A DNA stretch of 64,000 nt from an uncultured Candidatus Saccharibacteria bacterium (GTDB taxonomy: Bacteria > Patescibacteriota > Minisyncoccia > Phycocordibacterales > UBA918): positions 7,013 to 71,012 of the forward strand of contig CAYNQD010000001.1 in the NCBI GenBank assembly GCA_964399295.1, read 5' to 3'. Both the position numbers and the translations under genes were made by a program. This document shows positions 1 through 64,000 of the stretch, one piece after another. Within the stretch, counting starts at the first letter, position 1. Each line of letters starts with the position of its first letter. Under the pieces are notes generated by a model, which did not search any database, had not been told where the DNA came from, and saw only the letters and a program-made list of their open reading frames with translations.

Positions 1-1
1 C

Positions 2-754
2 AATCGAATTTTTGAGTTGACGGTGGAAGACGTGAAAGGTTCAAATGACGCTTCCGGAGCAGTAGTGCTTCTTGGCAACGAGAGAGGGCCTTACACGGTA
101 AAAGATTATATATCATTTCCTGCTAACTCTTTTGCTTTAAAACTGGGTGAGCGGGCGCGAATACCGGTTACTATATCTATTCCGCCTGATGCTGAACCTG
201 GAGGATTTTACGGTAGTGTTTTGGTATCAACCGTAAAGAGTGAGGGTGATGCTACGGGAGACAACGCCACCAGATCACCAATCATTGCTCGAATCGGGAC
301 TTTGTTTTTTGTAACCGTACCTGGTGAGGTGATAAAAAGCGGTGAAACCAAAAATATTTCCCTGACGGATAAAAAATGGTGGTATGAAAAAGGGCCGATA
401 AAACTAAACATTCTTTATGAAAACACTGGCTCAATCCACCTCAATCCTTACGGTGAACTGAGAATAAAAAATCTTTTTAGTGAAGAAGTGGGGTTTGTGG
501 AATTGGAGCCGTGGTTTGCTTTGCCTGGGTCATTGCGTTCACGCAACATTACTTGGGATCGGGAATTATTATTTGGACGGTACACCGCTGTCGCTTTTGT
601 TAATCGCGGTTATGACAATATTATTGATGAAGTAACAGTCGCTTTTTGGGTTTTGCCTTGGAAAGTGGTGGGCGGTACATTTTTGGTTATATTTATTATT
701 ATTTTCAGTTTACGATCATTCTTCAGAAATTTCGAATTTAAACGTCGAAGTTAA
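2..754 (+). CDS. Cell-surface protein, C-terminal fragment (5' end outside window); beta-rich ectodomain, C-terminal TM helix plus basic tail
   Basis: The frame is open from the window edge and the called start at 17 is TTG. The C-terminus is hydrophobic (LVIFIIIFSL) followed by a basic tail (RNFEFKRRS), as in membrane-anchored surface proteins. It sits 3 nt from the next secreted-protein gene. Resemblance to DUF916/DUF3324 proteins of WxL-type loci is impressionistic. Confidence 0.45.
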   Translation, partial: NRIFELTVEDVKGSNDASGAVVLLGNERGPYTVKDYISFPANSFALKLGERARIPVTISIPPDAEPGGFYGSVLVSTVKSEGDATGDNATRSPIIARIGTLFFVTVPGEVIKSGETKNISLTDKKWWYEKGPIKLNILYENTGSIHLNPYGELRIKNLFSEEVGFVELEPWFALPGSLRSRNITWDRELLFGRYTAVAFVNRGYDNIIDEVTVAFWVLPWKVVGGTFLVIFIIIFSLRSFFRNFEFKRRS

Positions 755-757
755 GAT

Positions 758-1525
758 ATGATTAACCACAGTTTTTTTTACACAATTTTACAGACTTTTG
801 TTCTAACTGCTATTTTGCTTGTCTCTTTGTCTTTGTCAAACGCACAAGTGAGAAGTAGTAGCAATTATCAGTTGCAAAGCGACAGCATAAATTTTGGCGG
901 CGGGTTATCCACTTCCAGCAGCTACTCCCTAGAGAGTACGGCTGGTGAGCTGGCGACCGGAGTGGCGACCAGTTCTTATTATGGACTCAAGGCGGGATAT
1001 CAGCAGATGCAGGAGGTCTTTATTAGCATGACTGCGGTTGATGATGTTGTGATGGCACCCAGCCTGGGAGGAATTACTGGCGGTGTTTCCGATGGAGAAA
1101 CCAGTGTGTCTGTCATAACAGACAGTCCCAGTGGCTACCAATTAACCATCAAAGCGGAAAATGCCCCTGCCATGCAAAAGGGTACGGATACGATTGCTGA
1201 TTATATTCCTCTAGCTTTGCCTGATCCGGACATGTCTTTTTCCGTGCTGCTAAATGACGTACATTTAGGTTTTTCGCCGCAAGGTAGTGATGTTACGCTG
1301 CGGTGGCGAAATGATACTTTTGACTGCAACGCTGGCAGCAACAGTACTCCAGAAACTTGTTGGGATGGATTATCCTTGAGTAATAAGCTGATTGCTCAAG
1401 GGGCGGCCAATCATCCGACGGGAGCCACCACCACCCTTTATTTTAAAGTGGGAATTGGCGGCGGGGTAATAGTGCCAGCGGGGGAATATGTAGCCACCAC
1501 CACTCTAACCGCCCTACCCTTATGA
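758..1525 (+). CDS. Secreted protein with N-terminal signal peptide and Ser/Thr/Gly-rich region (possible WxL-like surface protein)
   Basis: N-terminal signal peptide MINHSFFYTILQTFVLTAILLVSLSLSNAQ. The low-complexity S/T-rich ectodomain ends in TTTLTALPL. The stop TGA overlaps the ATG of the next gene (ATGA at 1522-1525). Confidence 0.45.
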   Translation: MINHSFFYTILQTFVLTAILLVSLSLSNAQVRSSSNYQLQSDSINFGGGLSTSSSYSLESTAGELATGVATSSYYGLKAGYQQMQEVFISMTAVDDVVMAPSLGGITGGVSDGETSVSVITDSPSGYQLTIKAENAPAMQKGTDTIADYIPLALPDPDMSFSVLLNDVHLGFSPQGSDVTLRWRNDTFDCNAGSNSTPETCWDGLSLSNKLIAQGAANHPTGATTTLYFKVGIGGGVIVPAGEYVATTTLTALPL

Positions 1526-3111
1526 TTAAAAAAATTTTCTTAAATTGTTTTCTTCTTTTACTTTGGCCAGCATTTGGCTTGGCAGCGACTAGCGATTTTA
1601 CTGTCAGGACTATAGTCGGTCCTGACACTCAACCGCCAACTACTCCGACTTTATTATCGGCGGTGCCAGTGACGACTGCTCAGATTGACTTGGCCTGGAC
1701 TGCCTCCACGGATAATTTTTTGATGGGCGGGTATGTTGTTCTTAGAGACAGCGTGCCGATAGCAACAACAACCTTAACTAGCTTTAACGATACCGGCTTG
1801 GTTGATGACACTACGTATACTTACGAAGTTTACGCTTTCGACAGCTTTTTTAATCTGTCTTCAACCTCAAATTCGCTCTCAGCTACTACCTTAGCCTTCC
1901 CACTAATACCACCTACGCCAACATCAACGGCCGTTTCGTCCGGTCAAAAACCTTCTTCAAGACCGTTGGTGTTGCTAGATTTTTCCATTGTTACGACCAG
2001 TCAGGCGGCAGCTTTTAGCTGGCAAACTGATTTGCCTTCAAGTTATGTTTTGAGTTGGGGCAAGGCTGACGTTTATGACGGCTATGTGGCCAGTGATATT
2101 TATAGGCAAATCCAAAAAACCACAATTACTGATTTGGAACCGGCGACAACTTATTTTTATGAATTGGTGGCGAAGTCTCCGTCCGGAGTGACGATGACCT
2201 TGAGTCAGGGGCAATTCAAAACTGATGATCTAAAAGAAATTACTCCACCGGCTAATGTCTCCAGACTGCAGGCTGAGGTAAGCGGCGCGGATGTTTTTTT
2301 ATCTTGGCAATTGCCGCCGTCCGTAGACATCAGCGCGATCAGAGTGGTACGCAGCCATCTGGGTTTTCCTATCGACACCAATGACGGACTGATTGTTTAT
2401 GAAGGCTTGGGAATGAAAGTTGTTGATAGGGAGGCTTTGAAACATGATTCTCCCCAGTATTATACAGTCTTTGTAATTGGTAGTGATGGGCTGGTTTCTT
2501 CTGGAGCGGTGGTGAGTGTTAGCCGAGGAGCCATCGTTTTGCCGCCAGTTTTAACCCCCACTGCCACTACTACCGCGACCACTACCATACCGATTATGTC
2601 CACCACCACTGAAGATGTAATAATATTTGGTTTTGATAAAAACAACATAAATATTTCGCAGGACGGAAATAACTTTACGTTTTTAAATGATAAAATAATT
2701 TTGAATTATAAAGCTCCTTTTACAATCAAAATTCCACGTGACTCTTTACCAAGACATTTAAAAGCCATTGTCGTCACCTTGATTGATCCGACAGATCACC
2801 GTCGCAGCTACTCTTTTTTGTTGCGCTTAAACCAAGAAGAAACATATTATGAAGCAATCATCGCTCCGCTTAATATCTTGGGGGCCTCACGGTTGCAGGT
2901 AGAGATTTTTGATTTTGAAAGACAAATAATTGGTCTGTATCGAAAGCAGATTGATTTTGCGGCGACAATTACTGAGGAGCCGGAAGTTGTTTTCCCTGAT
3001 AAGATAGTTGCTTCCGCGGGTAAGACTATGCCTCTTCTTATTTTGGGAGTTTTGATTTTGTTTATAATGATATTCTTGTGGCGGAGAAGAAATCAGGCTG
3101 AGGATAATTAG
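1522..3111 (+). CDS. Surface protein with fibronectin-III-like repeats, Thr/Pro linkers and C-terminal TM anchor plus RRRN tail
   Basis: Signal peptide MIKKIFLNCFLLLLWPAFGLA. Repeated FN3-like segments (DLAWTAS...YTYEVYAFD; AFSWQTD...YFYELVA). TTTATTT linkers. C-terminal hydrophobic helix LLILGVLILFIMIFLW followed by RRRNQ. Translationally coupled to the upstream gene. Confidence 0.5.
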   Translation: MIKKIFLNCFLLLLWPAFGLAATSDFTVRTIVGPDTQPPTTPTLLSAVPVTTAQIDLAWTASTDNFLMGGYVVLRDSVPIATTTLTSFNDTGLVDDTTYTYEVYAFDSFFNLSSTSNSLSATTLAFPLIPPTPTSTAVSSGQKPSSRPLVLLDFSIVTTSQAAAFSWQTDLPSSYVLSWGKADVYDGYVASDIYRQIQKTTITDLEPATTYFYELVAKSPSGVTMTLSQGQFKTDDLKEITPPANVSRLQAEVSGADVFLSWQLPPSVDISAIRVVRSHLGFPIDTNDGLIVYEGLGMKVVDREALKHDSPQYYTVFVIGSDGLVSSGAVVSVSRGAIVLPPVLTPTATTTATTTIPIMSTTTEDVIIFGFDKNNINISQDGNNFTFLNDKIILNYKAPFTIKIPRDSLPRHLKAIVVTLIDPTDHRRSYSFLLRLNQEETYYEAIIAPLNILGASRLQVEIFDFERQIIGLYRKQIDFAATITEEPEVVFPDKIVASAGKTMPLLILGVLILFIMIFLWRRRNQAEDN

Positions 3112-3178
3112 TAGTGTCGATTTACGAATTTATCGTTATAGTATTAGTAATTAGTAATTTTTAGTTTTTTTAAATAGC

Positions 3179-4201
3179 ATGGTTCGTGTAGCAATAAATG
3201 GTTTTGGTCGGATTGGAAGAACTTTCTTTCGTTTGGCTTATGGCAATCCTGATTTTAAAGTGGTGGCGGTTAATGATTTGGGGGACTTAGAAAATTTGGC
3301 CTACCTGCTTGAATATGATTCTGTTTATGGACGCAGTCAATTTAGTGTCTCGCAAAAAGATGGTAAATTGCTAGTGCAAGACAAGGAAGTGGTTTTTGTG
3401 CAAGAAAAGGAACCAAACAAATTGCCCTGGAAAGATTTGAATATTGATATTGTAGTTGAGTCAACCGGCTTCTTCACTACTTATGAAGGTTCAAAATTGC
3501 ATCTTGATGCTGGTGCTAAAAGAGTAGTAGTTACCGCACCCATGAAGGGTGAGCCGATAGCTGGAATTAACGGAGCTACGGTATTGATGGGGGTCAATGA
3601 TGGTGCTTTGGCTACTAGCCAGATTTCATCCAATGCTTCCTGCACCACCAATGCCACCAGTCCGCTGATAGCAATTTTGAAAGAATCAATTGGTATTGAA
3701 AAAGCTGTCCTCAATACCGTCCATGCTTATACCGCGTCACAGACGCTTGTTGACGGCCCTAGTAAAAAAGATTTTCGGGCCGGTCGGGCGGCGGCTATGA
3801 ATATCGTCCCCAGCACCACCGGAGCCGCCATCGCCACTACTTTGGCACACACGGAATTAACAGACAAATTCGACGGTATAGCGATGAGGGTGCCGGTGCC
3901 AGTTGGTTCGATTGTGGACGTGACTTTCATTTCTTCGCGTGATACCTCTGTGGAAGAAGTAAATAAAATATTAGCTGATGCTGCTAAGGATTCTCGTTGG
4001 CAAAATTTATTTGCCGCTACCACCGAACAAATCGTTTCTACTGACATCATCGGCTCACGAGTAGGCTCGATTGCTGACTTGTCGTTTACCAAAGTGGTGG
4101 GTGGTAATCTGGTCAAGGTTTTGGCCTGGTATGATAATGAAACTAGCTACACTCAGACCTTGGTAGAACATGTTAAGGCCGCCGCCAAGCATATCGTTTA
4201 G
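3179..4201 (+). CDS. gap: Glyceraldehyde-3-phosphate dehydrogenase
   Basis: NAD-binding INGFGRIGR motif at the N-terminus. Catalytic ASCTTN motif. Length and order are typical of GAPDH. Confidence 0.93.
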   Translation: MVRVAINGFGRIGRTFFRLAYGNPDFKVVAVNDLGDLENLAYLLEYDSVYGRSQFSVSQKDGKLLVQDKEVVFVQEKEPNKLPWKDLNIDIVVESTGFFTTYEGSKLHLDAGAKRVVVTAPMKGEPIAGINGATVLMGVNDGALATSQISSNASCTTNATSPLIAILKESIGIEKAVLNTVHAYTASQTLVDGPSKKDFRAGRAAAMNIVPSTTGAAIATTLAHTELTDKFDGIAMRVPVPVGSIVDVTFISSRDTSVEEVNKILADAAKDSRWQNLFAATTEQIVSTDIIGSRVGSIADLSFTKVVGGNLVKVLAWYDNETSYTQTLVEHVKAAAKHIV

Positions 4202-4209
4202 AGAGACGT

Positions 4210-4692
4210 ATGGTGACTGATAACATAAAAACCATTCACCTCGCTTCCGATCATGCCGGATTTGCTCATAAGGAAGCGGTGCGAGAGTGGCTTTCTAATT
4301 CTGTTTATGAGGTTGTAGATCATGGGACAAAGGAAAATCATCCCCTGGATGATTTTCCTGATTTTATCAGTTTGGCTTGCAAAGAAGTTAGTAGCAACCC
4401 CGATACCGCTTGCGCTCTTATTTTTGGTGGTTCGGGCCAAGGGGAGGCAATGTTGGCCAATCGTTATCCTCAGGTAAGAGCAGTGGTGTATTATGGTGGA
4501 GTGCCAGAAATTATAAAACTATCCAGACAACACAATGACGCTAATGTTTTGTCTATTGGCGCCAGGTTTGTTTTGGTGGAAGAGGTTAAGGCGGGGGTTT
4601 TGTCTTGGTTGTCAACTTCACCTTTGGCGGATGAAAAATACCACCGTCGAAATCAAAAAATTGATACCGTAACGAAGTATCTATATAAATAA
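4210..4692 (+). CDS. rpiB: Ribose-5-phosphate isomerase B (RpiB/LacAB family)
   Basis: 160 aa. Motifs IHLASDHAGF and FGGSGQGEAMLANRYP. Sits in a pentose-phosphate operon with rpe and tkt. Confidence 0.82.
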   Translation: MVTDNIKTIHLASDHAGFAHKEAVREWLSNSVYEVVDHGTKENHPLDDFPDFISLACKEVSSNPDTACALIFGGSGQGEAMLANRYPQVRAVVYYGGVPEIIKLSRQHNDANVLSIGARFVLVEEVKAGVLSWLSTSPLADEKYHRRNQKIDTVTKYLYK

Positions 4693-4693
4693 T

Positions 4694-5338
4694 ATGTTGC
4701 CAATCGTTCCTGCTATCATCCCCAGATCATCGGAAGAGGTAAAGTCGCTTTTGTCGCGATTAGATTTTTCGCCTGAGATACATCTGGACGTGGTGGATGG
4801 AAAATTTGTACCTTTTACTTCTTGGCCGTATGAACCGATAGGATCACCTAGTGAGATTATGCCTGAGACTGACAAATTTACCCTGGAGGTTGATTTGATG
4901 GTAAATAATCCTATAGTGGCGGCTAAGGACTGGATGGCCGCCGGAGCTGACATGTTGGTCTTTCATGTTGAGAGCATTAATTTGGAGACTTTTAAACATT
5001 TTATCCAAGAAACTTCCATTTCGATTGGTGTTTCCGCCCTAAACGACACACCACTTGAAACTCTTTTACCTTATGTGGGATTAGCGGATTACGTGCAGTT
5101 GATGGGAATTGCAAAAATCGGCTCGCAAGGGCAGGACTTTGATAAAAGGGTGTTGGCCAGAATAGCCGCCATAAAGCAAAATTTCCCCAAACAAGCAATT
5201 ACTATTGACGGCAGCGTCAACAAAGATACGGCTGTTCTTCTCAAGGAAGCGGGGGCTGATCGATTGGTTGTTGGTTCGGCTATTATTTCCGCTACCAATC
5301 CGCTGGCGGCCTATCTTGAGTTGACGGCTCTAGTTTAA
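4694..5338 (+). CDS. rpe: Ribulose-phosphate 3-epimerase
   Basis: Motifs align with Rpe: HLDVVDGKFVP (cf. HFDVMDNHYVPN), VDLMV, AAGADMLVFHVE, TIDGSV, AGADRLVVGSAI. 2-nt gap to rpiB. Confidence 0.7.
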   Translation: MLPIVPAIIPRSSEEVKSLLSRLDFSPEIHLDVVDGKFVPFTSWPYEPIGSPSEIMPETDKFTLEVDLMVNNPIVAAKDWMAAGADMLVFHVESINLETFKHFIQETSISIGVSALNDTPLETLLPYVGLADYVQLMGIAKIGSQGQDFDKRVLARIAAIKQNFPKQAITIDGSVNKDTAVLLKEAGADRLVVGSAIISATNPLAAYLELTALV

Positions 5339-5391
5339 CCAACAGCTCCCACTATAAATTAGCCATTGATATTGGTATACTACGAAAGCAT

Positions 5392-6288
5392 ATGTATTAT
5401 TTAACTTCCAAGGAAGTAAAATCTCTAGAGTTAAAAGCTAATCAAATCAGGCAAAGCATTATTGAAATGCTGGTGGCCGCCGGCAGCGGGCACACCGCTG
5501 GTCCGCTGGGAATGGCGGATATCTTTACTTTACTTTACTTTAAAGTTTTGAGGCATGATCCTAAAAATCCTGATTGGGAAGAGCGTGATAGATTAGTTCT
5601 TTCCAATGGACATATCTGTCCGGTCTTGTATGCGACTTTAGCGCATGCTGGATATTTTGAAGTTGAAGAACTCACTACACTTAGAGCTTTTGGTTCTCGT
5701 TTGCAGGGGCATCCGCATCGAGCTGCCTTGCCAGGGCTTGAGACTAGTTCCGGGCCGCTTGGTTCTGGTTTGTCGCAGGCGGTTGGAATGGCTTTGGCGG
5801 AAAGGATTGATAATCCTTATTCATCAAAATTCATTTATTGCTTGGCCGGTGATGGGGAATTAAACGAAGGTCAAATTTGGGAAGCTATGCTTTTGGCCGG
5901 CAAAGAGAAATTGCACAATCTGATTATGATTATAGATCGCAATGGTATTCAGATTGATGGTTATACAAAAGACGTTATGCCTTTGGAGCCACTGGCCGAA
6001 AAATTCGAATCTTTTAATTTTGATGTGCAGGAAGTTGATGGACACAATATCAGATCAGTTAATGACGCAATTGGTAAAGCGCAAGCTGTGTACGGACAAC
6101 CGTCAGTAATCATTGCGCACACCATTGCATCTAAAGGGGTCGATGTTTTTGAAAGAGATTTTCGGTGGCATGGCAATCCGCCCGGAAAAGGCCCTGAGAA
6201 TAAGGTTCCCAAAAATAAGCAAGCGGAAGTAGCCTTACAAAAATTACGTTCATTGGCCGGGTTAATCAACATTGAGAAGTCTTCTTAG
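5392..6288 (+). CDS. tkt: Transketolase, N-terminal (TPP-binding) subunit of a split enzyme
   Basis: GHTAGPLGMADIF and GDGELNEGQIWEA TPP-binding signatures. 298 aa, the N-terminal third of a classical transketolase. Confidence 0.85.
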   Translation: MYYLTSKEVKSLELKANQIRQSIIEMLVAAGSGHTAGPLGMADIFTLLYFKVLRHDPKNPDWEERDRLVLSNGHICPVLYATLAHAGYFEVEELTTLRAFGSRLQGHPHRAALPGLETSSGPLGSGLSQAVGMALAERIDNPYSSKFIYCLAGDGELNEGQIWEAMLLAGKEKLHNLIMIIDRNGIQIDGYTKDVMPLEPLAEKFESFNFDVQEVDGHNIRSVNDAIGKAQAVYGQPSVIIAHTIASKGVDVFERDFRWHGNPPGKGPENKVPKNKQAEVALQKLRSLAGLINIEKSS

Positions 6289-6296
6289 AAAATATT

Positions 6297-7283
6297 ATGT
6301 TAGCGTCACATTTAGATAAAAATTTTGATACTCCAGAAATGGTTAGTTTGCCAAGCCGAAACGGATATGGAGAGGGATTACTAGAAGCCGGTAAGCGCGA
6401 TGAAAGAGTAGTGGCTTTGGCAGCTGATCTAACTGAGTCCACTCGTACTTTGCCGTTTGCGGAAGCTTTTCCCAACAGATTCATTCAAATGGGCATAACC
6501 GAACAAAATATGGCTTCGGTAGCTTCAGGTATGTCCGCTATGGGTAAAATACCTTTTATCGCTTCTTACGCCATGTTTTCTCCAGGTAGAAATTGGGAAC
6601 AAATCAGAACCACAATCGCTTACAATGACAGCAATGTAAAGATAATTGGTGCGCACGCGGGAGTGTCTGTTGGCCCGGATGGAGCCACTCATCAGGCGAT
6701 TGAGGATATTGCGCTAATGCGGGTGATTCCCAACATGATAGTAATCGCTCCGGCTGACGTGCATGAAGCTCGCAAGGCCACTTTGGCGGCCGCCAAGCAT
6801 GATGGGCCGGTATACATTAGGGTTGGTCGTAGCGATACGCCGGTAGTGACCACTCCTGAATCGCCGTTTGAAATTGGCAAAGCGGAAATTTTTTATCAGG
6901 GCAGGGCAGAGGCGGAAAATAAAATCGGTATTATCGTCACGGGGACGTTGTTGTTTAATGCGCTTAAGGCAGCTAAAGAATTAGAAAAAGAGGGTCAAAT
7001 GGGAGTGACTGTCTTGCACTTGCCCACGATTAAACCTTTTGATAAAGCCGCAGTCTTAAAGTTGGCCGAGAGCAGTCAAGCAATCATAACCGTAGAAGAG
7101 CATCAAAAATACGGCGGTTTGGGCGGAGCGATAGCGGAGTATTTGAGCGAGGTTTTACCAACCAAAATTATTAGGATTGGGGTGGACGATCAGTTTGGTC
7201 AATCTGGTGAACCTGATGAATTGATTGCTCATTATGGTATGGATGTTAGGGCTATTATTGAAGCGGGAAGAAAGGTTTTGTGA
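6297..7283 (+). CDS. tkt: Transketolase, C-terminal (pyrimidine-binding/C-terminal domain) subunit
   Basis: Transketolase Pyr-domain signature (FIQMGITEQNMASVASGMS; AHAGVSVGPDGATHQAIEDIALMR). Directly follows the N-terminal subunit. Confidence 0.85.
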   Translation: MLASHLDKNFDTPEMVSLPSRNGYGEGLLEAGKRDERVVALAADLTESTRTLPFAEAFPNRFIQMGITEQNMASVASGMSAMGKIPFIASYAMFSPGRNWEQIRTTIAYNDSNVKIIGAHAGVSVGPDGATHQAIEDIALMRVIPNMIVIAPADVHEARKATLAAAKHDGPVYIRVGRSDTPVVTTPESPFEIGKAEIFYQGRAEAENKIGIIVTGTLLFNALKAAKELEKEGQMGVTVLHLPTIKPFDKAAVLKLAESSQAIITVEEHQKYGGLGGAIAEYLSEVLPTKIIRIGVDDQFGQSGEPDELIAHYGMDVRAIIEAGRKVL

Positions 7284-7340
7284 TTGTAGGGCTTCTTTTC
7301 TGAACGTTTGCAATAGCGAATGGAAGCTTGCATTCACAAC

Positions 7341-7377
7341 AAAAGGCGCGGCACCGAAGGTGCCGCGCCTTTTGTTT
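7341..7377. terminator. Bidirectional Rho-independent terminator between convergent tkt and pfkB-family genes
   Basis: Perfect 11-bp GC-rich stem ggcgcggcacc / ggtgccgcgcc with a gaag loop, flanked by A-run on one side and T-run on the other. Confidence 0.7.
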
Positions 7378-7389
7378 GTGTAAGGAAGC

Positions 7390-8394
7390 CTAAACAACAA
7401 TACTAGCTTCGTATCCAGAAGGCTTATTTTTTAGTAAATCTTCAAGTTCATCTCGGGTTAGTAAACCTTTTTGAGCGCCAATTTGTTGCACTACGGACAT
7501 TGAATTGACAGGTCCCCAAGTCAGAGCTTCAGCTGGAGTTTTGCCAAGAGCAATAGCGGTAGTAAAAGTAGAAGCAAAAGAATCACCAGCTCCAGTGCGA
7601 TCAACCGGTGGCTTTGGGTCTGGATACATGGGCATATGCCAAGCTTGGTCATCTTCATCAACCACATAAGCCCCGTGCGGTCCATCAGTAATTACCGGCA
7701 AAACCAAGCCAAATTCTTTTAGCTTTCTGATTAGGGTAGGGACATGTTGTTCATCAGTTTTTAGTAATTCCTGAGCTTCTTCTTTGTTACAGAAGAAGAT
7801 ATCCGTTACTTCATAAAGGTCTTTTAAGGCATCAAAACCAAGCTTTAATTGGAAAGTTCCTGGTTGAAAGACAAGCTTAGTTTCATTATTTTTGATATAA
7901 GAAGCGATCTCGTGATGAAAGGGAATTCCGTCTTCGCCAATGGAAGAAAAGTATAGATACCGCGGCGGTACGGAAAAGTCTGGTAGGGAATAAGGAAAGA
8001 TTTCATGCTTGATTAAAATTGTTCTTTCCGGTCCATAACGCAAAACATAATGATAATTTGTTTTTTTGTTTTCATGCAATTTTACATAATCAGTGTGCAC
8101 ACCTTCGCTTCTCAAGGCTTCCAGACAATCCTTACCATTGCGGTCTTGTCCAAGATTGGCTACTAAAGCCGATTTTAGGCCAAGACGGTGTGCGGATACA
8201 GCCGCGTTGGGTGAATTCCCGACGGCGTTCACAACCTCCACGTCACTAAAAGGTAATTTGCTACCAAATGGCATGTGCAAGGTCATGCGACCAGTGTCCA
8301 TATCTTGGCTAACATCAGCTGCGTCTTTGTTTAACTCTATAAAAGCGTCGATGACAATGTCACCGACAGCTACGAAATCATATTGTTCTGACAT
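7390..8394 (-). CDS. PfkB-family carbohydrate/nucleoside kinase (ribokinase-like)
   Basis: C-terminal PfkB signature GAGDSFASTFTTAIALG. N-terminal GG-like motif AVGDIVID. 334 aa. Confidence 0.75.
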   Translation of the reverse strand: MSEQYDFVAVGDIVIDAFIELNKDAADVSQDMDTGRMTLHMPFGSKLPFSDVEVVNAVGNSPNAAVSAHRLGLKSALVANLGQDRNGKDCLEALRSEGVHTDYVKLHENKKTNYHYVLRYGPERTILIKHEIFPYSLPDFSVPPRYLYFSSIGEDGIPFHHEIASYIKNNETKLVFQPGTFQLKLGFDALKDLYEVTDIFFCNKEEAQELLKTDEQHVPTLIRKLKEFGLVLPVITDGPHGAYVVDEDDQAWHMPMYPDPKPPVDRTGAGDSFASTFTTAIALGKTPAEALTWGPVNSMSVVQQIGAQKGLLTRDELEDLLKNKPSGYEASIVV

Positions 8395-8529
8395 ATGAAA
8401 GTAATTGTAGCATTATTACTTTAAATAATTTAAAGCCTTAATGATCAAAGTGTTGGTATCATGCTGTTTGTTTATCAAACGGTGACGGGTGATTTAGTGC
8501 GTAAACTTTGTTATAATGTAGCAACAATT

Positions 8530-9894
8530 ATGAAAAGAGTACTAGTTAATATTTTTACGGCGATTTTTATATTTTCCGTAACGGTGCCGGTAATAAAAGC
8601 AGAGTCAGAAACCGAAAGAAGAGTTCGTCTGGAGACAGAGTTGCAAAATGTCGAGAGGCAAATCCTCACTCAGCAAAGACTGGTGGAAGACAAAAAAACC
8701 GAGCGTCAATCACTAGAGCGCGACATTGCCATCATTGATGGTCAAATCAAACAAGCTCAGCTTGGCATTCAAGCTCGTTCGGTATCTATTGTACAACTGT
8801 CTTTTCAGATAAATGAAAAAGCTGAGATGTTGTCTATTTTGGAAGACAAACAACGCAAGCAGCGTGAGTCTTTGGCCGACTTGATAAGAAAATCCTCGCA
8901 GATAGAAGATTTTACTTTAGTGGAAGTGATGTTAAGCAAACGCACTTTCTCGGATTTTTTTGCTGATGTCGCTACCTATCAATCTATAAAAGAATCCTTG
9001 AATGAATCCTTGTCAATTTTACAGAGCATCAAGGAAGACACTTTCTCACAAAAAAATCAGCTACTGTCAAAACAGGAAACCGAGGCTGAGATGAGAAGAA
9101 TTCAGGAATTAGAAAAGCAGGAGATTGAGAGACAGGAAAAAGAAAAAGCCAATATTTTGACTGTGACCAAAGGAGAAGAAAGAGCTTACCAGCAATTACT
9201 GGAATCCCAGCAAAGAACAGCCGCTGAGCTTCGCAATGCCTTGTTCCAACTTTTAGGTGGCGGCGGCGGTATTCCTTTCCCGCAAGCGGTAGAACTGGCA
9301 AAATACGCGGAGAAGCAAACCGGAGTCCATGCTTCGCTAGTTCTTGCTATCTTGGAACAAGAAACCAATCTCGGCTCGCATTTGGGCAGTTGTATTTATA
9401 ATGATTCCAGAGGCGGTCGGGAGGTGATGCATCCAGATCGCGATGCTCCTATTTTTGTGGCTATAGCTGGAATCTTAGGTTTTGATCCCGGAAGCAAGCA
9501 GGTATCTTGTCCGATAGTGAGTAATGGAGAACGTTACGGCTGGGGCGGTGCAATGGGACCATCGCAATTTATTCCCTCGACTTGGGCCACTTATGGCGGT
9601 ATTGTAAACAACGGCAGCGGCTGGGTTTACAGTGAATCATCAGACGCTATCAGAAGAATGAATGGCGGTACTGGTCCGGCCAATCCTTTCAATAATCGCG
9701 ATGCTTTCTTGGCCACCGCCTTGCTGCTTCGTGACAATGGAGCAAACGGCACCGTGGCTGGCGACCGCTTGGCGGCTTTGCGCTATTATGCCGGCTGGGG
9801 AGGAGCCAACAATCCGGCCAATTCTTTTTATGGCGATCAGGTAATGAACAGAAAAACTCGTTTGCAGGCGGATATCAATGTTCTGGGCGGGTAG
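8530..9894 (+). CDS. Secreted coiled-coil protein with C-terminal MltB-like (SLT_2) lytic transglycosylase domain
   Basis: I prefer the start at 8530 (MKRVLVNIF..., a signal peptide) over the ORF-track 8461. The long coiled-coil region is Q/E/R-rich. The C-terminus carries LAILEQETNLGS (catalytic Glu context) and GAMGPSQFIPSTW, matching the MltB-family signature. An extended -10 TGtTATAAT lies upstream. Confidence 0.55.
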   Translation: MKRVLVNIFTAIFIFSVTVPVIKAESETERRVRLETELQNVERQILTQQRLVEDKKTERQSLERDIAIIDGQIKQAQLGIQARSVSIVQLSFQINEKAEMLSILEDKQRKQRESLADLIRKSSQIEDFTLVEVMLSKRTFSDFFADVATYQSIKESLNESLSILQSIKEDTFSQKNQLLSKQETEAEMRRIQELEKQEIERQEKEKANILTVTKGEERAYQQLLESQQRTAAELRNALFQLLGGGGGIPFPQAVELAKYAEKQTGVHASLVLAILEQETNLGSHLGSCIYNDSRGGREVMHPDRDAPIFVAIAGILGFDPGSKQVSCPIVSNGERYGWGGAMGPSQFIPSTWATYGGIVNNGSGWVYSESSDAIRRMNGGTGPANPFNNRDAFLATALLLRDNGANGTVAGDRLAALRYYAGWGGANNPANSFYGDQVMNRKTRLQADINVLGG

Positions 9895-9916
9895 CTTTTC
9901 TTGAGGGGAGGCATAC

Positions 9917-9944
9917 TTGCTAAAATATACATATTTGTTATAGT
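9917..9944 (+). promoter_or_regulatory. Sigma-70-type promoter for rpmE-prfA
   Basis: TTGCTA, 16-nt spacer, TATAGT, ending about 12 nt upstream of the rpmE ATG. Confidence 0.4.
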
Positions 9945-9955
9945 GTGGCACACAT

Positions 9956-10228
9956 ATGAAAGCTGAAATTCATCCAAAAAATTATCGACTGGTTATCTTC
10001 CATGATAACTCAAGCGGCGAGCGTTTTCTTATCGGTTCAACCATCAAGACCAACGCTACCGACAAATGGAGTGATGGTGTTGAGTACCCTATTACACGTG
10101 TAGACGTATCCAGCGCTTCTCATCCTTTTTATACTGGTCAGGAGAAGGTTATGGATACGGCAGGTAGAGTGGAAAGGTTTAAAGCCAGAGCCGCGCAGAC
10201 TGTCACTAATAGAAAGAAGAAAGGTTAA
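9956..10228 (+). CDS. rpmE: 50S ribosomal protein L31, type B (no Cys zinc ribbon)
   Basis: [10 protein letters not shown]... start typical of L31. No CxxC pairs, so it is the zinc-independent paralog type. Confidence 0.88.
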
Positions 10229-10231
10229 TGA

Positions 10232-10279
10232 AAAAGACTACTACCATATTGGATACCAATATGGTAGTAGTCTTTTAGT
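10232..10279 (+). terminator. Rho-independent terminator/attenuator after rpmE
   Basis: 18-bp perfect stem agactactaccatattgg / ccaatatggtagtagtct followed by TTTT. Confidence 0.65.
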
Positions 10280-10300
10280 GTATGCGGTAAAATTATACCT

Positions 10301-11278
10301 ATGGAATTTAACGAAGAAGAAATACAGGCTTTTCGCGAAAATCAAAAAACTCAGTTTTTGGCCAGTCAATTTGATGAGTTGCACAAAAAGCAGCTTGAGT
10401 CTGAGGAGATGGCAAATGATCCGGAAATGGCTTTGTTGGTACGGGAGGAGGTTGATTCTTTAGAATCGCAAAAGCAAAACCTTCTCAGTGAGATGCGAAG
10501 GATAGTGGAGTCGGCGAAAGAGGAGGATGAGAAACCCTACGGCGTGGTCTTGGAGGTGAGGGCCGGTGCCGGTGGCGATGAAGCGGCTCTGTTTGCCGAG
10601 GAGCTGGCTTCAATGTACACGACTTACGCCAGTTTGAATGGATGGCTGGTTTCGGTTGAACACGAATCAAGGTCAGCAGCCGGCGGCTATAAAGAAGCTG
10701 TCTTTGAAATCATTCATCAAAAAGCTTATCAAAAATTCCGTTTTGAAACCGGAGTTCATCGCGTGCAGCGCATTCCGGTAACGGAAAAGGCTGGTCGTAT
10801 TCATACCTCGACCGCCTCAGTTGCCATATTGCCTTTGCGCAAAAAGCCGACTATTGAGATTAGTCCCAGCGATATCGTGATGGAATTTTCTCGCTCTGGC
10901 GGTGCCGGCGGGCAAAACGTAAACAAAGTGGAAACAGCCGTTCGCTTGGTCCATACGCCGACCGGAATTGAGGTTCGTAGCCAAAGCGAACGTTCGCAGC
11001 TTAAAAATCGAGAGAAGGCGATGAGTATTTTAGTAGCAAAATTGGAAGCGGCGCACGATGAAGACGAAGCAAAAAAACATGCCTCAGAAAGAAAAAACCA
11101 AATCGGAACCGGTGACCGCTCAGAAAAAATAAGAACCTATAATTTTCCACAAAATCGGATAACCGACCATCGTATTAAAGTATCATGGCACAACATAGAA
11201 GGTGTCATGAATGGGCAGCTGGATCCGATTTTTGACGCGATTGATGATGTGTTGAAAGGAGAGCAGGTGGTTGCGTAG
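10301..11278 (+). CDS. prfA: Peptide chain release factor 1
   Basis: GGQ motif [21 protein letters not shown] tripeptide (RF1-type, not the SPF of RF2). 325 aa. Confidence 0.88.
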
Positions 11279-11343
11279 AAGATTCAGATATGTTAACATC
11301 TGCTTGCTTAAGCGCTTCGCGCTTTTTTGCTTTAGTATTTATT

Positions 11344-12108
11344 ATGTCAACACAAACTAACAACAATTCATCACTCATCGAGCGCCTGTTTAAAGCTGGA
11401 GCTCATTTTGGTTTTAAAAAAAGTCGTCGTCATCCTACTAGCACGCCATTTTTATTTGGCACAAAAGAGGGTAATGACATCTTTGATCTCGAACAGACCG
11501 CCGATTTAATAGACCAGGCCAAGGAGATTTTAAAGGAAGCGGGAATGAATGGCAAAACAGTTCTTTTTGTCGGAACTAAAGACGAGGTAGTCAATACCGT
11601 AAAAGAAATGGCAACCAAGTCGGAAATGCCTTACGTAGTAAATCGTTGGATTGGCGGCATGATGACCAACGCCTCTGAAACTAAAAAGCGAATCAACAGA
11701 CTAGAAGAATTGAGTCGCGAAGGTGAGTCTGGAGAATTAGAACGAAAATATACAAAGAAAGAGCGACTGCTAATAAGTCGTGAAGTCAATAAATTGAATT
11801 TCAACTTCAAGGGTATCAGCGCGATGGCAAAGACTCCAGACTTGATGATTGTGGTAGACCCAAGGCATGACCATATCGCCGTTAAAGAAGCTCTTGATAT
11901 GAAGGTACCGATTATTGGTATTATGAGTTCTGACTGCAATGTAGCGCAGGTAAAGTATCCGGTTTTGGTGAATGATGCTTTGCAGGAAAGTGTTTCCGTG
12001 GTCTTGGGCGAACTGACGGCTGCTTTGATGGAGGGCCGTTCCGCCTACGTGCCAAAGCCAGTAGCCACTCGTCCAACAACAACCAGGCCGCGCGTGCCTC
12101 GCGCCTAA
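11344..12108 (+). CDS. rpsB: 30S ribosomal protein S2 with basic/Pro-rich C-terminal tail
   Basis: I prefer the start at 11344 (MSTQTNNNSSLIERLFKAGAHFGFKKSRRHP); the ORF-track start at 11290 adds a spurious hydrophobic leader. S2 signature throughout. Confidence 0.88.
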   Translation: MSTQTNNNSSLIERLFKAGAHFGFKKSRRHPTSTPFLFGTKEGNDIFDLEQTADLIDQAKEILKEAGMNGKTVLFVGTKDEVVNTVKEMATKSEMPYVVNRWIGGMMTNASETKKRINRLEELSREGESGELERKYTKKERLLISREVNKLNFNFKGISAMAKTPDLMIVVDPRHDHIAVKEALDMKVPIIGIMSSDCNVAQVKYPVLVNDALQESVSVVLGELTAALMEGRSAYVPKPVATRPTTTRPRVPRA

Positions 12109-12162
12109 GGTCAAACCAAATTAGTTTTTAGTGTTCTTTATTAAATAAACATTTATTTTCTT

Positions 12163-12747
12163 ATGGAAATTACATCAGCTCAATTAAAAGAATTGCGTGA
12201 CAAGACTGGTATTTCAGTAATGCAGTGCAAGAAAGCTTTGGAAGAAGCTGGCGGCGATATGGATAAGGCCGTTATCATTTTAAAGAAAAAGCGAAGCGAA
12301 GCGGCTGAGAAAAAATCAGACCGCGAGCTGGGAGCGGGAGCGATTGGGTCATATATACACAATACTAACGAAGTTGCGGCTTTGGTATTTTTGGCTTGCG
12401 AGACCGATTTTGTTTCCAAGAATGAAGAGTTTGTGACTTTGGCGCGTGAGGTGGCCATGCAAGTAGTGGCTACCAATCCAGTTTATATTTCTCGCGATGA
12501 AGTGCCGGCTGAGGTCTTGGCAAAAGCCAAGGAAGTATTTCAGACAGAAGTAGAAGGGAAGCCAGCTGAAATGCAAGCCAAGATTTTGGAAGGCAAATTA
12601 TCTTCTTTCTTCAAGGAACAAATTTTATTGGAACAAGATTTTATAAAAAATCCAGAAGTGACTATCGGTGAAATGATAACCGGCGCCGTGCAGAAATTTG
12701 GGGAGAACGTGTCCGTGGTTAAGATGTCTCGTCTGTCAGTTAAGTAG
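12163..12747 (+). CDS. tsf: Elongation factor Ts (short form)
   Basis: N-terminal UBA-like ITSAQLKELRDKTGISVMQCKKALEEAGGDMDKAV. 194 aa. Immediately follows rpsB as in the canonical rpsB-tsf operon. Confidence 0.88.
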   Translation: MEITSAQLKELRDKTGISVMQCKKALEEAGGDMDKAVIILKKKRSEAAEKKSDRELGAGAIGSYIHNTNEVAALVFLACETDFVSKNEEFVTLAREVAMQVVATNPVYISRDEVPAEVLAKAKEVFQTEVEGKPAEMQAKILEGKLSSFFKEQILLEQDFIKNPEVTIGEMITGAVQKFGENVSVVKMSRLSVK

Positions 12748-12749
12748 TC

Positions 12750-13190
12750 ATGATTGGTACCGGAACCCTTTTTGTTCTCTGTCTCGGTGCTTTTGTCCTG
12801 TACTCTATCTTGTTGTTGATTGAAAATAACCGCTCGAAGCGCGTTGTTTTTGGTAGTTTTAGGGATTTTTTGGATAGGATTTTAATAGCAATAACTGATT
12901 TTATAGGCTCTAAATTAACCTACCTCGGTCGTTATATTATCAAATTATCCTGGTACTACAGTATCCATCGTTTCTTGCGATTTCTCTTGACCGTTTTGGT
13001 TAAAAGTTATGATTATTTAGAAACACTTTTTTTAAAAAATCGTGATCGGGCAAAAGTCATAAAGATTGAAAAACGCAAATTAAAAGTTGTAAACAATCAT
13101 TTAGACTTAATGGCCGATCATAAAGCCAGCACCGCTCTTTCGGAAGAAGGAAAAAAGGAATTGTTGGCCAAAAAGTTGGAACGGGGGTAA
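12750..13190 (+). CDS. Hypothetical membrane protein (N-terminal TM helix, basic coiled C-terminus)
   Basis: 2-nt gap after tsf. One clear TM helix. No recognisable motif. Confidence 0.35.
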   Translation: MIGTGTLFVLCLGAFVLYSILLLIENNRSKRVVFGSFRDFLDRILIAITDFIGSKLTYLGRYIIKLSWYYSIHRFLRFLLTVLVKSYDYLETLFLKNRDRAKVIKIEKRKLKVVNNHLDLMADHKASTALSEEGKKELLAKKLERG

Positions 13191-13252
13191 AGTCAGGTTG
13201 CGCTTTTTTTAAAATAAGTTTAAGATAGCGTCACACAAAATGCAGAATATTT

Positions 13253-13325
13253 GCCACCTTAGCTCAGTTGGTAGAGCAACGGTTTTGTAAACCGTGGGTC
13301 GTCAGTTCAAGTCTGACAGGTGGCT
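13253..13325 (+). tRNA. tRNA-Thr (anticodon UGU)
   Basis: Cloverleaf folded by hand. Acceptor gccacct/aggtggc, D-arm gctc-agttggta-gagc, anticodon stem acggt/accgt with loop tttgtaa (anticodon TGT), T-arm gtcag-ttcaagt-ctgac, discriminator t. CCA is not encoded. Confidence 0.85.
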
Positions 13326-13449
13326 CAGAATTTACTAAAGTCTGTCAGTAATAGATAGTTAAGAATTTAAGCTAAGCGAGGGACGTTTTCTTACGAGGGT
13401 GATTAAACGCTCTTTATTTATAAAGGTATTCGTTATATACTCATAATCG

Positions 13450-15015
13450 TTGTTTATGAATAAATCCGAACCTTCACATTTATTGCCATACGCTCGTCGG
13501 GATGATTTTCACGTCGGCCGAGCGACAAATCTTACCGGAAAGCGTCGTATTTTTTATCGTTTTCTGGAGATATTGCCTGGACTTACTTCTTGGACGACTC
13601 TGATTGGGGTGGTTCTTTTGTCTATTTACGCGCCGTTTATCGCGGCGTATTTTGTAATTGCTTTTGCTTTGTACTGGGTTTTGAAAACCGCTTTTCTGTC
13701 TTACCATTTGCGTCACAACTGGAAGCGTCTTAGGCACCACATGTCTCTTGATTGGGGGGGTATGATTAAGGATTTCCAGTATTCACATTTATATCACGTG
13801 GTCATTTTGCCGTTTTACAAAGAGCCGGTTTCGGTGATTGAAAACAGCTTAGAAGCTTTGGCTAAGGTAAATTATGACCATAAAAAAATTATAGTGGTAT
13901 TGGCAGGGGAAGAGCGGGCCGGTCCTGAAGCTCAAAAAAATGCTGCTTTGATGAAAGAGAAATTTTCTTCACGGTTTGGTTTTTTCGTGACTACTATTCA
14001 TCCAGCCGATATCGAAGGAGAAATTGCCGGTAAAGGTTCAAACGCTTCTTACGCGGCTGAGGTTGTGAGAAAAGAAATCTTAGACGCAAACCATCTAAAG
14101 TACAGCGAAACTCTAGTTTCAATTTTTGATATTGATACCGTTTTGTATCCCGATTATTTTAATTGTCTGATTTGGCATTTTGTTAATGCCAAAAGACCGC
14201 TAAAAAGTTCTTTCCAACCGGTGCCGATATTCAACAATAATATTTGGGAGGCTCCGGCTGTGTCCAGAGTTGTTGCCATGAGTAGTACTTTTTGGGAGAT
14301 GGTGCAACAGGAGCGGCCGGAGCGAATGGCGACATTTTCTTCACACTCGGTGACGTTTCAAGCTTTATACGAAGTGGGGTATTGGCAAACAAACATGGTC
14401 AGTGAAGACTCACGTATTTATTGGAATTTGTTGATAGCAAATAATGGCGAGTATGACGTAATTCCCTTGTCTTATCCCGTTTCAATGGACGCCAATGTTG
14501 CTCCGACTTTTTGGCAGACGGTTGTCCAAATTTACAAACAACATCGCCGCTGGACTTATGGCGTGGAAAATCTTTGTTACATCTTGTATCATTTTAGGGA
14601 AAATAAAAATATCTCACTCAAAAAAAGAATCGTGGTGGCCTTTCAGCAGGCGGAAGGGTATTGGTCACTGGTGACCAATCCCATCATGTTGTTTATTTTA
14701 GGTTGGGCTCCTATTTATCTCGGCGGACAGGAATTTCACCAAACCGTTCTGTCATACAATCTTCCAATTATTGTTCGTGACCTACTGATTTTAGCGATGA
14801 TTGGATTAGTGGTTTCTTCTATGATTTCACTTAGTTTAATACCGGAACGTCCTAAAAATACCAGTCGTTTTCATTATTTGGTGATGGCGGTGCAGTGGAT
14901 TATGATACCGGCCACGATGATTATATTCAGCGCGCTGCCAGGACTTGATGCTCAAACCAGGCTTATGTTTGGACATTACATGGGTTTTTGGGTGACTCCA
15001 AAAATTAGAACTTAA
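13450..15015 (+). CDS. Integral-membrane processive family-2 glycosyltransferase (cellulose/chitin/NodC-like synthase)
   Basis: N- and C-terminal TM bundles flank a cytoplasmic GT2 core. The core has DxD (FDIDT), SED...R and the processive QxxRW motif (QHRRW). Confidence 0.55.
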   Translation: MFMNKSEPSHLLPYARRDDFHVGRATNLTGKRRIFYRFLEILPGLTSWTTLIGVVLLSIYAPFIAAYFVIAFALYWVLKTAFLSYHLRHNWKRLRHHMSLDWGGMIKDFQYSHLYHVVILPFYKEPVSVIENSLEALAKVNYDHKKIIVVLAGEERAGPEAQKNAALMKEKFSSRFGFFVTTIHPADIEGEIAGKGSNASYAAEVVRKEILDANHLKYSETLVSIFDIDTVLYPDYFNCLIWHFVNAKRPLKSSFQPVPIFNNNIWEAPAVSRVVAMSSTFWEMVQQERPERMATFSSHSVTFQALYEVGYWQTNMVSEDSRIYWNLLIANNGEYDVIPLSYPVSMDANVAPTFWQTVVQIYKQHRRWTYGVENLCYILYHFRENKNISLKKRIVVAFQQAEGYWSLVTNPIMLFILGWAPIYLGGQEFHQTVLSYNLPIIVRDLLILAMIGLVVSSMISLSLIPERPKNTSRFHYLVMAVQWIMIPATMIIFSALPGLDAQTRLMFGHYMGFWVTPKIRT

Positions 15016-15031
15016 TGCTAAAGTACTTAAT

Positions 15032-16174
15032 ATGCAACCAATCGTAAAACCTTTATCCAATCGGCACCGAAATTTTGTTTTTTTGGCTCTGATAATTATT
15101 TTTGTCATTAGTCTGCCGGCTTTTATTTTTTATTCAGTCGGCTACCGGTACAATTTTTTTGCTGAGGAACCGATAGTAACAGCTACAGGTGGTCTTTATA
15201 TCGCTTCAACCGCTACTGATAGTCAAATTTTTTTGAATGAAAAGGAGGTGGTCAACGCTAGGGTTTTTAGGAAAGCTTTGTATTTGCAGGGAATCGAACC
15301 CGGAGTGCATCGCGTCCATGTGCAAGCTGATGGCCTGCATACTTGGGTGAAAGATTTAATGGTCTATCCGCAAATAGTGACTGAAGCTGAGTCCTTTAAT
15401 CTGCCGCTGGTGCCGCGAGTACGGCCGGTGACTGAGTACGTGTCCAGCAAAAACGAACCTGTGTATTTTTCCATGGCTACTTCAACTTTTGATTTGTTTG
15501 CCAAAGCTTCCAATTCCGTTCCGATTATCCTATCAACATCTTCGGCTACCAGTACTGTACATAACAATCCAGAGTTCTTGCTTCTGGTTGAAATGTTTGA
15601 AGAAAAAGCTTCCACGACAGCAAGAAGGATTGTCTTGGAAGAAGTAGAAAAAACAAATAAATTTGGCTTTGCCACTGTCACCCCAGAGGTGAAAATTGAT
15701 GAGGAACAGGCCACCAGTACAGTTGTTCAAGATAGAATCATGCTTTATAAACAAGGAGAGGATATTTTTGCCCAGGCTCTAGGGACTGGCAGGCAGGTGC
15801 CGCATTATTTTTGCACAACACAATTATCCACCACCTCAAAAGACGCGCTTGAACTTATGTCTGGTTTGGATAATGATTATTTTGAAACCGATATTTTGGA
15901 TGTAAGTAATGAAAACTTGTGCCGGAGTGATATTCTGATAAATCGCCAAGGAGAAAAAGTTCATGATTTCAATTTCTTCCCCGGTAATACCAATTTGGTT
16001 TTGATGCGTCTTGATAGTGGCCTTTACGTGGTAGAGATAGACGACAGAGCTTGGCAAAACACGCAGCTTCTCTATGGTGGTGAAGATATAGAGATGCTAA
16101 TTTATGGAAACAATATTTTTTTAAGAGACAATGGTTTTATCTTTGAGGTTTTACCGGCTATAATTGGCAGATAA
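15032..16174 (+). CDS. Membrane-anchored protein with PEGA-like beta-sandwich domain
   Basis: N-terminal TM helix. The segment IEPGVHRVHVQADGLHTWVKDLMV resembles the PEGA-domain consensus. Immediately downstream of the GT2 synthase and overlaps the pheS start by 11 nt. Confidence 0.4.
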   Translation: MQPIVKPLSNRHRNFVFLALIIIFVISLPAFIFYSVGYRYNFFAEEPIVTATGGLYIASTATDSQIFLNEKEVVNARVFRKALYLQGIEPGVHRVHVQADGLHTWVKDLMVYPQIVTEAESFNLPLVPRVRPVTEYVSSKNEPVYFSMATSTFDLFAKASNSVPIILSTSSATSTVHNNPEFLLLVEMFEEKASTTARRIVLEEVEKTNKFGFATVTPEVKIDEEQATSTVVQDRIMLYKQGEDIFAQALGTGRQVPHYFCTTQLSTTSKDALELMSGLDNDYFETDILDVSNENLCRSDILINRQGEKVHDFNFFPGNTNLVLMRLDSGLYVVEIDDRAWQNTQLLYGGEDIEMLIYGNNIFLRDNGFIFEVLPAIIGR

Positions 16175-16910
16175 ATTAAATAATATTATGGAACAAGAAA
16201 AAGGTCATCAACATCCAATCTCCAATTTGATAGCGGAGATAAATGATATTTTTGCAAAAATCGGCTTTGAGCTGGTGGATGGTCCGGAAGTGGAAACCGA
16301 ACACTACAACTTTGATAGGCTAAACGTGCCAAAAGATCACCCTTCACGCGACATGCAGGATACTTTTTGGTTGAGCAACGATGACGTGTCCGTGCCGACC
16401 GTACTGAGAACGCACACCTCTCCCGTACAAGCTCGTTACATGGAAAGTCACCAGCCACCGATTCGCATTATCGTGCCGGGTAAAGTTTTTAGAAATGAGG
16501 CCACGGACGCGACTCACGAAGCGCAATTTTTCCAGCTTGAGGGTTTGTACGTGGATAAGGATGTTAGTCTGGGACATCTAAAAGGCACTCTTGAATACTT
16601 TTTATCTAAATTATTTAAGGGCAAAACCGAAATTCGTTTTCGTCCCAGCTATTTTCCTTTTGTTGAACCGGGACTTGAAGTGGATATGCGGATGCTGGAA
16701 GGTGAGAGTAAGCTGGTCGGCAGGTGGGTGGAAATCATGGGTGCCGGAATGGTCCATCCGAATGTTTTGCGGGCTTCCGGCATAGACCCTAATATCTATA
16801 GCGGGTTTGCTTTTGGAGTCGGTGTTGATCGCTTGGCTATGATGCGACACGGCATTGACGACGTTCGTCTTTTTTACACCGGAGACTTGCGTTTAATTAA
16901 TCAATTTTAA
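16164..16910 (+). CDS. pheS: Phenylalanine--tRNA ligase alpha subunit (short form)
   Basis: Class II aaRS motifs FRPSYFPFVEPGLEVD and GAGMVHPNVL...GFAFGVGVDRLAMM. 248 aa. Confidence 0.9.
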   Translation: MADKLNNIMEQEKGHQHPISNLIAEINDIFAKIGFELVDGPEVETEHYNFDRLNVPKDHPSRDMQDTFWLSNDDVSVPTVLRTHTSPVQARYMESHQPPIRIIVPGKVFRNEATDATHEAQFFQLEGLYVDKDVSLGHLKGTLEYFLSKLFKGKTEIRFRPSYFPFVEPGLEVDMRMLEGESKLVGRWVEIMGAGMVHPNVLRASGIDPNIYSGFAFGVGVDRLAMMRHGIDDVRLFYTGDLRLINQF

Positions 16911-16920
16911 AAATTTTAGT

Positions 16921-18855
16921 ATGCTCGTTTCTTATAATTGGTTAAAGGATTATTTGGGTAAAGACATTCCTCCGGTAAATGAACTAACCGAACTTCTAAC
17001 CACCCACTCTTTTGAGATTGAGGAAGTCACCGCGCTTGCGGGGGATACTTTAATTGACGTGAAAATACTGCCGGATAGAGCGGGGGATTGTTTGTCGCAT
17101 CGTGGTGTTGCCAGAGAAGTGGCGACTTTACTGGCTTTGCCTTTGGTCTTTGATCCGCTTAGTGAAGAAATAATTTTAGACAAAAGCAATGATTTTTTAA
17201 TAACCATAGAAAATGCGCAAGATTGTTCTAGGTTCGCGGCGGCGTTGCTGACGGATATTAAAATTGCTCCATCGCCACAATGGTTGCAAGACAGACTGGC
17301 TACTATCGGACAAAAATCAATCAATAATATTGTTGATGCTACCAATTATGTCATGTACGCTCTTGGTCAGCCGATGCATGCTTATGATGCCGATTTATTT
17401 TCAAAGACCGCTGATAATAAGTGGCACTTTCTTATCAGAAAAGCAAATGTTGGAGAGACGATAGCTTTATTAAAAGACAGCGCCGCTACTGGCACTCGCG
17501 AAATCAAACTAACCGGTTCCGAGCTCCTAATCGTTGACGGAACCAAAAATCTACCAATTGGTCTAGCCGGAATAAAAGGAGGAGAATACGCCAGTATAAA
17601 TAATGCCACCAAAAATATTATCATAGAAGCAGCTAATTTTAATTCAGTCTTAATCAGACAGACAGCCAGAAAGCACGGTATAAATACCGATGCCGTAAAA
17701 CGTTTTGAAAATAAACCTTCCGTAGCCCTACCGCCCTTGGCTATAAATTATATAGTTAAATTGATAAAAGAAATTGCCGCCGGTAATTGCGAAGGGATGT
17801 TTGATTCCTACCCAAAGCCTAGTAATCAAGAAGCGATTTTGGTGAGGACAGATAAAGTGAATAAGGTTTTGGGATTGTCGTTAGCAGATAATGAAATAAA
17901 ATTAATTCTGGAAAGATTGGGTGCTGAGGTCAAGGGCGCGGAAAATGGTTTTCTTGTAAAGGCACCAATGGAACGCAGTGATTTAAATCTTGAAGTTGAT
18001 TATATTGAAGAAGTGGGGCGAATCTATGGTTTGGACAGGATTGTATCAATTATCCCCACGAAGTTGCCTTTACCGAAGGTCAATGCCAATTATTTTTACA
18101 GTCAAGCCATTCGTTCGCTTTTATTGGCAGAAGGGTTTTCCGAAATAATGACTTCTTCTTTTCGCGATCAAGATGAAGTAAAATTACAAAACGCTTTGGC
18201 TAGTGACAAGGGTTGTTTGCGGTCTTCTATTGTTCCTGGTTTGCAAGCGGCTTTAATGTCCAATGCGCAAAATATTGATATTCTGGGATTGCGTGAAATT
18301 AAAATCTTTGAAATCGGTAAGGTGTTTGGCAAAGGGCCGGGTGAAGTAAACGAACGCCTGTCTCTGGTACTTGGTGTACAAACCAAAAAAACCGGCTATT
18401 CTCCAATCGACGATAAGATTTTGGGTGAAGTCTTAGAAAAGTTGCGCGTCATTGGTGTCGGCGTAAATTCGGTAGTCGAAAAAGGGAAGTGTGAAATCTT
18501 CTTGAATGATGCTTTGAAGAATTTGCCGTTACCAACCGAGTACGATTCTTTTTCTTATGACAGCGATATTATTTATAAACCTTTTTCCTCCTATCCGGTG
18601 ATTGTGAGGGATATAGCGATTTGGGTGGAAGCAACCATGACAAAAGAGGAAGTAGTAGCAATAATAAATGAAGCGGCCACTCCGCTTTGCGTGAAAATAA
18701 CCTTATTTGACGAATTTCCTAAAGACGGTCGCGTTTCCCGTGCCTTTAGGTTGGTTTTTCAATCCTTTGAAAAAACTTTAACCGATGACGAAGTGGAACC
18801 AATCATGGATGAGGTTTACAAAGCGGTAAAAGCAGCTGGATTTGAGACTAGGTAA
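16921..18855 (+). CDS. pheT: Phenylalanine--tRNA ligase beta subunit (short form lacking N-terminal tRNA-binding domain)
   Basis: Follows pheS. B3/4 and B5 domain-like regions. C-terminal FDX-ACB-like domain. 644 aa. Confidence 0.88.
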   Translation: MLVSYNWLKDYLGKDIPPVNELTELLTTHSFEIEEVTALAGDTLIDVKILPDRAGDCLSHRGVAREVATLLALPLVFDPLSEEIILDKSNDFLITIENAQDCSRFAAALLTDIKIAPSPQWLQDRLATIGQKSINNIVDATNYVMYALGQPMHAYDADLFSKTADNKWHFLIRKANVGETIALLKDSAATGTREIKLTGSELLIVDGTKNLPIGLAGIKGGEYASINNATKNIIIEAANFNSVLIRQTARKHGINTDAVKRFENKPSVALPPLAINYIVKLIKEIAAGNCEGMFDSYPKPSNQEAILVRTDKVNKVLGLSLADNEIKLILERLGAEVKGAENGFLVKAPMERSDLNLEVDYIEEVGRIYGLDRIVSIIPTKLPLPKVNANYFYSQAIRSLLLAEGFSEIMTSSFRDQDEVKLQNALASDKGCLRSSIVPGLQAALMSNAQNIDILGLREIKIFEIGKVFGKGPGEVNERLSLVLGVQTKKTGYSPIDDKILGEVLEKLRVIGVGVNSVVEKGKCEIFLNDALKNLPLPTEYDSFSYDSDIIYKPFSSYPVIVRDIAIWVEATMTKEEVVAIINEAATPLCVKITLFDEFPKDGRVSRAFRLVFQSFEKTLTDDEVEPIMDEVYKAVKAAGFETR

Positions 18856-18873
18856 ATTTATATTACTTACTCC

Positions 18874-19548
18874 CTACTCCCCCAAAAACTCAAACGAATC
18901 CAGCACCATTTGCCACTGGTCAGCAAAAATCGAAGGTTCTTCAAAGCCGAGGGTGACGGTAAGGTCTATCCAGTATTTATCATCTATTAAAATAAAATAA
19001 CCTTCAGTTGGTACGGTAGAGAAGGTTACTCCATGAAAATGAATGGCTGGTTTGTTAAATATCTCTACGTCACTGAAACGATAGTGGGGATTGGTGGTTT
19101 TCAGAACCTTTTCTATCCAGTACTTGGGGGTGATGTTGATTCCAATGGTGTCAGGATAACGTTTACCGGCTTTTGGATTAATTGTAACATTAAACAAGCT
19201 GACACCACTTCCAAAGGAGCCCTCATCAACTTGCCAGTCTTTTGGATAATCAAACTTAAACCCCCAGATTGTATTGATGTATGTATTGTATTCGGTGTGC
19301 TCTTCTATGTGTCCAGGGGCTTGGTCTGAGAATCCAAGACCATAACCCCAATTCTCTTTCTTGAGTTTATTCTCTATGTAAGCGTGGTCTTTGAATTGCT
19401 CCGTCGTGGAAGTTGATTGTGGTACTGATTCCGGCAGGGACTCATCTATTTTTCCATTTCCGGTTTTTTGTTGCATAAAAAAATATAAACCGACCGCGAC
19501 TAACGCACTAGCCAGAAAAGTCAGAAATATTTTTTGAGATGGCTTCAT
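18874..19548 (-). CDS. Membrane-anchored secreted protein, paralog A of a duplicated family (conserved FKDHAYIENKLKKENWG)
   Basis: N-terminal signal anchor MKPSQKIFLTFLASALVAVGLYFF. Shares long identical peptide and nucleotide stretches with the plus-strand gene at 21593-22278. Confidence 0.5.
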   Translation of the reverse strand: MKPSQKIFLTFLASALVAVGLYFFMQQKTGNGKIDESLPESVPQSTSTTEQFKDHAYIENKLKKENWGYGLGFSDQAPGHIEEHTEYNTYINTIWGFKFDYPKDWQVDEGSFGSGVSLFNVTINPKAGKRYPDTIGINITPKYWIEKVLKTTNPHYRFSDVEIFNKPAIHFHGVTFSTVPTEGYFILIDDKYWIDLTVTLGFEEPSIFADQWQMVLDSFEFLGE

Positions 19549-19596
19549 TGTGTATAGTTTAGCATAATCAAAAAGGGGAAGTGCTAGACTAAAACG

Positions 19597-19887
19597 ATGA
19601 AAACTATTATTTTGGCAACGTTTTTTAGTTTAATTTTCTTACCCAGTTATTCTTTGGCTGATAGTGAAGAAAGTTGCGGGGATCTGGTTTATATATACTT
19701 TGATGAGGATGCTCAGCAAAACGAAGAATCTCGAGAACCAATTACAAATTGCTCCAAACCCTTTACGTCACTTTTTTACGGTGATTCCACTTATACAGAA
19801 GACCAAACGCCGGTGCAAGTGGTGTTGGACGACCAGGAAGTTCTACCTGGTGGTCAAATAGACATAAATGGAGAATTAGCCGACTAA
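19597..19887 (+). CDS. Small secreted protein (96 aa, signal peptide, acidic)
   Basis: Signal peptide MKTIILATFFSLIFLPSYSLA. Divergent from paralog A. Upstream of the NlpC/P60 gene. Confidence 0.4.
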   Translation: MKTIILATFFSLIFLPSYSLADSEESCGDLVYIYFDEDAQQNEESREPITNCSKPFTSLFYGDSTYTEDQTPVQVVLDDQEVLPGGQIDINGELAD

Positions 19888-20009
19888 CTTTCCCTGACGG
19901 CAGGGAAGGATATGATTTTAGTTTATACAAAAAAGTCGGGCCGGATTATTATCACGTTGTCATATCGTCGATTGGTTTAGGTGGTTATGAAGACAGTGCG
20001 GTTGTTGCT

Positions 20010-21596
20010 TTGGAAAATAAATATTATTTTTCGGTTTTAGGATTAAAGGTAAACTACAGTGCCTTCTTTAGAGCTTTTGCCTGGTTGAAAAACATACTCT
20101 CGTATGAATATCATCACGTCAACAATTTTGAAAATAATTTTGCGGCTTATACTACAGAATTAGACCCTGCCTCAGAATATTATTTTGTCATCAATGCTCC
20201 ACTAATGGTTACCAAAAAGTCTATAAAAGATTTATTTATATACACAGCTCTAGCGGCACCAAACAATTATGTTCTTAAATTTTTCACTTCGGGAACTCCT
20301 CCGGAGACAGAAGAAGTTCTTCCCGAGACTGTGTTTGAAGTGGATGAAGAATATCAGCTAGAGCAAATGAGCGAATCCGCCCGCGCGGCGGTAGCACAAA
20401 AAGCCGCTGACTTGGCGACGGAGTTGGTGGCCGATGAGGATAATCGAGCAGAGTATTTGTGGAATGGAAAAGGCTGGGATTATGGACTGGGTGAATTTGT
20501 CCCGCCCACTAAAATTCTGTCCGGCTATCGAGCCTATGCCAATGACAGCGAGGACAAGCTGGGTCTGGATTGTTCAGGTGTCATTACCTGGGCCTTTAAT
20601 CGGGCCTTTGACCCTAAACTGCGAACAGTTGATAATTTTATAAAATATGTCAGTTCGTTGCAGCAATTTGCCGGCCCACAGTCTGATCCTGTAAGTGAGG
20701 ATGAATTGCTACCAGGTGATGGACTTTTCTTTGATTTTGCGGTGGGTGGAAACGATATTGATCATGTGGCGATGTATGTGGGGGATCAGGGGACTTATGA
20801 TATTGTTTCTGCAGCTGACGAAAATAGAGGGGTTGTGCGAGCAAATCTGAATATTTATAAAAATTTAAATGAGTTCAAAGACTTCCGTCGCTTCCACCCT
20901 GGCGATGTAGAAATGAAAATCGAGACTGGTTCTCCCGTCAACCTCATCGTCCAAGACCCGGATGGCAACACTCTCTCGTACGAAGATGTTGAAGTCACGG
21001 AGTTTGAATCCCTACGCGGTATTCCTGGAGAAATGTATTATCTGGAAATGGAGCAAGGTCACGACGGTCGGCCGGTAGATATCGTCTACGGGCCAAAAGC
21101 CAAGTCGGGAATCTATAACATCGTGGTAGTGCCGGATGAGACCGCCGCTCCAAGTGATACCTATTCACTAGTGGTAACTATCCAAGGCCAGACTAAAATT
21201 CTGGCCACCAATGAGCCGATTGGGGATGTGTCTATCCCGAAGCCATTTCAATTTATGGTGGTAGATAAAAAGGTTAATCCGGAGATAGTCATTCCGACAC
21301 AGCCATCAACCCCAACACAAAAAACATCACGCAAATCTTCCGGTAATAGAATCATCACCACACCGATCACAACCAGCTACAACCTATCTGTCTTGCAAGG
21401 TCACTTTGACCAAGAAATCATTATCAGTAACTATCAGTGGCAGCTAAAGAACATTCCCGCCCCCGCTCTATACAGAAGCTCACTACTCTTGAATCAAACC
21501 ACTCCGACCACGATTGAGCTTTTGCTATTCAGCAACGGCACGTTATCTAACCCGCAAATATTTATGAGAAAGAATAACAAAATTGAACCACTATGA
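20010..21596 (+). CDS. NlpC/P60-family cysteine peptidase (peptidoglycan endopeptidase-like) with C-terminal beta-sandwich domains
   Basis: Catalytic Cys context GLDCSGVITWAF and His context DHVAMYVGDQG, typical of NlpC/P60. The called start is TTG with no ATG in the open upstream frame. No obvious signal peptide. Confidence 0.6.
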   Translation: MENKYYFSVLGLKVNYSAFFRAFAWLKNILSYEYHHVNNFENNFAAYTTELDPASEYYFVINAPLMVTKKSIKDLFIYTALAAPNNYVLKFFTSGTPPETEEVLPETVFEVDEEYQLEQMSESARAAVAQKAADLATELVADEDNRAEYLWNGKGWDYGLGEFVPPTKILSGYRAYANDSEDKLGLDCSGVITWAFNRAFDPKLRTVDNFIKYVSSLQQFAGPQSDPVSEDELLPGDGLFFDFAVGGNDIDHVAMYVGDQGTYDIVSAADENRGVVRANLNIYKNLNEFKDFRRFHPGDVEMKIETGSPVNLIVQDPDGNTLSYEDVEVTEFESLRGIPGEMYYLEMEQGHDGRPVDIVYGPKAKSGIYNIVVVPDETAAPSDTYSLVVTIQGQTKILATNEPIGDVSIPKPFQFMVVDKKVNPEIVIPTQPSTPTQKTSRKSSGNRIITTPITTSYNLSVLQGHFDQEIIISNYQWQLKNIPAPALYRSSLLLNQTTPTTIELLLFSNGTLSNPQIFMRKNNKIEPL

Positions 21597-22278
21597 AAAA
21601 ACTAATTATCGTTGGAGTTATGGTGTGTCTAGCTTTGGTCGTGGCTTTTGTTTTCCTAAAAAACCCATCCCCAATCACGTCACCAATTTCTGAACCGGAA
21701 CCAATACCAGTAGAGGAAAATGTTGTTGACACTAATACAGACACCGACCCTAATCCCTTCAAAGACCACGCTTACATAGAAAATAAGTTGAAGAAAGAGA
21801 ATTGGGGTATAAAATTTAGTGATGATCCCATTGGCTATGTCGAGGAACATGCGGAGTACAATACTTATATCAATAACATCTGGGGGTTTAAATTCAATTA
21901 TCCAAAAGACTGGATTCTAAAAGAACCTGGTTTTATGAATAACGCCAGCCTTTTTACATTAAACATAAATCCTCAGCCTCCACTGTATCCGGATACTATT
22001 TATTTGAATATTACGGAGAAGGAGTGGACAGATGAGATTATTGGGGAGTTAAACGAAATACCTCAACACTCAGTTAAAGCCACTACCTTTAAAAAAAACC
22101 AGCCCTCTTTAAAACCGGTCTAATGTTTAATGCTATTCCAACCGAAGGTAGATTTATACTGATAGACAATAAATATTGGATCAGTCTCACTGTAACCCTA
22201 GGCTTCGACACTCCTTCCGAATACGCTGATGAGTGGCAAATGGTCTTGGATTCGTTTGAGTTTTTGGGGGAGGAATAA
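21593..22278 (+). pseudogene. Paralog B of the FKDHAYIENKLKKENWG family, interrupted by a frameshift at an A8 homopolymer (22091-22098)
   Basis: Frame 2 ORF 21593-22123 ends at TAA. The downstream frame 1 segment (22123-22278: MFNAIPTEGRFILIDNKYWISLTVTLGFDTPSEYADEWQMVLDSFEFLGEE) is colinear with the C-terminus of paralog A (TVPTEGYFILIDDKYWIDLTVTLGFEEPSIFADQWQMVLDSFEFLGE). Frame 1 opens just after the A8 run. Confidence 0.55.
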
Positions 22279-22392
22279 AGGGTGAAATAAGTGTTTTTCT
22301 GCCAGAACAGCTGGTTTTTTGTCCAAGAAAAAGCCAGACAAGAATCCCATTATCTGCTATAATGGCTTGTATTTTATAGTTAATAATTCAGC

Positions 22393-24462
22393 ATGACAGA
22401 CAAAAAAGAAAAAAAGAAAGGCACCTATGACGCTTCATCTATTTCAGTTTTAGAGGGCCTTGATCCGGTGCGAAAACGTCCTGGAATGTATATTGGTACT
22501 ACCGGTATTGATGGTCTCCATCACCTGATTGGGGAAGTCTTTGACAACTCACGGGACGAGGCCATGGGCGGCTTTGCCAATAGAGTGGAAGTAGCGCTTT
22601 TACCCGATGGTTATGTGCGAGTAGTTGACAATGGTCGGGGTATTCCGGTTGATGTTCACAAACAGACGGGCGTATCGGCCTTGGAAACTATCCTCACAGT
22701 ACTGCATGCTGGCGGAAAATTTGGCGGCAAGGATAGTGGTTATAAAGTCTCGGGGGGATTGCATGGAGTGGGTGTGTCGGTTATGAATGCGCTATCAACC
22801 CATGTGATTGCTGAAGTTCACCGTGATGGCGGATATTTTATCCAAGAGTACAATATCGGCGTTCCAAAATATAAAGTTAAAAAAGTTGGTCCTTCAAAAC
22901 TACAGGGGACTATTATTACCTTTAAAGCTGACCCTACCATTTTCCCAGACACGACCTATGATTTTAAACGCATTGTAAATCATTTGCGCCAGCAAGCGTA
23001 CTTGGTTAAAGCCATGAGGTTGTCGGTAATTGACGCGCGAGGCCTGAGTGAAGCTGAGCAAAAAAAGCTGGATTTAAAAGGCAAACAGTATCTAAGCGAT
23101 GATCGTCTGGAAGTGCCACATCAACATTTTTATTTCGAAGGCGGACTTCGTTCTTTGGTAGCTTTTAATAACCACTATCAAAAGGCTGTTCACAAAAATA
23201 TATTTTATGTTGAGAAAAATGACATTGACAGCGTGGTATTGTCGGTAGAAGTAGCATTGCAATATGTCGATGATATCTCTTCACGTATTTCCGCTTTTGC
23301 CAACAACATCTACAATCCCGAACACGGAACCCACATTACCGGTTTCAAAACCGCTCTTACTCGTACTCTCAACAATTACGCTCGAAAAAATAATTTCTTC
23401 TCGGTAAAAGATAAAGACACGGGCTTTACCGGCGATGACGTACTTGAGGGGATTACGGCGGTGGTTTCGGTGAAGATGCCGGAGATTCAGTTTGAAGGGC
23501 AGACTAAAGCCAAGCTTGGTTCGGTTGAAGCTAGAAGTGCCGTGGAGTCGGTTTTTGGTGAGGCTTTCTCGACTTATTTAGAGGAAAATCCGGATGATGC
23601 CAAAGCGATTATAAATAAGGTTATAATCGCCGTAAAAGCGCGCAAAGCCGCTAAAGCCGCTAAAGACAGCGTGCTTAGAAAGGGCGCTCTGGAAGGCATG
23701 TCTTTGCCTGGAAAATTGGCGGATTGTCAGAGCAAAAAGGCTGAAGATTCTGAACTCTTTATAGTAGAGGGGGATTCGGCCGGTGGATCGGCTAAGATGG
23801 GACGAGACAGGAAAACCCAGGCCATACTGGCTTTGCGCGGAAAAATTTTAAATGTCGAGCGAGCGCGTATTGATAAAATGTTAGCTTCTGAACAAATCAA
23901 AAATGTGGTTATAGCGCTCGGTACAGCTATTGGTGATGTCTTTGATATCTCGCGCTTGCGCTACCATAAGATAATTATTGCCACGGACGCGGATGTGGAC
24001 GGCGCGCATATCAGAACATTGCTTCTAACACTGTTTTATCGTTACTTCAAACCATTGGTTGACGGTGGCTTTATTTACATAGCGCAACCACCACTTTATA
24101 AAATCCAGAGAGGGAAGGAGTTGCGATATGCTTTTTCCGATGAGGAAAAATTCCAGAAGTTAAGCGAGATGGGGGTGGTAGCTGAGGAAGAAGTGTCCGA
24201 AGAAGATGAAGCCGAAGATGAGACGGAGACAGTAAAGAAAAATTCAAAAGTGAGGATTCAGCGTTATAAAGGTTTGGGAGAAATGAATGCAGATGAGCTT
24301 TGGGAGACAACGATGAATCCGGAATTTAGGATTTTGAAACAGGTAACGATTGATGATGTTATTATCGCTGATAAGGTATTTGATATCTTGATGGGTACCG
24401 ATGTTTCCAGTCGCAAATCTTTTATTCAGTCTAATGCCAAAATGGCCAATCTGGATATTTAA
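22393..24462 (+). CDS. gyrB: Type IIA topoisomerase B subunit (DNA gyrase subunit B / ParE family)
   Basis: GHKL ATPase motifs GLHHLIGEVFDNSRDEAMGG and GLHGVGVSVMNALS. Toprim EGDSAGGSAKMGRDR. C-terminal tail domain. No A subunit adjacent. Confidence 0.85.
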   Translation: MTDKKEKKKGTYDASSISVLEGLDPVRKRPGMYIGTTGIDGLHHLIGEVFDNSRDEAMGGFANRVEVALLPDGYVRVVDNGRGIPVDVHKQTGVSALETILTVLHAGGKFGGKDSGYKVSGGLHGVGVSVMNALSTHVIAEVHRDGGYFIQEYNIGVPKYKVKKVGPSKLQGTIITFKADPTIFPDTTYDFKRIVNHLRQQAYLVKAMRLSVIDARGLSEAEQKKLDLKGKQYLSDDRLEVPHQHFYFEGGLRSLVAFNNHYQKAVHKNIFYVEKNDIDSVVLSVEVALQYVDDISSRISAFANNIYNPEHGTHITGFKTALTRTLNNYARKNNFFSVKDKDTGFTGDDVLEGITAVVSVKMPEIQFEGQTKAKLGSVEARSAVESVFGEAFSTYLEENPDDAKAIINKVIIAVKARKAAKAAKDSVLRKGALEGMSLPGKLADCQSKKAEDSELFIVEGDSAGGSAKMGRDRKTQAILALRGKILNVERARIDKMLASEQIKNVVIALGTAIGDVFDISRLRYHKIIIATDADVDGAHIRTLLLTLFYRYFKPLVDGGFIYIAQPPLYKIQRGKELRYAFSDEEKFQKLSEMGVVAEEEVSEEDEAEDETETVKKNSKVRIQRYKGLGEMNADELWETTMNPEFRILKQVTIDDVIIADKVFDILMGTDVSSRKSFIQSNAKMANLDI

Positions 24463-24467
24463 AAACA

Positions 24468-24505
24468 TAAAAGGGCCGCACCCGAATGGTGCGGCCCTTT
24501 TATGT
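24468..24505. terminator. Bidirectional terminator between convergent gyrB and surface-protein gene
   Basis: 10-bp GC stem gggccgcacc / ggtgcggccc with an A-run before and a T-run after. Confidence 0.7.
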
Positions 24506-24516
24506 TTTTAAATATC

Positions 24517-25599
24517 TTACTGTATCACCATCGCCGTATGAAATAAGGCGTTATTATTGTAATTGATATCTGAGGGAACCATCACTTCAATGCTTATATT
24601 TTGGAGATTGATTTCCGTAACCGTTGTAAATCTCAAGGTGATAACGGCTCTTTCGTTGGGTAAAAGTGGTCTTTGGACATCAGAAGTATAGCTTACATTA
24701 CCTGGAAGTTGGGCTTTGAAAATCCAATCCTCTGAAGTTTTGTTTCCGATGTTGTGTACGGTGAATTGTATGGCGTTGGACAGACCTTTAATCAAATTAT
24801 CGGTCTTAACAAAACCTTGAATATTGTTTTCAAAACCTATATTTAAGCCACCCACCGCTAAGTCTGTAAATCCGTTGGGATTTGAAACCGGTATTGCATA
24901 AGTGTAGACAGGAACAGCTGGTGTGGGTTTAACCACTGCCGGCTTTGGAGTCTCAGGTACTGTCGGGGTCGGTACTTCGACTTCAGCTGGTTCTTCTGCC
25001 GGCTTTGGAGTCGTTAATGTTTCTTCCGGCTCTGTAGTTTGTTGGTCTCCATTAGTATCGTCAGCAATCGTTTCTGAAATATTGGCATTGATGATAGAGA
25101 TATTTTTTACTTGGCTGGCATTAGGAGAGCTGGAGTTTTTACGGAAATAGGCGATAGTGTAATTGACTTCGGTAAAACGCGCCTTTTCGGAATCAACCCT
25201 CATTTCAATCCTATCAACCAATCCCAAATCGTAATTGTTGTCGCAGGAGATGCTGGTAAATTCCTGTTTTGATGATTGGATATCAATAGCGATACCATCT
25301 TGACATTCATAACTAAAAACATAAGTACCGGTAGTGCGGTTATTTTCCCACCAAATTTCCAGAACATTACTACTATTCATAATACTGCGGTCTGAAATGA
25401 CAGAGAGGGCGTCATCGTCGGAGCGATAGTTGTAAACGGTATCCGCCAAAGAAGCCAAAGAACTAACTGCGCTAGGGAATAATTTGACAATTTGAGTGGC
25501 TGACCAAGCAAAAAACAGAATAAAAATAACAATTCCGATGACAGTCACTAATTTGCCAAAGGTAGTTTTTTTAGTAGTCGCTGCTGTTGAATTTTCCAT
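24517..25599 (-). CDS. Surface protein with N-terminal signal anchor and Pro/Thr/Glu-rich linker
   Basis: First ATG at 25599 (MENSTAATTKK...); the ORF-track start at 25650 is TTG. A TM helix is followed by the linker TPKPAEEPAEVEVPTPTVPETPKPAVVKPTPAVP and a beta-rich C-terminal domain. Confidence 0.5.
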   Translation of the reverse strand: MENSTAATTKKTTFGKLVTVIGIVIFILFFAWSATQIVKLFPSAVSSLASLADTVYNYRSDDDALSVISDRSIMNSSNVLEIWWENNRTTGTYVFSYECQDGIAIDIQSSKQEFTSISCDNNYDLGLVDRIEMRVDSEKARFTEVNYTIAYFRKNSSSPNASQVKNISIINANISETIADDTNGDQQTTEPEETLTTPKPAEEPAEVEVPTPTVPETPKPAVVKPTPAVPVYTYAIPVSNPNGFTDLAVGGLNIGFENNIQGFVKTDNLIKGLSNAIQFTVHNIGNKTSEDWIFKAQLPGNVSYTSDVQRPLLPNERAVITLRFTTVTEINLQNISIEVMVPSDINYNNNALFHTAMVIQ

Positions 25600-25688
25600 A
25601 ATGCTGAAAACACTACTATAATTTAATCGTTTTGTCAACTTTCCGCGCAAGTTACCTTTTAATATTTACATAAATGAAAAGTGTGTTA

Positions 25689-25717
25689 TTGACAATTTAT
25701 ATACAGTATGTTATCAT
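25689..25717 (+). promoter_or_regulatory. Sigma-70-type promoter for sortase gene
   Basis: TTGACA, 17-nt spacer, TATCAT, about 20 nt upstream of the ATG at 25739. Confidence 0.4.
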
Positions 25718-25738
25718 AAAAAGATTAAAGCATCATCT

Positions 25739-26428
25739 ATGAGCGACCAACCAAGCAAAAGGACAACCATTGATTTAATTATAGAAAAAAAGGTGCCTTT
25801 CGTGTGCGTTTTTTTTGTAGTTTTTTTGATAACCTATGCTTTTTTAGCATGGATTGATTTTTTACCGGAGCCGGTATCTTCAAGTCCGGAAACGGAAGAA
25901 ATAAAAGTAGATATAAATACTGAAGAAGAAACAATTGAAAATGAAGAGGTGTCAATAACTGAACCGGAAATAATAATGGTTGAAAATATCTTACCCGAAA
26001 AAATTATTTTTGATTCCCTTGACCGTACTGTTTCCGTTTTAAATCCAACTTCAAAAACCATTGCAGACTTAGACCATGCCTTGTTGAGTGGAGTGGTAAG
26101 GCACCCAGATTCAGCTACTTTGGAGCAATTAGGTTCAGTCTTTATTCTTGGTCATTCAAGTTATTTACCGGCTGTAAATAATGAAAATTATAAGGCTTTC
26201 AACGGCATTCAAAATCTAAAATGGGGAGATACCATAAGATTGCAGGCCGGTAACAAAGAGTATGTCTATCGCGTTGATAAAGTATTTCAAGCTTATGCTA
26301 CGACCGCCAGCGTACCAATCGCGGTAGGAAAACAGCGTTTGGTATTGGCTACGTGCAACAGTTTTGGGTCGGTAGATGATCGTTATATTGTTGAAGCTGA
26401 TTTATTGGAGGTGAGAGCGGTGTCGTAA
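25739..26428 (+). CDS. Sortase-family transpeptidase (membrane-anchored)
   Basis: N-terminal TM helix. Catalytic triad contexts VFILGHSS (His), RLVLATCNS (TLxTC-like Cys motif) and DRYIVEAD (Arg). Confidence 0.7.
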   Translation: MSDQPSKRTTIDLIIEKKVPFVCVFFVVFLITYAFLAWIDFLPEPVSSSPETEEIKVDINTEEETIENEEVSITEPEIIMVENILPEKIIFDSLDRTVSVLNPTSKTIADLDHALLSGVVRHPDSATLEQLGSVFILGHSSYLPAVNNENYKAFNGIQNLKWGDTIRLQAGNKEYVYRVDKVFQAYATTASVPIAVGKQRLVLATCNSFGSVDDRYIVEADLLEVRAVS

Positions 26429-26661
26429 GGAAATGTGATAAATTTTCATCTCGTTCTTTTATGTATTGACAGCATTGATATTTATAGTTAAATTACGCTT
26501 AATAGTTAGGCGATTGGTTCTCTCTTCAGTCTTTTTACAAATATTTTTTTATAAACAATTCATTTCCATGAATGGTAGTTTGTGATTTTTTTTACTCTTG
26601 CGTACTTAATTAGGGTGTAGGTGAGGGTATAGAGCTTATAAATTATTAAATTGTTTAGGTT

Positions 26662-29600
26662 ATGAAATTTTTGAAAAAATTAACACCATATTTTTTGGTT
26701 TTGGCTTTGATAGTCAATATTTTTAATTTTGGATCATATGATCCGCAGAATGAACTAGGGTCTCTAAATCCGGGATTAGCTTTGGCGACTTCAACTTTTG
26801 GAACCTCAGGTTTGGAAACTCCAAGTTTGGAAACTCCAAAATTATCTGCGGATAATTTTGGAGAAATTGAACAGTCATCTTTTTCCAGCAACATGTCTTT
26901 TTCCGGCGGAACGACTTTAAATTTGTTGAAACAGGAAAGTAGTAATTCTTCAAGCCAGTCAAGTCATTCGTACCACAGTGATAAATTTGTTGGTACTTGT
27001 AATATTTCTGCCAATGTTGAACAGGTTTCTTTTGGTTCTGACGTTGTCATCAGTTGGTCAACTGCAGGTTTTTCCAATGTCACGATAAATGGAGTGTCTG
27101 TGAGCAATTCCGGCACCAAGACTTTCTATAATATAGAGGAAAATACCACCTACACCCTAGTGGCTAAATCTGAAAATGGTAAATCAAATTGTACCTCAGC
27201 TATCGTGGTAAAGTGTTTGCCAAAGCCACCAGTGCCACCGGCACCCCGAACTCCAACTTGTACTCTCACTCCAGTCACTAAGACCATACATAGCGGCGAA
27301 AGCGTAGATTTGGTTTGGACAACTACCAATTCTTCTAATGCTACTCTAACTGATTTTGGTGATGTGGATTTAAATGGAACCAAGAATACCGACGTACTAA
27401 CTGAGGGCAAGGAATATACTTTGGAGGTTTTGGGATTTAATGATGATACCGTAACTTGCAGCTCAAAGATAACAGTAAAACCAAAGCCAACACCGGTTCC
27501 AACTTGTGATTTGTTTACTGTAACACCAAATAGTATTGTGCGTGGCAATTCGTCTGAGTTGGTGTGGAAGACAAGCAACGCTACGCGCGTGGCCATCAAT
27601 AATGGAATTGGCGAGGTAGAAGCTACTGGTAAGTTGTCTGTTAAGCCTTTGGCTACGACTGAATATGTGATGACAGTTTTTGGAGCTAATAATAAAAAAG
27701 CTACCTGTAAGCAAACTTTGACTGTGACGGAACCTCCGGTTGTTAAGGTGCCGATGTGTCTTACTTTTAACGCGACACCTTTTGCTTTGCCTTTTGGCGG
27801 CGGTCAGTCGGAAATAAAATGGACAACTGAGAATGCTACTAAAGTTGTAATTAGCGGAATTGGCGAGGTGACAGTCAATGGCTCAAAGACAGTGAATATT
27901 TCAGAAACTACTACTTACACTTTGATCGCTTCTGATTCTAAAAAGAAACATTCTTGTTTTGTAACAATTGATGTGGAACCGGAATTGCCGCCTCCAACCC
28001 CGCCTCCAACTTGTACTCTAACTCCAGCCACCAAAAATATAACTAGCGGCGAAAGCGTAGACTTGGTTTGGACAACTACCAACGCCACCAATGCTTATCT
28101 AACTGATTTTGACAGCGTGGAGCTAAACGGCACGAAGAACACTGGCGCTTTGACGGAAGGCAAGGAATATACTTTAGAGGTTTTGGGGATGAATGACGAA
28201 GCTATAACCTGTACTTCCAAAATTAGCTTGAGTACTTTGCCGCCTACTCCAACTCCAATTTCTTGTAGCGCCAATGTAAGCTTGTCGGCTAATCCAAGCA
28301 GTATTACTCGTGGTAATTCAACTACTATTACTTGGAGTACGACCAATATTACCGGATTGAGTTTTGATAATGGTATCAACTCAACCAGTACTAGCGGTTC
28401 GGTAACTGTTTCTCCAACCAGCAATACCACTTATTCCTTAACTGCGACTGACGGAAAAGATACGATAGTTTGTCCAGTGCCAGTGACTGTCAATAATCCA
28501 CCAACTACAACTGGTGGTGGAGGTGGCGGCGGCGGTTCATCAGCACCAACTTGTGAACTAAATATATCTGATAGAAAAATAAAACGAGGTGAGGACATCA
28601 GACTTAATTGGGACAGCAACCGAGCAACTGATTTGACTATTATTGACGGTACCGGCAAAGTGTTGGTAACAACTAAAAATAAATTAAGCCGCGATAAGGA
28701 CGAACTCTTTAGAGGTGCAATGACTCTAATTCCGACTGCTAATACTACTTACACCATGACCGTGGAAAGAGGTTCACAAGATCGGGTCTGTACAGCTAGT
28801 GTGGAAATAGAAGGTAGTACCGTGGTGGTGACGCAAATACGAGACCAGCAGCCTTTAATCGCTAGCATCTCCTTAGTGGACGTACCATATACCGGTTTTG
28901 AGGCTGGTCCAATTCTAACTGTGTTGTTTTACACGCTATTGATGCTTTGGGCTTTGTACATTGCTTACTTGTGGGTGATTCGTAGGAATCCCAACGGCGA
29001 CTTTCAGTTAGCCATGCCAGAAAATATCGTCGCTTCTAATATCAAAACTGTAGGTGAAGTTATCCGTCCTGATGTCTTTGTGGCTAAGGTGCAGGTTCCG
29101 GAACGAAACTTGGAAACGATTGTTCCAGCTAATTTACCAGTTGGTAATCCGGTGGTTGGTTATGCTAGTCAAGATGACACAAAAGCACAGGTGACAGCAA
29201 ATTTACATTCAGTAGATGATGAAGCGGCTACTCAGATTGAAAATTACGCGCATTCACAGCATGTTCTATTATCGAGCGATGCTATCCGTCATTTTGTTGC
29301 TACGACTAATAATTCCGAAGAACGAGTAATGGCTCTTAATCAAATCATGGCAGCTAGCAAGGCTCAATTTCCGGCAGAGGATGGTTGGATTGTTATTAAT
29401 GAAAAGCGAATGAGGGACTTGTGTGAGGTTTGTTCTGTTAATCAGATCAGCGCAAATGATGTTCCTTATATCCCAACCGTTATTCCTGAAGGCGCTGGCT
29501 CTTTGGCCGAAGCGATCGTGACTGGCAATATTGTCGCTGCTTACGAACTTATTGGACATCGTCCAATGTTTGCTTTGGCGGACGCGGCGGCAGACTTGGA

Positions 29601-29793
29601 TTCTGTGTACCGAGTGCGCCGTGGCGGAAAGGAGGTTATTTCTGATTTGCTTATTAAGGAAACAGAAAAACTAACTGATGAGCAACTCGTGGCTATGATT
29701 GGAGCTTTGACCGGAGCTCTTGATGGCACTTACAATGATGAAGCTTCAGCCGTGAAAATGGCCATTATGAAGGCGGTGAAGGTGGTGGCGTAA
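26662..29793 (+). CDS. Giant surface protein: signal peptide, about 7 Cys-bracketed Ig-like domains, poly-Gly linker, LPxTG-like VPYTG + TM + RRN segment, then a ~270-aa C-terminal domain
   Basis: Signal peptide MKFLKKLTPYFLVLALIVNIF. Repeated ~80-aa modules each beginning (P)TC and ending xC...V. GGGGGGGGSS linker. VPYTG at 28882-28896 is followed by a 22-aa hydrophobic helix and RRN. The C-terminal domain lacks TM segments. Confidence 0.6.
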   Translation: MKFLKKLTPYFLVLALIVNIFNFGSYDPQNELGSLNPGLALATSTFGTSGLETPSLETPKLSADNFGEIEQSSFSSNMSFSGGTTLNLLKQESSNSSSQSSHSYHSDKFVGTCNISANVEQVSFGSDVVISWSTAGFSNVTINGVSVSNSGTKTFYNIEENTTYTLVAKSENGKSNCTSAIVVKCLPKPPVPPAPRTPTCTLTPVTKTIHSGESVDLVWTTTNSSNATLTDFGDVDLNGTKNTDVLTEGKEYTLEVLGFNDDTVTCSSKITVKPKPTPVPTCDLFTVTPNSIVRGNSSELVWKTSNATRVAINNGIGEVEATGKLSVKPLATTEYVMTVFGANNKKATCKQTLTVTEPPVVKVPMCLTFNATPFALPFGGGQSEIKWTTENATKVVISGIGEVTVNGSKTVNISETTTYTLIASDSKKKHSCFVTIDVEPELPPPTPPPTCTLTPATKNITSGESVDLVWTTTNATNAYLTDFDSVELNGTKNTGALTEGKEYTLEVLGMNDEAITCTSKISLSTLPPTPTPISCSANVSLSANPSSITRGNSTTITWSTTNITGLSFDNGINSTSTSGSVTVSPTSNTTYSLTATDGKDTIVCPVPVTVNNPPTTTGGGGGGGGSSAPTCELNISDRKIKRGEDIRLNWDSNRATDLTIIDGTGKVLVTTKNKLSRDKDELFRGAMTLIPTANTTYTMTVERGSQDRVCTASVEIEGSTVVVTQIRDQQPLIASISLVDVPYTGFEAGPILTVLFYTLLMLWALYIAYLWVIRRNPNGDFQLAMPENIVASNIKTVGEVIRPDVFVAKVQVPERNLETIVPANLPVGNPVVGYASQDDTKAQVTANLHSVDDEAATQIENYAHSQHVLLSSDAIRHFVATTNNSEERVMALNQIMAASKAQFPAEDGWIVINEKRMRDLCEVCSVNQISANDVPYIPTVIPEGAGSLAEAIVTGNIVAAYELIGHRPMFALADAAADLDSVYRVRRGGKEVISDLLIKETEKLTDEQLVAMIGALTGALDGTYNDEASAVKMAIMKAVKVVA
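27256..27480 (+). repeat. Intragenic direct repeat copy 1 (Ig-like domain 2) of surface protein
   Basis: About 80% nucleotide and 85% amino-acid identity to 28009-28233 (TCTLTP..SGESVDLVWTTTN...LTEGKEYTLEVLG...TCxSKI). Confidence 0.7.
28009..28233 (+). repeat. Intragenic direct repeat copy 2 (Ig-like domain 5) of surface protein
   Basis: Near-identical to 27256-27480, separated by about 750 bp within the same ORF. Confidence 0.7.
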
Positions 29794-29821
29794 GGCCTTC
29801 GCTCACTCAAATAAATATATG

Positions 29822-29853
29822 AAAAGCCCCGCGCCGTAGGCGCGGGGCTTTTG
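29822..29853. terminator. Bidirectional terminator between convergent surface-protein gene and thrS
   Basis: 10-bp stem gccccgcgcc / ggcgcggggc, loop gtag, A-run upstream and T-run downstream. Confidence 0.7.
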
Positions 29854-29859
29854 TGTTTG

Positions 29860-31602
29860 CTAGAGTTGTTTTGTCTCAATTTCAGTGAGGAGGTGATTAC
29901 CCAGTGCGTGCAAATCAATTTGTTTTGATTCGCCCTTTCTGGTTTCCAGAGTGACGTTTTTGGCTGATACCTCTTTATCACCAAGAACGACAAAGTAAGG
30001 AAGTTTGTTGGTTTTGGCGTTGCGGATTTTCTTTCCGAGGGAGTCGTTGTTGTCATCTAGGGTGACGCGCAGACCAATGGCTTTTAATTCGGTAAAGACT
30101 TGAGTGGCGTATTCCATCTGTGCGTCGCTGACGGGAATGACTCTGATTTGTTCTGGTGCCAGCCAAAGCGGGAAGTCGCCGGCGAAATGTTCGATCATTA
30201 CACCCATAAATCTTTCAAGTGAGCCGGAGATAGCCCTGTGAATGACGATTGGTCGCTCCTTCTCACCTTGTTCATTTGTGAATGTTAAATCAAAGCGTTC
30301 GGGTAGATTGAAGTCGCATTGAATAGTGGCCAATTGCCATTCGCGGCCGATAGCGTCCTTAAACATGAAGTCGAGTTTTGGTCCATAAAAAGCAGCTTCG
30401 CCCTCAACTCGTTTGTAGTTTAGGTTGTTCTTTTTAGCAGCTTCTTCGAGGGCAGCTTCGGATTCTTGCCATACTTCATCGCTACCAAGATACATGTTGT
30501 CGCCACCGCGGACAGAGAGGCTTACCCAATAGTTATCAAGCAGACCCATGGTTTTGTAGAATTCTCGAATGATTCCTACGATCGTAGATACTTCATCAGT
30601 GATTTGTGAGACTCGGCAAAACAAGTGTCCATCATCTTGAGTGATGGCTCGTACTCGAGTAAGGCCGGAGAGTTGGCCGGATTTTTCGTAGCGATAGACG
30701 GTGGCTGGTTCGAAATAACGTACAGGTAAATCGCGGTAAGAGAAATGGTCATCTGCAAAGATTTGCATGTGGTGCGGGCAATTCATTGGCTTTAAAGCAA
30801 AGTCTTCGTCGCCACCCTTTACTCGGAAGAGCTCGTCTCCAAACTTTTCGGCATGACCACTGGTTTCATAAAGTGAGAGGTTTGTAATATGTGGAGTCCA
30901 GACGCGAGAGTATCCTTTATCTTTGTGTAGTTGCCAAAGGTAGTTTTCAATTTCTTGTCTGATAAGCATACCTTTCGGTTTTAGGAGAGGTAACCCCGCT
31001 CCCACTAGAGGCGAGATGGTGAAAAGACCGAGCTCCTTACCCAGCTTGCGATGGTCGCGTTTTTTGGCTTCTTCTATTTGTAGCAAGTAAGCTTCCAATT
31101 CTTCTTTACTATCAAATGCCAGTCCGTAGATACGCGTCAGCATGGGATTTTTTTCGTTGCCGCGCCAATATGCGCCGGCGATGCGGTCGAGCTTGAAAGC
31201 CTCAATGTCGAGGTCGTTTTTAGGATTGGCGACGTGTCCGCCACGACAAAGATCAGTAAAGCCGCCACAGGTATAGAGGGTGATGGTTTCGCCGCGGGTT
31301 TCTATCTCGTCTATTAGTTCTAGCTTGAATTGATTGCCGGCAAAAATTTCACGGGCTTTCGCGGCGGGCACTTCCTCGTGAGTAAATTCTGTCCATTTGT
31401 TGAGCTGTTTTTTCATCAGCTTTTGCAAATCTTTTAGGTCGCCGTCACCGGGCGCTGTGCCGAGGGAGAAGTCGATATCATAATAAAAACCATTGTCGAT
31501 GGCTGGGCCTAAGGTTAGTTTGGCGTGCGGGTATTTTTCCAAAACCGCCGCCGCCAACAGGTGGGCGAGGGTATGACGTTTGTATTCTAGTTGTTGATTC
31601 AT
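29860..31602 (-). CDS. thrS: Threonine--tRNA ligase lacking the N-terminal TGS domain
   Basis: The first ATG at 31602 gives MNQQLEYKRHTLAHLLAAAVLEKYPHAKLTLGPAIDNGFYYDIDF, which aligns to the N2/editing-domain region of bacterial ThrS (RHSAAHLLAQAI...GFYYDFD). Class II motifs and the C-terminal anticodon-binding domain are present. The ORF-track start at 31647 is GTG and lies inside a leader hairpin. Confidence 0.88.
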   Translation of the reverse strand: MNQQLEYKRHTLAHLLAAAVLEKYPHAKLTLGPAIDNGFYYDIDFSLGTAPGDGDLKDLQKLMKKQLNKWTEFTHEEVPAAKAREIFAGNQFKLELIDEIETRGETITLYTCGGFTDLCRGGHVANPKNDLDIEAFKLDRIAGAYWRGNEKNPMLTRIYGLAFDSKEELEAYLLQIEEAKKRDHRKLGKELGLFTISPLVGAGLPLLKPKGMLIRQEIENYLWQLHKDKGYSRVWTPHITNLSLYETSGHAEKFGDELFRVKGGDEDFALKPMNCPHHMQIFADDHFSYRDLPVRYFEPATVYRYEKSGQLSGLTRVRAITQDDGHLFCRVSQITDEVSTIVGIIREFYKTMGLLDNYWVSLSVRGGDNMYLGSDEVWQESEAALEEAAKKNNLNYKRVEGEAAFYGPKLDFMFKDAIGREWQLATIQCDFNLPERFDLTFTNEQGEKERPIVIHRAISGSLERFMGVMIEHFAGDFPLWLAPEQIRVIPVSDAQMEYATQVFTELKAIGLRVTLDDNNDSLGKKIRNAKTNKLPYFVVLGDKEVSAKNVTLETRKGESKQIDLHALGNHLLTEIETKQL

Positions 31603-31615
31603 AATTTCGTACTTT

Positions 31616-31706
31616 AGAGAAAACAAATTAATTATTTCATTTCTCACTTAGGCTTCGGCTACGCCTGCAGAATCGTTCAAAACGCAATAATTAATTTGTT
31701 TTCTCT
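31616..31706 (-). promoter_or_regulatory. thrS 5' leader: 21-bp perfect inverted repeat (arms 31616-31636 and 31686-31706) enclosing a 49-nt loop, ending 13 nt upstream of the ATG
   Basis: agagaaaacaaattaattatt is the exact reverse complement of aataattaatttgttttctct. Candidate translational operator or attenuator for thrS. Confidence 0.45.
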
Positions 31707-31765
31707 ATCCTAACTCTAGGCAAGGAAATGGTCAACTCAAATCTCGTTTTTCTGTATATTTATGA

Positions 31766-31795
31766 AATAAAAAGCAGTCCAAATTGGACTGCTTT
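31766..31795 (-). terminator. Rho-independent terminator after the 31830-32519 gene (minus strand)
   Basis: 8-bp stem gcagtcca / tggactgc followed on the minus strand by UUUUU. Confidence 0.55.
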
Positions 31796-31829
31796 AGTGT
31801 GTGGTGCAAAAATTAGTATGTAGGTGTAT

Positions 31830-32519
31830 CTAAAGTCTGTAAACACGCCTACTCTCGTCAATTGAAACTTCAAATTGGAAATCGACAATTAGAAGTTCCG
31901 GATAACCTTCTCCTAATGCGGCAACTAAAATTGATACCACATCGTTATAATTACCGTATTTAATTATTCTTCCCATATCTTTCTCTAAAAGTGACCGCAG
32001 TTCATTCTGAAGATGTTGTCTCAAGGGATCTTTCGCCACTTCCCTGTAAGCAGCTTCAGCATTCCTTACTTTTGTATGAACACTATATCGAATAGTGGCC
32101 ATACGATCTTCTTCGGTCAAAAATTCCCATTTGGTACTAAAAGAATATTCTTTTGGTACGTAGATAGGAACTTCTAAAGGACTCTTCCAAATAAACTCTT
32201 GGAACGTTGTCTTGTCTCCAGCTACAGCTACAGCTACATAATAGTCAGTTTGCGGAACAAAGGAATATAGCAAGATAGTGGTCACGCCAAACAGCGTGTA
32301 TATGCGTCTAGCTATTACCAAACAAGAGTCATGCACAAAATTTATTATAAGACCAATGACTATTGCCGAGGCTATTGTCAAAAGATTTATAAACAGTGCA
32401 GGTGCAAGCCAATAGGCTTTTATTTGGGAAGGACTATGACTGTGGATAAACAACAACCACAACCAAAAAACGAACAACAATATAGCAAAAAATGTTTTTG
32501 CCTGTTTAATCTTAAGCAT
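31830..32519 (-). CDS. Hypothetical membrane protein (3 N-terminal TM helices plus soluble C-terminal domain)
   Basis: Hydrophobic N-terminal third. No recognisable motif. Sits between dnaE and thrS. Confidence 0.35.
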   Translation of the reverse strand: MLKIKQAKTFFAILLFVFWLWLLFIHSHSPSQIKAYWLAPALFINLLTIASAIVIGLIINFVHDSCLVIARRIYTLFGVTTILLYSFVPQTDYYVAVAVAGDKTTFQEFIWKSPLEVPIYVPKEYSFSTKWEFLTEEDRMATIRYSVHTKVRNAEAAYREVAKDPLRQHLQNELRSLLEKDMGRIIKYGNYNDVVSILVAALGEGYPELLIVDFQFEVSIDESRRVYRL

Positions 32520-32596
32520 GGACTTCTCCTTTCTTGAGTTTAAAAAACACTACTTACGCAAGAATACTAAAATTACCCTTTTTGTCAAAAAGAAAT

Positions 32597-35500
32597 TTAG
32601 ATATTTTCAGCTGGCGGCGAGACCGTGCCTGCGAGCGATTTGGCGCGGTCGAGGGCGATGCTGGGTTCTTCATTTCGAATCGTCAATTTGCCTTTGACTG
32701 CGATGCAGTTGTTTGGCACTAAGGTGGCTCTTAGTTCGGTGTAGGTTTTGGGGAAGGCAACCATCTCTATTTGGTCGGTGTGGTTTTCCAGCACGACAAA
32801 AGCCATGCGATCGCCTTTTTTGGTCAACATCTCTCTAACGCTGCTAATCATGCCGGCTGTCACCACCGGAATACCATTGCGGTTGTCCTGCTTAATGCTA
32901 CTTATGGAAGGTCTTTTTTCCAGTTCAGTTTGGTATTCATCAAGCGGATGTCCAGACACATAAACCCCCAGTAGCTCTTTTTCCCAGTTGAGTTTTTGAA
33001 TGGTGGGCATGGGGTCGGTGGTCGCTAAATTGAGAGTGGTGATATTACTTTGACTCATTAGATTAAACAGCGATTCTTGCGCCGATTCTTTTTCGGCCAT
33101 TTGTTCTTTATTGAAAGTCAGCATTAGCTCGACGTTGGCGTACATTTCACCGCGTTCGCCAAAACGGTCGAGAGCACCTGTCAGAATTAGCGCTTCCAGG
33201 GATTTTTTGTTTAAACTTCGATTGTGAACACGAGACAGGAAATCGCTCAGGGAAGTGAATGGGCCGTTACTTTTTCTCTCTGCAATGATGGCATCAGCGA
33301 TGCCTTCACCAAAATTTTTGATGGTGGTTAGTCCAAAACGAATAGTTTTTTTGCCGGGGACGACTGTGAAATCGGAAAATGATTCATTGATATCCGGCGG
33401 CAAAACCTCCACTTCCATTCGTTCACATTCACGAATAATTTCCGCGATTTTTTCAGTGTCGCCAGAGTCGGCAGTGAGTACCGCGGACATATATTCAACG
33501 GGGAAGTTGGCTTTCATGTAGGCGGTTTGGTAAGCTACTCGTCCATAGCTGGCGGCGTGTGCCTTATTAAATCCGTAAGCGGCGAACGGCTCTATCAAGC
33601 TCCACAGCTTATTGGCGATAGCTTCCGATAATTTTCCATAATTAACAAAACCGGTCAAAAGCTTGTCCTTCTCTGCGGCCATCACTTCAGGAATTTTCTT
33701 ACCCATCGCTTTACGCAGCATGTCAGCCTCCAGCCAGCTATAGCCGGCCAGTTCGCGAGCAATCGCCATAACATCGTCTTGATAGGTAATCACGCCATAA
33801 GAACGATCAATGATCGGTTTGAGCCGGGGATCAAGATAGGTCACTAATCCAGGATTGTGTTTGCGCTCAATATATTGTGGGATGGATTCCATCGGGCCAG
33901 GGCGGTAGAGGGCGACCATGGCGTTGATATCGTGAATAGTGGTGGGACGGAGCTGTTTAAGAAAAGCGGTCATGCCGGAGCCGTTGAGCTGAAAGAGTCC
34001 CATAGTCTCGCCTTTGGCAAGGATGTTAAAAGTCTTTTCGTCAGCAATCGGAACGTTTTCAATATCAACCTCAGTACCATGAATCTTTTTCACTCGCTTC
34101 ACCGCGTCAGCCAAAATCGCGAGATTTTTAATGCCCAAAAAGTCAAACTTTAAAAGTCCGACACCGTCCTCGCCGACGCTTTTCATTTCGTATTGAGTGA
34201 TATATTTACCGGTTTTGGGGTCGGGTTGAATGGGGACGAACTGATTTAACGGTTTTGGTGCGATCACGACTCCGGCCGCGTGTACGCCGAGATGCCTCAC
34301 TCGACCTTCAATCTGTTTGGCTAGGTCAATCACCTCGCGCGCTTCGCTGTCTTTTTTGTACAGTTCGGCCAAGTCCGGCTCGATTTCCAGCGCTTTTTTA
34401 ATGGTCATGGGAAAACCCTGGCTACCCATGGGAATGAGTTTGGCGATACGATCGCCCACGGAGTAGGGGTGGCCAAGCGCCCGCGCCACGTCGCGCACCG
34501 CCGCGCGCGCCATCATAGTTCCAAAGGTACCGATTTGAGCTACTTTGTCGCTGCCGTATTTGGTTTTGGCGTATTCAATAATTTCGTCGCGACGATTATC
34601 AGCAAAGTCCATATCGATATCCGGTGCGGACGGACGCTCTGGATTTAGGAAGCGTTCAAATGGTAATTTGTATTCAAGCGGGTCTACATTGGTAATTCCC
34701 AGCACGTAAGTGGTGAGAGAGCCGGCGACCGAACCGCGAATGGTGGTAAGGATTCCACGTTCACGCGCTTCACGCAACAAGTCTCCCACCACCAGGAAAT
34801 ACTTAGCGTAACCTTTATTTTTTATGACTTCCAATTCGTAGTCCAAGCGAGCTTTTACCACCGTGTCTTCCAGAGACATATTTCTCCATTTTACGCCAGC
34901 GTATGAAGTTTCTTGTAGTTCGGCGTCTGGCTCGCGGCCGCTTTTGATTTGATAATCAGGAAAATACCAGTGCGTACCAATTTCAATTTCAACATTGCAG
35001 GCGTTGGCGATTTTTATGGTGTTGGCGACAGCTTCTGGAGTGTTTTTAAAATAGTTTACGGCTTTTTCTTGAGTGATAAAAGAAAAGTTCTCCTCGCTTC
35101 CGTGGTCGCTGGTAGTATCGACTACGCCGCCATTTTGGATTTTGACCATCGTTTCTCTGGCGATACGGTCTTCAGGCTTCAAATAATAAACATCATGCGC
35201 GGCCAAGAGCGGGACATTGGCTTTTTTAGCCAAGGCGATAATTTTTTTCTGATTTTTTTCATGGTCTAATATTTCAGGATGGTGGGTAATTTCCAAATAG
35301 CAATCATCACCAAATAAATGTTTATAAAAATCCAGTCTTTGGCCGGCCTTCTCATCATTTTCTTCTTTGAGGGCTTTGGCTACTTCACCGGCAAAGGAGG
35401 GAATGACGCAGATTAAATCTTGGTGGTATTTTGTCAGCAGTTCTTCATCGAGACGCGGTTTGTAATAAAAACCTTCGGTATTGGAGAGAGTTACCAGTTG

Positions 35501-35827
35501 GATCAGATTTTGATAACCGATAAAAGTTTTGGCTAATAGTACCAAGCGTGCTCGCGGCTTGTCTATCTGCGCGTCTTTGTCGTGGCGGGTGCGGGGAGCG
35601 AGAAAAGCATCTAAGCCAATGATAGGCTTGATGCCTTCTTTGGTGCAGGCTTTATAAAAATCTATCGCTCCATACAAAGCGCCGTTATCAGTGATGGCCA
35701 AAGCCTCCTGTCCGTCGGCTTTGGCCGCCGCCGCTAATTCTTTTGGAGTCGGGAGAGCATTGAGAAGGGAATAATGAGAATGAACGTGCAGGTGAACGAA
35801 ATCAGAAGTAATTAATTTTTCGGACAT
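32597..35827 (-). CDS. dnaE: DNA polymerase III alpha subunit
   Basis: N-terminal PHP domain (FVHLHVHSHYSLLNA). Polymerase core, OB-fold C-terminus. I prefer the start at 35827 (MSEKLITSDFVHLHVHS); the ORF-track ATG at 35848 is also possible. Confidence 0.92.
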   Translation of the reverse strand: MSEKLITSDFVHLHVHSHYSLLNALPTPKELAAAAKADGQEALAITDNGALYGAIDFYKACTKEGIKPIIGLDAFLAPRTRHDKDAQIDKPRARLVLLAKTFIGYQNLIQLVTLSNTEGFYYKPRLDEELLTKYHQDLICVIPSFAGEVAKALKEENDEKAGQRLDFYKHLFGDDCYLEITHHPEILDHEKNQKKIIALAKKANVPLLAAHDVYYLKPEDRIARETMVKIQNGGVVDTTSDHGSEENFSFITQEKAVNYFKNTPEAVANTIKIANACNVEIEIGTHWYFPDYQIKSGREPDAELQETSYAGVKWRNMSLEDTVVKARLDYELEVIKNKGYAKYFLVVGDLLREARERGILTTIRGSVAGSLTTYVLGITNVDPLEYKLPFERFLNPERPSAPDIDMDFADNRRDEIIEYAKTKYGSDKVAQIGTFGTMMARAAVRDVARALGHPYSVGDRIAKLIPMGSQGFPMTIKKALEIEPDLAELYKKDSEAREVIDLAKQIEGRVRHLGVHAAGVVIAPKPLNQFVPIQPDPKTGKYITQYEMKSVGEDGVGLLKFDFLGIKNLAILADAVKRVKKIHGTEVDIENVPIADEKTFNILAKGETMGLFQLNGSGMTAFLKQLRPTTIHDINAMVALYRPGPMESIPQYIERKHNPGLVTYLDPRLKPIIDRSYGVITYQDDVMAIARELAGYSWLEADMLRKAMGKKIPEVMAAEKDKLLTGFVNYGKLSEAIANKLWSLIEPFAAYGFNKAHAASYGRVAYQTAYMKANFPVEYMSAVLTADSGDTEKIAEIIRECERMEVEVLPPDINESFSDFTVVPGKKTIRFGLTTIKNFGEGIADAIIAERKSNGPFTSLSDFLSRVHNRSLNKKSLEALILTGALDRFGERGEMYANVELMLTFNKEQMAEKESAQESLFNLMSQSNITTLNLATTDPMPTIQKLNWEKELLGVYVSGHPLDEYQTELEKRPSISSIKQDNRNGIPVVTAGMISSVREMLTKKGDRMAFVVLENHTDQIEMVAFPKTYTELRATLVPNNCIAVKGKLTIRNEEPSIALDRAKSLAGTVSPPAENI

Positions 35828-35914
35828 GATTATTGGACAGTATAGCATTTATCGGTAGTCTCACCAAAGTCTTCAGCAGCGTTTTTTATATGCTACGATA
35901 TAAAAAAATTTCTT

Positions 35915-36556
35915 ATGCATGAATGGATAATTGGAGTGGATGAGGTTGGCCGCGGGCCTTTGGCGGGGCCGGTGGGTGTGGGGGTCGTCTTGGTGTCGGC
36001 GGATTTTGACTGGGATTTGCTTAAGGGGGTGGGTGATAGCAAGCGGGTGAAGCCGGAAAATCGCGAAGCGATTTTCCGGCTTACCAAAGCTCTAAAGAAA
36101 AAACACCAGCTTGATTACGCGGTGGTCATGGTCAAAGCCGCGGTGATTGATGATATAGGAATTGTGCCAGCAATTAGCCAGGCGACGGCTAAAGCTTTGA
36201 AAAAAGTCACCGCCGCTTTATCTGCAATTGATTTTGAGAAGATGATAGTTAGGCTGGATGGGGGATTAAAAGCCCCGACAATTTATAAAAATCAGGAGAC
36301 AATTATAAAAGGAGATGATAAAGAGTTGATTATCGGGCTAGCTTCAATCGTGGCAAAAGTGACGAGGGATGAATACATGAAAAAAATATCATCGAAAGCA
36401 GAATTTTTGCCTTATGACTTTGGGAAGCATAAAGGTTATGGTACCAAAAAACACCGCCAAGCAATTGCCAAGCATGGCTTGTCGTCAGAACATAGGCAAA
36501 GTTTTTGTAGAAATATCAGTTTTGACCACATTCAGTTGCAATCTCCGCCAAAATAG
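35915..36556 (+). CDS. rnhB: Ribonuclease HII
   Basis: N-terminal IIGVDEVGRGPLAGPV (the DEVGRG catalytic motif). Confidence 0.88.
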   Translation: MHEWIIGVDEVGRGPLAGPVGVGVVLVSADFDWDLLKGVGDSKRVKPENREAIFRLTKALKKKHQLDYAVVMVKAAVIDDIGIVPAISQATAKALKKVTAALSAIDFEKMIVRLDGGLKAPTIYKNQETIIKGDDKELIIGLASIVAKVTRDEYMKKISSKAEFLPYDFGKHKGYGTKKHRQAIAKHGLSSEHRQSFCRNISFDHIQLQSPPK

Positions 36557-36581
36557 CCTTAAAATCAACAAGTTTTTGCCC

Positions 36582-36609
36582 TTGACAAATATTTTAAATC
36601 TGCTATACT
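36582..36609 (+). promoter_or_regulatory. Strong sigma-70-type promoter (TTGACA-16-TATACT) in the rnhB-rpmF intergenic region
   Basis: Perfect -35 TTGACA at 36582-36587 and near-consensus -10 TATACT at 36604-36609. No protein-coding ORF follows for about 350 nt. Confidence 0.55.
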
Positions 36610-36615
36610 AGAGAA

Positions 36616-36920
36616 AGTTCATTCGAATTTTATACGAGATTGGCAGAGTTAGTTTATTGAGATGTGATTTTGTCCATTGGATAATTTCTTTCCTCCAGTT
36701 TTATGAAAACGGCGACCGACTGTGAGCGGACTGTGCATAAAATAACGAAACCATTCTTGTTTTCACCAGCTGTTGCTCGGCTTTGCGACAAAAAACTTGT
36801 CTACTGATAAAGGAATCAGTAAGACTTTGTCAAAAATACCTTGACGCACGCTGGTGAGCGAAAAGCGCTAACGACATCTTAATTAACTTTGAGATTTGGT
36901 CGTTAGCGCTTTTATTATTT
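36616..36920 (+). ncRNA. Candidate ~300-nt non-coding transcript or long regulatory leader ending in a strong intrinsic terminator/attenuator just upstream of rpmF
   Basis: Bounded by the promoter above and a 15-bp perfect stem (aaaagcgctaacgac / gtcgttagcgctttt, 36861-36913, extendable to about 19 bp with a bulge) followed by a UUUUAUUAUUU tract. Only a 35-codon ORF lies inside. No RNase P, tmRNA or SRP motifs were found by eye. Confidence 0.35.
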
Positions 36921-36964
36921 CAGGCGGTTGCTTTTTTACAAGGATTTGCTATAGTTTCGCCATT

Positions 36965-37237
36965 ATGGTAATTCGAATGCGACACACGCGGTCACATACC
37001 GCCAACCGCCGCTCTCATCACGGGCTGGAAGCTCCTGATTTGGCAGTGTGTAAAAATTGTGGGGCTTTACACCGGCCGCATCACATGTGTCTGGACTGTG
37101 GTTTTTACAAAGGGCGAGTAGTGATTGATTTAGCAGCTAAAAAGAAAGACAGAGAAGAGCGTTTGCGGGTTAAGCGTGAAGCTAGGAAAGGTGATAATAC
37201 TGAGGAATCAGCTCCCGCCAAGCCAGCTACAGTTTAA
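36965..37237 (+). CDS. rpmF: 50S ribosomal protein L32 with Lys/Arg/Glu-rich C-terminal extension
   Basis: MVIRMRHTRSHTANRRSHHGLEAPDLAVCKNCGALHRPHHMCLDCGFYKGRVV matches the L32 core (RRSH...HH...CG.Y.GR.V). The ORF-track start at 36896 adds an improbable hydrophobic leader. Confidence 0.8.
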   Translation: MVIRMRHTRSHTANRRSHHGLEAPDLAVCKNCGALHRPHHMCLDCGFYKGRVVIDLAAKKKDREERLRVKREARKGDNTEESAPAKPATV

Positions 37238-37243
37238 AGAATA

Positions 37244-37271
37244 GGCCCCATTTGGGGTTTATTTTTTTGTG
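37244..37271 (+). terminator. Weak Rho-independent terminator after rpmF
   Basis: Stem cccca / tgggg followed by TTTATTTTTTT. Confidence 0.45.
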
Positions 37272-37339
37272 GATTTTGTCCGCAGGCTTGGTTTTGACGT
37301 GGTATACTTTCTGGTAGTAATAGTTTTAGTACATTTTTT

Positions 37340-38242
37340 ATGGCAAATCGGCATCTTTCACGCAGTATCGTTCTTCAATCACTCTTTGAGTGGGATTTAA
37401 ATGTTATAGATAAAAAAGAAGTGGTTGGAGTTTTGGACAGAAATATTGAAGAATTTGCCCCCAACAAAACCGATAGGCCATTTATGGAAAAGCTTCTAAG
37501 CGGAGTTTTGAGCAAGCAGCCGGAATTGGATTTGGTAATCTCCAAAGCCGCTCCTGAATGGCCGATAGAACGAATCTCACCGGTTGATAGAAATATTCTC
37601 CGCTTAGGTCTTTATGAGCTTTTGTTTTCTGAACGCTCAGAAGTGCCGGCTAAAGTTGCTATCAATGAAGCTATTGAACTGGCCAAGCAGTTTGGCGGTG
37701 AAAATAGCAGCCGGTTCGTCAATGGTGTGCTCGGAGCTGTCTATAAAGAGATGGGAGAACCGGGGAAAGAGGAGGTGAGCAAAAACCGTAGAAAAGACAT
37801 TCCTTTTGACCAAATGCCGATTGAGCGTTTGTCTGGCGCGGTGGTGTATGCGGAAGAAGATGGGGAGATATATCTGGCTTTGGTGCACGATATTTTTGGT
37901 CACTGGACACTTTCCAAAAGCAAAGTCAGAGAGGAGGAGACAGTTGAGCAGGGAGCGGCTAGGGCTTTGCTGGAGGAAATCGGTCTGCCGGTAGAAATTG
38001 AGGCTGAATTGGGTAATAATGAATACATTGCCTCACAACCCGATCGCGGCAAGGTTCGCAAACAAGCGCATTATTTTTTGGCAAAAGCTCCCTATCAAGA
38101 GGTGCAATTACTAAAGAAAGGCGGGCTGGATGACGCCAAGTGGTTCCGTGTGGCGGACATTTTAGAATTGAATTTTTACGAGGATATTTTGCCAATCGTA
38201 ACCAAGGCCATCACCATGCTGGTTGGCAGACGCGGTAAATAA
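37340..38242 (+). CDS. nusB: NusB antitermination factor fused to a C-terminal Nudix hydrolase domain
   Basis: The N-terminal ~140 aa are a NusB fold (MANRHLSRSIVLQSLFEWDL..., RNILRLGLYELLF). The C-terminal ~150 aa carry a Nudix box GHWTLSKSKVREEETVEQGAARALLEEIGL (Gx5Ex7R(A/E)uxEExGu). An extended -10 TGgTATACT lies upstream. Confidence 0.65.
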   Translation: MANRHLSRSIVLQSLFEWDLNVIDKKEVVGVLDRNIEEFAPNKTDRPFMEKLLSGVLSKQPELDLVISKAAPEWPIERISPVDRNILRLGLYELLFSERSEVPAKVAINEAIELAKQFGGENSSRFVNGVLGAVYKEMGEPGKEEVSKNRRKDIPFDQMPIERLSGAVVYAEEDGEIYLALVHDIFGHWTLSKSKVREEETVEQGAARALLEEIGLPVEIEAELGNNEYIASQPDRGKVRKQAHYFLAKAPYQEVQLLKKGGLDDAKWFRVADILELNFYEDILPIVTKAITMLVGRRGK

Positions 38243-38279
38243 TGTTAATCTCCAAGTACTTTATTTGTGAGAATGATTT

Positions 38280-38990
38280 ATGGAAGAGCGAAATATAGAT
38301 ACTGATTTGCAAGCACTACAAAAAATTCTGGGCGTTGATTTTAAAGACGTGGCTTTGTTGCTGTCTGCCGTCACTCATCGTTCATATTTGAATGAACATC
38401 GGGAAGCTACTTGGGATCACAATGAGCGGTTGGAGTTTTTGGGGGACGCGGTTTTGGAATTGGCGGTGACGGATTTTCTTTTTCGCAAATACCCGGAAAA
38501 GCCGGAAGGTGAATTGACGGCGGTGCGCGCGGCCATTGTAAATACCAATTCTTTGTCTTCCGCCTCTGAGCAGCTGGATGTTAACCAATATTTGTTGATG
38601 TCTAAGGGTGAGGCTAAGGATGAAGGTAGAGCTAGACAATATATTTTGGCTAATGTTTTTGAGGCTTGTATTGGGGCGATATATTTGGATCAGGGTTATG
38701 AAAAAGCCTGTGAATTTATCACCGGTCGGCTACTGGGCAACACCGATGAAATCGTACAGAAGCGTTTGTGGCAGGATCCTAAGAGTCGTTTTCAGGAATT
38801 GGCACAAGAGAAAGCTTCTGTCACACCTACCTACGAAACCATTTCTCAGGACGGCCCAGATCATGATCGGGTTTTTACCGTTGGGGTTTTCTTGAGGCAT
38901 GAGAAAGTGGCGGAAGGTAAGGGGAGGTCAAAACAAGAAGCTGAGCAGCAGGCGGCTTTGCAGGCGGCTGTCGCTAAAGGTTGGGTTTAG
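38280..38990 (+). CDS. rnc: Ribonuclease III
   Basis: RNase III signature ERLEFLGDAVLELAVTDFLF. C-terminal dsRBD (KSRFQELAQEK...GKGRSKQEAEQQAA). Confidence 0.9.
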   Translation: MEERNIDTDLQALQKILGVDFKDVALLLSAVTHRSYLNEHREATWDHNERLEFLGDAVLELAVTDFLFRKYPEKPEGELTAVRAAIVNTNSLSSASEQLDVNQYLLMSKGEAKDEGRARQYILANVFEACIGAIYLDQGYEKACEFITGRLLGNTDEIVQKRLWQDPKSRFQELAQEKASVTPTYETISQDGPDHDRVFTVGVFLRHEKVAEGKGRSKQEAEQQAALQAAVAKGWV

Positions 38991-39058
38991 GGTTAGCGGG
39001 AAAAGTAAAAAGGGGCGCCGGCTTTGCCGGCGCCCCTTTTTACTTTTCCCGCTAACCA
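38991..39058. terminator. Exceptionally long perfect hairpin (32-bp stem, 3-nt loop) immediately after the rnc stop
   Basis: ggttagcgggaaaagtaaaaaggggcgccggc-ttt-gccggcgcccctttttacttttcccgctaacc. Probable intrinsic terminator/insulator. It forms a perfect dsRNA of RNase III substrate length. Confidence 0.55.
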
Positions 39059-39104
39059 CATCACCACCAATATAGACAATAGCCAGCATGCTATACTTTT
39101 ACGT

Positions 39105-39875
39105 ATGAATATTAGCTGGCGAAAGCTTTCAAATCAGCACGGCTTTACTTTAATCGAGATCTTGGTCGTGTTGTCTATCATTGGTATTTTGGTATCGGCC
39201 GTGATGTTTAACATGTCCGACAGTAGCAAGAAAGCTCGTGATTCCGAGCGCCAAGCCGACCTACGCAACATCCAAAGCGCGCTGGAGTTGTATAAAAACA
39301 AATATGGACGGTATCCAGAAGCGTGTACTCCTGCCAATTCCACAAACGCTCAAGGCTGGTCTGGACAGCCTGGAACTAATTTTGCCTGTCAGAGTCAGGT
39401 AAATAATTATATTCTAGGTAATGAGGTAGAGGGAAGATTGTTTTCTGAGTTTATACCGGTATTACCGACTGATCCTAAACTTAATTCCAGCACGCCCGGC
39501 ACTTCCGGTTACGTATATCGTACAAATGCGAATGGTACTGTATATAAATTGATGGCAATGCGAACGGTTGAGAGTGAGAAAGTTAATTATGGTCATCCAT
39601 TTAAAAGTTGCGATATAGTACCTGTTAACTCTAACGGTACAGGTTATCCAGACGGCGCAGGCCCAAATGATATTACCGTCGCCGGATGGTGTTCATACGT
39701 ACAAGTTTCAGGAATGAGTAATGGACCACAGCCGCACTGTAAGATGCAGGGTGATAATGGTAATGACGGAAGGTTTAGTAATTCCTATGGTCTTTGGGGA
39801 GGCTTTGAGCCTAAAAATAGTCTTGGTAATGATGCCTTGAGGTTTAGAGAAACTACCACCGTTATATGCAGGTAA
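39105..39875 (+). CDS. Type IV pilin-like protein (class III signal peptide, prepilin peptidase site G|FTLIE)
   Basis: MNISWRKLSNQHG|FTLIEILVVLSIIGIL: Gly-1, Phe+1, Glu+5 and the hydrophobic alpha1-N helix. The ORF-track start at 39024 lies inside the hairpin and is rejected. Confidence 0.65.
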   Translation: MNISWRKLSNQHGFTLIEILVVLSIIGILVSAVMFNMSDSSKKARDSERQADLRNIQSALELYKNKYGRYPEACTPANSTNAQGWSGQPGTNFACQSQVNNYILGNEVEGRLFSEFIPVLPTDPKLNSSTPGTSGYVYRTNANGTVYKLMAMRTVESEKVNYGHPFKSCDIVPVNSNGTGYPDGAGPNDITVAGWCSYVQVSGMSNGPQPHCKMQGDNGNDGRFSNSYGLWGGFEPKNSLGNDALRFRETTTVICR

Positions 39876-39887
39876 ATAAAATAGGTT

Positions 39888-40436
39888 ATGAATACAATTT
39901 TTAAAAAAGGATTTACTTTAATTGAACTTTTGGTCACGATAGCGATTATTTCCATACTGTCGGCCATCTTGTTTGTTAGTTTTGATGATGCTCGCAAGCA
40001 GGCGCGCGATAAGGCCAGAGTATCAGAATTAAAAGAAATGCAGTTGGCCTTGGAGCTATATAAGGCGCAAAATGGTCATTATCCAGAACAAGGTTGTGGC
40101 GTTGTTGGCGAATTTGCTGGTGTTGGCCCTGGTGGTACTGGCCTGGCTTCGTGTACTACTACTCCCTATATAACTGGCCTGACACCTGATTTTATAGCAA
40201 CCTTACCAATAGACAAAAAGTTTCAGAGTGAAGCGGGTAGAGGGTTTTATTATCGCACTAATGCTGATAGAAGTAGCTACAAATTGATGATTCACGAAGC
40301 GGTCGAATCTTTAACTGTCACCAGCTATAACGATAAATTCGCACGTTGTCCAAGATCATACTCCACCAGCCACTGCGGATCCACTCCGCCGCCCGATACT
40401 TACGCGGTTTTCAGTCGTGGAGCGGAGGATTGGTAA
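39888..40436 (+). CDS. Type IV pilin-like protein (second paralog)
   Basis: MNTIFKKG|FTLIELLVTIAIISIL, a canonical prepilin N-terminus. 182 aa. Confidence 0.7.
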   Translation: MNTIFKKGFTLIELLVTIAIISILSAILFVSFDDARKQARDKARVSELKEMQLALELYKAQNGHYPEQGCGVVGEFAGVGPGGTGLASCTTTPYITGLTPDFIATLPIDKKFQSEAGRGFYYRTNADRSSYKLMIHEAVESLTVTSYNDKFARCPRSYSTSHCGSTPPPDTYAVFSRGAEDW

Positions 40437-40448
40437 AAAATAAGCACG

Positions 40449-42710
40449 ATGTACCTAAAAGAACTAACGATTTCAGGTTTTAAATCTTTCGCTAAAAAAA
40501 GCGAGTTGGGTTTTTCGGCGCCGATTACGGCGATTGTTGGCCCGAATGGTTCGGGTAAGAGCAATGTGGCCGAGTCGTTTCGCTTTGTGCTCGGTGAACA
40601 ATCGGTCAAATCTATGCGTGGCAAAAGAGGTGAGGATTTGATTTGGGGCGGCTCGGCTGATGTCTCACGCGGCAATCGCGCGGTGGTAACAATTTTGTTG
40701 GACAACGGCAAGAGGGTGTTTCCGCTCGATTTTGACGAAGTCAAAATCGAGCGAGTCGTGCATCGTGATGGACAAAATGAGTATTTGCTCAATGGGTCAA
40801 CCGTACGCCTAAAAGATATCCAGGAACTTTTGGCCTCAGCCAATATCGGTTCCACCGGACACCATATTATTTCCCAAGGCGAGGCGGATAGAATTTTGAG
40901 CGCCAATAGCAAGGAGCGTCGGGAGATGATCGAAGACGCTCTGGGCTTAAAAATTTATCAATACAAAAGACAGGAATCAGAAAAAAAGTTAAACAAAACG
41001 CTGGAGAATGTCGCTCAGGTGGCGCTATTGCGGCGGGAAGCGGCTCCGCATTTAAAATATTTGGAAAGACAAATTCAGAAAATAGAAAAATCTCTGGAAC
41101 TGCAAGCGGAACTAAAAAATGTTTATGCCGAGTACTTGCGGCGGGAGGATACATACATTGCTTATCATCATGATTTGCTAATAAATAAGCGCCGCGAACC
41201 GGAAGCAGGGTTGAAAGCCGCTAATCAGGAATTGGAAGCGGCCAAGAAAATTTTACGAGAATCTGAATCCAAGCAAGACTTGGAGCCTTTTGTGCAAGCG
41301 GAAGAAGCGGTAAAAGTAGCCACCGAGAATCGGCAGAAGTTGGAAAGGGAATATAGCAAATACGAGGGACAGATTTTTTTACTGGAAAGGAGACTAAAAG
41401 ATTATGAAAAACAAGCCAAAGCCAGTGAGGGGAAAGCTGTTCCTTATGCTGAGATGGTGGCTTTGATCAGAAATATTGAACAACAAGTTGAAAAAGCCAC
41501 GCAAAAAAATGAAGTGTCATACCTTCATCGAACCTTGACCGATATCGTTCATCGGCTTAAATTGTTTATAGAAAAGTCTGAGGTAAAAACCGACAGTACC
41601 AAGGATTTTGACCAAGAGGAACTCAGTCGCTTGAATAAGGAATTGGAAAAAATAGTGAAAGAGCTGGAGAGAGCCAAGGAAGGAGAAACTGGAGCGAAAA
41701 ATGCTTATTTTGAATTTGAGCAAAGAAGAACCAAAGAAGCCACTGACGGCCGAGAGGCGGAGCGGGCGGTTTTTCGTTTGGTGGGCCAGAGTCGGGAATT
41801 GGAAAATGTGATTGAAAAGATTGATCGGGAGTTGGCGGTATTGGATAGGGACAGGCAGGAATTTAAGCGGGAGCTGCAAGAAGCGGTGGCGCTTTTGGGG
41901 CGGGCGGCTGCTCAGTATTATGAGTTTGCGATTAAGGACGAGAGCGGGGCCGACGTCGCCGTTGAAAAAATCGTGTCTGAAGATCGGAGCGAACAACGGC
42001 GACGTCGGCACGAACTTGAAAAACTAAAAATTCGCCTAGAGGAAATGGGAGTAGGAGCCACCGACGATATTATGAAAGAATACAAGGAAGCTAAAGAAAG
42101 GGATAATTTCTTGGCGCATGAGATTGCCGACTTAGAAACCTCAATTGAAAAATTAAGGGAGCTCATTAAGGATTTGGAAGAAAAACTGGAAGAACAGTTT
42201 GTGGTGGGGATAGAGAAAATTTCCTCAGAATTTAGCCGATTCTTCACCTTGATGTTTGGCGGCGGCGAAGCTAAGCTGGAAAAAGTAGCCACCAAAAACA
42301 ATGAAATGGACGAAAATTTTGCCGATGAAGACGAGGCGACGAATAATTCAAAGGAAAAGGGAATTGAACTTTCGGTCAAGCTGCCAAACAAACGCGTGAA
42401 AGGTTTGGAGATGCTTTCCGGCGGCGAGCGCGCGCTTACTTCCATTGCACTCATTTTTGCCATGAGCCAAGTCAATCCACCACCTTTTATTATTCTCGAC
42501 GAAACCGACGCGGCCTTAGATGAAGCCAACAGCCGCCGCTACGGCGACATGATTGAAGAATTGGCCAAGCGTTCACAGTTGATTCTCATTACCCACAACC
42601 GCGAGACTATGAGCCGCGCAGGCGTACTTTATGGAGTCACTATGGGTGGTGACGGCGTGTCCAAGCTTTTGTCAGTAAAGCTGGATGAAGCGGTGGCGGT
42701 GGCAAAATAA
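40449..42710 (+). CDS. smc: SMC-family ATPase, short form (753 aa; head domains plus coiled coil, no evident hinge)
   Basis: N-terminal head with Walker A (ISGFKSFAKKSELGFSAPITAIVGPNGSGKSNV). C-terminal signature LSGGERALTSIALIFAM and Walker B FIILDETDAALD. The ~430-aa central region is coiled-coil-like. Only 12 nt after the second pilin gene. Confidence 0.65.
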   Translation: MYLKELTISGFKSFAKKSELGFSAPITAIVGPNGSGKSNVAESFRFVLGEQSVKSMRGKRGEDLIWGGSADVSRGNRAVVTILLDNGKRVFPLDFDEVKIERVVHRDGQNEYLLNGSTVRLKDIQELLASANIGSTGHHIISQGEADRILSANSKERREMIEDALGLKIYQYKRQESEKKLNKTLENVAQVALLRREAAPHLKYLERQIQKIEKSLELQAELKNVYAEYLRREDTYIAYHHDLLINKRREPEAGLKAANQELEAAKKILRESESKQDLEPFVQAEEAVKVATENRQKLEREYSKYEGQIFLLERRLKDYEKQAKASEGKAVPYAEMVALIRNIEQQVEKATQKNEVSYLHRTLTDIVHRLKLFIEKSEVKTDSTKDFDQEELSRLNKELEKIVKELERAKEGETGAKNAYFEFEQRRTKEATDGREAERAVFRLVGQSRELENVIEKIDRELAVLDRDRQEFKRELQEAVALLGRAAAQYYEFAIKDESGADVAVEKIVSEDRSEQRRRRHELEKLKIRLEEMGVGATDDIMKEYKEAKERDNFLAHEIADLETSIEKLRELIKDLEEKLEEQFVVGIEKISSEFSRFFTLMFGGGEAKLEKVATKNNEMDENFADEDEATNNSKEKGIELSVKLPNKRVKGLEMLSGGERALTSIALIFAMSQVNPPPFIILDETDAALDEANSRRYGDMIEELAKRSQLILITHNRETMSRAGVLYGVTMGGDGVSKLLSVKLDEAVAVAK

Positions 42711-42751
42711 AATGAGCCAACGAGCGAAGCGACTATGGCGAATTTTGTTCC

Positions 42752-42777
42752 CGATTTGCCCTTCTCCGGGCAAATCG
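42752..42777. terminator. Hairpin between convergent smc-like and rnr genes
   Basis: 10-bp stem cgatttgccc / gggcaaatcg, loop ttctcc. No strong U-tract, so terminator function is tentative. Confidence 0.35.
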
Positions 42778-42902
42778 CTGGAACTCGCGGTTTATAATTA
42801 TTATGAAATCTAAATAGCAGTGTTTCGCCAGTAATTTTTCCTCCCAGAAAAATTATCGGCAAACACACTACAAACCCATAGAATAAACATTAAAGTTTTC
42901 GG

Positions 42903-44846
42903 CTACCCGACAAGCTCAAAATCCAGCTGCCTTTCGTCTTTGTCGGCGCGAATGAGTTTGACTTTGACTGGATCACCAAGACGGTAGATTTTGCCGGTTT
43001 TTTGGCCTTTGATGTGATATTTGCTGGCTTCATGTTCAAAGTAGTCGCTTTTAATGCTGGCTAGGCGCACCATGCCGTCGGCGAGAGTGGTGGACTCCTG
43101 CACGTAGATACCCCAATCAGCGGTGCCGGTAATCACGCCTTCAAAGATATCACCGATTTTGTTCATCAGGTATTCCACTTGTTTGAATTTGATGGAATCA
43201 CGTTCGGCTGATACCGCTTCCATTTCTCGCTGTGAAGATTTTATGGACATTTGTTCAAACTTGGCTAATTCTTTAGGTCCAATGACAGAACCATCAAGGT
43301 GTCTTCTCAGCATGCGGTGAGCCATCATATCGGGGTAGCGGCGGATAGGGGAAGTGAAGTGAGTGTAATATTTGAAAGCCAGGCCAAAGTGACCGATGTT
43401 TTTAGTGGAATACACCGCCTTGGCCATGGAGCGAATGGTTGCGGTCTTGATGAGGTTTTCTTCCGGTTTTCCTTTTACCGCTTTTAGGAGATTGTTTATG
43501 GCTGTGGCTTTCACTGAGCCTTTGTGCACTTCAAATTCATAGCCAATAGCCCGCAGGAAAATACCCAGCTCCTCGAGTTTGTCTGGATTGGGCGTATCGT
43601 GAATACGGTAAATAAAGGCTAGTTCTCGTCCTTTGTCTCTGGCTAGATTGTAGATGTGGGTCGCTACTTCACGATTGGCTAGGAGCATAAAATCTTCAAT
43701 CATGAGCATGGTCTCAGTGCGGACCTTTGCGTAGGCACGAATCGGTGCGCCGCGTTCGTCCAGCTCAAATTTTACTTCCGGCTGCTCAAAAGCAATCGCT
43801 CCGTTGGCGTAGCGTTTTTGGCGCAACTTTCGCCCTAAGTTCATTAGGGTTTGCAATTCAGATAAATTGGGGCCTTCAGCCTTATCCAACACCTCCTGAG
43901 CTTCTTCATAACTAAAGCGTTTGTTGGAGTGAATGACGGTCTGTCCATACCATGCTTTTTCAATCTGTGCCTCGGGAGTGAGTTCAAAGACAGCGGAAAA
44001 AGCCAGACGGTCTTCGTTGGGGCGCAGGGAGCATAAGTCATTTGATAATACTTCCGGTAGCATGGGAATTACCCGATCAACCAAATAGACGGAAGTTGCT
44101 CTTTCCTTAGCTTCCATGTCGATATCGTCGTTGTCTTGAACATAATGCGAGACATCAGCGATATGAATGCCGACTTCGATATTGCCCGACGGCAGAAGCT
44201 GGCAGGACAGAGCATCATCAAAATCCTTGGCATCAGCCGGATCAATTGTCATGGTGGTGATAGCGCGCATATCTTTGCGCTTTGGGTCTTTCAGAGCTTC
44301 AGCAAAAATTTGTTCTTTTTCGGAAAAGATTTTTTGCGCGGCATTTTGGACTGATTCAGGAAAGGTTTTGGAAAAACCACCACTGCGAATAATCGCTTGC
44401 ATTTCGGTTTCGTGGTCGCCCGCGCGACCGAGAGTTTCGATTATTTTTGCTAGAGGGTCGAGAAGTGGCTGTGTCCATTTGGTAATTTCAATTACCACTT
44501 TCATACCTAAATCGCTCGCGGTGGCTTCCGGCAAAAGCGGCCGGATGTGGATACGGCTGTTGTCGGGGGCCAGATATTTTATTGTCTTGCCGTCTATTTG
44601 TTTTTCTTTGACGTTGCCGATGAGTTCGCGGAAGGCCGGCTTAACTATTTCCAAAACTTCGCCCTCCTGTCTTTTTCCAGGAATTTTCTTTCTTAATTTG
44701 ATTTTGACGATGTCGCCATCGAGCGCGAAGCCCAAGGCTTCGCGCTCGATTAAAATATCCTCAGTGAACTCTGGATGATTTACAAAACCTATTCCTTTGC
44801 CTCGGACCATAATCGGCCCTTCATAATTTGTTTCAAGCTTATTCAT
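42903..44846 (-). CDS. rnr: Ribonuclease R (RNase II/R family, RNB domain plus C-terminal S1)
   Basis: RNB catalytic region (PEVLSNDLCSLRP; HFGL..YYTHFTSPIRRYPD). C-terminal S1 domain (GDIFEGVITGTADWGIYVQ). I prefer the first ATG at 44846; the 45044 start would overlap divergent rpsP and its promoter. Confidence 0.85.
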   Translation of the reverse strand: MNKLETNYEGPIMVRGKGIGFVNHPEFTEDILIEREALGFALDGDIVKIKLRKKIPGKRQEGEVLEIVKPAFRELIGNVKEKQIDGKTIKYLAPDNSRIHIRPLLPEATASDLGMKVVIEITKWTQPLLDPLAKIIETLGRAGDHETEMQAIIRSGGFSKTFPESVQNAAQKIFSEKEQIFAEALKDPKRKDMRAITTMTIDPADAKDFDDALSCQLLPSGNIEVGIHIADVSHYVQDNDDIDMEAKERATSVYLVDRVIPMLPEVLSNDLCSLRPNEDRLAFSAVFELTPEAQIEKAWYGQTVIHSNKRFSYEEAQEVLDKAEGPNLSELQTLMNLGRKLRQKRYANGAIAFEQPEVKFELDERGAPIRAYAKVRTETMLMIEDFMLLANREVATHIYNLARDKGRELAFIYRIHDTPNPDKLEELGIFLRAIGYEFEVHKGSVKATAINNLLKAVKGKPEENLIKTATIRSMAKAVYSTKNIGHFGLAFKYYTHFTSPIRRYPDMMAHRMLRRHLDGSVIGPKELAKFEQMSIKSSQREMEAVSAERDSIKFKQVEYLMNKIGDIFEGVITGTADWGIYVQESTTLADGMVRLASIKSDYFEHEASKYHIKGQKTGKIYRLGDPVKVKLIRADKDERQLDFELVG

Positions 44847-44913
44847 AAGGGCCAGTATAGCATTGCCTATTGAAATTGGCACTGTTTTCGCGTGATATAC
44901 CGAAGGCGGACTA

Positions 44914-44942
44914 TTGACCAAATCTAATCTATCTGCTAATCT
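44914..44942 (+). promoter_or_regulatory. Sigma-70-type promoter for rpsP (TTGACC-17-TAATCT)
   Basis: Lies inside the 5' over-extended ORF-track call (its TTG start is the first 3 nt of the -35), supporting the shorter rpsP start. Confidence 0.4.
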
Positions 44943-44958
44943 AGCCCCACTTATGTTA

Positions 44959-45366
44959 ATGATGCGTTTACAAAGAGTTGGTCGTAAAAATGACCCTTCA
45001 TATCGAATTGTGGTGGTTGATAAAAGAACCGGCCCTAAGAGCAATAAGCATATTGACCATCTTGGTTTTTATAGTCCCAAGCTAGGCAAGATTCAGATTG
45101 ATGGAGAAAAAGCCAAGCATTGGCTGAGTCATGGCGTGCAGGCTTCCGGCACGGTACACAATATGCTGGTGTCACAGAAGGTGATTGAAGGCAAGAAAAT
45201 AAATGTTCTACCTAGGAAGTCTCCAATCATCGACGAAGCCAAGCTGAAGGCAGAAGCGGAAGCCAAGGCCAAAGCTGGGGCTGATAAAGCCACCGCTGAA
45301 GCCAAAGCCAAAGAAGCCGAGCCTGATACGACAGAGACTCCAGAAGCAGAAGTCGTAGCTGCTTAA
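44959..45366 (+). CDS. rpsP: 30S ribosomal protein S16 with Ala/Lys/Glu-rich C-terminal extension
   Basis: MMRLQRVGRKNDPSYRIVVVD matches the S16 N-terminus (MVxIRLxRxG). C-terminal KAEAEAKAKAGADKATAEAKAKEAE low-complexity tail. Confidence 0.82.
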   Translation: MMRLQRVGRKNDPSYRIVVVDKRTGPKSNKHIDHLGFYSPKLGKIQIDGEKAKHWLSHGVQASGTVHNMLVSQKVIEGKKINVLPRKSPIIDEAKLKAEAEAKAKAGADKATAEAKAKEAEPDTTETPEAEVVAA

Positions 45367-45395
45367 ACCCGTCCTCAGGCTGGAATTTGTACAAA

Positions 45396-45456
45396 CAACA
45401 CCCGTGTGCATATACACGGGTGTTGTGTTGACGTGGACGGAGGGTTTCCGTATTAT
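45396..45456 (+). promoter_or_regulatory. Terminator-like hairpin after rpsP followed by promoter TTGACG-17-TATTAT for the KH-domain gene
   Basis: Stem aacacccgtgtg / cacgggtgtt (45396-45425), then -35 at 45428-45433 and -10 at 45451-45456. Confidence 0.4.
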
Positions 45457-45515
45457 TACTTAAGCAACGCCGAGTTTTGGCGCATGCTTACCAGAATAGC
45501 TAAGAATTTGATTTT

Positions 45516-45869
45516 ATGGATACGCACGAAGATAAGCAGTTTCTAGAGTCGCTTGTAAAAGCGCTTGTTGATCATCCGGAAAGTGTAAGAATCAATCGCA
45601 CCGTAGACGAAATGGGCGTACTTCTTACTCTTGACGTGCATGCTGAGGACATGGGCAAGATTATCGGTCGCTCTGGCAATACCGCCAAGGCTATCCGTAC
45701 TCTCTTGCGAGTGGTGGGAATGAAGCATGACGCTCGGGTCAATCTAAAGATTAATGAACCAGAAGGTGGCCGCGGCATGAATCAAGAAATGTCTGATGCC
45801 ATGAGTGAAGATAATCCGGTCATGGAGCCAAAGTCCCTGGATCAAGCGATTGAGGACTTGAAGATATAG
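45516..45869 (+). CDS. KH-domain RNA-binding protein (UPF0109/YlqC-like, conserved partner of rpsP)
   Basis: KH GxxG loop context MGKIIGRSGNTAKAIRTL. Positional conservation rpsP-KH-(rimM)-trmD. Confidence 0.72.
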   Translation: MDTHEDKQFLESLVKALVDHPESVRINRTVDEMGVLLTLDVHAEDMGKIIGRSGNTAKAIRTLLRVVGMKHDARVNLKINEPEGGRGMNQEMSDAMSEDNPVMEPKSLDQAIEDLKI

Positions 45870-45948
45870 TTTTAGGTTTGGGTAAAGGAAACAAAACCAT
45901 CACCGGCTCCAAGTCGGTTGTGGTTTTTTTTATGTTATAATCCACTTA

Positions 45949-46221
45949 ATGGAAATCATTAGTGTTGTTACAGTCGCTCTATCACTTATAGTTACTGGGC
46001 TTGGTTTGACGGCTCAGGTTAGAAAGAATAAAGAGAGAAAAAGTATGGAGGGATTGTCATCCTTCTATTTTTTTGTTCTCGCGATTTCTTATTCATTTTG
46101 GGTTGTCTATGGAATTGTGTCTAGTGACTGGGTCATTATTCTTCCGATGACTATAGGTGCTCTCATGTCTTGGATTGTGGTGTCGCAATTCTTTATTTAT
46201 AAAAAACACCCTGAAGATTAA
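45949..46221 (+). CDS. SemiSWEET-like 3-TM mini transporter (PQ-loop family)
   Basis: 90 aa with three TM helices. WVVYGIVSSDWVIILPMTIG parallels the SemiSWEET core WFVYGILRSDLPIILANVVT. The TM1 motif is LTAQVRK (cf. LPQVLRV). An extended -10 TGtTATAAT lies upstream. Confidence 0.5.
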   Translation: MEIISVVTVALSLIVTGLGLTAQVRKNKERKSMEGLSSFYFFVLAISYSFWVVYGIVSSDWVIILPMTIGALMSWIVVSQFFIYKKHPED

Positions 46222-46526
46222 AAAAGTAAAACATACTACCAACTTCATAATTCCCGGCTCTAAAGATTCGCTTACTTCTAATTAAGCATGGACTTAGGTC
46301 TTTACATAAACAAGAAATCCGAGATTTTATAAAAGACAATTTAAACATCGAACCACGTATAAGAGATTTTGCAATTAAGCATTTGCGGTATTGTTATGAA
46401 GAGGAAAATAATAGACTTAATTTTGAAAATGAGTGCCGGGAATTTTTGGCTGCGGTTCAGAATTGTGTAGAAAATTAAAGGTCTGTGCCTTTTTTAAAAT
46501 CATTATTTCTGTTATAAATAATAACC

Positions 46527-47213
46527 ATGCACTTCCACATCATCACTCTCTTTCCCGAAATCTGCCAAGCGTATACCGACGCCAGTATTTTGGGGCGGGC
46601 GCAAAAGGTGGAAAAAGGCAAAGGCGCCAAAGTAAAAGGCAAGAAAATTTCCGTGTCGTACTACAATCCACGGGATTTTTCCAAGGATAAAAATAAGAAA
46701 GTGGATGAGAGGCCGTATGGCGGCGGGCCGGGTATGGTGTTGCAAGCGGAGCCTATCTTGACGGCTTGGCAAAAAGCAGTCGGGCGCAAGACGGTGGCTT
46801 TGGAAACAGGGAAGGTGAAGACTCTTATCATGTCGCCACGGGGGAAAGTGTTTACTCAGGAAGTGGCCAAGGAATATGCTAAAAAATACGAGCATCTAGT
46901 TTTGATTAGTGGTCGGTATGAGGGAATTGACCATAGAGTGCAGGAAATTTTAAACGCGGAAGAAATTTCAGTGGGAGACTATATTTTAACCGGCGGGGAA
47001 TTGCCAGCTTTGACCATCGTGGACGCTGTCGCTAGGCAAGTGCCGGGAGTTTTAGGAACTTTTGAGTCACTAGAAGATGAAAGGGTAACTAGTGGTAAAA
47101 GTTACACTAGACCAGAAATTTTAAAATACAAAGGAAAAAATTACTCCGTGCCGGAAGTACTTTTGAATGGTAATCACGCGGAGATTGAGAGGTGGCGGCA
47201 GGACGCGGGGTAG
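46527..47213 (+). CDS. trmD: tRNA (guanine37-N1)-methyltransferase
   Basis: SPOUT-class motifs MHFHIITLFPE, ISGRYEGIDHRV, GDYILTGGELPALTIVDAVAR. Confidence 0.9.
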   Translation: MHFHIITLFPEICQAYTDASILGRAQKVEKGKGAKVKGKKISVSYYNPRDFSKDKNKKVDERPYGGGPGMVLQAEPILTAWQKAVGRKTVALETGKVKTLIMSPRGKVFTQEVAKEYAKKYEHLVLISGRYEGIDHRVQEILNAEEISVGDYILTGGELPALTIVDAVARQVPGVLGTFESLEDERVTSGKSYTRPEILKYKGKNYSVPEVLLNGNHAEIERWRQDAG

Positions 47214-47271
47214 AGTTTAGATTTTAGAGACCTGCAAAAAGGCTAACGTTTTAGTTTTCCACAGACATGAT

Positions 47272-47300
47272 TTGCTTATATTTGACTTTTTTGCTACAAT
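47272..47300 (+). promoter_or_regulatory. Sigma-70-type promoter for rpoBC (TTGCTT-17-TACAAT)
   Basis: Sits about 180 nt upstream of the rpoB ATG at 47482. The leader contains a small hairpin aagcgcg/cgcgctt at about 47425-47447. Confidence 0.4.
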
Positions 47301-47481
47301 TCCGCCACATACGCAAAGGGGTCTCGGGTGAGTTGTGGGCGGGAGATTTTCATATCGCGGAGTAATCACGAACACGTGATGTCGATATTAATCAAATAAA
47401 ACCAAAGAAGTCAAAAAGCGCGATTTGGAGCGCGCTTTGTGGTGTGTTGGTGGAGGAATTATTATTTATATTTTAGTGTCT

Positions 47482-50400
47482 ATGGAAATAAAGAACAAAG
47501 AAGAGCGTAATGTTTCAATTGGAAGACTGCCACAAAAGCGTTTTCAGTTGAGTTCAGATCCAAAAATTCCATTACCCGACCTAATTGAGCCACAGCGCGA
47601 GTCGTTTCGGTGGTTTGTTGAGACTGCCCTGAAGGAGATTTTTACTGAATTTTCGCCAATTAGCGACTATTCAGAAAAAAAATTCGAGCTGAAGTTTAAA
47701 AAATACGAGCTTGGCTCACCCAAATGTACTCCTGAATTTGCTAAGGAAAACAAGCTTACTTACGAAGCACCGCTTAGAGCGCACGTTATTTTGAAGAATA
47801 AAACCTTTGAAAGTGAAAAAGATCAGGAAATTTTCATGACTGATTTGCCGGTGATGACCGAGCACGGCACTTTTATCATCAATGGCGTTGAGCGCGTGAT
47901 CGTGCCTCAGCTGGCCAGGTCTTACGGTATATTTTTCACTCAAAATGAAGTCAAGGGCAAACAGCTCTTTGGTGCCAAAATTATCCCTGCTCGGGGAGTT
48001 TGGATTGAGCTTGAGTCTGAGGCGGACGGTGTTATTTATGTCAAGATTGACCGCAAAAAGAAATTCCCGATTTCTTCGGTTTTGCGCGTACTTGGTCTGG
48101 AAAAAGACAAAGATATGATTGCTCTGCTTAGCGGCGTGCCACGCGGCGAGGAATACATGAAAGCCACCATAGCCAAAGACCCAGCCAAGACAGCAGATGA
48201 TTCATATATTGAAATCTACAAACGTCTGCGCGACGGTGATTTGGCAACGGTGGAAAATGCTCGTGAATTCATCAATTCCATTTTTACTCCTGCTCGTTAC
48301 GACTTATCAGAGATTGGACGCCATCATTTCAATGAGCGTTTCGGCCGGCCGATTGATAAAAAGGCAACTGACGAGAGAACAATCTCAGTTGAGGATTTTC
48401 GTTTAATTTTGTCACATATCGTGACGCAAAATCATGAGCCGGGAGCTTTGGCTGATGATATTGACCACCTCGGCTTCCGTCGTGTGCGGTATTTTGGTGA
48501 AATGCTACAGCAGCGAGTGCGAGTGGGTATGACACGCATGAAGCGAAACATTCAAGACCGCATGTCCACCATAGAAGCTGAAACCAGCTTGCCTATGCAG
48601 ATCATCAATCCGCGTCCGCTCCAAGCTGCTATTAAGGAATTTTTTACCACCAATCAGCTATCACAATTCTCTCAACAACAAAATATTTTGGCTGAAATCG
48701 AGCACTTGAGAACTCTATCCGCTTTAGGTCCCGGCGGTCTTACTCGTGAACGAGCTTCTTTTGAAGTGCGTGACATTCATCCTTCACATTACGGTCGACT
48801 TTGTCCGATTCATACGCCGGAAGGGCCGAATATTGGTTTGATTTTGCGTCTGTCCATGTATTCTCGCGTCAATCGCTTTGGTATTATCGAGACTCCTTAT
48901 GCCAAGGTGGAAAAAGGCGTTATAACGGGTGAAGTGACTTATTTTAATGCACACGAAGAAGAAAAATTCAGTATTGCTCACGCAGCGGTGGAGGTAGACG
49001 CAAATGGAAAAATCAAAAACGAATTCGTTGAAGCTCGTCGCAAGGGTGAGCCGCAACTAATATCGAAGAAGGATGTTGAGTATATAGACATCGCTACCAA
49101 CCAACCTTTTTCAGTAGCAACCTCAATGATTCCTTTCATGAACCACGACGACGCCAACCGTACTCTGATGGGTTCAAACATGCAGAAGCAAGCCACTCCT
49201 TGTTTGATTCAAGAAGCACCGATGGTGGCTACTGGAGTGGAGGGAATGGTATCCCGTGATACGCATCGCGTGGTGTACGCTTCTGAAGCCGGCGAGGTCG
49301 TGGAGTGTGATGCCAAGCATATCGTGGTAAAAAATAAAGACGGCAAGAAGAAAGAATATACTCTGACCTCTTTCCAACGCACCAACGACTTCTCAGCGTT
49401 TTATCATCGTCCAGCGGTGACTATTGGCGACAAGGTTAAGCGTGGAGATTTGTTGGCCGATACCTCATCGACCGACAACGGACAAATCGCGGTGGGACAA
49501 AACGCTATGGTGGCTTTCATGAGCTGGAATGGCGCCAACTACGAAGACGCGATTGTGATTTCAGAACGAATGGTTAAGAAGAGTAAATTCTCCACCATTC
49601 ACTTGGATGAACTTGAGGTGTCGGTGCGAGACACTAAGCTTGGGCCGGAAGTAACTTCCTCAGACATTCCCAATGTCTCAGAATTGAAGCTTCGCAACTT
49701 GGATGAAAACGGCATTATCCGCATCGGGGCTGAGGTGCGTCCTGGCGATATTTTGGTCGGAAAGGTGACACCAAAAGGTGAAACCCAACTCTCACCTGAA
49801 GAACGCTTGTTGCGCTCTATCTTTGGTGAAAAGGCCAAGGATGTAAAAGACACTTCGCTTCGCCTTGAGGCCGGAAAACGCGGACGAGTGATCGGCGTGA
49901 AAATCTTTTCTCGCGAAAATGGCAATCAATTGGAAAGTGGTGTTATCAAACGCATTCACGTTACTATCGCTCAAGTGCGAAATGTTTCTGTTGGTGATAA
50001 GTTGGCCGGACGACACGGAAATAAGGGTGTAATTTCAAGGATTCTTCCAGAGGAAGATATGCCTTATACAGAAGATGGAACGCCGATTGATATTTTGCTT
50101 ACACCTCTGGGCGTACCTTCTCGTATGAACCTCGGCCAGATTCTGGAGCTTCATCTTGGTATGGCTGCCAATACCCTTGGCTACCAAGCCATTGTGCCGC
50201 CTTTTGCCGGTGCCACGGAGGAGCATGTTAAAGCTGAGTTGGTAGCGGCTGGTTTGCCTCCAGATGGAAAGATTCAGTTGCGTGACGGCTTGACCGGAGA
50301 GGCTTTTGCCCAAAAGACAGCTGTTGGTTTTATGTACATTCTCAAGCTTCACCACATGGTGGAAGACAAAATTCACATGCGTTCTATCGGGCCGTACTCA

Positions 50401-50703
50401 CTTATTACTCAACAGCCACTAGGAGGAAAAGCTCAGGTTGGAGGGCAAAGATTTGGGGAAATGGAAGTCTGGGCTTTGCTTGGTTATGGTGCTGCTTACA
50501 CGCTTCGAGAAATGTTGACCATAAAGTCTGATGATATCGTTGGTCGGTCGGCGGCCTTTGATGCGATAGTGCGCGGTGAAAAAATCAGCCATCCACACAC
50601 TCCAGCCGCTTTCAACGTGTTGGTAAATCAATTGCGAGGACTTTCGTTGGATGTGAAGCTTACCAGAGCTGAACGCCAAAAGCGTGATTATGAATCTATA
50701 TAA
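47482..50703 (+). CDS. rpoB: DNA-directed RNA polymerase subunit beta
   Basis: Rifampicin-cluster and catalytic regions (GPGGLTRERASFEVRDIHPSHYGRLCPIHTPEGPNIGL; NMQKQATP). I prefer the start at 47482 (MEIKNKEERN); the ORF-track start at 47425 adds a hydrophobic artefact. Confidence 0.95.
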   Translation: MEIKNKEERNVSIGRLPQKRFQLSSDPKIPLPDLIEPQRESFRWFVETALKEIFTEFSPISDYSEKKFELKFKKYELGSPKCTPEFAKENKLTYEAPLRAHVILKNKTFESEKDQEIFMTDLPVMTEHGTFIINGVERVIVPQLARSYGIFFTQNEVKGKQLFGAKIIPARGVWIELESEADGVIYVKIDRKKKFPISSVLRVLGLEKDKDMIALLSGVPRGEEYMKATIAKDPAKTADDSYIEIYKRLRDGDLATVENAREFINSIFTPARYDLSEIGRHHFNERFGRPIDKKATDERTISVEDFRLILSHIVTQNHEPGALADDIDHLGFRRVRYFGEMLQQRVRVGMTRMKRNIQDRMSTIEAETSLPMQIINPRPLQAAIKEFFTTNQLSQFSQQQNILAEIEHLRTLSALGPGGLTRERASFEVRDIHPSHYGRLCPIHTPEGPNIGLILRLSMYSRVNRFGIIETPYAKVEKGVITGEVTYFNAHEEEKFSIAHAAVEVDANGKIKNEFVEARRKGEPQLISKKDVEYIDIATNQPFSVATSMIPFMNHDDANRTLMGSNMQKQATPCLIQEAPMVATGVEGMVSRDTHRVVYASEAGEVVECDAKHIVVKNKDGKKKEYTLTSFQRTNDFSAFYHRPAVTIGDKVKRGDLLADTSSTDNGQIAVGQNAMVAFMSWNGANYEDAIVISERMVKKSKFSTIHLDELEVSVRDTKLGPEVTSSDIPNVSELKLRNLDENGIIRIGAEVRPGDILVGKVTPKGETQLSPEERLLRSIFGEKAKDVKDTSLRLEAGKRGRVIGVKIFSRENGNQLESGVIKRIHVTIAQVRNVSVGDKLAGRHGNKGVISRILPEEDMPYTEDGTPIDILLTPLGVPSRMNLGQILELHLGMAANTLGYQAIVPPFAGATEEHVKAELVAAGLPPDGKIQLRDGLTGEAFAQKTAVGFMYILKLHHMVEDKIHMRSIGPYSLITQQPLGGKAQVGGQRFGEMEVWALLGYGAAYTLREMLTIKSDDIVGRSAAFDAIVRGEKISHPHTPAAFNVLVNQLRGLSLDVKLTRAERQKRDYESI

Positions 50704-50715
50704 AATAATTACTAT

Positions 50716-53700
50716 ATGTCTATAAAAACATCATCATTCACCAAACAAGCTCCACTCGCTCCGGCTAGTTTTACGGAAATTAGTTTGCGCTTAGCTTCTC
50801 CGGATACGATTTTAGAATGGTCACATGGTGAAGTCACAAAACCGGAAACCATCAACTACCGCACGCAGCGACCGGAAAAACACGGATTGTTTGACGAACG
50901 AATTTTTGGCCCAGTGGAAGATTACGAGTGTTCTTGTAAGAAGTATCGCGGTATTCGCTACAAGGGAATCGTTTGTGAAAAATGTGGAGTGGAAATCACT
51001 CGAGCGATTGTGCGTCGTGAACGCATGGGACACATTGATTTGTGTATTCCGGTTTCTCATATTTGGTTTTTGCGCGGGGTGCCTAGTCGCATCGCGATGA
51101 TTTTGGGTATTTCGGCCTCAGCGGTGGAAAAAGTAATTTACTTTGCCGGATACATCATCACCAAAGTCAGTGAGGATAATCGTTCTCGTCTCTTGAAAGA
51201 GCTTGATACTGAGTACAAAACAAAAGTTAAGGCGTTACAAAACGAGGAGGCAAAAGAGGCTTTAAAAACTCGCATGGAAGAAATGAAGAAGGAAATTGAA
51301 GGCGTGATGCCGGGGGTTGTCTTAGATGAGTTAACTTTCCATCGCTACTCAATAAAATACAGTACGCTTTTTGAAGCCAGAATCGGTGCTGAAGCTATCT
51401 TTGATTTGTTCAAACAAGTTGACTTGCCAACCTTATTGGTAAAATTGGAAACCGAACGCGAAACGGCCGGCGCCATGGAAAGAGCCAAGCTTGATAAGCG
51501 GCTATCGCTCGTGCGTGGTATGCTCAATGCTGGCGTGCGGCCGGAGTGGATGTTTCTCGTGCGGATTCCGGTGATTCCACCAGCTATCCGTCCGATGGTG
51601 GCGCTTGAGGGCGGTCGTCATGCTTCTTCAGATTTGAATGACCTCTATCGTCGGGTTATCAACCGCAATAACCGCCTGAAGAAACTTATTGATATCATGG
51701 CTCCTGATGTTATTTTGCGAAATGAAAAGCGTATTTTGCAGGAAGCGGTTGATGCTTTGATTGATAATTCTATTCGTCACGGTGGTGGAGCTTATTCAGC
51801 TATGAGTCAGGCGCAAAGACGACCGCTGAAATCTCTATCAGATTACCTAAAGAGCAAGCAGGGATATTTTCGTCAAAACCTTCTTGGTAAGCGCGTGGAC
51901 TACTCGGGACGTTCGGTGATCGTGATTGGGCCGGAATTGGCTCTCGATCAGTGCGGTCTGCCCAAGCACATGGCGCTTGAACTTTTCCGACCGTTTGTGG
52001 TGGCGGAGCTTTTGAAACAAGAATTGGCATACAACATCCGCGGAGCCGGACGTTTGATTGAAGATGGGGTGCCGGAGGTCTGGGCTATTCTTGAAGGTGT
52101 TATTAAAAATCGACACGTCCTTCTAAACCGCGCGCCGACTTTGCACCGTCAGGGTATTCAAGCTTTTCGTCCGGTTTTGATTGAAGGCAACGCCATTCAG
52201 GTGCACCCGCTGGTTTGTCGCGCTTTCAATGCCGACTTCGACGGCGACCAAATGGCCGTCCATGTACCGCTTTCTGATGAAGCGCAAATGGAAGCTAGGG
52301 AAATTATTTCTGCCAATAAAAATATTCTTAAGCCGGGTTCAGCTGAGCCGGTAGTATCTGAGAAATTGCTAGACATGGCGCTAGGAGCATACTGGATGAC
52401 CAAGGTTATTCCGGGAGCTAAGGGTGAAGGCAAGTATTTTTCTTCACCAAATGATGCCATCAATGCCTTCGACTACGATGTTATCGACTTCAGAGCCAAG
52501 GTAAAGGTTTTGGCTACTGATACCGAAAAGTACAGACAGTTTGACAACAAGATATTTGAAACCACTGTCGGCCGGTTGATATTCAACAGCGTGTTGCCAT
52601 CCGATCACAACTTCATAAATGACATTATCGTGCAACGGACTTTGTTTACGGTGATTATTGACATCATTGACGCGCGTGGCCCGGAAGCGGTGCCGCCGAT
52701 TGTGGACAAATTGAAGAAACTCGGTTTGCGCTATGCAACCAAATCCGGCGTGACTTGGGGAATCGACGAAGTGAGCGTGCCAAAACAAAAAGGAGCTATT
52801 CTCGAAAAATCTCGAGCGGAAGAAAGAGGAGTTTTTGAAGCTTTTAATGAAGGTTTAATTTCTCGGGATGAAAGGCGACGTATGATTGTGGAGGTTTGGC
52901 ACCGTGCCAAAACTGAGATTGAAAAAGTTTTGCCTGAGACTCTGGATGAAAACGGTTCTGCTTACGAAATGTGGAAATCCGGCGCTCGCGGTTCTTTGGG
53001 ACAGATTGCTCAGATGGCCGGTATGAAAGGTTTGATTGTTAATACTCGCGGTGAGACCATTGAGTTTCCGATTCTTTCTTCGATGAAAGAAGGAATGTCT
53101 CCGATTGAGTACTTCATTACCACTCACGGTTCACGCAAAGGACTGGCCGACACTGCTCTCCAGACAGCCAAGGCCGGATATTTGACTCGTCGTCTGTTCG
53201 TGGTGGCGCAGGACGCGATTGTGACTGAAGACGATTGTAAGACCAAGCAGGGAATTTCGATCAACCGAATTTCCGCTTCCGGTATTGAGATTGCTTTTTC
53301 TAAAGCGATTAAGGGTAGGATTTTGGCGGAAGATGCTATCGACAGCAAAGGGCGAGTTATTTTCCCGAAAGGACATTTGCTTACCCGACTGGACGCGATT
53401 GCGGTAGAGGGAACGACTTGTGAATCAGTTGTGGTGCGTTCACCGATGACTTGCAAGACTCTGCGTGGCGTTTGCCAGAAGTGTTATGGTATTGATCTTT
53501 CAACCAACCAGCTGGTGGATATTGGTGAGGCGGTGGGTACGGTGGCAGCCCAAGCGATTGGTGAGCCAGGTACTCAGCTCACTATGAACACCAAGCACGC
53601 CGGAGGGGCTGCTTCCGTAGGTGGTGACGTGACTTCCGGTCTACCGCGTGTAGAGGAAGTGTTTGAAAAACGCCAGCCAAAAGTGCCGGCAGTGGTGTCT

Positions 53701-54381
53701 AAGTGTGAGGCGGTGGTGGTGGATATTCGCACTGAGGGGCGAGAGAAAGTGATTGTGGTAGCTCCAGATATGAATGCCAAGGGCGCGCCAAAGAAGAAAG
53801 ATAATATCGAATACGAAGTGCATTATCGTCGCGTGGTGGCTGTTTCTAAAGGTGATACGGTAAAGTCCGGCCAATTGCTCACTGATGGTTCCGCGCTTTT
53901 GCCTGAATTATTCAAATTCGGCGGACAAGAAATCACTCAGGATTACATCATCTCGGAAGTTAACAAAATTTATGAACTGCAAGGAGTAACGATTGCTCGT
54001 AAGCACATCGAGTTAATTGTGAAGCAGATGATGTCTCGGGTAAAGATTACCGGTTCTGGTGATAGCCACTTCACTGTTGGTGACGTGGTGGAAGAATGGA
54101 TATTTGTTGATGCCAACAACAAGCTAAAAGAAGCGGGACAAGAGCCAGCGAAAGCGGAAAAATTGATTCTCGGTATTACCGAAACCTCACTGTCTCGCAA
54201 GAGTTTCTTGTCGGCGGCGTCTTTCCAAAATACCACTCGCGTTTTGATCAATGCCGCGGTAAAGGGCAGTCAGGACAATCTAGCTGGACTGATGGAAAAT
54301 GTCATCATCGGAAAACTAATCCCAGCCGGTTCCGGTTTCAAGGGTAGCAAAAAATACCAGATGATTGAGGACATGCAGTAG
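50716..54381 (+). CDS. rpoC: DNA-directed RNA polymerase subunit beta'
   Basis: Zn-binding [22 protein letters not shown] and the [12 protein letters not shown] catalytic motif. 1221 aa. Confidence 0.95.
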
Positions 54382-54401
54382 AGAGGGAAGTTGTTTATGG
54401 A

Positions 54402-54443
54402 AAAAAGACCGGTGATTCGCGAAGCGAATCACCGGTCTTTTTG
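54402..54443 (+). terminator. Rho-independent terminator after rpoC
   Basis: 15-bp perfect stem agaccggtgattcgc / gcgaatcaccggtct, loop gaa, followed by TTTTT. Confidence 0.8.
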
Positions 54444-54488
54444 GTGGTATGTCCACTTAGGCGAGCTTAGCGTATAATATGCCCAATC

Positions 54489-56243
54489 ATGAGCGATGCT
54501 GTCCAACAAATTAAAGACCGGCTGAATATTATTGACGTGATATCTGCTTACGTGGAGCTGCAAAAAGCGGGTAGGCATTTTAAGGCGCGTTGTCCTTTTC
54601 ATAGTGAAAAAACCCCTTCGTTTAATGTGTCTCCGGAGCGCGGCATGTATCATTGCTATGGCTGTGGCGCGGGTGGAGACATCTTTACTTTTATTCAAGA
54701 AATTGAAAGAGTGGATTTTAAAGAAGCTTTGAAAATTTTGGCGGAAAAAGCCAATGTTGAGCTGGTGCCGGTATCACCGCAAAATAAAACCAAACAGGAA
54801 AGAATGTATGGAATATTGGAAGAAGCAACGGCTTTTTATGAAGCGGCTTTGAGAGAAGCGACTGATGTGCAACAATACATTTTGCAAAGAGGAGTTACGG
54901 CCACTACCATGGCTTCGTGGCGATTGGGGTTTGCGCCCGGACCGCCTAAAGCCGGCTGGAGAGTGGTAAAAGAATATTTAAATGGCAAGGATTTTTCTCA
55001 GTCTGAACTTCTAAAAGTTGGATTGATTAAAGGCGTAGAAGAAGGGAAGGAGCCGTATGATGTGTTTCGTAATCGAGTGATGTTTCCTTTATTTGATCAA
55101 AGCGGAAAGGTGGTGGCTTTTTCTGGACGGACTTTAGATAGTGGGCCCGATGTTCCTAAGTATGTAAATTCTCCTGAGACGGAATTGTTTAAAAAGTCTG
55201 AGTTGTTGTATGGCTATCACAAGGCCAAGCATGGAATTAGGCAGTTGGATTTTTCGCTGATCGTGGAAGGGCAGTTTGATGTGGTGATGAGTCACCAGGC
55301 TGGTTATGCCAATACCGTGGCGGTGTCGGGCACGGCTCTTACTCTACATCATGTTCAGCTTTTGGAACGTTTATCCAATCGAGTGGTCTTGGCTCTGGAT
55401 GCTGATAAGGCCGGTATCGCCGCGGTAAAAAAAGCGGCGGATTTGATGTTGAGGCGGGGACTTGATGTGAAGGTGGCGGTATTGCCGGAAGGAAAAGACC
55501 CGGCGGATATTATATTGACCAATTCCAAAGAATTTAAGAAAATAATCGGCCACTCCATACACGTGATAGAATTTTTGATGCTGGTTTTGTCGAAGCTTAA
55601 CTTGGATGAAAGGACTTTTAAACTAAGAGCCAGAGAGGAAGTGTTACCTTATTTATTATTGCTACCAAATAAAATCGACCAAGATCATTTTGAAACCAAA
55701 ATTGCTGAGCTACTAAAAACAACCAAAGAAGCAATTCACTTTGAGGTTGAGCGTCTGGTTGAGTTGGCGGAACATCCAATCAAGATACATCCGATAATAG
55801 CAAAAGGTGATGCGGTTAAGAAAAAGGATAGTGTTGGTGCCGATAAGCGTATAGAAAATATCCTAATCTATTTGCTGGGAGCAATACCGGTTTTTGAAGA
55901 TGAGATTTCAAAAAAACTAAAACAGATAATTGAAGAAATTACCGGACGAACTATTAGTGACATTGAAAATAGTTTGCCGAAGTCAGCTTTGTCTGAAGTG
56001 GCTTTTAGGATAGAAACTGCTATCGACCAATATTCGCGCCGAGTTTTTGATGAGGAAGTTGTACATGCTTTTAATCAGTTGCGAGAAGTGGTAATCAGGC
56101 AAAAATTGCAGGAAGCGAGAATTAAGCTGGGTGAAGCTGAGCAAAATGGCGACGCTGCCGCCATTGATGAGTTTATGAAAAGGGTGGGCGAACTGCAAAT
56201 GCAGCGGCAGCAAGCATCTTTTGACAAAAATCTTATACGCTAA
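54489..56243 (+). CDS. dnaG: DNA primase
   Basis: Zinc ribbon CPFHSEKTPSFNVSPERGMYHCYGCGAGGD. Toprim LIVEGQFDVVMSHQAGYANTVAVSGTALT. Followed by rpoD as in the macromolecular-synthesis operon. Confidence 0.9.
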   Translation: MSDAVQQIKDRLNIIDVISAYVELQKAGRHFKARCPFHSEKTPSFNVSPERGMYHCYGCGAGGDIFTFIQEIERVDFKEALKILAEKANVELVPVSPQNKTKQERMYGILEEATAFYEAALREATDVQQYILQRGVTATTMASWRLGFAPGPPKAGWRVVKEYLNGKDFSQSELLKVGLIKGVEEGKEPYDVFRNRVMFPLFDQSGKVVAFSGRTLDSGPDVPKYVNSPETELFKKSELLYGYHKAKHGIRQLDFSLIVEGQFDVVMSHQAGYANTVAVSGTALTLHHVQLLERLSNRVVLALDADKAGIAAVKKAADLMLRRGLDVKVAVLPEGKDPADIILTNSKEFKKIIGHSIHVIEFLMLVLSKLNLDERTFKLRAREEVLPYLLLLPNKIDQDHFETKIAELLKTTKEAIHFEVERLVELAEHPIKIHPIIAKGDAVKKKDSVGADKRIENILIYLLGAIPVFEDEISKKLKQIIEEITGRTISDIENSLPKSALSEVAFRIETAIDQYSRRVFDEEVVHAFNQLREVVIRQKLQEARIKLGEAEQNGDAAAIDEFMKRVGELQMQRQQASFDKNLIR

Positions 56244-56279
56244 AAACCATTTTTCACCACTAGACTATTTGGTTTTTTT

Positions 56280-57695
56280 ATGTATAGTTGTAGGATTATG
56301 GCGATAAAACCGACCGGAAAGACAACTAAAAAAGTGATAAAAAAAGCGGCTAAAACCGCAAGCAAAACAAACAAAAAGCCAGTCGTTAAAAAAACAGCAG
56401 TCAAGAAGAAAGTGGTGCAAAAAACAAAACCAACCAAAAAAACAATCAAGGCAGCACCAAAAAAAATAACCAAGACCAAGGCCAGTATAAAAAAGCCGGC
56501 TGGTAAGATTGCGACTAAAGTTGTCGCGAAGTCAAAAGCAAAGCCAAAAACTGCACCGGTAGTTTCCAGAAAAAAAACTGAGACCAAACCAGTCAAGGTA
56601 GAAAAAAAAGTCTTAACCAAGAGCGAAAAAATTTTGGAAATGAAAGCAGCAGAGCTGATGAAGCTTGGTCGTGAACGCGGCTACATAACTTATGATGAAT
56701 TGTTGCGCTCTTTTCCTGAGATTGAAAAAGACATAGAATTTTTGGACGTTCTCTATGAGCGATTTTCAATCGCCGGAATAGATGTTTTGCAAAGTGGCGG
56801 CATGCTGGGTGAAGACCATAGTATTGATATCATCGCTCAAAAAAACGCCTTCAAGCGCAGTGACAGCAGCTATGATTCCATTCAGATGTACTTGAGAGAG
56901 ATAGGCCAATACCCACTTCTAAATGCCATTGAGGAAAGAGTCTTGGCAAAGAGAATTGTCGATGGCGATGAGGAGGCGAGAAATCTTTTGGCGCGCGCCA
57001 ACTTGCGTTTGGTGGTTTCGATTGCCAAAAAATATGTTGGACGCTCTCCGGATTTGACTTTACTTGATTTGATTCAAGAGGGAAATTTAGGTTTGTTTAA
57101 GGCGGTTGATAAATTTGATTTTACCAAGGGCTTTAAGTTTTCCACTTACGCTACTTGGTGGATAAGGCAGGCTATTACCAGAGCTTTGGCTGACCAGTCT
57201 CGTACCATTCGTATTCCTGTCCACATGGTGGAGACAATGGCCAAGTATAAGCAGGTTTCAAGACGGCTGTCACAGGATTTGGGACGAGAGCCAATGCCGG
57301 AAGAAATCGCAACTGAAATGGGGGTGGAAGTAGAAAAGATTTACCAAATTGAAAAAATCAGCCAAGATACGATTTCTCTTGAACTTCCGGTTGGCGACGA
57401 AGATGACCGTTCGCGGTTGTCGGACTTTATTTCTGATGACAAAATTGTGTCTCCAGATCAGGAGGTGGCGCATAGTATCCTCACCGATCAAATTACCGAA
57501 ATTCTTGATACTTTGTCTGAAAAGGAGCGGAAAATTCTTGAGATGCGCCACGGTCTTCTCGACGGCACTTATCATACTTTGGAGGAAGTAGGAAAAGAGT
57601 TTGGCGTGACTCGCGAGCGCATTCGCCAGATAGAAGCCAAAGCTCTGGAAAAAATCAGACAGCATGAGAAGGCCAGGAGGCTGAAGTCTTATTAA
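56280..57695 (+). CDS. rpoD: RNA polymerase sigma-70 factor with Lys/Ala/Thr-rich histone-H1-like N-terminal extension
   Basis: Region 2 [18 protein letters not shown] and [29 protein letters not shown]. Region 4 [24 protein letters not shown]. The ~110-aa N-terminus is KK(T/A/V)-rich repeats. Alternative start at 56298. Confidence 0.9.
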
Positions 57696-57759
57696 GACAG
57701 AGCGACGCAAAAGAAAAGACCTCCTTTTAGGAGGTCTTTTCTTTTGCGTCGCTCTGTCT
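57695..57759. terminator. Bidirectional terminator: 30-bp perfect stem between convergent rpoD and eIF-2B-family gene
   Basis: agacagagcgacgcaaaagaaaagacctcc-tttta-ggaggtcttttcttttgcgtcgctctgtct. It overlaps both stop codons. Confidence 0.75.
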
Positions 57760-58747
57760 AAAAGTCCACTGCCTCATCATTATCAGAGAAAAATTCCCGA
57801 CGGATTTTTTCTTGTTTTTCATAACGTTCAAAATAAAGGTCTCTGATTTGAAGTGGTGTCATTTTGCCCAGTTCGGTGACGACGTAGTTGAACAGTTCAG
57901 CCGGTACGCGATCGTGTGAGAATTTTATTCTTTCGTAATTCAAGACTTTTTTGTTGGAGGCGTAGACTTTATTTTGTGAGGTTTTGTAGGTTTCGTGGCG
58001 CTTGGAGGTTTTCCAAAGAGAAAACTTTTTGGTGGAGAGAAACATATAATTGGGAATATGCTCAGCGTAGAATTCAGCCAGAACTGAGTAGCTGCCGGCA
58101 TCGCAGACGAATTGTTGTTCTTGGTCTAGGGTGGTGGCGCCGAAGAATACTTTGGTTACATTTTCAATGATATGCGAAAGCATGTATTCCGGTACTACTG
58201 TAAAAGGAATTTTAGCCCTAGTAAAGAAATCAACCATGACGATGGTCTTGTCTGTCTCCTGCTCGGCGATGATGACTTTAAATCTCTTGCCGTTTTTGGC
58301 CGCGGCCGCCAAAACTTCACGCACTGTGAGGGAGTGAGAGTGGACCAAAATCACGTCGTCGTCTTTTACCAGCTCGGCTCCAGATTTGACAATGGTTTTG
58401 AAATCGTTGTCATTGTCTCTTTGTATTCTTTTGGTAATCCGGACAATCACATTCTTAAAATCATCAATATTTTTAATGCTGCTTTTTCGCCACTGCAGTT
58501 CTTCCCATAAATCAAAGAAGTAATAGATGGCCAGAGAAATTCTTGGTTGCGTGTTTCTTATTTCTTTGAATAAATTGTCAAATTGTTCGTAAAGGTCGTC
58601 AACATTATCTATCTTTACGGAATCAAGAACTATTTCCAGAGTTTCCATGACAAATTCAGCCAATTTAATCGCGCCTCTTTCTTCTTCAATCAGTCGAAAG
58701 ATGTTGGACAGTCGTTCGTTGGTTTTATTTTGTGGTTTTTTTGGCAT
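57758..58747 (-). CDS. eIF-2B alpha/beta/delta-family protein (MtnA / ribose-1,5-bisphosphate isomerase-like)
   Basis: VILVHSHSLTVREVLAAAAKNGKRFKVIIAEQETD parallels the ILTHCNS.TV..AL..A...GK.F.VIVTESRP block. The C-terminal GATTLDQEQQFVCDAGSYSVLAEFYAEHIPNYMF parallels the GAD.I..NG.V.NK.GTY.LA..AK.H.VPFYV block. 329 aa. Confidence 0.5.
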   Translation of the reverse strand: MPKKPQNKTNERLSNIFRLIEEERGAIKLAEFVMETLEIVLDSVKIDNVDDLYEQFDNLFKEIRNTQPRISLAIYYFFDLWEELQWRKSSIKNIDDFKNVIVRITKRIQRDNDNDFKTIVKSGAELVKDDDVILVHSHSLTVREVLAAAAKNGKRFKVIIAEQETDKTIVMVDFFTRAKIPFTVVPEYMLSHIIENVTKVFFGATTLDQEQQFVCDAGSYSVLAEFYAEHIPNYMFLSTKKFSLWKTSKRHETYKTSQNKVYASNKKVLNYERIKFSHDRVPAELFNYVVTELGKMTPLQIRDLYFERYEKQEKIRREFFSDNDEAVDF

Positions 58748-58764
58748 ACAAAATTTCTAACTGA

Positions 58765-60069
58765 TTAAATATATAAGCGGCCTAAAATGTATATGGAACT
58801 GGCTATGAGAGAAATGATAGTGACCGGCATGCCGATTTTGGCAAATTCCAAAGTGCTGATATTCACTCCGTTCTTTTTTGCCAGCTCGACCGCGATGTAG
58901 CTTGATGAAGAACCGACAATTGTGCCGTTGGCGCCAAAACAAGCACCAAGCGCCAAGGCCCACCATAATAAATCAAGGTCCGGCTGGCCCGCCATTTGCG
59001 CTTGCAGTTCGTAGATGACAGGAATCATCAGGGCAATAAAAGGAATGGTGTTGATGACGGTAGAGGCCAGTCCAATTACCCAGATAATCATCATTAAGAG
59101 CAAAACATAATTATCGGCAAATTGACTGATGAAATTAGTGATGATTTCCAAAAAGCCAACTTTTTCCAAAGCTCCAACTTGAATAAAGAGAGCGGCGAAG
59201 AAAAGTAAGGAATCCCACTCCACCTCATGAAGAACTTTCTGAAAAGAGACTTGCTTGTATGTCAGCACCGACAACAAAGCTCCGGCCGCCAGTCCAATGA
59301 GACCAATAGAGATGCCAAGCTGAGTTTGAAACGCAAAAGTGGCAATTGTTGCTGTCATGATGAGCATGGATACCAGCACTACGTATTTGTTCATTCCTTT
59401 CTCCGTAAATTGTTGGGCCACTCGGCGTACCGCCATGGTATTTATAAATGACTGAGTGAGGTTGTTGGAGATGGATTTGAAGGATTCTTTATAGATAAAC
59501 AACAGATAACCGCCCACAAAAACAACAGTCAGCAATACCGGAATCCAAAGATTCTGAATAAATTGCATGTAGGTCAGGCCGGCTTGTATACCGATAAGGG
59601 TGTTTGGTGGATCACCGATAAGAGTCAAGGTTCCGCCGATGTTGGTAAACATAGCCAGAGCGATAACCATCAATTTACTATCCATGCCCAGGCTTTTGGC
59701 CAGGGCGATAGCAATAGGGATCATCAAAATAACAACGGTGACATTATTTAATGAAGTACCAATCACAAGCGTAATCGCGGTTAGTAGAAGAAAAATATTT
59801 AAAGGGTCGCCGCGACTGATGGTGGCAATTTTGGTATTGACCCAGGAGAAAACGCCGGAATGTTGAATAATACCGACGGTTATCATCAGTCCCAGTAAAA
59901 GGCCGATCATTTCAAAATCAATGGCGTGAATGGCTTCTTCCCAGGTCAAAATACCCGAGGCCATGAGCAAGGTCGCTCCCGCCACGACGACCATGGTGTT
60001 GTCAAACCTTTCAATAAACAAAAGCACAACACAAGCAAAGAATACTCCCGCAGTAAACATCATTTCCAT
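58765..60069 (-). CDS. Ion-transporter-superfamily permease (ArsB/NhaD/CitMHS-like anion transporter)
   Basis: 434 aa with about 10-12 TM helices. Duplicated hairpin-loop motifs TNIGGTLTLIGDPPNTLIG and CFGANGTIVGSSSSYIAV typical of IT-superfamily permeases. Confidence 0.5.
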   Translation of the reverse strand: MEMMFTAGVFFACVVLLFIERFDNTMVVVAGATLLMASGILTWEEAIHAIDFEMIGLLLGLMITVGIIQHSGVFSWVNTKIATISRGDPLNIFLLLTAITLVIGTSLNNVTVVILMIPIAIALAKSLGMDSKLMVIALAMFTNIGGTLTLIGDPPNTLIGIQAGLTYMQFIQNLWIPVLLTVVFVGGYLLFIYKESFKSISNNLTQSFINTMAVRRVAQQFTEKGMNKYVVLVSMLIMTATIATFAFQTQLGISIGLIGLAAGALLSVLTYKQVSFQKVLHEVEWDSLLFFAALFIQVGALEKVGFLEIITNFISQFADNYVLLLMMIIWVIGLASTVINTIPFIALMIPVIYELQAQMAGQPDLDLLWWALALGACFGANGTIVGSSSSYIAVELAKKNGVNISTLEFAKIGMPVTIISLIASSIYILGRLYI

Positions 60070-60258
60070 AAATAATAATTTTTATAATTAAATTTAAAAT
60101 GGAGACAAGATATAAAAAAATATCCTAGAGACCAGCTATTTAAGACGCTCCATTCTGCTCCTGATTTGTTGTTTTGTCAAATTAACTCGTGGGGACACTC
60201 ATAACGCATGAAATTTCGTAAATATAAATATCTGTATGTTCTCCAAACTCAAGGCGTG

Positions 60259-60267
60259 ATGGTATAA
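60259..60267 (+). promoter_or_regulatory. Extended -10 promoter element (TGgTATAAT) for helicase-nuclease gene
   Basis: Located 12 nt upstream of the ATG at 60279 in an AT-rich divergent intergenic region. Confidence 0.35.
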
Positions 60268-60278
60268 TAGACAATTAT

Positions 60279-63200
60279 ATGAAAAATGACAGCAAAGCTT
60301 CAGGGGCTTTTGGAAGTGCTTATGAGAGCTTGAATAATGAACAAAAAGCAGCGGTTGATACCATTGAGGGGCCGGTGATGGTGATTGCCGGCCCGGGGAC
60401 GGGGAAGACTCAGATTTTAACCTTAAGAATCGCGAATATTTTGCGTCTTACCGATACCAGGCCGGAAAATATTCTGGCTTTGACTTTTACTGATTCGGGA
60501 GTGCGGGCTATGCGCGCGCGACTCACAGCCTTTATTGGCGCTGATGCCTACCACGTGCCGATTCATACTTTTCATAGTTTTGCCGGTGAGTTGATAAAAA
60601 GATATCCTGATGCTTACGAAAACATCGTCGGTGGCCGGCCGGCCGGAGAGCTGGAGAAAAGGGCTATCGTTGAGGAATTATTGGAAGATAAAAGTTATCG
60701 CCAGCTGCGTCCGCATGGTGATGCTAGTTATTATGTTCGTCATATTTTGGAAGCAATTGCTACTTTAAAGAAAGAAAATATCTCTTTTGCTAAATTTTCC
60801 AACCACATAAACACCCAAATCCAGAAACTTGAAGACACTGAAAAAATTCACGCCAAAGGAGCTTATAAAGGAAGAGTCCGGGGAGAATATTTGGAAATGG
60901 AAAAATTTTTGCAGCGCAATCAGGAATTGCTGTCTTTATACAAAAAATACGACGCGCGGATGAAGGAATCGCGTTGGTATGATTTTGAAGATATGATTTT
61001 GGATACCACTTTGGCTTTGGAAAAAAATCAGGATATGCTGTTTGATGTGCAGGAGCAGTACCAATATATTCTGGCGGACGAACATCAAGACGTAAACCAA
61101 AGTCAAAATCGCTTGATTGAAATAATCGCTTCTTTTCACGATCGTCCAAATGTTTTTGTGGTGGGTGATGAAAAACAGGCTATTTATCGTTTCCAGGGAG
61201 CTTCGTTGGAAAATTTTTTGTATTTTGAGGATATATACAAGACGGTAAAAAAAATCGGCTTAACCAGCAATTATCGTTCCGACCAGAAAATTCTTGACTT
61301 GGCTCATGACAGTATTGAGACTGATGATCCCAGATTGAAAGACTTGAGAATACCGTTAAAGGCGGAAAAGAAATTTGAGACTATCATTACTCAACAAAAA
61401 TTCTCGCATGTGGCGATTGAAAATTCTTGGCTGATAGAAAATCTAAAAACATATAATGAGGCGGGGGTGCCTTGGCGGGAAATGGCGGTGATTGTCCATA
61501 CCAACAAAGAAATAGAACAGTTGGCGACCTTAATACGCAAGGCTGACATTCCCGTCAATCCTTCATCCGACAACGATATTTTAGAACATCCAATCTTTAT
61601 TGCCATTAGGAGTTTGATTAGAGCTGTCGTCAATGTCGGTAGTGAAATTGTTTTGGCTGAGATTTTACAGGCTCCGTATTGGCGGATTGATCCTGAAGAT
61701 TTGGTTTCGGTGTTGGCTGGCCGTTCTTTTGATAATCCTTTGGCGAAAATAATTGCTGATGAAAATAAATTACTGGAACTGGGAATCAAAAATCCAGAAC
61801 CGTTTTTGCAAATGGCGATGGTTTTGAAAAAAGCCAGAGTGGAAAGTTTGGTTAAAACCCCAGCGCAGGTTTTGGAATATTTATTGCGGGAAAGTGGTTT
61901 TTTGGATTATGTTTTAAAACAAGCTATTTATGACGGACCGCGGGTAATCAGGCGACTCTACGATGAAGTCGAAAACATTTTTTTAAAAAAAGAAGCGGTT
62001 GATTTGAGGTCGGTTTTGGAACGTCTGGATTTGTGCGAAAAGTATGGCATTACTCTCGGTGCGCCGTTTATCAAAACTAGCAGCGAAGCGGTCAGTCTAA
62101 TGACTGCTCACAAATCCAAAGGCTTGGAATTTGAAGTGGTGATACTGCCGCACTTGACGGACAATGTCTGGGGCAACACCAGAAATAAAGCGAGTTTGTT
62201 TCAACTACCAATTACCAAAGAAGAGGTAAATCCAAAAGAGCAGAAAGAAGATGATGAGCGGCGGCTATTTTACGTGGCTATGACTAGGGCGAAAAGGGTT
62301 TTGAAGTGTTCTTATTCAGAAATGAATAGCGATAATAGAGAATTGGTACCCTCCAGATTCTTGGTGGAATTTGATGCCGACAAAATTTCGGAAATAGACA
62401 CCAAAGATTACGAAGCCAGCTTTGTGCCGGTTGATGATTTGAAGGCCGTCAAAGCTGTGAGTCTTTGCACGGATTTTTTAAGAGCTGTACTATCTGAGCG
62501 TGGCTGGTCGGCGACTTCTTTTAATAATTATCACAAAAGTCCGTGGGACTACATTTATAAAAACGCCTTGCGTATTCCGGAAATAAAATCTCCTGAGCTG
62601 CAATTTGGTAGTGCGGTGCATGATGTTTTGGATAAAATTTTCCGTTTGGCAGAAGCGGGTAATGAGGTGACAATTGCCGATATCAAACAGCAACTGGATT
62701 TGTCTTTGGGCAAATATCCTTTGTCGGTAACGGAATTTACCAGAAGCCATGAGCGGGGGTTTGAAGCTATAGCAGCCTATTGGTCCAAGCTACAAGAATC
62801 CTTGAAAGGCAAAATCAGCAAAACAGAATACTCTTTGAAAGTGCTTTTAGAAACCGGTTTGGCTGATTTTCCTGAGGTGATTTTGACCGGAAATTTTGAC
62901 CGCTTGGATTTTGACGAGGTTGGACGAGTTATAAAAGTGGTTGATTACAAGACAGGAAAACCAAAAACTCGCGGCGTGATTGAAGGTAAAACCAAAAATA
63001 GTGACGGAAATTATAAACGACAGCTGGTTTTTTATGCGCTACTTTTATCTTTGCACAAAGATGCAGAATTCCATTGTCGAACCGGAGTACTTTCATTCGT
63101 GGAGCCTGATAAAAAAGGCGTGATTCATGAGGAGGAATTTAATATTACCGAAGAAGAGATTTCCGAGCTAAAAAAACAAATTATTGATGCGACCAGAGAA

Positions 63201-63284
63201 GTTGTTTCCGGAGAATGTCTGACTAAGTCGTGTGATCCAAGTAAAAGTAATTATTGTCATCTGGTTGATGTTTTTTCGATTTAG
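60279..63284 (+). CDS. UvrD/PcrA-type SF1 helicase fused to C-terminal PD-(D/E)xK RecB-like nuclease with terminal Cys cluster (AddA/AddB-like)
   Basis: Motif I VIAGPGTGKTQ. Motif II ILADEHQDVN. C-terminal nuclease region GNFDRLDF...VVDYKTGK. Terminal CLTKSC...YC cysteine cluster suggests an Fe-S binding site. Confidence 0.78.
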   Translation: MKNDSKASGAFGSAYESLNNEQKAAVDTIEGPVMVIAGPGTGKTQILTLRIANILRLTDTRPENILALTFTDSGVRAMRARLTAFIGADAYHVPIHTFHSFAGELIKRYPDAYENIVGGRPAGELEKRAIVEELLEDKSYRQLRPHGDASYYVRHILEAIATLKKENISFAKFSNHINTQIQKLEDTEKIHAKGAYKGRVRGEYLEMEKFLQRNQELLSLYKKYDARMKESRWYDFEDMILDTTLALEKNQDMLFDVQEQYQYILADEHQDVNQSQNRLIEIIASFHDRPNVFVVGDEKQAIYRFQGASLENFLYFEDIYKTVKKIGLTSNYRSDQKILDLAHDSIETDDPRLKDLRIPLKAEKKFETIITQQKFSHVAIENSWLIENLKTYNEAGVPWREMAVIVHTNKEIEQLATLIRKADIPVNPSSDNDILEHPIFIAIRSLIRAVVNVGSEIVLAEILQAPYWRIDPEDLVSVLAGRSFDNPLAKIIADENKLLELGIKNPEPFLQMAMVLKKARVESLVKTPAQVLEYLLRESGFLDYVLKQAIYDGPRVIRRLYDEVENIFLKKEAVDLRSVLERLDLCEKYGITLGAPFIKTSSEAVSLMTAHKSKGLEFEVVILPHLTDNVWGNTRNKASLFQLPITKEEVNPKEQKEDDERRLFYVAMTRAKRVLKCSYSEMNSDNRELVPSRFLVEFDADKISEIDTKDYEASFVPVDDLKAVKAVSLCTDFLRAVLSERGWSATSFNNYHKSPWDYIYKNALRIPEIKSPELQFGSAVHDVLDKIFRLAEAGNEVTIADIKQQLDLSLGKYPLSVTEFTRSHERGFEAIAAYWSKLQESLKGKISKTEYSLKVLLETGLADFPEVILTGNFDRLDFDEVGRVIKVVDYKTGKPKTRGVIEGKTKNSDGNYKRQLVFYALLLSLHKDAEFHCRTGVLSFVEPDKKGVIHEEEFNITEEEISELKKQIIDATREVVSGECLTKSCDPSKSNYCHLVDVFSI

Positions 63285-63355
63285 ATTTTGGAGAAACCCC
63301 ACAACCAACCCACTATTTGCGAAGGGCGGATATTGGGGCTGGGACGCGCTTAGTA

Positions 63356-64000
63356 CTATGGGACTATTTCATCAGTGGTGGTTGGGGCTTCTCGGCCTTC
63401 CAATTGACCAAGTAGGTTTTCAACAATACCTTTCATTACTGGATAAGGCTGGGCTCCTTCCACTGGGGCTTGCTGATTGCCTATTAAGACGAATGAATGA
63501 GGAGTGCCCTCAATGCCAGCGCTAAATCCGTCACGTAGACTATCTTCCACGGTTTTTTGGTGGCGTCCGCTTTTGACGCAAGAATCAAAGGCTGACATTT
63601 CGGCTCCTGATAGTCGCGCGTATTCAGGTAAGCGGCTGATATTGGTGAGTTCGTTGATCCCGCGCTCATTGAAAATAAAATTAGAGAACTTCCAGAAAGC
63701 GTCATTACCGGCTATTTCGCCGACGCAAAGCGCCGCTTCAGAAATGCGAGCTGAGTTGGGGTGAAGCTCTACCAATGGTAGTTGTCGATAAACCCAAGCG
63801 ACTTTGCCGGTGATTCCGTATTCGTTCATGATTTGGGTCATGGTGGTGTGAAATTCTTTACAGAAAGGGCAGTCGTAATCGGAGTATTCGACAATCATGA
63901 TGGGCGCGTTGGGATTGCCCAAAATATAATCACTACTGTCTACAGGCTTTATTTTACCGTTGCTGTGTTGTACTTGGTTTTGGGTATCTGGCTTGATGAT
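63356..64000 (-). CDS. DsbA-like thiol:disulfide oxidoreductase (thioredoxin fold); 5' end beyond window
   Basis: CPFC active-site motif (YSDYDCPFCKEFH). The frame stays open upstream to the window edge. The called start at 63922 is TTG. Confidence 0.6.
   Translation of the reverse strand: MIKPDTQNQVQHSNGKIKPVDSSDYILGNPNAPIMIVEYSDYDCPFCKEFHTTMTQIMNEYGITGKVAWVYRQLPLVELHPNSARISEAALCVGEIAGNDAFWKFSNFIFNERGINELTNISRLPEYARLSGAEMSAFDSCVKSGRHQKTVEDSLRDGFSAGIEGTPHSFVLIGNQQAPVEGAQPYPVMKGIVENLLGQLEGREAPTTTDEIVP

Follow-up and report, generated by a model that had tools for sequence, protein, structure and literature searches.

The window, a 64,000-nucleotide stretch of DNA, encodes a protein in which NusB is fused to a Nudix-fold domain of Ap4A/ApnA-hydrolase ancestry, an architecture that has become fixed throughout the Paceibacteria (Parcubacteria) branch of Patescibacteria. 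The Nudix domain keeps the signature of a nucleotide pocket and has lost residues at catalytic positions. On balance, the alignments favor a module on NusB that probably binds adenine nucleotides or dinucleoside polyphosphates and hydrolyzes them very slowly or not at all. A preliminary description of this DNA had read the gene as a NusB–Nudix fusion with an RNA-processing enzyme of the RppH type. The fusion is genuine and its linkage to rnc is conserved, while the RppH-type activity is not supported.

A NusB protein with a second domain

The fusion gene (Table 1) is open throughout on inspection of the reading frame and ends with a TAA stop codon at 38240–38242. The identical protein (P0001) is present on six contigs, the longest of which spans 594 kb. 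As proposed in the preliminary description, a conventional NusB continues without a stop into the Nudix domain, and the Pfam models for both domains score above their gathering thresholds within the single 300-aa frame. The Pfam NusB model (PF01029) covers residues 7–136 at an E-value of 1.9e-36, its 125.8 bits exceeding the cut-off of 23.1, and TIGR01951, the nusB equivalog of NCBIfam, reaches 130 bits where the cut-off is 88.35. NusB chains in the PDB, which are 139–156 aa long, match the N-terminus with E-values down to 2.4e-20. In Foldseek comparisons, the N-terminal half superimposes on NusB of the NusB–S10 complex (3imq) with a TM score of 0.85 and 39% identity and on 3d3b/3d3c with a TM score of 0.81, and the identity across NusB structures is 38–39%. 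The AF2 model of this domain comprises seven helices with pLDDT values of about 85–98. The N-terminal 138 residues are 39% identical to E. coli NusB and retain the family core 'AINEAIELAK.FG...S..FVNGVL'. Residues 1–138 are a bona fide NusB. The conserved C-terminal NusB motif is invariant in 42 fusions and includes Phe126, which aligns to Phe122 of the E. coli protein, a position that we take to be functionally important in NusB; binding of S10 (NusE) and boxA by the fusion is putative.

In most bacteria, NusB is ordinarily a single-domain protein of about 140 aa, whereas the fusion carries a further 140 aa or so at its C-terminus, a conserved Nudix domain that is flexibly tethered. The NusB-like N-terminus of RsmB methyltransferases represents another multi-domain context, and these enzymes gave weak matches in the NCBIfam search. 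In the AF2 model of the fusion, linker residues 141–150 have pLDDT values below 50. The model has a mean pLDDT of 90.5, yet its pTM reaches only 0.61, even though each domain is predicted with confidence. The model thus suggests two independent domains on a disordered linker, which among family members ranges between 6 and 37 aa in length, with a median of 22. Translation from an internal start at Met159 was considered and found unsupported, this position being Met in 95 and Leu in 65 of 233 fusions.

Table 1. Features of the nusB::nudix locus (positions in the window)
Feature	Coordinates	Strand	Description and basis
rpmF (ribosomal protein L32)	36977..37237	+	Pfam Ribosomal_L32p, E 1e-19
Terminator-like hairpin plus T-run after rpmF	37236..37267	+	consensus scan only
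nusB::nudix fusion gene	37340..38242	+	300 aa plus stop; single ORF, both Pfam domains above gathering score
NusB domain, all-helical	37340..37753	+	aa 1–138; PF01029, TIGR01951, PDB matches, Foldseek, AF2
Lys/Glu-rich flexible linker	37754..37819	+	aa 139–160, GEPGKEEVSKNRRKDIPFDQMP; AF2 pLDDT, length variation
Nudix-fold domain, Ap4A/ApnA-hydrolase-like	37820..38239	+	aa 161–300; PF00293, profile against PDB, Foldseek
Degenerate Nudix box	37919..37987	+	aa 194–216, S-KVREE-E-TVEQGAA-R-A-L-L-E-E-I-G-L; sequence and alignment to Ap4A hydrolases
Ala209 (codon GCT)	37964..37966	+	replaces metal-binding 'RE' Glu (E. coli RppH E53, human NUDT2 E58); alignment
Tyr229, ApnA-hydrolase 'X-loop' signature Tyr	38024..38026	+	aligns with the NUDT2 Tyr in 'ELNYVA'
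Gly261–Gly262	38120..38125	+	replaces loop Glu (RppH E120 / NUDT2 'SHEHQ' Glu); alignments
rnc (RNase III)	38280..38990	+	Pfam Ribonuclease_3 and dsrm

The Nudix domain descends from Ap4A/ApnA hydrolases

The Pfam NUDIX model (PF00293) matches residues 168–282 with an E-value of 1.8e-12 (47.9 bits against a cut-off of 21.1). In the AF2 model, the domain contains strands within residues 161–184 and a helix at residues 202–214 over the Nudix box, and Foldseek returned a probability of 1.00 to many Nudix structures. When the family profile was compared with the PDB, the top match was the Aquifex Ap4A hydrolase (3i7u, 7.5e-20), followed by CT771, Ndx1, human NUDT2, and the C. elegans Ap4A hydrolase (E-values of 3.7e-14 for 4ilq, 4.2e-13 for 1vc8, 1.9e-10 for 3u53, and 3.7e-10 for 1kt9). 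Foldseek TM scores for Ap4A/ApnA hydrolases were 0.86 for 3i7u, 0.85 for Ndx1, and 0.74 for another member, and the Nudix domain of NrtR was the third-best match. Profile and fold searches both place Ap4A/Ap6A hydrolases first, and the ancestry of the domain lies among the NUDT2/Aquifex type of Ap4A/ApnA hydrolases. It shares a 'W-T-x-x-K' motif, the X-loop Tyr, and a Tyr/Trp framework with NUDT2, Aquifex aq_158, Thermus Ndx1, and Chlamydia CT771. In contrast to these hydrolases, the fusion domain has S-K-S for P-K-G, RA for RE, and Gly-Gly in place of the loop Glu. The NUDT2-type enzymes are stand-alone proteins, whereas the fusion domain is tethered to NusB and its capacity for hydrolysis appears doubtful.

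The catalytic site is incomplete

The canonical Nudix box is GX5EX7REUXEEXGU (PMC5389931). The corresponding segment of the window protein reads S194-x5-E200-x7-R208-A209-L-L-E212-E213-I-G215-L216, so that a complete canonical box is absent: Ala209 takes the place of the RE Glu, and the first position, given as Gly in the preliminary description, is Ser194. Glu200, Arg208, Glu212, and Glu213 are retained, the last two being conserved in 80% and 97% of the fusions, respectively. A fully canonical box occurs in 92 of the 233 fusions (39%).

In RppH, Mg ions are bound by E53, E57, Q37, and E120 (PMC7144940). The equivalents in the fusion are A209, E213, K193, and G262 by alignment, and conservation of the catalytic glutamates therefore fails at E53 (Ala209) and E120 (Gly). 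The numbering of the RppH sequence used in this alignment agrees with the published residue numbers. A parallel picture emerges from the Ap4A/ApnA hydrolases, of whose catalytic glutamates only Glu213 (with Glu212) is kept in the window protein, the RE and loop glutamates both being replaced. The RE Glu is residue 58 by chain numbering in the alignment, the site altered in the E58A form of human NUDT2 (PDB 4ijx). The catalytic motif, which the preliminary description had considered recognizable, is thus incomplete on alignment. In the C. elegans Ap4A hydrolase, mutants of the equivalent glutamates reportedly show kcat values lowered about 1000-fold and 30-fold, with activity not abolished.

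These two losses differ in their distribution across the family. Of the 233 fusions, 229 have Gly at position 262, just six have Glu at position 261, and none carries all four glutamates together. The RE position is occupied by Glu in 114 fusions (49%), Lys in 50, Ala in 30, and Val in 20, and Ile also occurs. On a quick neighbor-joining tree with 115 leaves, this position underwent about 50 changes, a number comparable to that of free surface sites, with 27 or more switches between Glu and another residue. Even among loci that are 77–87% identical, the residue is Ala, Glu, Ser, or Lys. The RE position thus appears to drift like a neutral site.

Conserved residues of a predicted pocket and purifying selection

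Several other residues of the domain are nearly invariant, namely Trp189 (233/233), Lys193 (232/233), Trp268 (232/233), Tyr280 (230/233), Tyr229 (229/233, with Phe in the remaining four), and Glu213 (227/233). Their placement in one pocket follows the alignment, and their clustering on the coordinates is presumed. Tyr280 is presumably the second stacking aromatic, as judged from the structures of NUDT2 and the C. elegans enzyme. Tyr229 would correspond to residue 87 of the human Ap4A hydrolase, the X-loop signature Tyr that contacts the substrate (PMC5389931).

The mean pairwise identity is 49% for the Nudix domain versus 56% for NusB, and each half has a dN/dS of about 0.04. Both halves are under strong purifying selection, and the Nudix domain is not decaying.

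The fusion recurs across independent genomes

A genome scan using an alignment of seven close Nudix sequences as the query detected the fusion in at least 592 species-representative Patescibacteria/Paceibacteria genomes. Among 80 inspected loci, each from a different species genome, 79 contain both domains in one frame, and in the 80th (L061) the contig end falls within the Nudix domain. The survey thereby extends the fusion noted in the preliminary description from one genome to a lineage. Both Pfam domains were found in all 120 best homologues (83–100% identity), and PF01029 and PF00293 are both carried by 240 of the 240 homologues listed. The sole organism label among the divergent fusions is that of an 'Alphaproteobacteria bacterium' MAG, which is probably a binning error.

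An artefact, in which adjacent nusB and Nudix genes were merged by a sequencing or assembly error, would gain some credit from contig L086, where NusB and Nudix were called separately. However, the split in L086 consists of one in-frame TAA at the conserved Tyr135, the reading frame being otherwise unchanged, and P0137 'starts' downstream of it at a TTG Leu codon, which is a mis-start. P0137 was accordingly rejected as half of a split pair; the single stop points to a fusion interrupted either by a nonsense mutation or by a point error. The recurrence across independent assemblies, with 79 of 80 species genomes and all 240 listed protein clusters fused, refutes the artefact, whose probability we consider negligible.

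Other apparent exceptions were examined individually. P0121, P0134, and P0130, matched as stand-alone Nudix proteins, begin within the linker or the C-terminal part of NusB and are therefore fragments. P0145 is a truly stand-alone Nudix protein, encoded away from nusB in surroundings that resemble a mobile element or phage. Among the stand-alone Nudix matches, no genuine split nusB and nudix pair was found, the contigs of P0129, P0184, and P0227 being too short to judge. The second 'nusB' matches in L018 and L046 have domain E-values of 20–700 and are insignificant. Literature searches on NusB/Nudix fusions and Patescibacteria yielded no description of a NusB–Nudix architecture, and a 2017 review of the Nudix clan does not mention NusB.

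Conserved linkage to rnc

The gene order rpmF–nusB::nudix–rnc–smc is conserved. The preliminary description had placed the fusion gene directly upstream of rnc, and this arrangement is found in 79 of the 80 loci, the exception being L061, which ends within the Nudix domain. In the window, the two genes are separated by a 37-nt gap without a terminator-like site, and rnc is probably co-transcribed with the fusion gene. The upstream position of rpmF is kept wherever the locus reaches that far. The terminator-like hairpin behind rpmF suggests that nusB::nudix and rnc form a transcription unit apart from rpmF. The linkage is biologically sensible, since Nus-factor complexes bring the folding of rRNA into step with its processing by RNase III (PMC6614797). 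An Rfam search identified one tRNA only within the window.

Possible functions of the Nudix domain

Since the catalytic site is incomplete, nucleotide binding is likelier than RNA-end cutting. In the model that we favor, the NusB of this organism is joined, through some 22 residues of flexible linker, to an Ap4A/ApnA-derived domain that keeps the Nudix fold and the pocket signature (Trp189, Lys193 of 'PKG', Tyr229, Tyr280, and Glu213). The loop Glu (Gly261/262) has been lost family-wide, and the RE Glu (Ala209) and the first Gly (Ser194) in addition in this genome. Riding on NusB in the NusB–S10–boxA complex of rRNA antitermination and processing, the domain would sense a ligand or act as an adaptor and would not be an RNA 5'-pyrophosphohydrolase. 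The loss or weakening of catalysis, the retention of ligand binding, and an effect on antitermination are each predicted from sequence comparison. A more specific proposal, in which Paceibacterial NusB is a ligand-gated antitermination factor whose pseudo-Nudix domain binds an adenine dinucleoside polyphosphate or a nucleotide, such as an Ap4A-type alarmone or the NTP pool, is tentative, and we would not yet count on it. Under this proposal, the bound nucleotide may tune the assembly or activity of the NusB–S10–boxA complex; in a variant of it, the domain may clamp the nascent rRNA leader at its 5' end (ppp- or Np4-capped) and help loop formation.

The domain could instead be a working small-molecule Nudix hydrolase, for Ap4A/ApnA or for NTP clean-up, that functions despite the missing RE and loop glutamates. 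Its fusion to NusB would then chiefly ensure co-expression or allow dinucleoside polyphosphates to be cleared locally, in the vicinity of RNA polymerase. The closest relatives of the domain are active Ap4A/Ap6A hydrolases, it is under strong purifying selection, and the last two box glutamates are largely conserved. In NudD/GDPMH, boxes of the RL-x2-AE form remain compatible with a different type of catalysis (PMC5389931). As Glu200, Arg208, Glu212, and Glu213 are kept in the window protein, residual or altered-metal hydrolysis could occur, and the complete box in 39% of the fusions suggests that some lineages may be active enzymes and that the ancestral fusion was perhaps catalytic. The repeated exchange of the RE Glu with Lys, Ala, Val, or Ile is nevertheless unexpected if hydrolysis is selected, the loop Glu is gone throughout the family, and the RE Glu is the very site mutated in the NUDT2 crystal form and an Mg ligand in RppH. 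We therefore regard a working hydrolase as unlikely. A purely structural role is less likely again. The domain would then be a protein–protein adaptor that binds no small molecule, in effect an accessory subunit built into the antitermination complex of Paceibacteria. The flexible tether suits such a role, and SuhB shows that an enzyme fold can take part in the rrn antitermination complex, its inositol monophosphatase activity not being required in E. coli (PMC6614797). However, conservation is strongest at the ApnA nucleotide/phosphate pocket (Lys of PKG, Tyr of the X-loop, and the final Glu of the box), and a protein-binding surface alone needs no such residues.

An active RppH-type RNA 5'-pyrophosphohydrolase or decapping enzyme on NusB, coupling elongation to 5'-end-dependent processing of rRNA or mRNA, is improbable. 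It would account for a Nudix fold on an RNA-binding transcription factor adjoining rnc and for the retained Glu212 and Glu213, and Dcp2 appears among the profile matches at about 3.5e-9. E. coli RppH (YgdP) was first characterized as an Ap5A hydrolase (cited in PMC5389931), which indicates that RNA 5' ends are possible substrates for Nudix enzymes of the ApnA type. Nonetheless, the RppH equivalog NF001936 of NCBIfam scored only 15.8–17.8 bits against a cut-off of 118, the nearest solved relatives are Ap4A/ApnA hydrolases, and no chain named RNA pyrophosphohydrolase appeared among the best 60 PDB profile matches. The structure 3ees, which we take to be Bdellovibrio RppH, was matched across the box region only (3e-5). 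Two of the RppH Mg-ligand positions are Ala and Gly, and the RE position seems to evolve neutrally across the family. Furthermore, the domain is acidic, with a whole-domain pI of 4.8 (family median 5.1), compared with the positively charged cleft of RppH (PMC7144940).

Relation to other Nudix proteins and Nus factors

The favored binding module has counterparts among Nudix proteins that do not hydrolyze. Substituted-box, non-hydrolytic Nudix domains include NUDT9H, which is part of the multidomain protein TRPM2 (PMC4974056), and those of NUDT21/CFIm25 and NrtR (PMC5389931). TRPM2 NUDT9H, NUDT21/CFIm25, and NrtR/AraR combine the Nudix fold with substitutions of the RE/EE glutamates and retain ligand or RNA binding. 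The fusion domain resembles NUDT9H, CFIm25, and NrtR in carrying a substituted box inside a multidomain protein, with ligand binding predicted by alignment, whereas those proteins belong to other Nudix subfamilies (the ADP-ribose type, or CFIm25) and have other partner domains. RppH shares with the fusion domain the Nudix fold and a theme of RNA metabolism, and it also hydrolyzes ApnA-type substrates. SuhB places a small-molecule-enzyme fold in a Nus-factor complex, where its role in rRNA transcription and maturation is independent of catalysis (PMC6614797). The comparison with SuhB is an analogy only, as its inositol monophosphatase fold is unrelated and it is a separate subunit that binds NusA-AR2 rather than a fused domain.

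A second, strongly conserved domain is thus permanently attached to NusB across a whole class of Patescibacteria. If it is a nucleotide or alarmone sensor, it would constitute a newly recognized input to rRNA antitermination and processing and illustrate how genome-reduced symbionts consolidate regulation in fusion proteins. If it gates NusB through a ligand, rRNA transcription and RNase III processing would be tied to nucleotide or stress status in very small genomes. The domain would also add a bacterial, transcription-linked member to the few non-catalytic Nudix modules (TRPM2 NUDT9H, CFIm25, and NrtR). Public databases call these proteins simply "NusB", a label that passes over the second domain, and the Nudix domain, where visible, risks being wrongly taken for a working hydrolase.

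A recurrent NusB–Nudix fusion upstream of rnc

The fusion gene nusB::nudix is one unbroken reading frame of 300 codons closed by a TAA stop. Pfam places NusB at residues 7–136 (E = 1.9e-36) and NUDIX at residues 168–282 (E = 1.8e-12), both above their gathering scores, and the protein scores 130 bits with the NCBIfam nusB equivalog model, above its cut-off of 88.35. The preliminary description of a NusB–Nudix fusion in a single frame directly upstream of rnc is thereby borne out, including its domain assignment. The Nudix box reads S-x5-E-x7-R-A-L-L-E-E-I-G-L; its first position, previously given as Gly, is Ser194.

Features in and around nusB::nudix (window coordinates)
Feature	Position	Strand	Remark
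tRNA	13253–13325	+	Rfam, gathering threshold
rnhB	35915..36556		flanking gene
rpmF 5' extension	36896–36976		MVVSAFIISGGCFF...; probably not translated
rpmF (L32)	36977..37237		flanking gene
nusB::nudix	37340..38242	+	300 aa
Asn122 codon	37703–37705		NusB domain
rnc (RNase III)	38280..38990		flanking gene
two pilin-like genes	39024–40436		flanking genes; Pfam N_methyl and weak T2SSG matches
smc			flanking gene

The fusion is real and recurrent. The best 120 database homologues, drawn from NCBI, JGI, ENA, and Logan assemblies and labeled Parcubacteria, Kaiserbacteria, Nomurabacteria, or Paceibacterota, are 83–100% identical, approximately 300 aa long, and carry both Pfam domains in each case. 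Recurrence across the lineage, which the preliminary description had left to be surveyed, was evident when conserved Nudix-domain peptides were used to scan GTDB genomes, one per species: at least 592 loci were confirmed. Among the best 80 of these, NusB and Nudix share one frame in 79, the sole exception being severed by a contig end, and the gene order (dnaE-) rnhB rpmF nusB::nudix rnc (pilin) smc is kept. When a profile was made from the least similar fusions (28–53% identity), both domains were present in 120/120 of the matches listed, and the named range widened to include Moranbacteria, Giovannonibacteria, and Paceibacter; exhaustive HMMER searching with only the Nudix half as query recovered fusions as distant as about 29% identity. 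Although abundant in the public databases, the architecture is named only 'NusB'. A literature search found no paper describing it, and a comprehensive review of the Nudix clan does not mention NusB (PMC5389931).

The type IV pilin-like genes between rnc and smc occur in almost every one of the closest loci (25 of L001–L026 from the species scan, plus L028), whereas they are seldom found there in more distant loci; they therefore appear to be an insertion, specific to one clade, in the rnc–smc linkage. The mechanical rpmF frame begins at a TTG, 27 codons 5' of the Met at which the L32 Pfam match starts. At the Rfam gathering threshold, the tRNA is the only RNA gene in the 64-kb window; no rRNA, known leader, or riboswitch, and hence no rRNA leader with a boxA, was detected there.

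Predicted structure and Nudix subfamily

An AlphaFold2 model built from a 42-sequence alignment has a mean pLDDT of 90.5 and comprises a helical NusB domain (residues 1–138), a disordered stretch (141–150, pLDDT <50), and an alpha/beta Nudix domain from residue 161 with the box helix at 202–214. The pTM is only 0.61, indicating two confident domains whose mutual orientation is not fixed; the linker spans 6–37 residues across the family (median 22). In Foldseek searches, the N-terminal half matches NusB of the NusB–S10 complex (3imq, TM 0.85, 39% identity), while the C-terminal half is closest to Aquifex Ap4A hydrolase (3i7u, TM 0.86) and Thermus Ndx1 (0.85), followed by the NrtR Nudix domain, Rv2985/MutT1, CT771, and C. 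elegans Ap4A hydrolase. Asn122, invariant across 11 aligned close relatives, aligns with E. coli NusB Asp118 ('GENSSRF' versus 'AEDSHKF'). The entry 3imq, titled 'NusB101-S10(delta loop) complex', has 'AENSHKF' at this site; nusB101 is the D118N mutant, which binds boxA with higher affinity.

Against all PDB sequences, a profile made from 22 of the fused Nudix domains retrieved Aquifex Ap4A hydrolase as the best match (7.5e-20), then CT771 (3.7e-14), the Ap6A hydrolase Ndx1 (4.2e-13), human NUDT2 (1.9e-10), and C. elegans Ap4A hydrolase (3.7e-10), with MutT1 and Dcp2 following. The only match that we recognized as an RppH, 3ees (the Bdellovibrio enzyme), aligned over the box alone (3e-5), and the NCBIfam RppH model scores 15.8–17.8 bits against a cut-off of 118. 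By these sequence comparisons, the fused domain derives from NUDT2/Aquifex-type ApnA hydrolases rather than from RppH, contrary to its earlier designation as RppH-type. ApnA hydrolases are marked by a Tyr that contacts the substrate from the 'X-loop', which follows the Nudix box (PMC5389931). Tyr229 aligns with the Tyr in 'ELNYVA' of NUDT2, which would be the signature residue if the residue numbers of the NMR structure are shifted by +5, as we infer. The fused domain is acidic (pI 4.8; family median 5.1).

A constrained domain with a variable active site

E. coli RppH coordinates three Mg ions through the Nudix-motif residues E53 and E57 and through Q37 and E120, with E56 as the putative base (PMC7144940). 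In our alignment, E53, E56, E57, and Q37 correspond to Ala209, Glu212, Glu213, and Lys193, and E120 to Gly262, with Gly261 adjacent. The numbering of the RppH sequence in this alignment agrees with that publication. The catalytic site of the window protein thus lacks the counterparts of E53 and E120. The glutamate after the box Arg (the RE position, residue 209) corresponds in chain numbering to human NUDT2 Glu58, mutated in PDB 4ijx, and the window protein therefore naturally bears the same substitution. Mutating the corresponding glutamates of the C. elegans Ap4A hydrolase reportedly lowers kcat, about 1000-fold and 30-fold, without eliminating it.

Conservation of the catalytic glutamates across 233 fusions is partial. 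The two 'EE' glutamates are kept in 187 and 227, while the RE position is Glu in 114, Lys in 50, Ala in 30, and Val in 20. Position 262 is Gly in 229, and position 261 is Glu in only 6. A full canonical box occurs in 92, and none of the 233 combines all box glutamates with the loop Glu. On a quick neighbor-joining tree of 115 fusions, whose sampling follows database content, position 209 requires about 50 changes, including at least 27 Glu/non-Glu switches, a level matched by surface positions that vary freely (50 and 64); K193, Y229, and E213 require 1, 3, and 5. Even among loci just 13–23% divergent from the window protein, residue 209 is A, E, S, or K.

The fused Nudix domain as a whole is nevertheless tightly constrained. 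W189, K193, Y229, W268, Y280, and G262 are 98–100% conserved in the 233 fusions, Y280 being presumably the equivalent of the second stacking aromatic. Pairwise identity averages 49% for the Nudix domain versus 56% for NusB. Synonymous sites are saturated (pN 0.09–0.20); dN/dS is about 0.04 in each half for L024, the sole locus with dS estimable for both.

Proposed role of the fused domain

Selection appears to keep the ApnA-hydrolase fold and a putative nucleotide/phosphate pocket rather than the full set of metal-binding glutamates. Such a pattern is known in Nudix modules that bind without hydrolysis: the substituted box of TRPM2 NUDT9H abolishes ADPR hydrolysis while binding persists (PMC4974056), and NUDT21/CFIm25 (box RLx2EI) and the NrtR regulators behave likewise as binding modules (PMC5389931). 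On these grounds, we modestly favor a module, tethered to NusB, that binds a nucleotide and hydrolyzes it very slowly or not at all. A small-molecule hydrolase that is still active, for which the presence of E212/E213 and the canonical box in 39% of members speak, is rather unlikely in view of the mutable RE position. A pure protein adaptor without a ligand is slightly less likely still. The active RppH-like enzyme envisaged in the preliminary description is improbable given the RppH model score and the Ala and Gly at Mg-ligand positions, and an artefact is scarcely conceivable with so many loci in one frame.

The nucleotide-binding module would act in the setting of the NusB–S10–boxA complex, through which transcription of rRNA is coordinated with its folding and its processing by RNase III (PMC6614797); the conserved nusB::nudix–rnc operon would make sense in this light. 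SuhB, an enzyme fold that serves in the antitermination complex although its catalytic activity is not known to be needed (PMC6614797), is a precedent for such a domain. To judge by ancestry and the retained Tyr, the ligand may be an adenine dinucleoside polyphosphate or a nucleotide, whose binding might influence antitermination.

Seemingly stand-alone and atypical relatives

Most short 'stand-alone' Nudix matches proved not to be real stand-alone proteins, several being fragments of fusions. Locus L086 carries a fusion that is intact but for a single in-frame TAA (L086:940-942) in place of the conserved Tyr135 codon; gene callers consequently split it into a 'NusB' of 133 aa and a 'NUDIX' of 141 aa (TTG start). 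The TAA reflects a sequencing error or else a recent nonsense mutation; the case illustrates how 'stand-alone' database matches can mislead. P0145 (L081:4001-4453) is a truly separate 150-aa relative with a canonical RE..EE box; its neighbors on a 20-kb contig show integrase, DNA methylase, and Phage_rep_O-like matches that are weak or faint, which suggests carriage by a mobile element or phage.

Three homologs (P0143, P0152, and P0162) join an N-terminal half resembling an ordinary canonical Nudix ('GQWVAPGGRIEFGE...REIKEELG') to a C-terminal half almost identical to the Nudix domain of the fusion family ('LGENEYVASDP..GK.RK.VTYFLAE...GGLDDARWF...LNFYED'), and may be recombinants or assembly chimeras. 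The outlier P0215 (577 aa), from a single 10-kb ENA contig, has about 330 unrelated N-terminal residues followed by a partial NusB-like segment (331–417) and a Nudix domain (419–553). P0223 (291 aa), one of the fused domain's more distant relatives, is a tandem double Nudix whose single chain contains two canonical 'HWSFPKGHVE...REhxEETG' domains.
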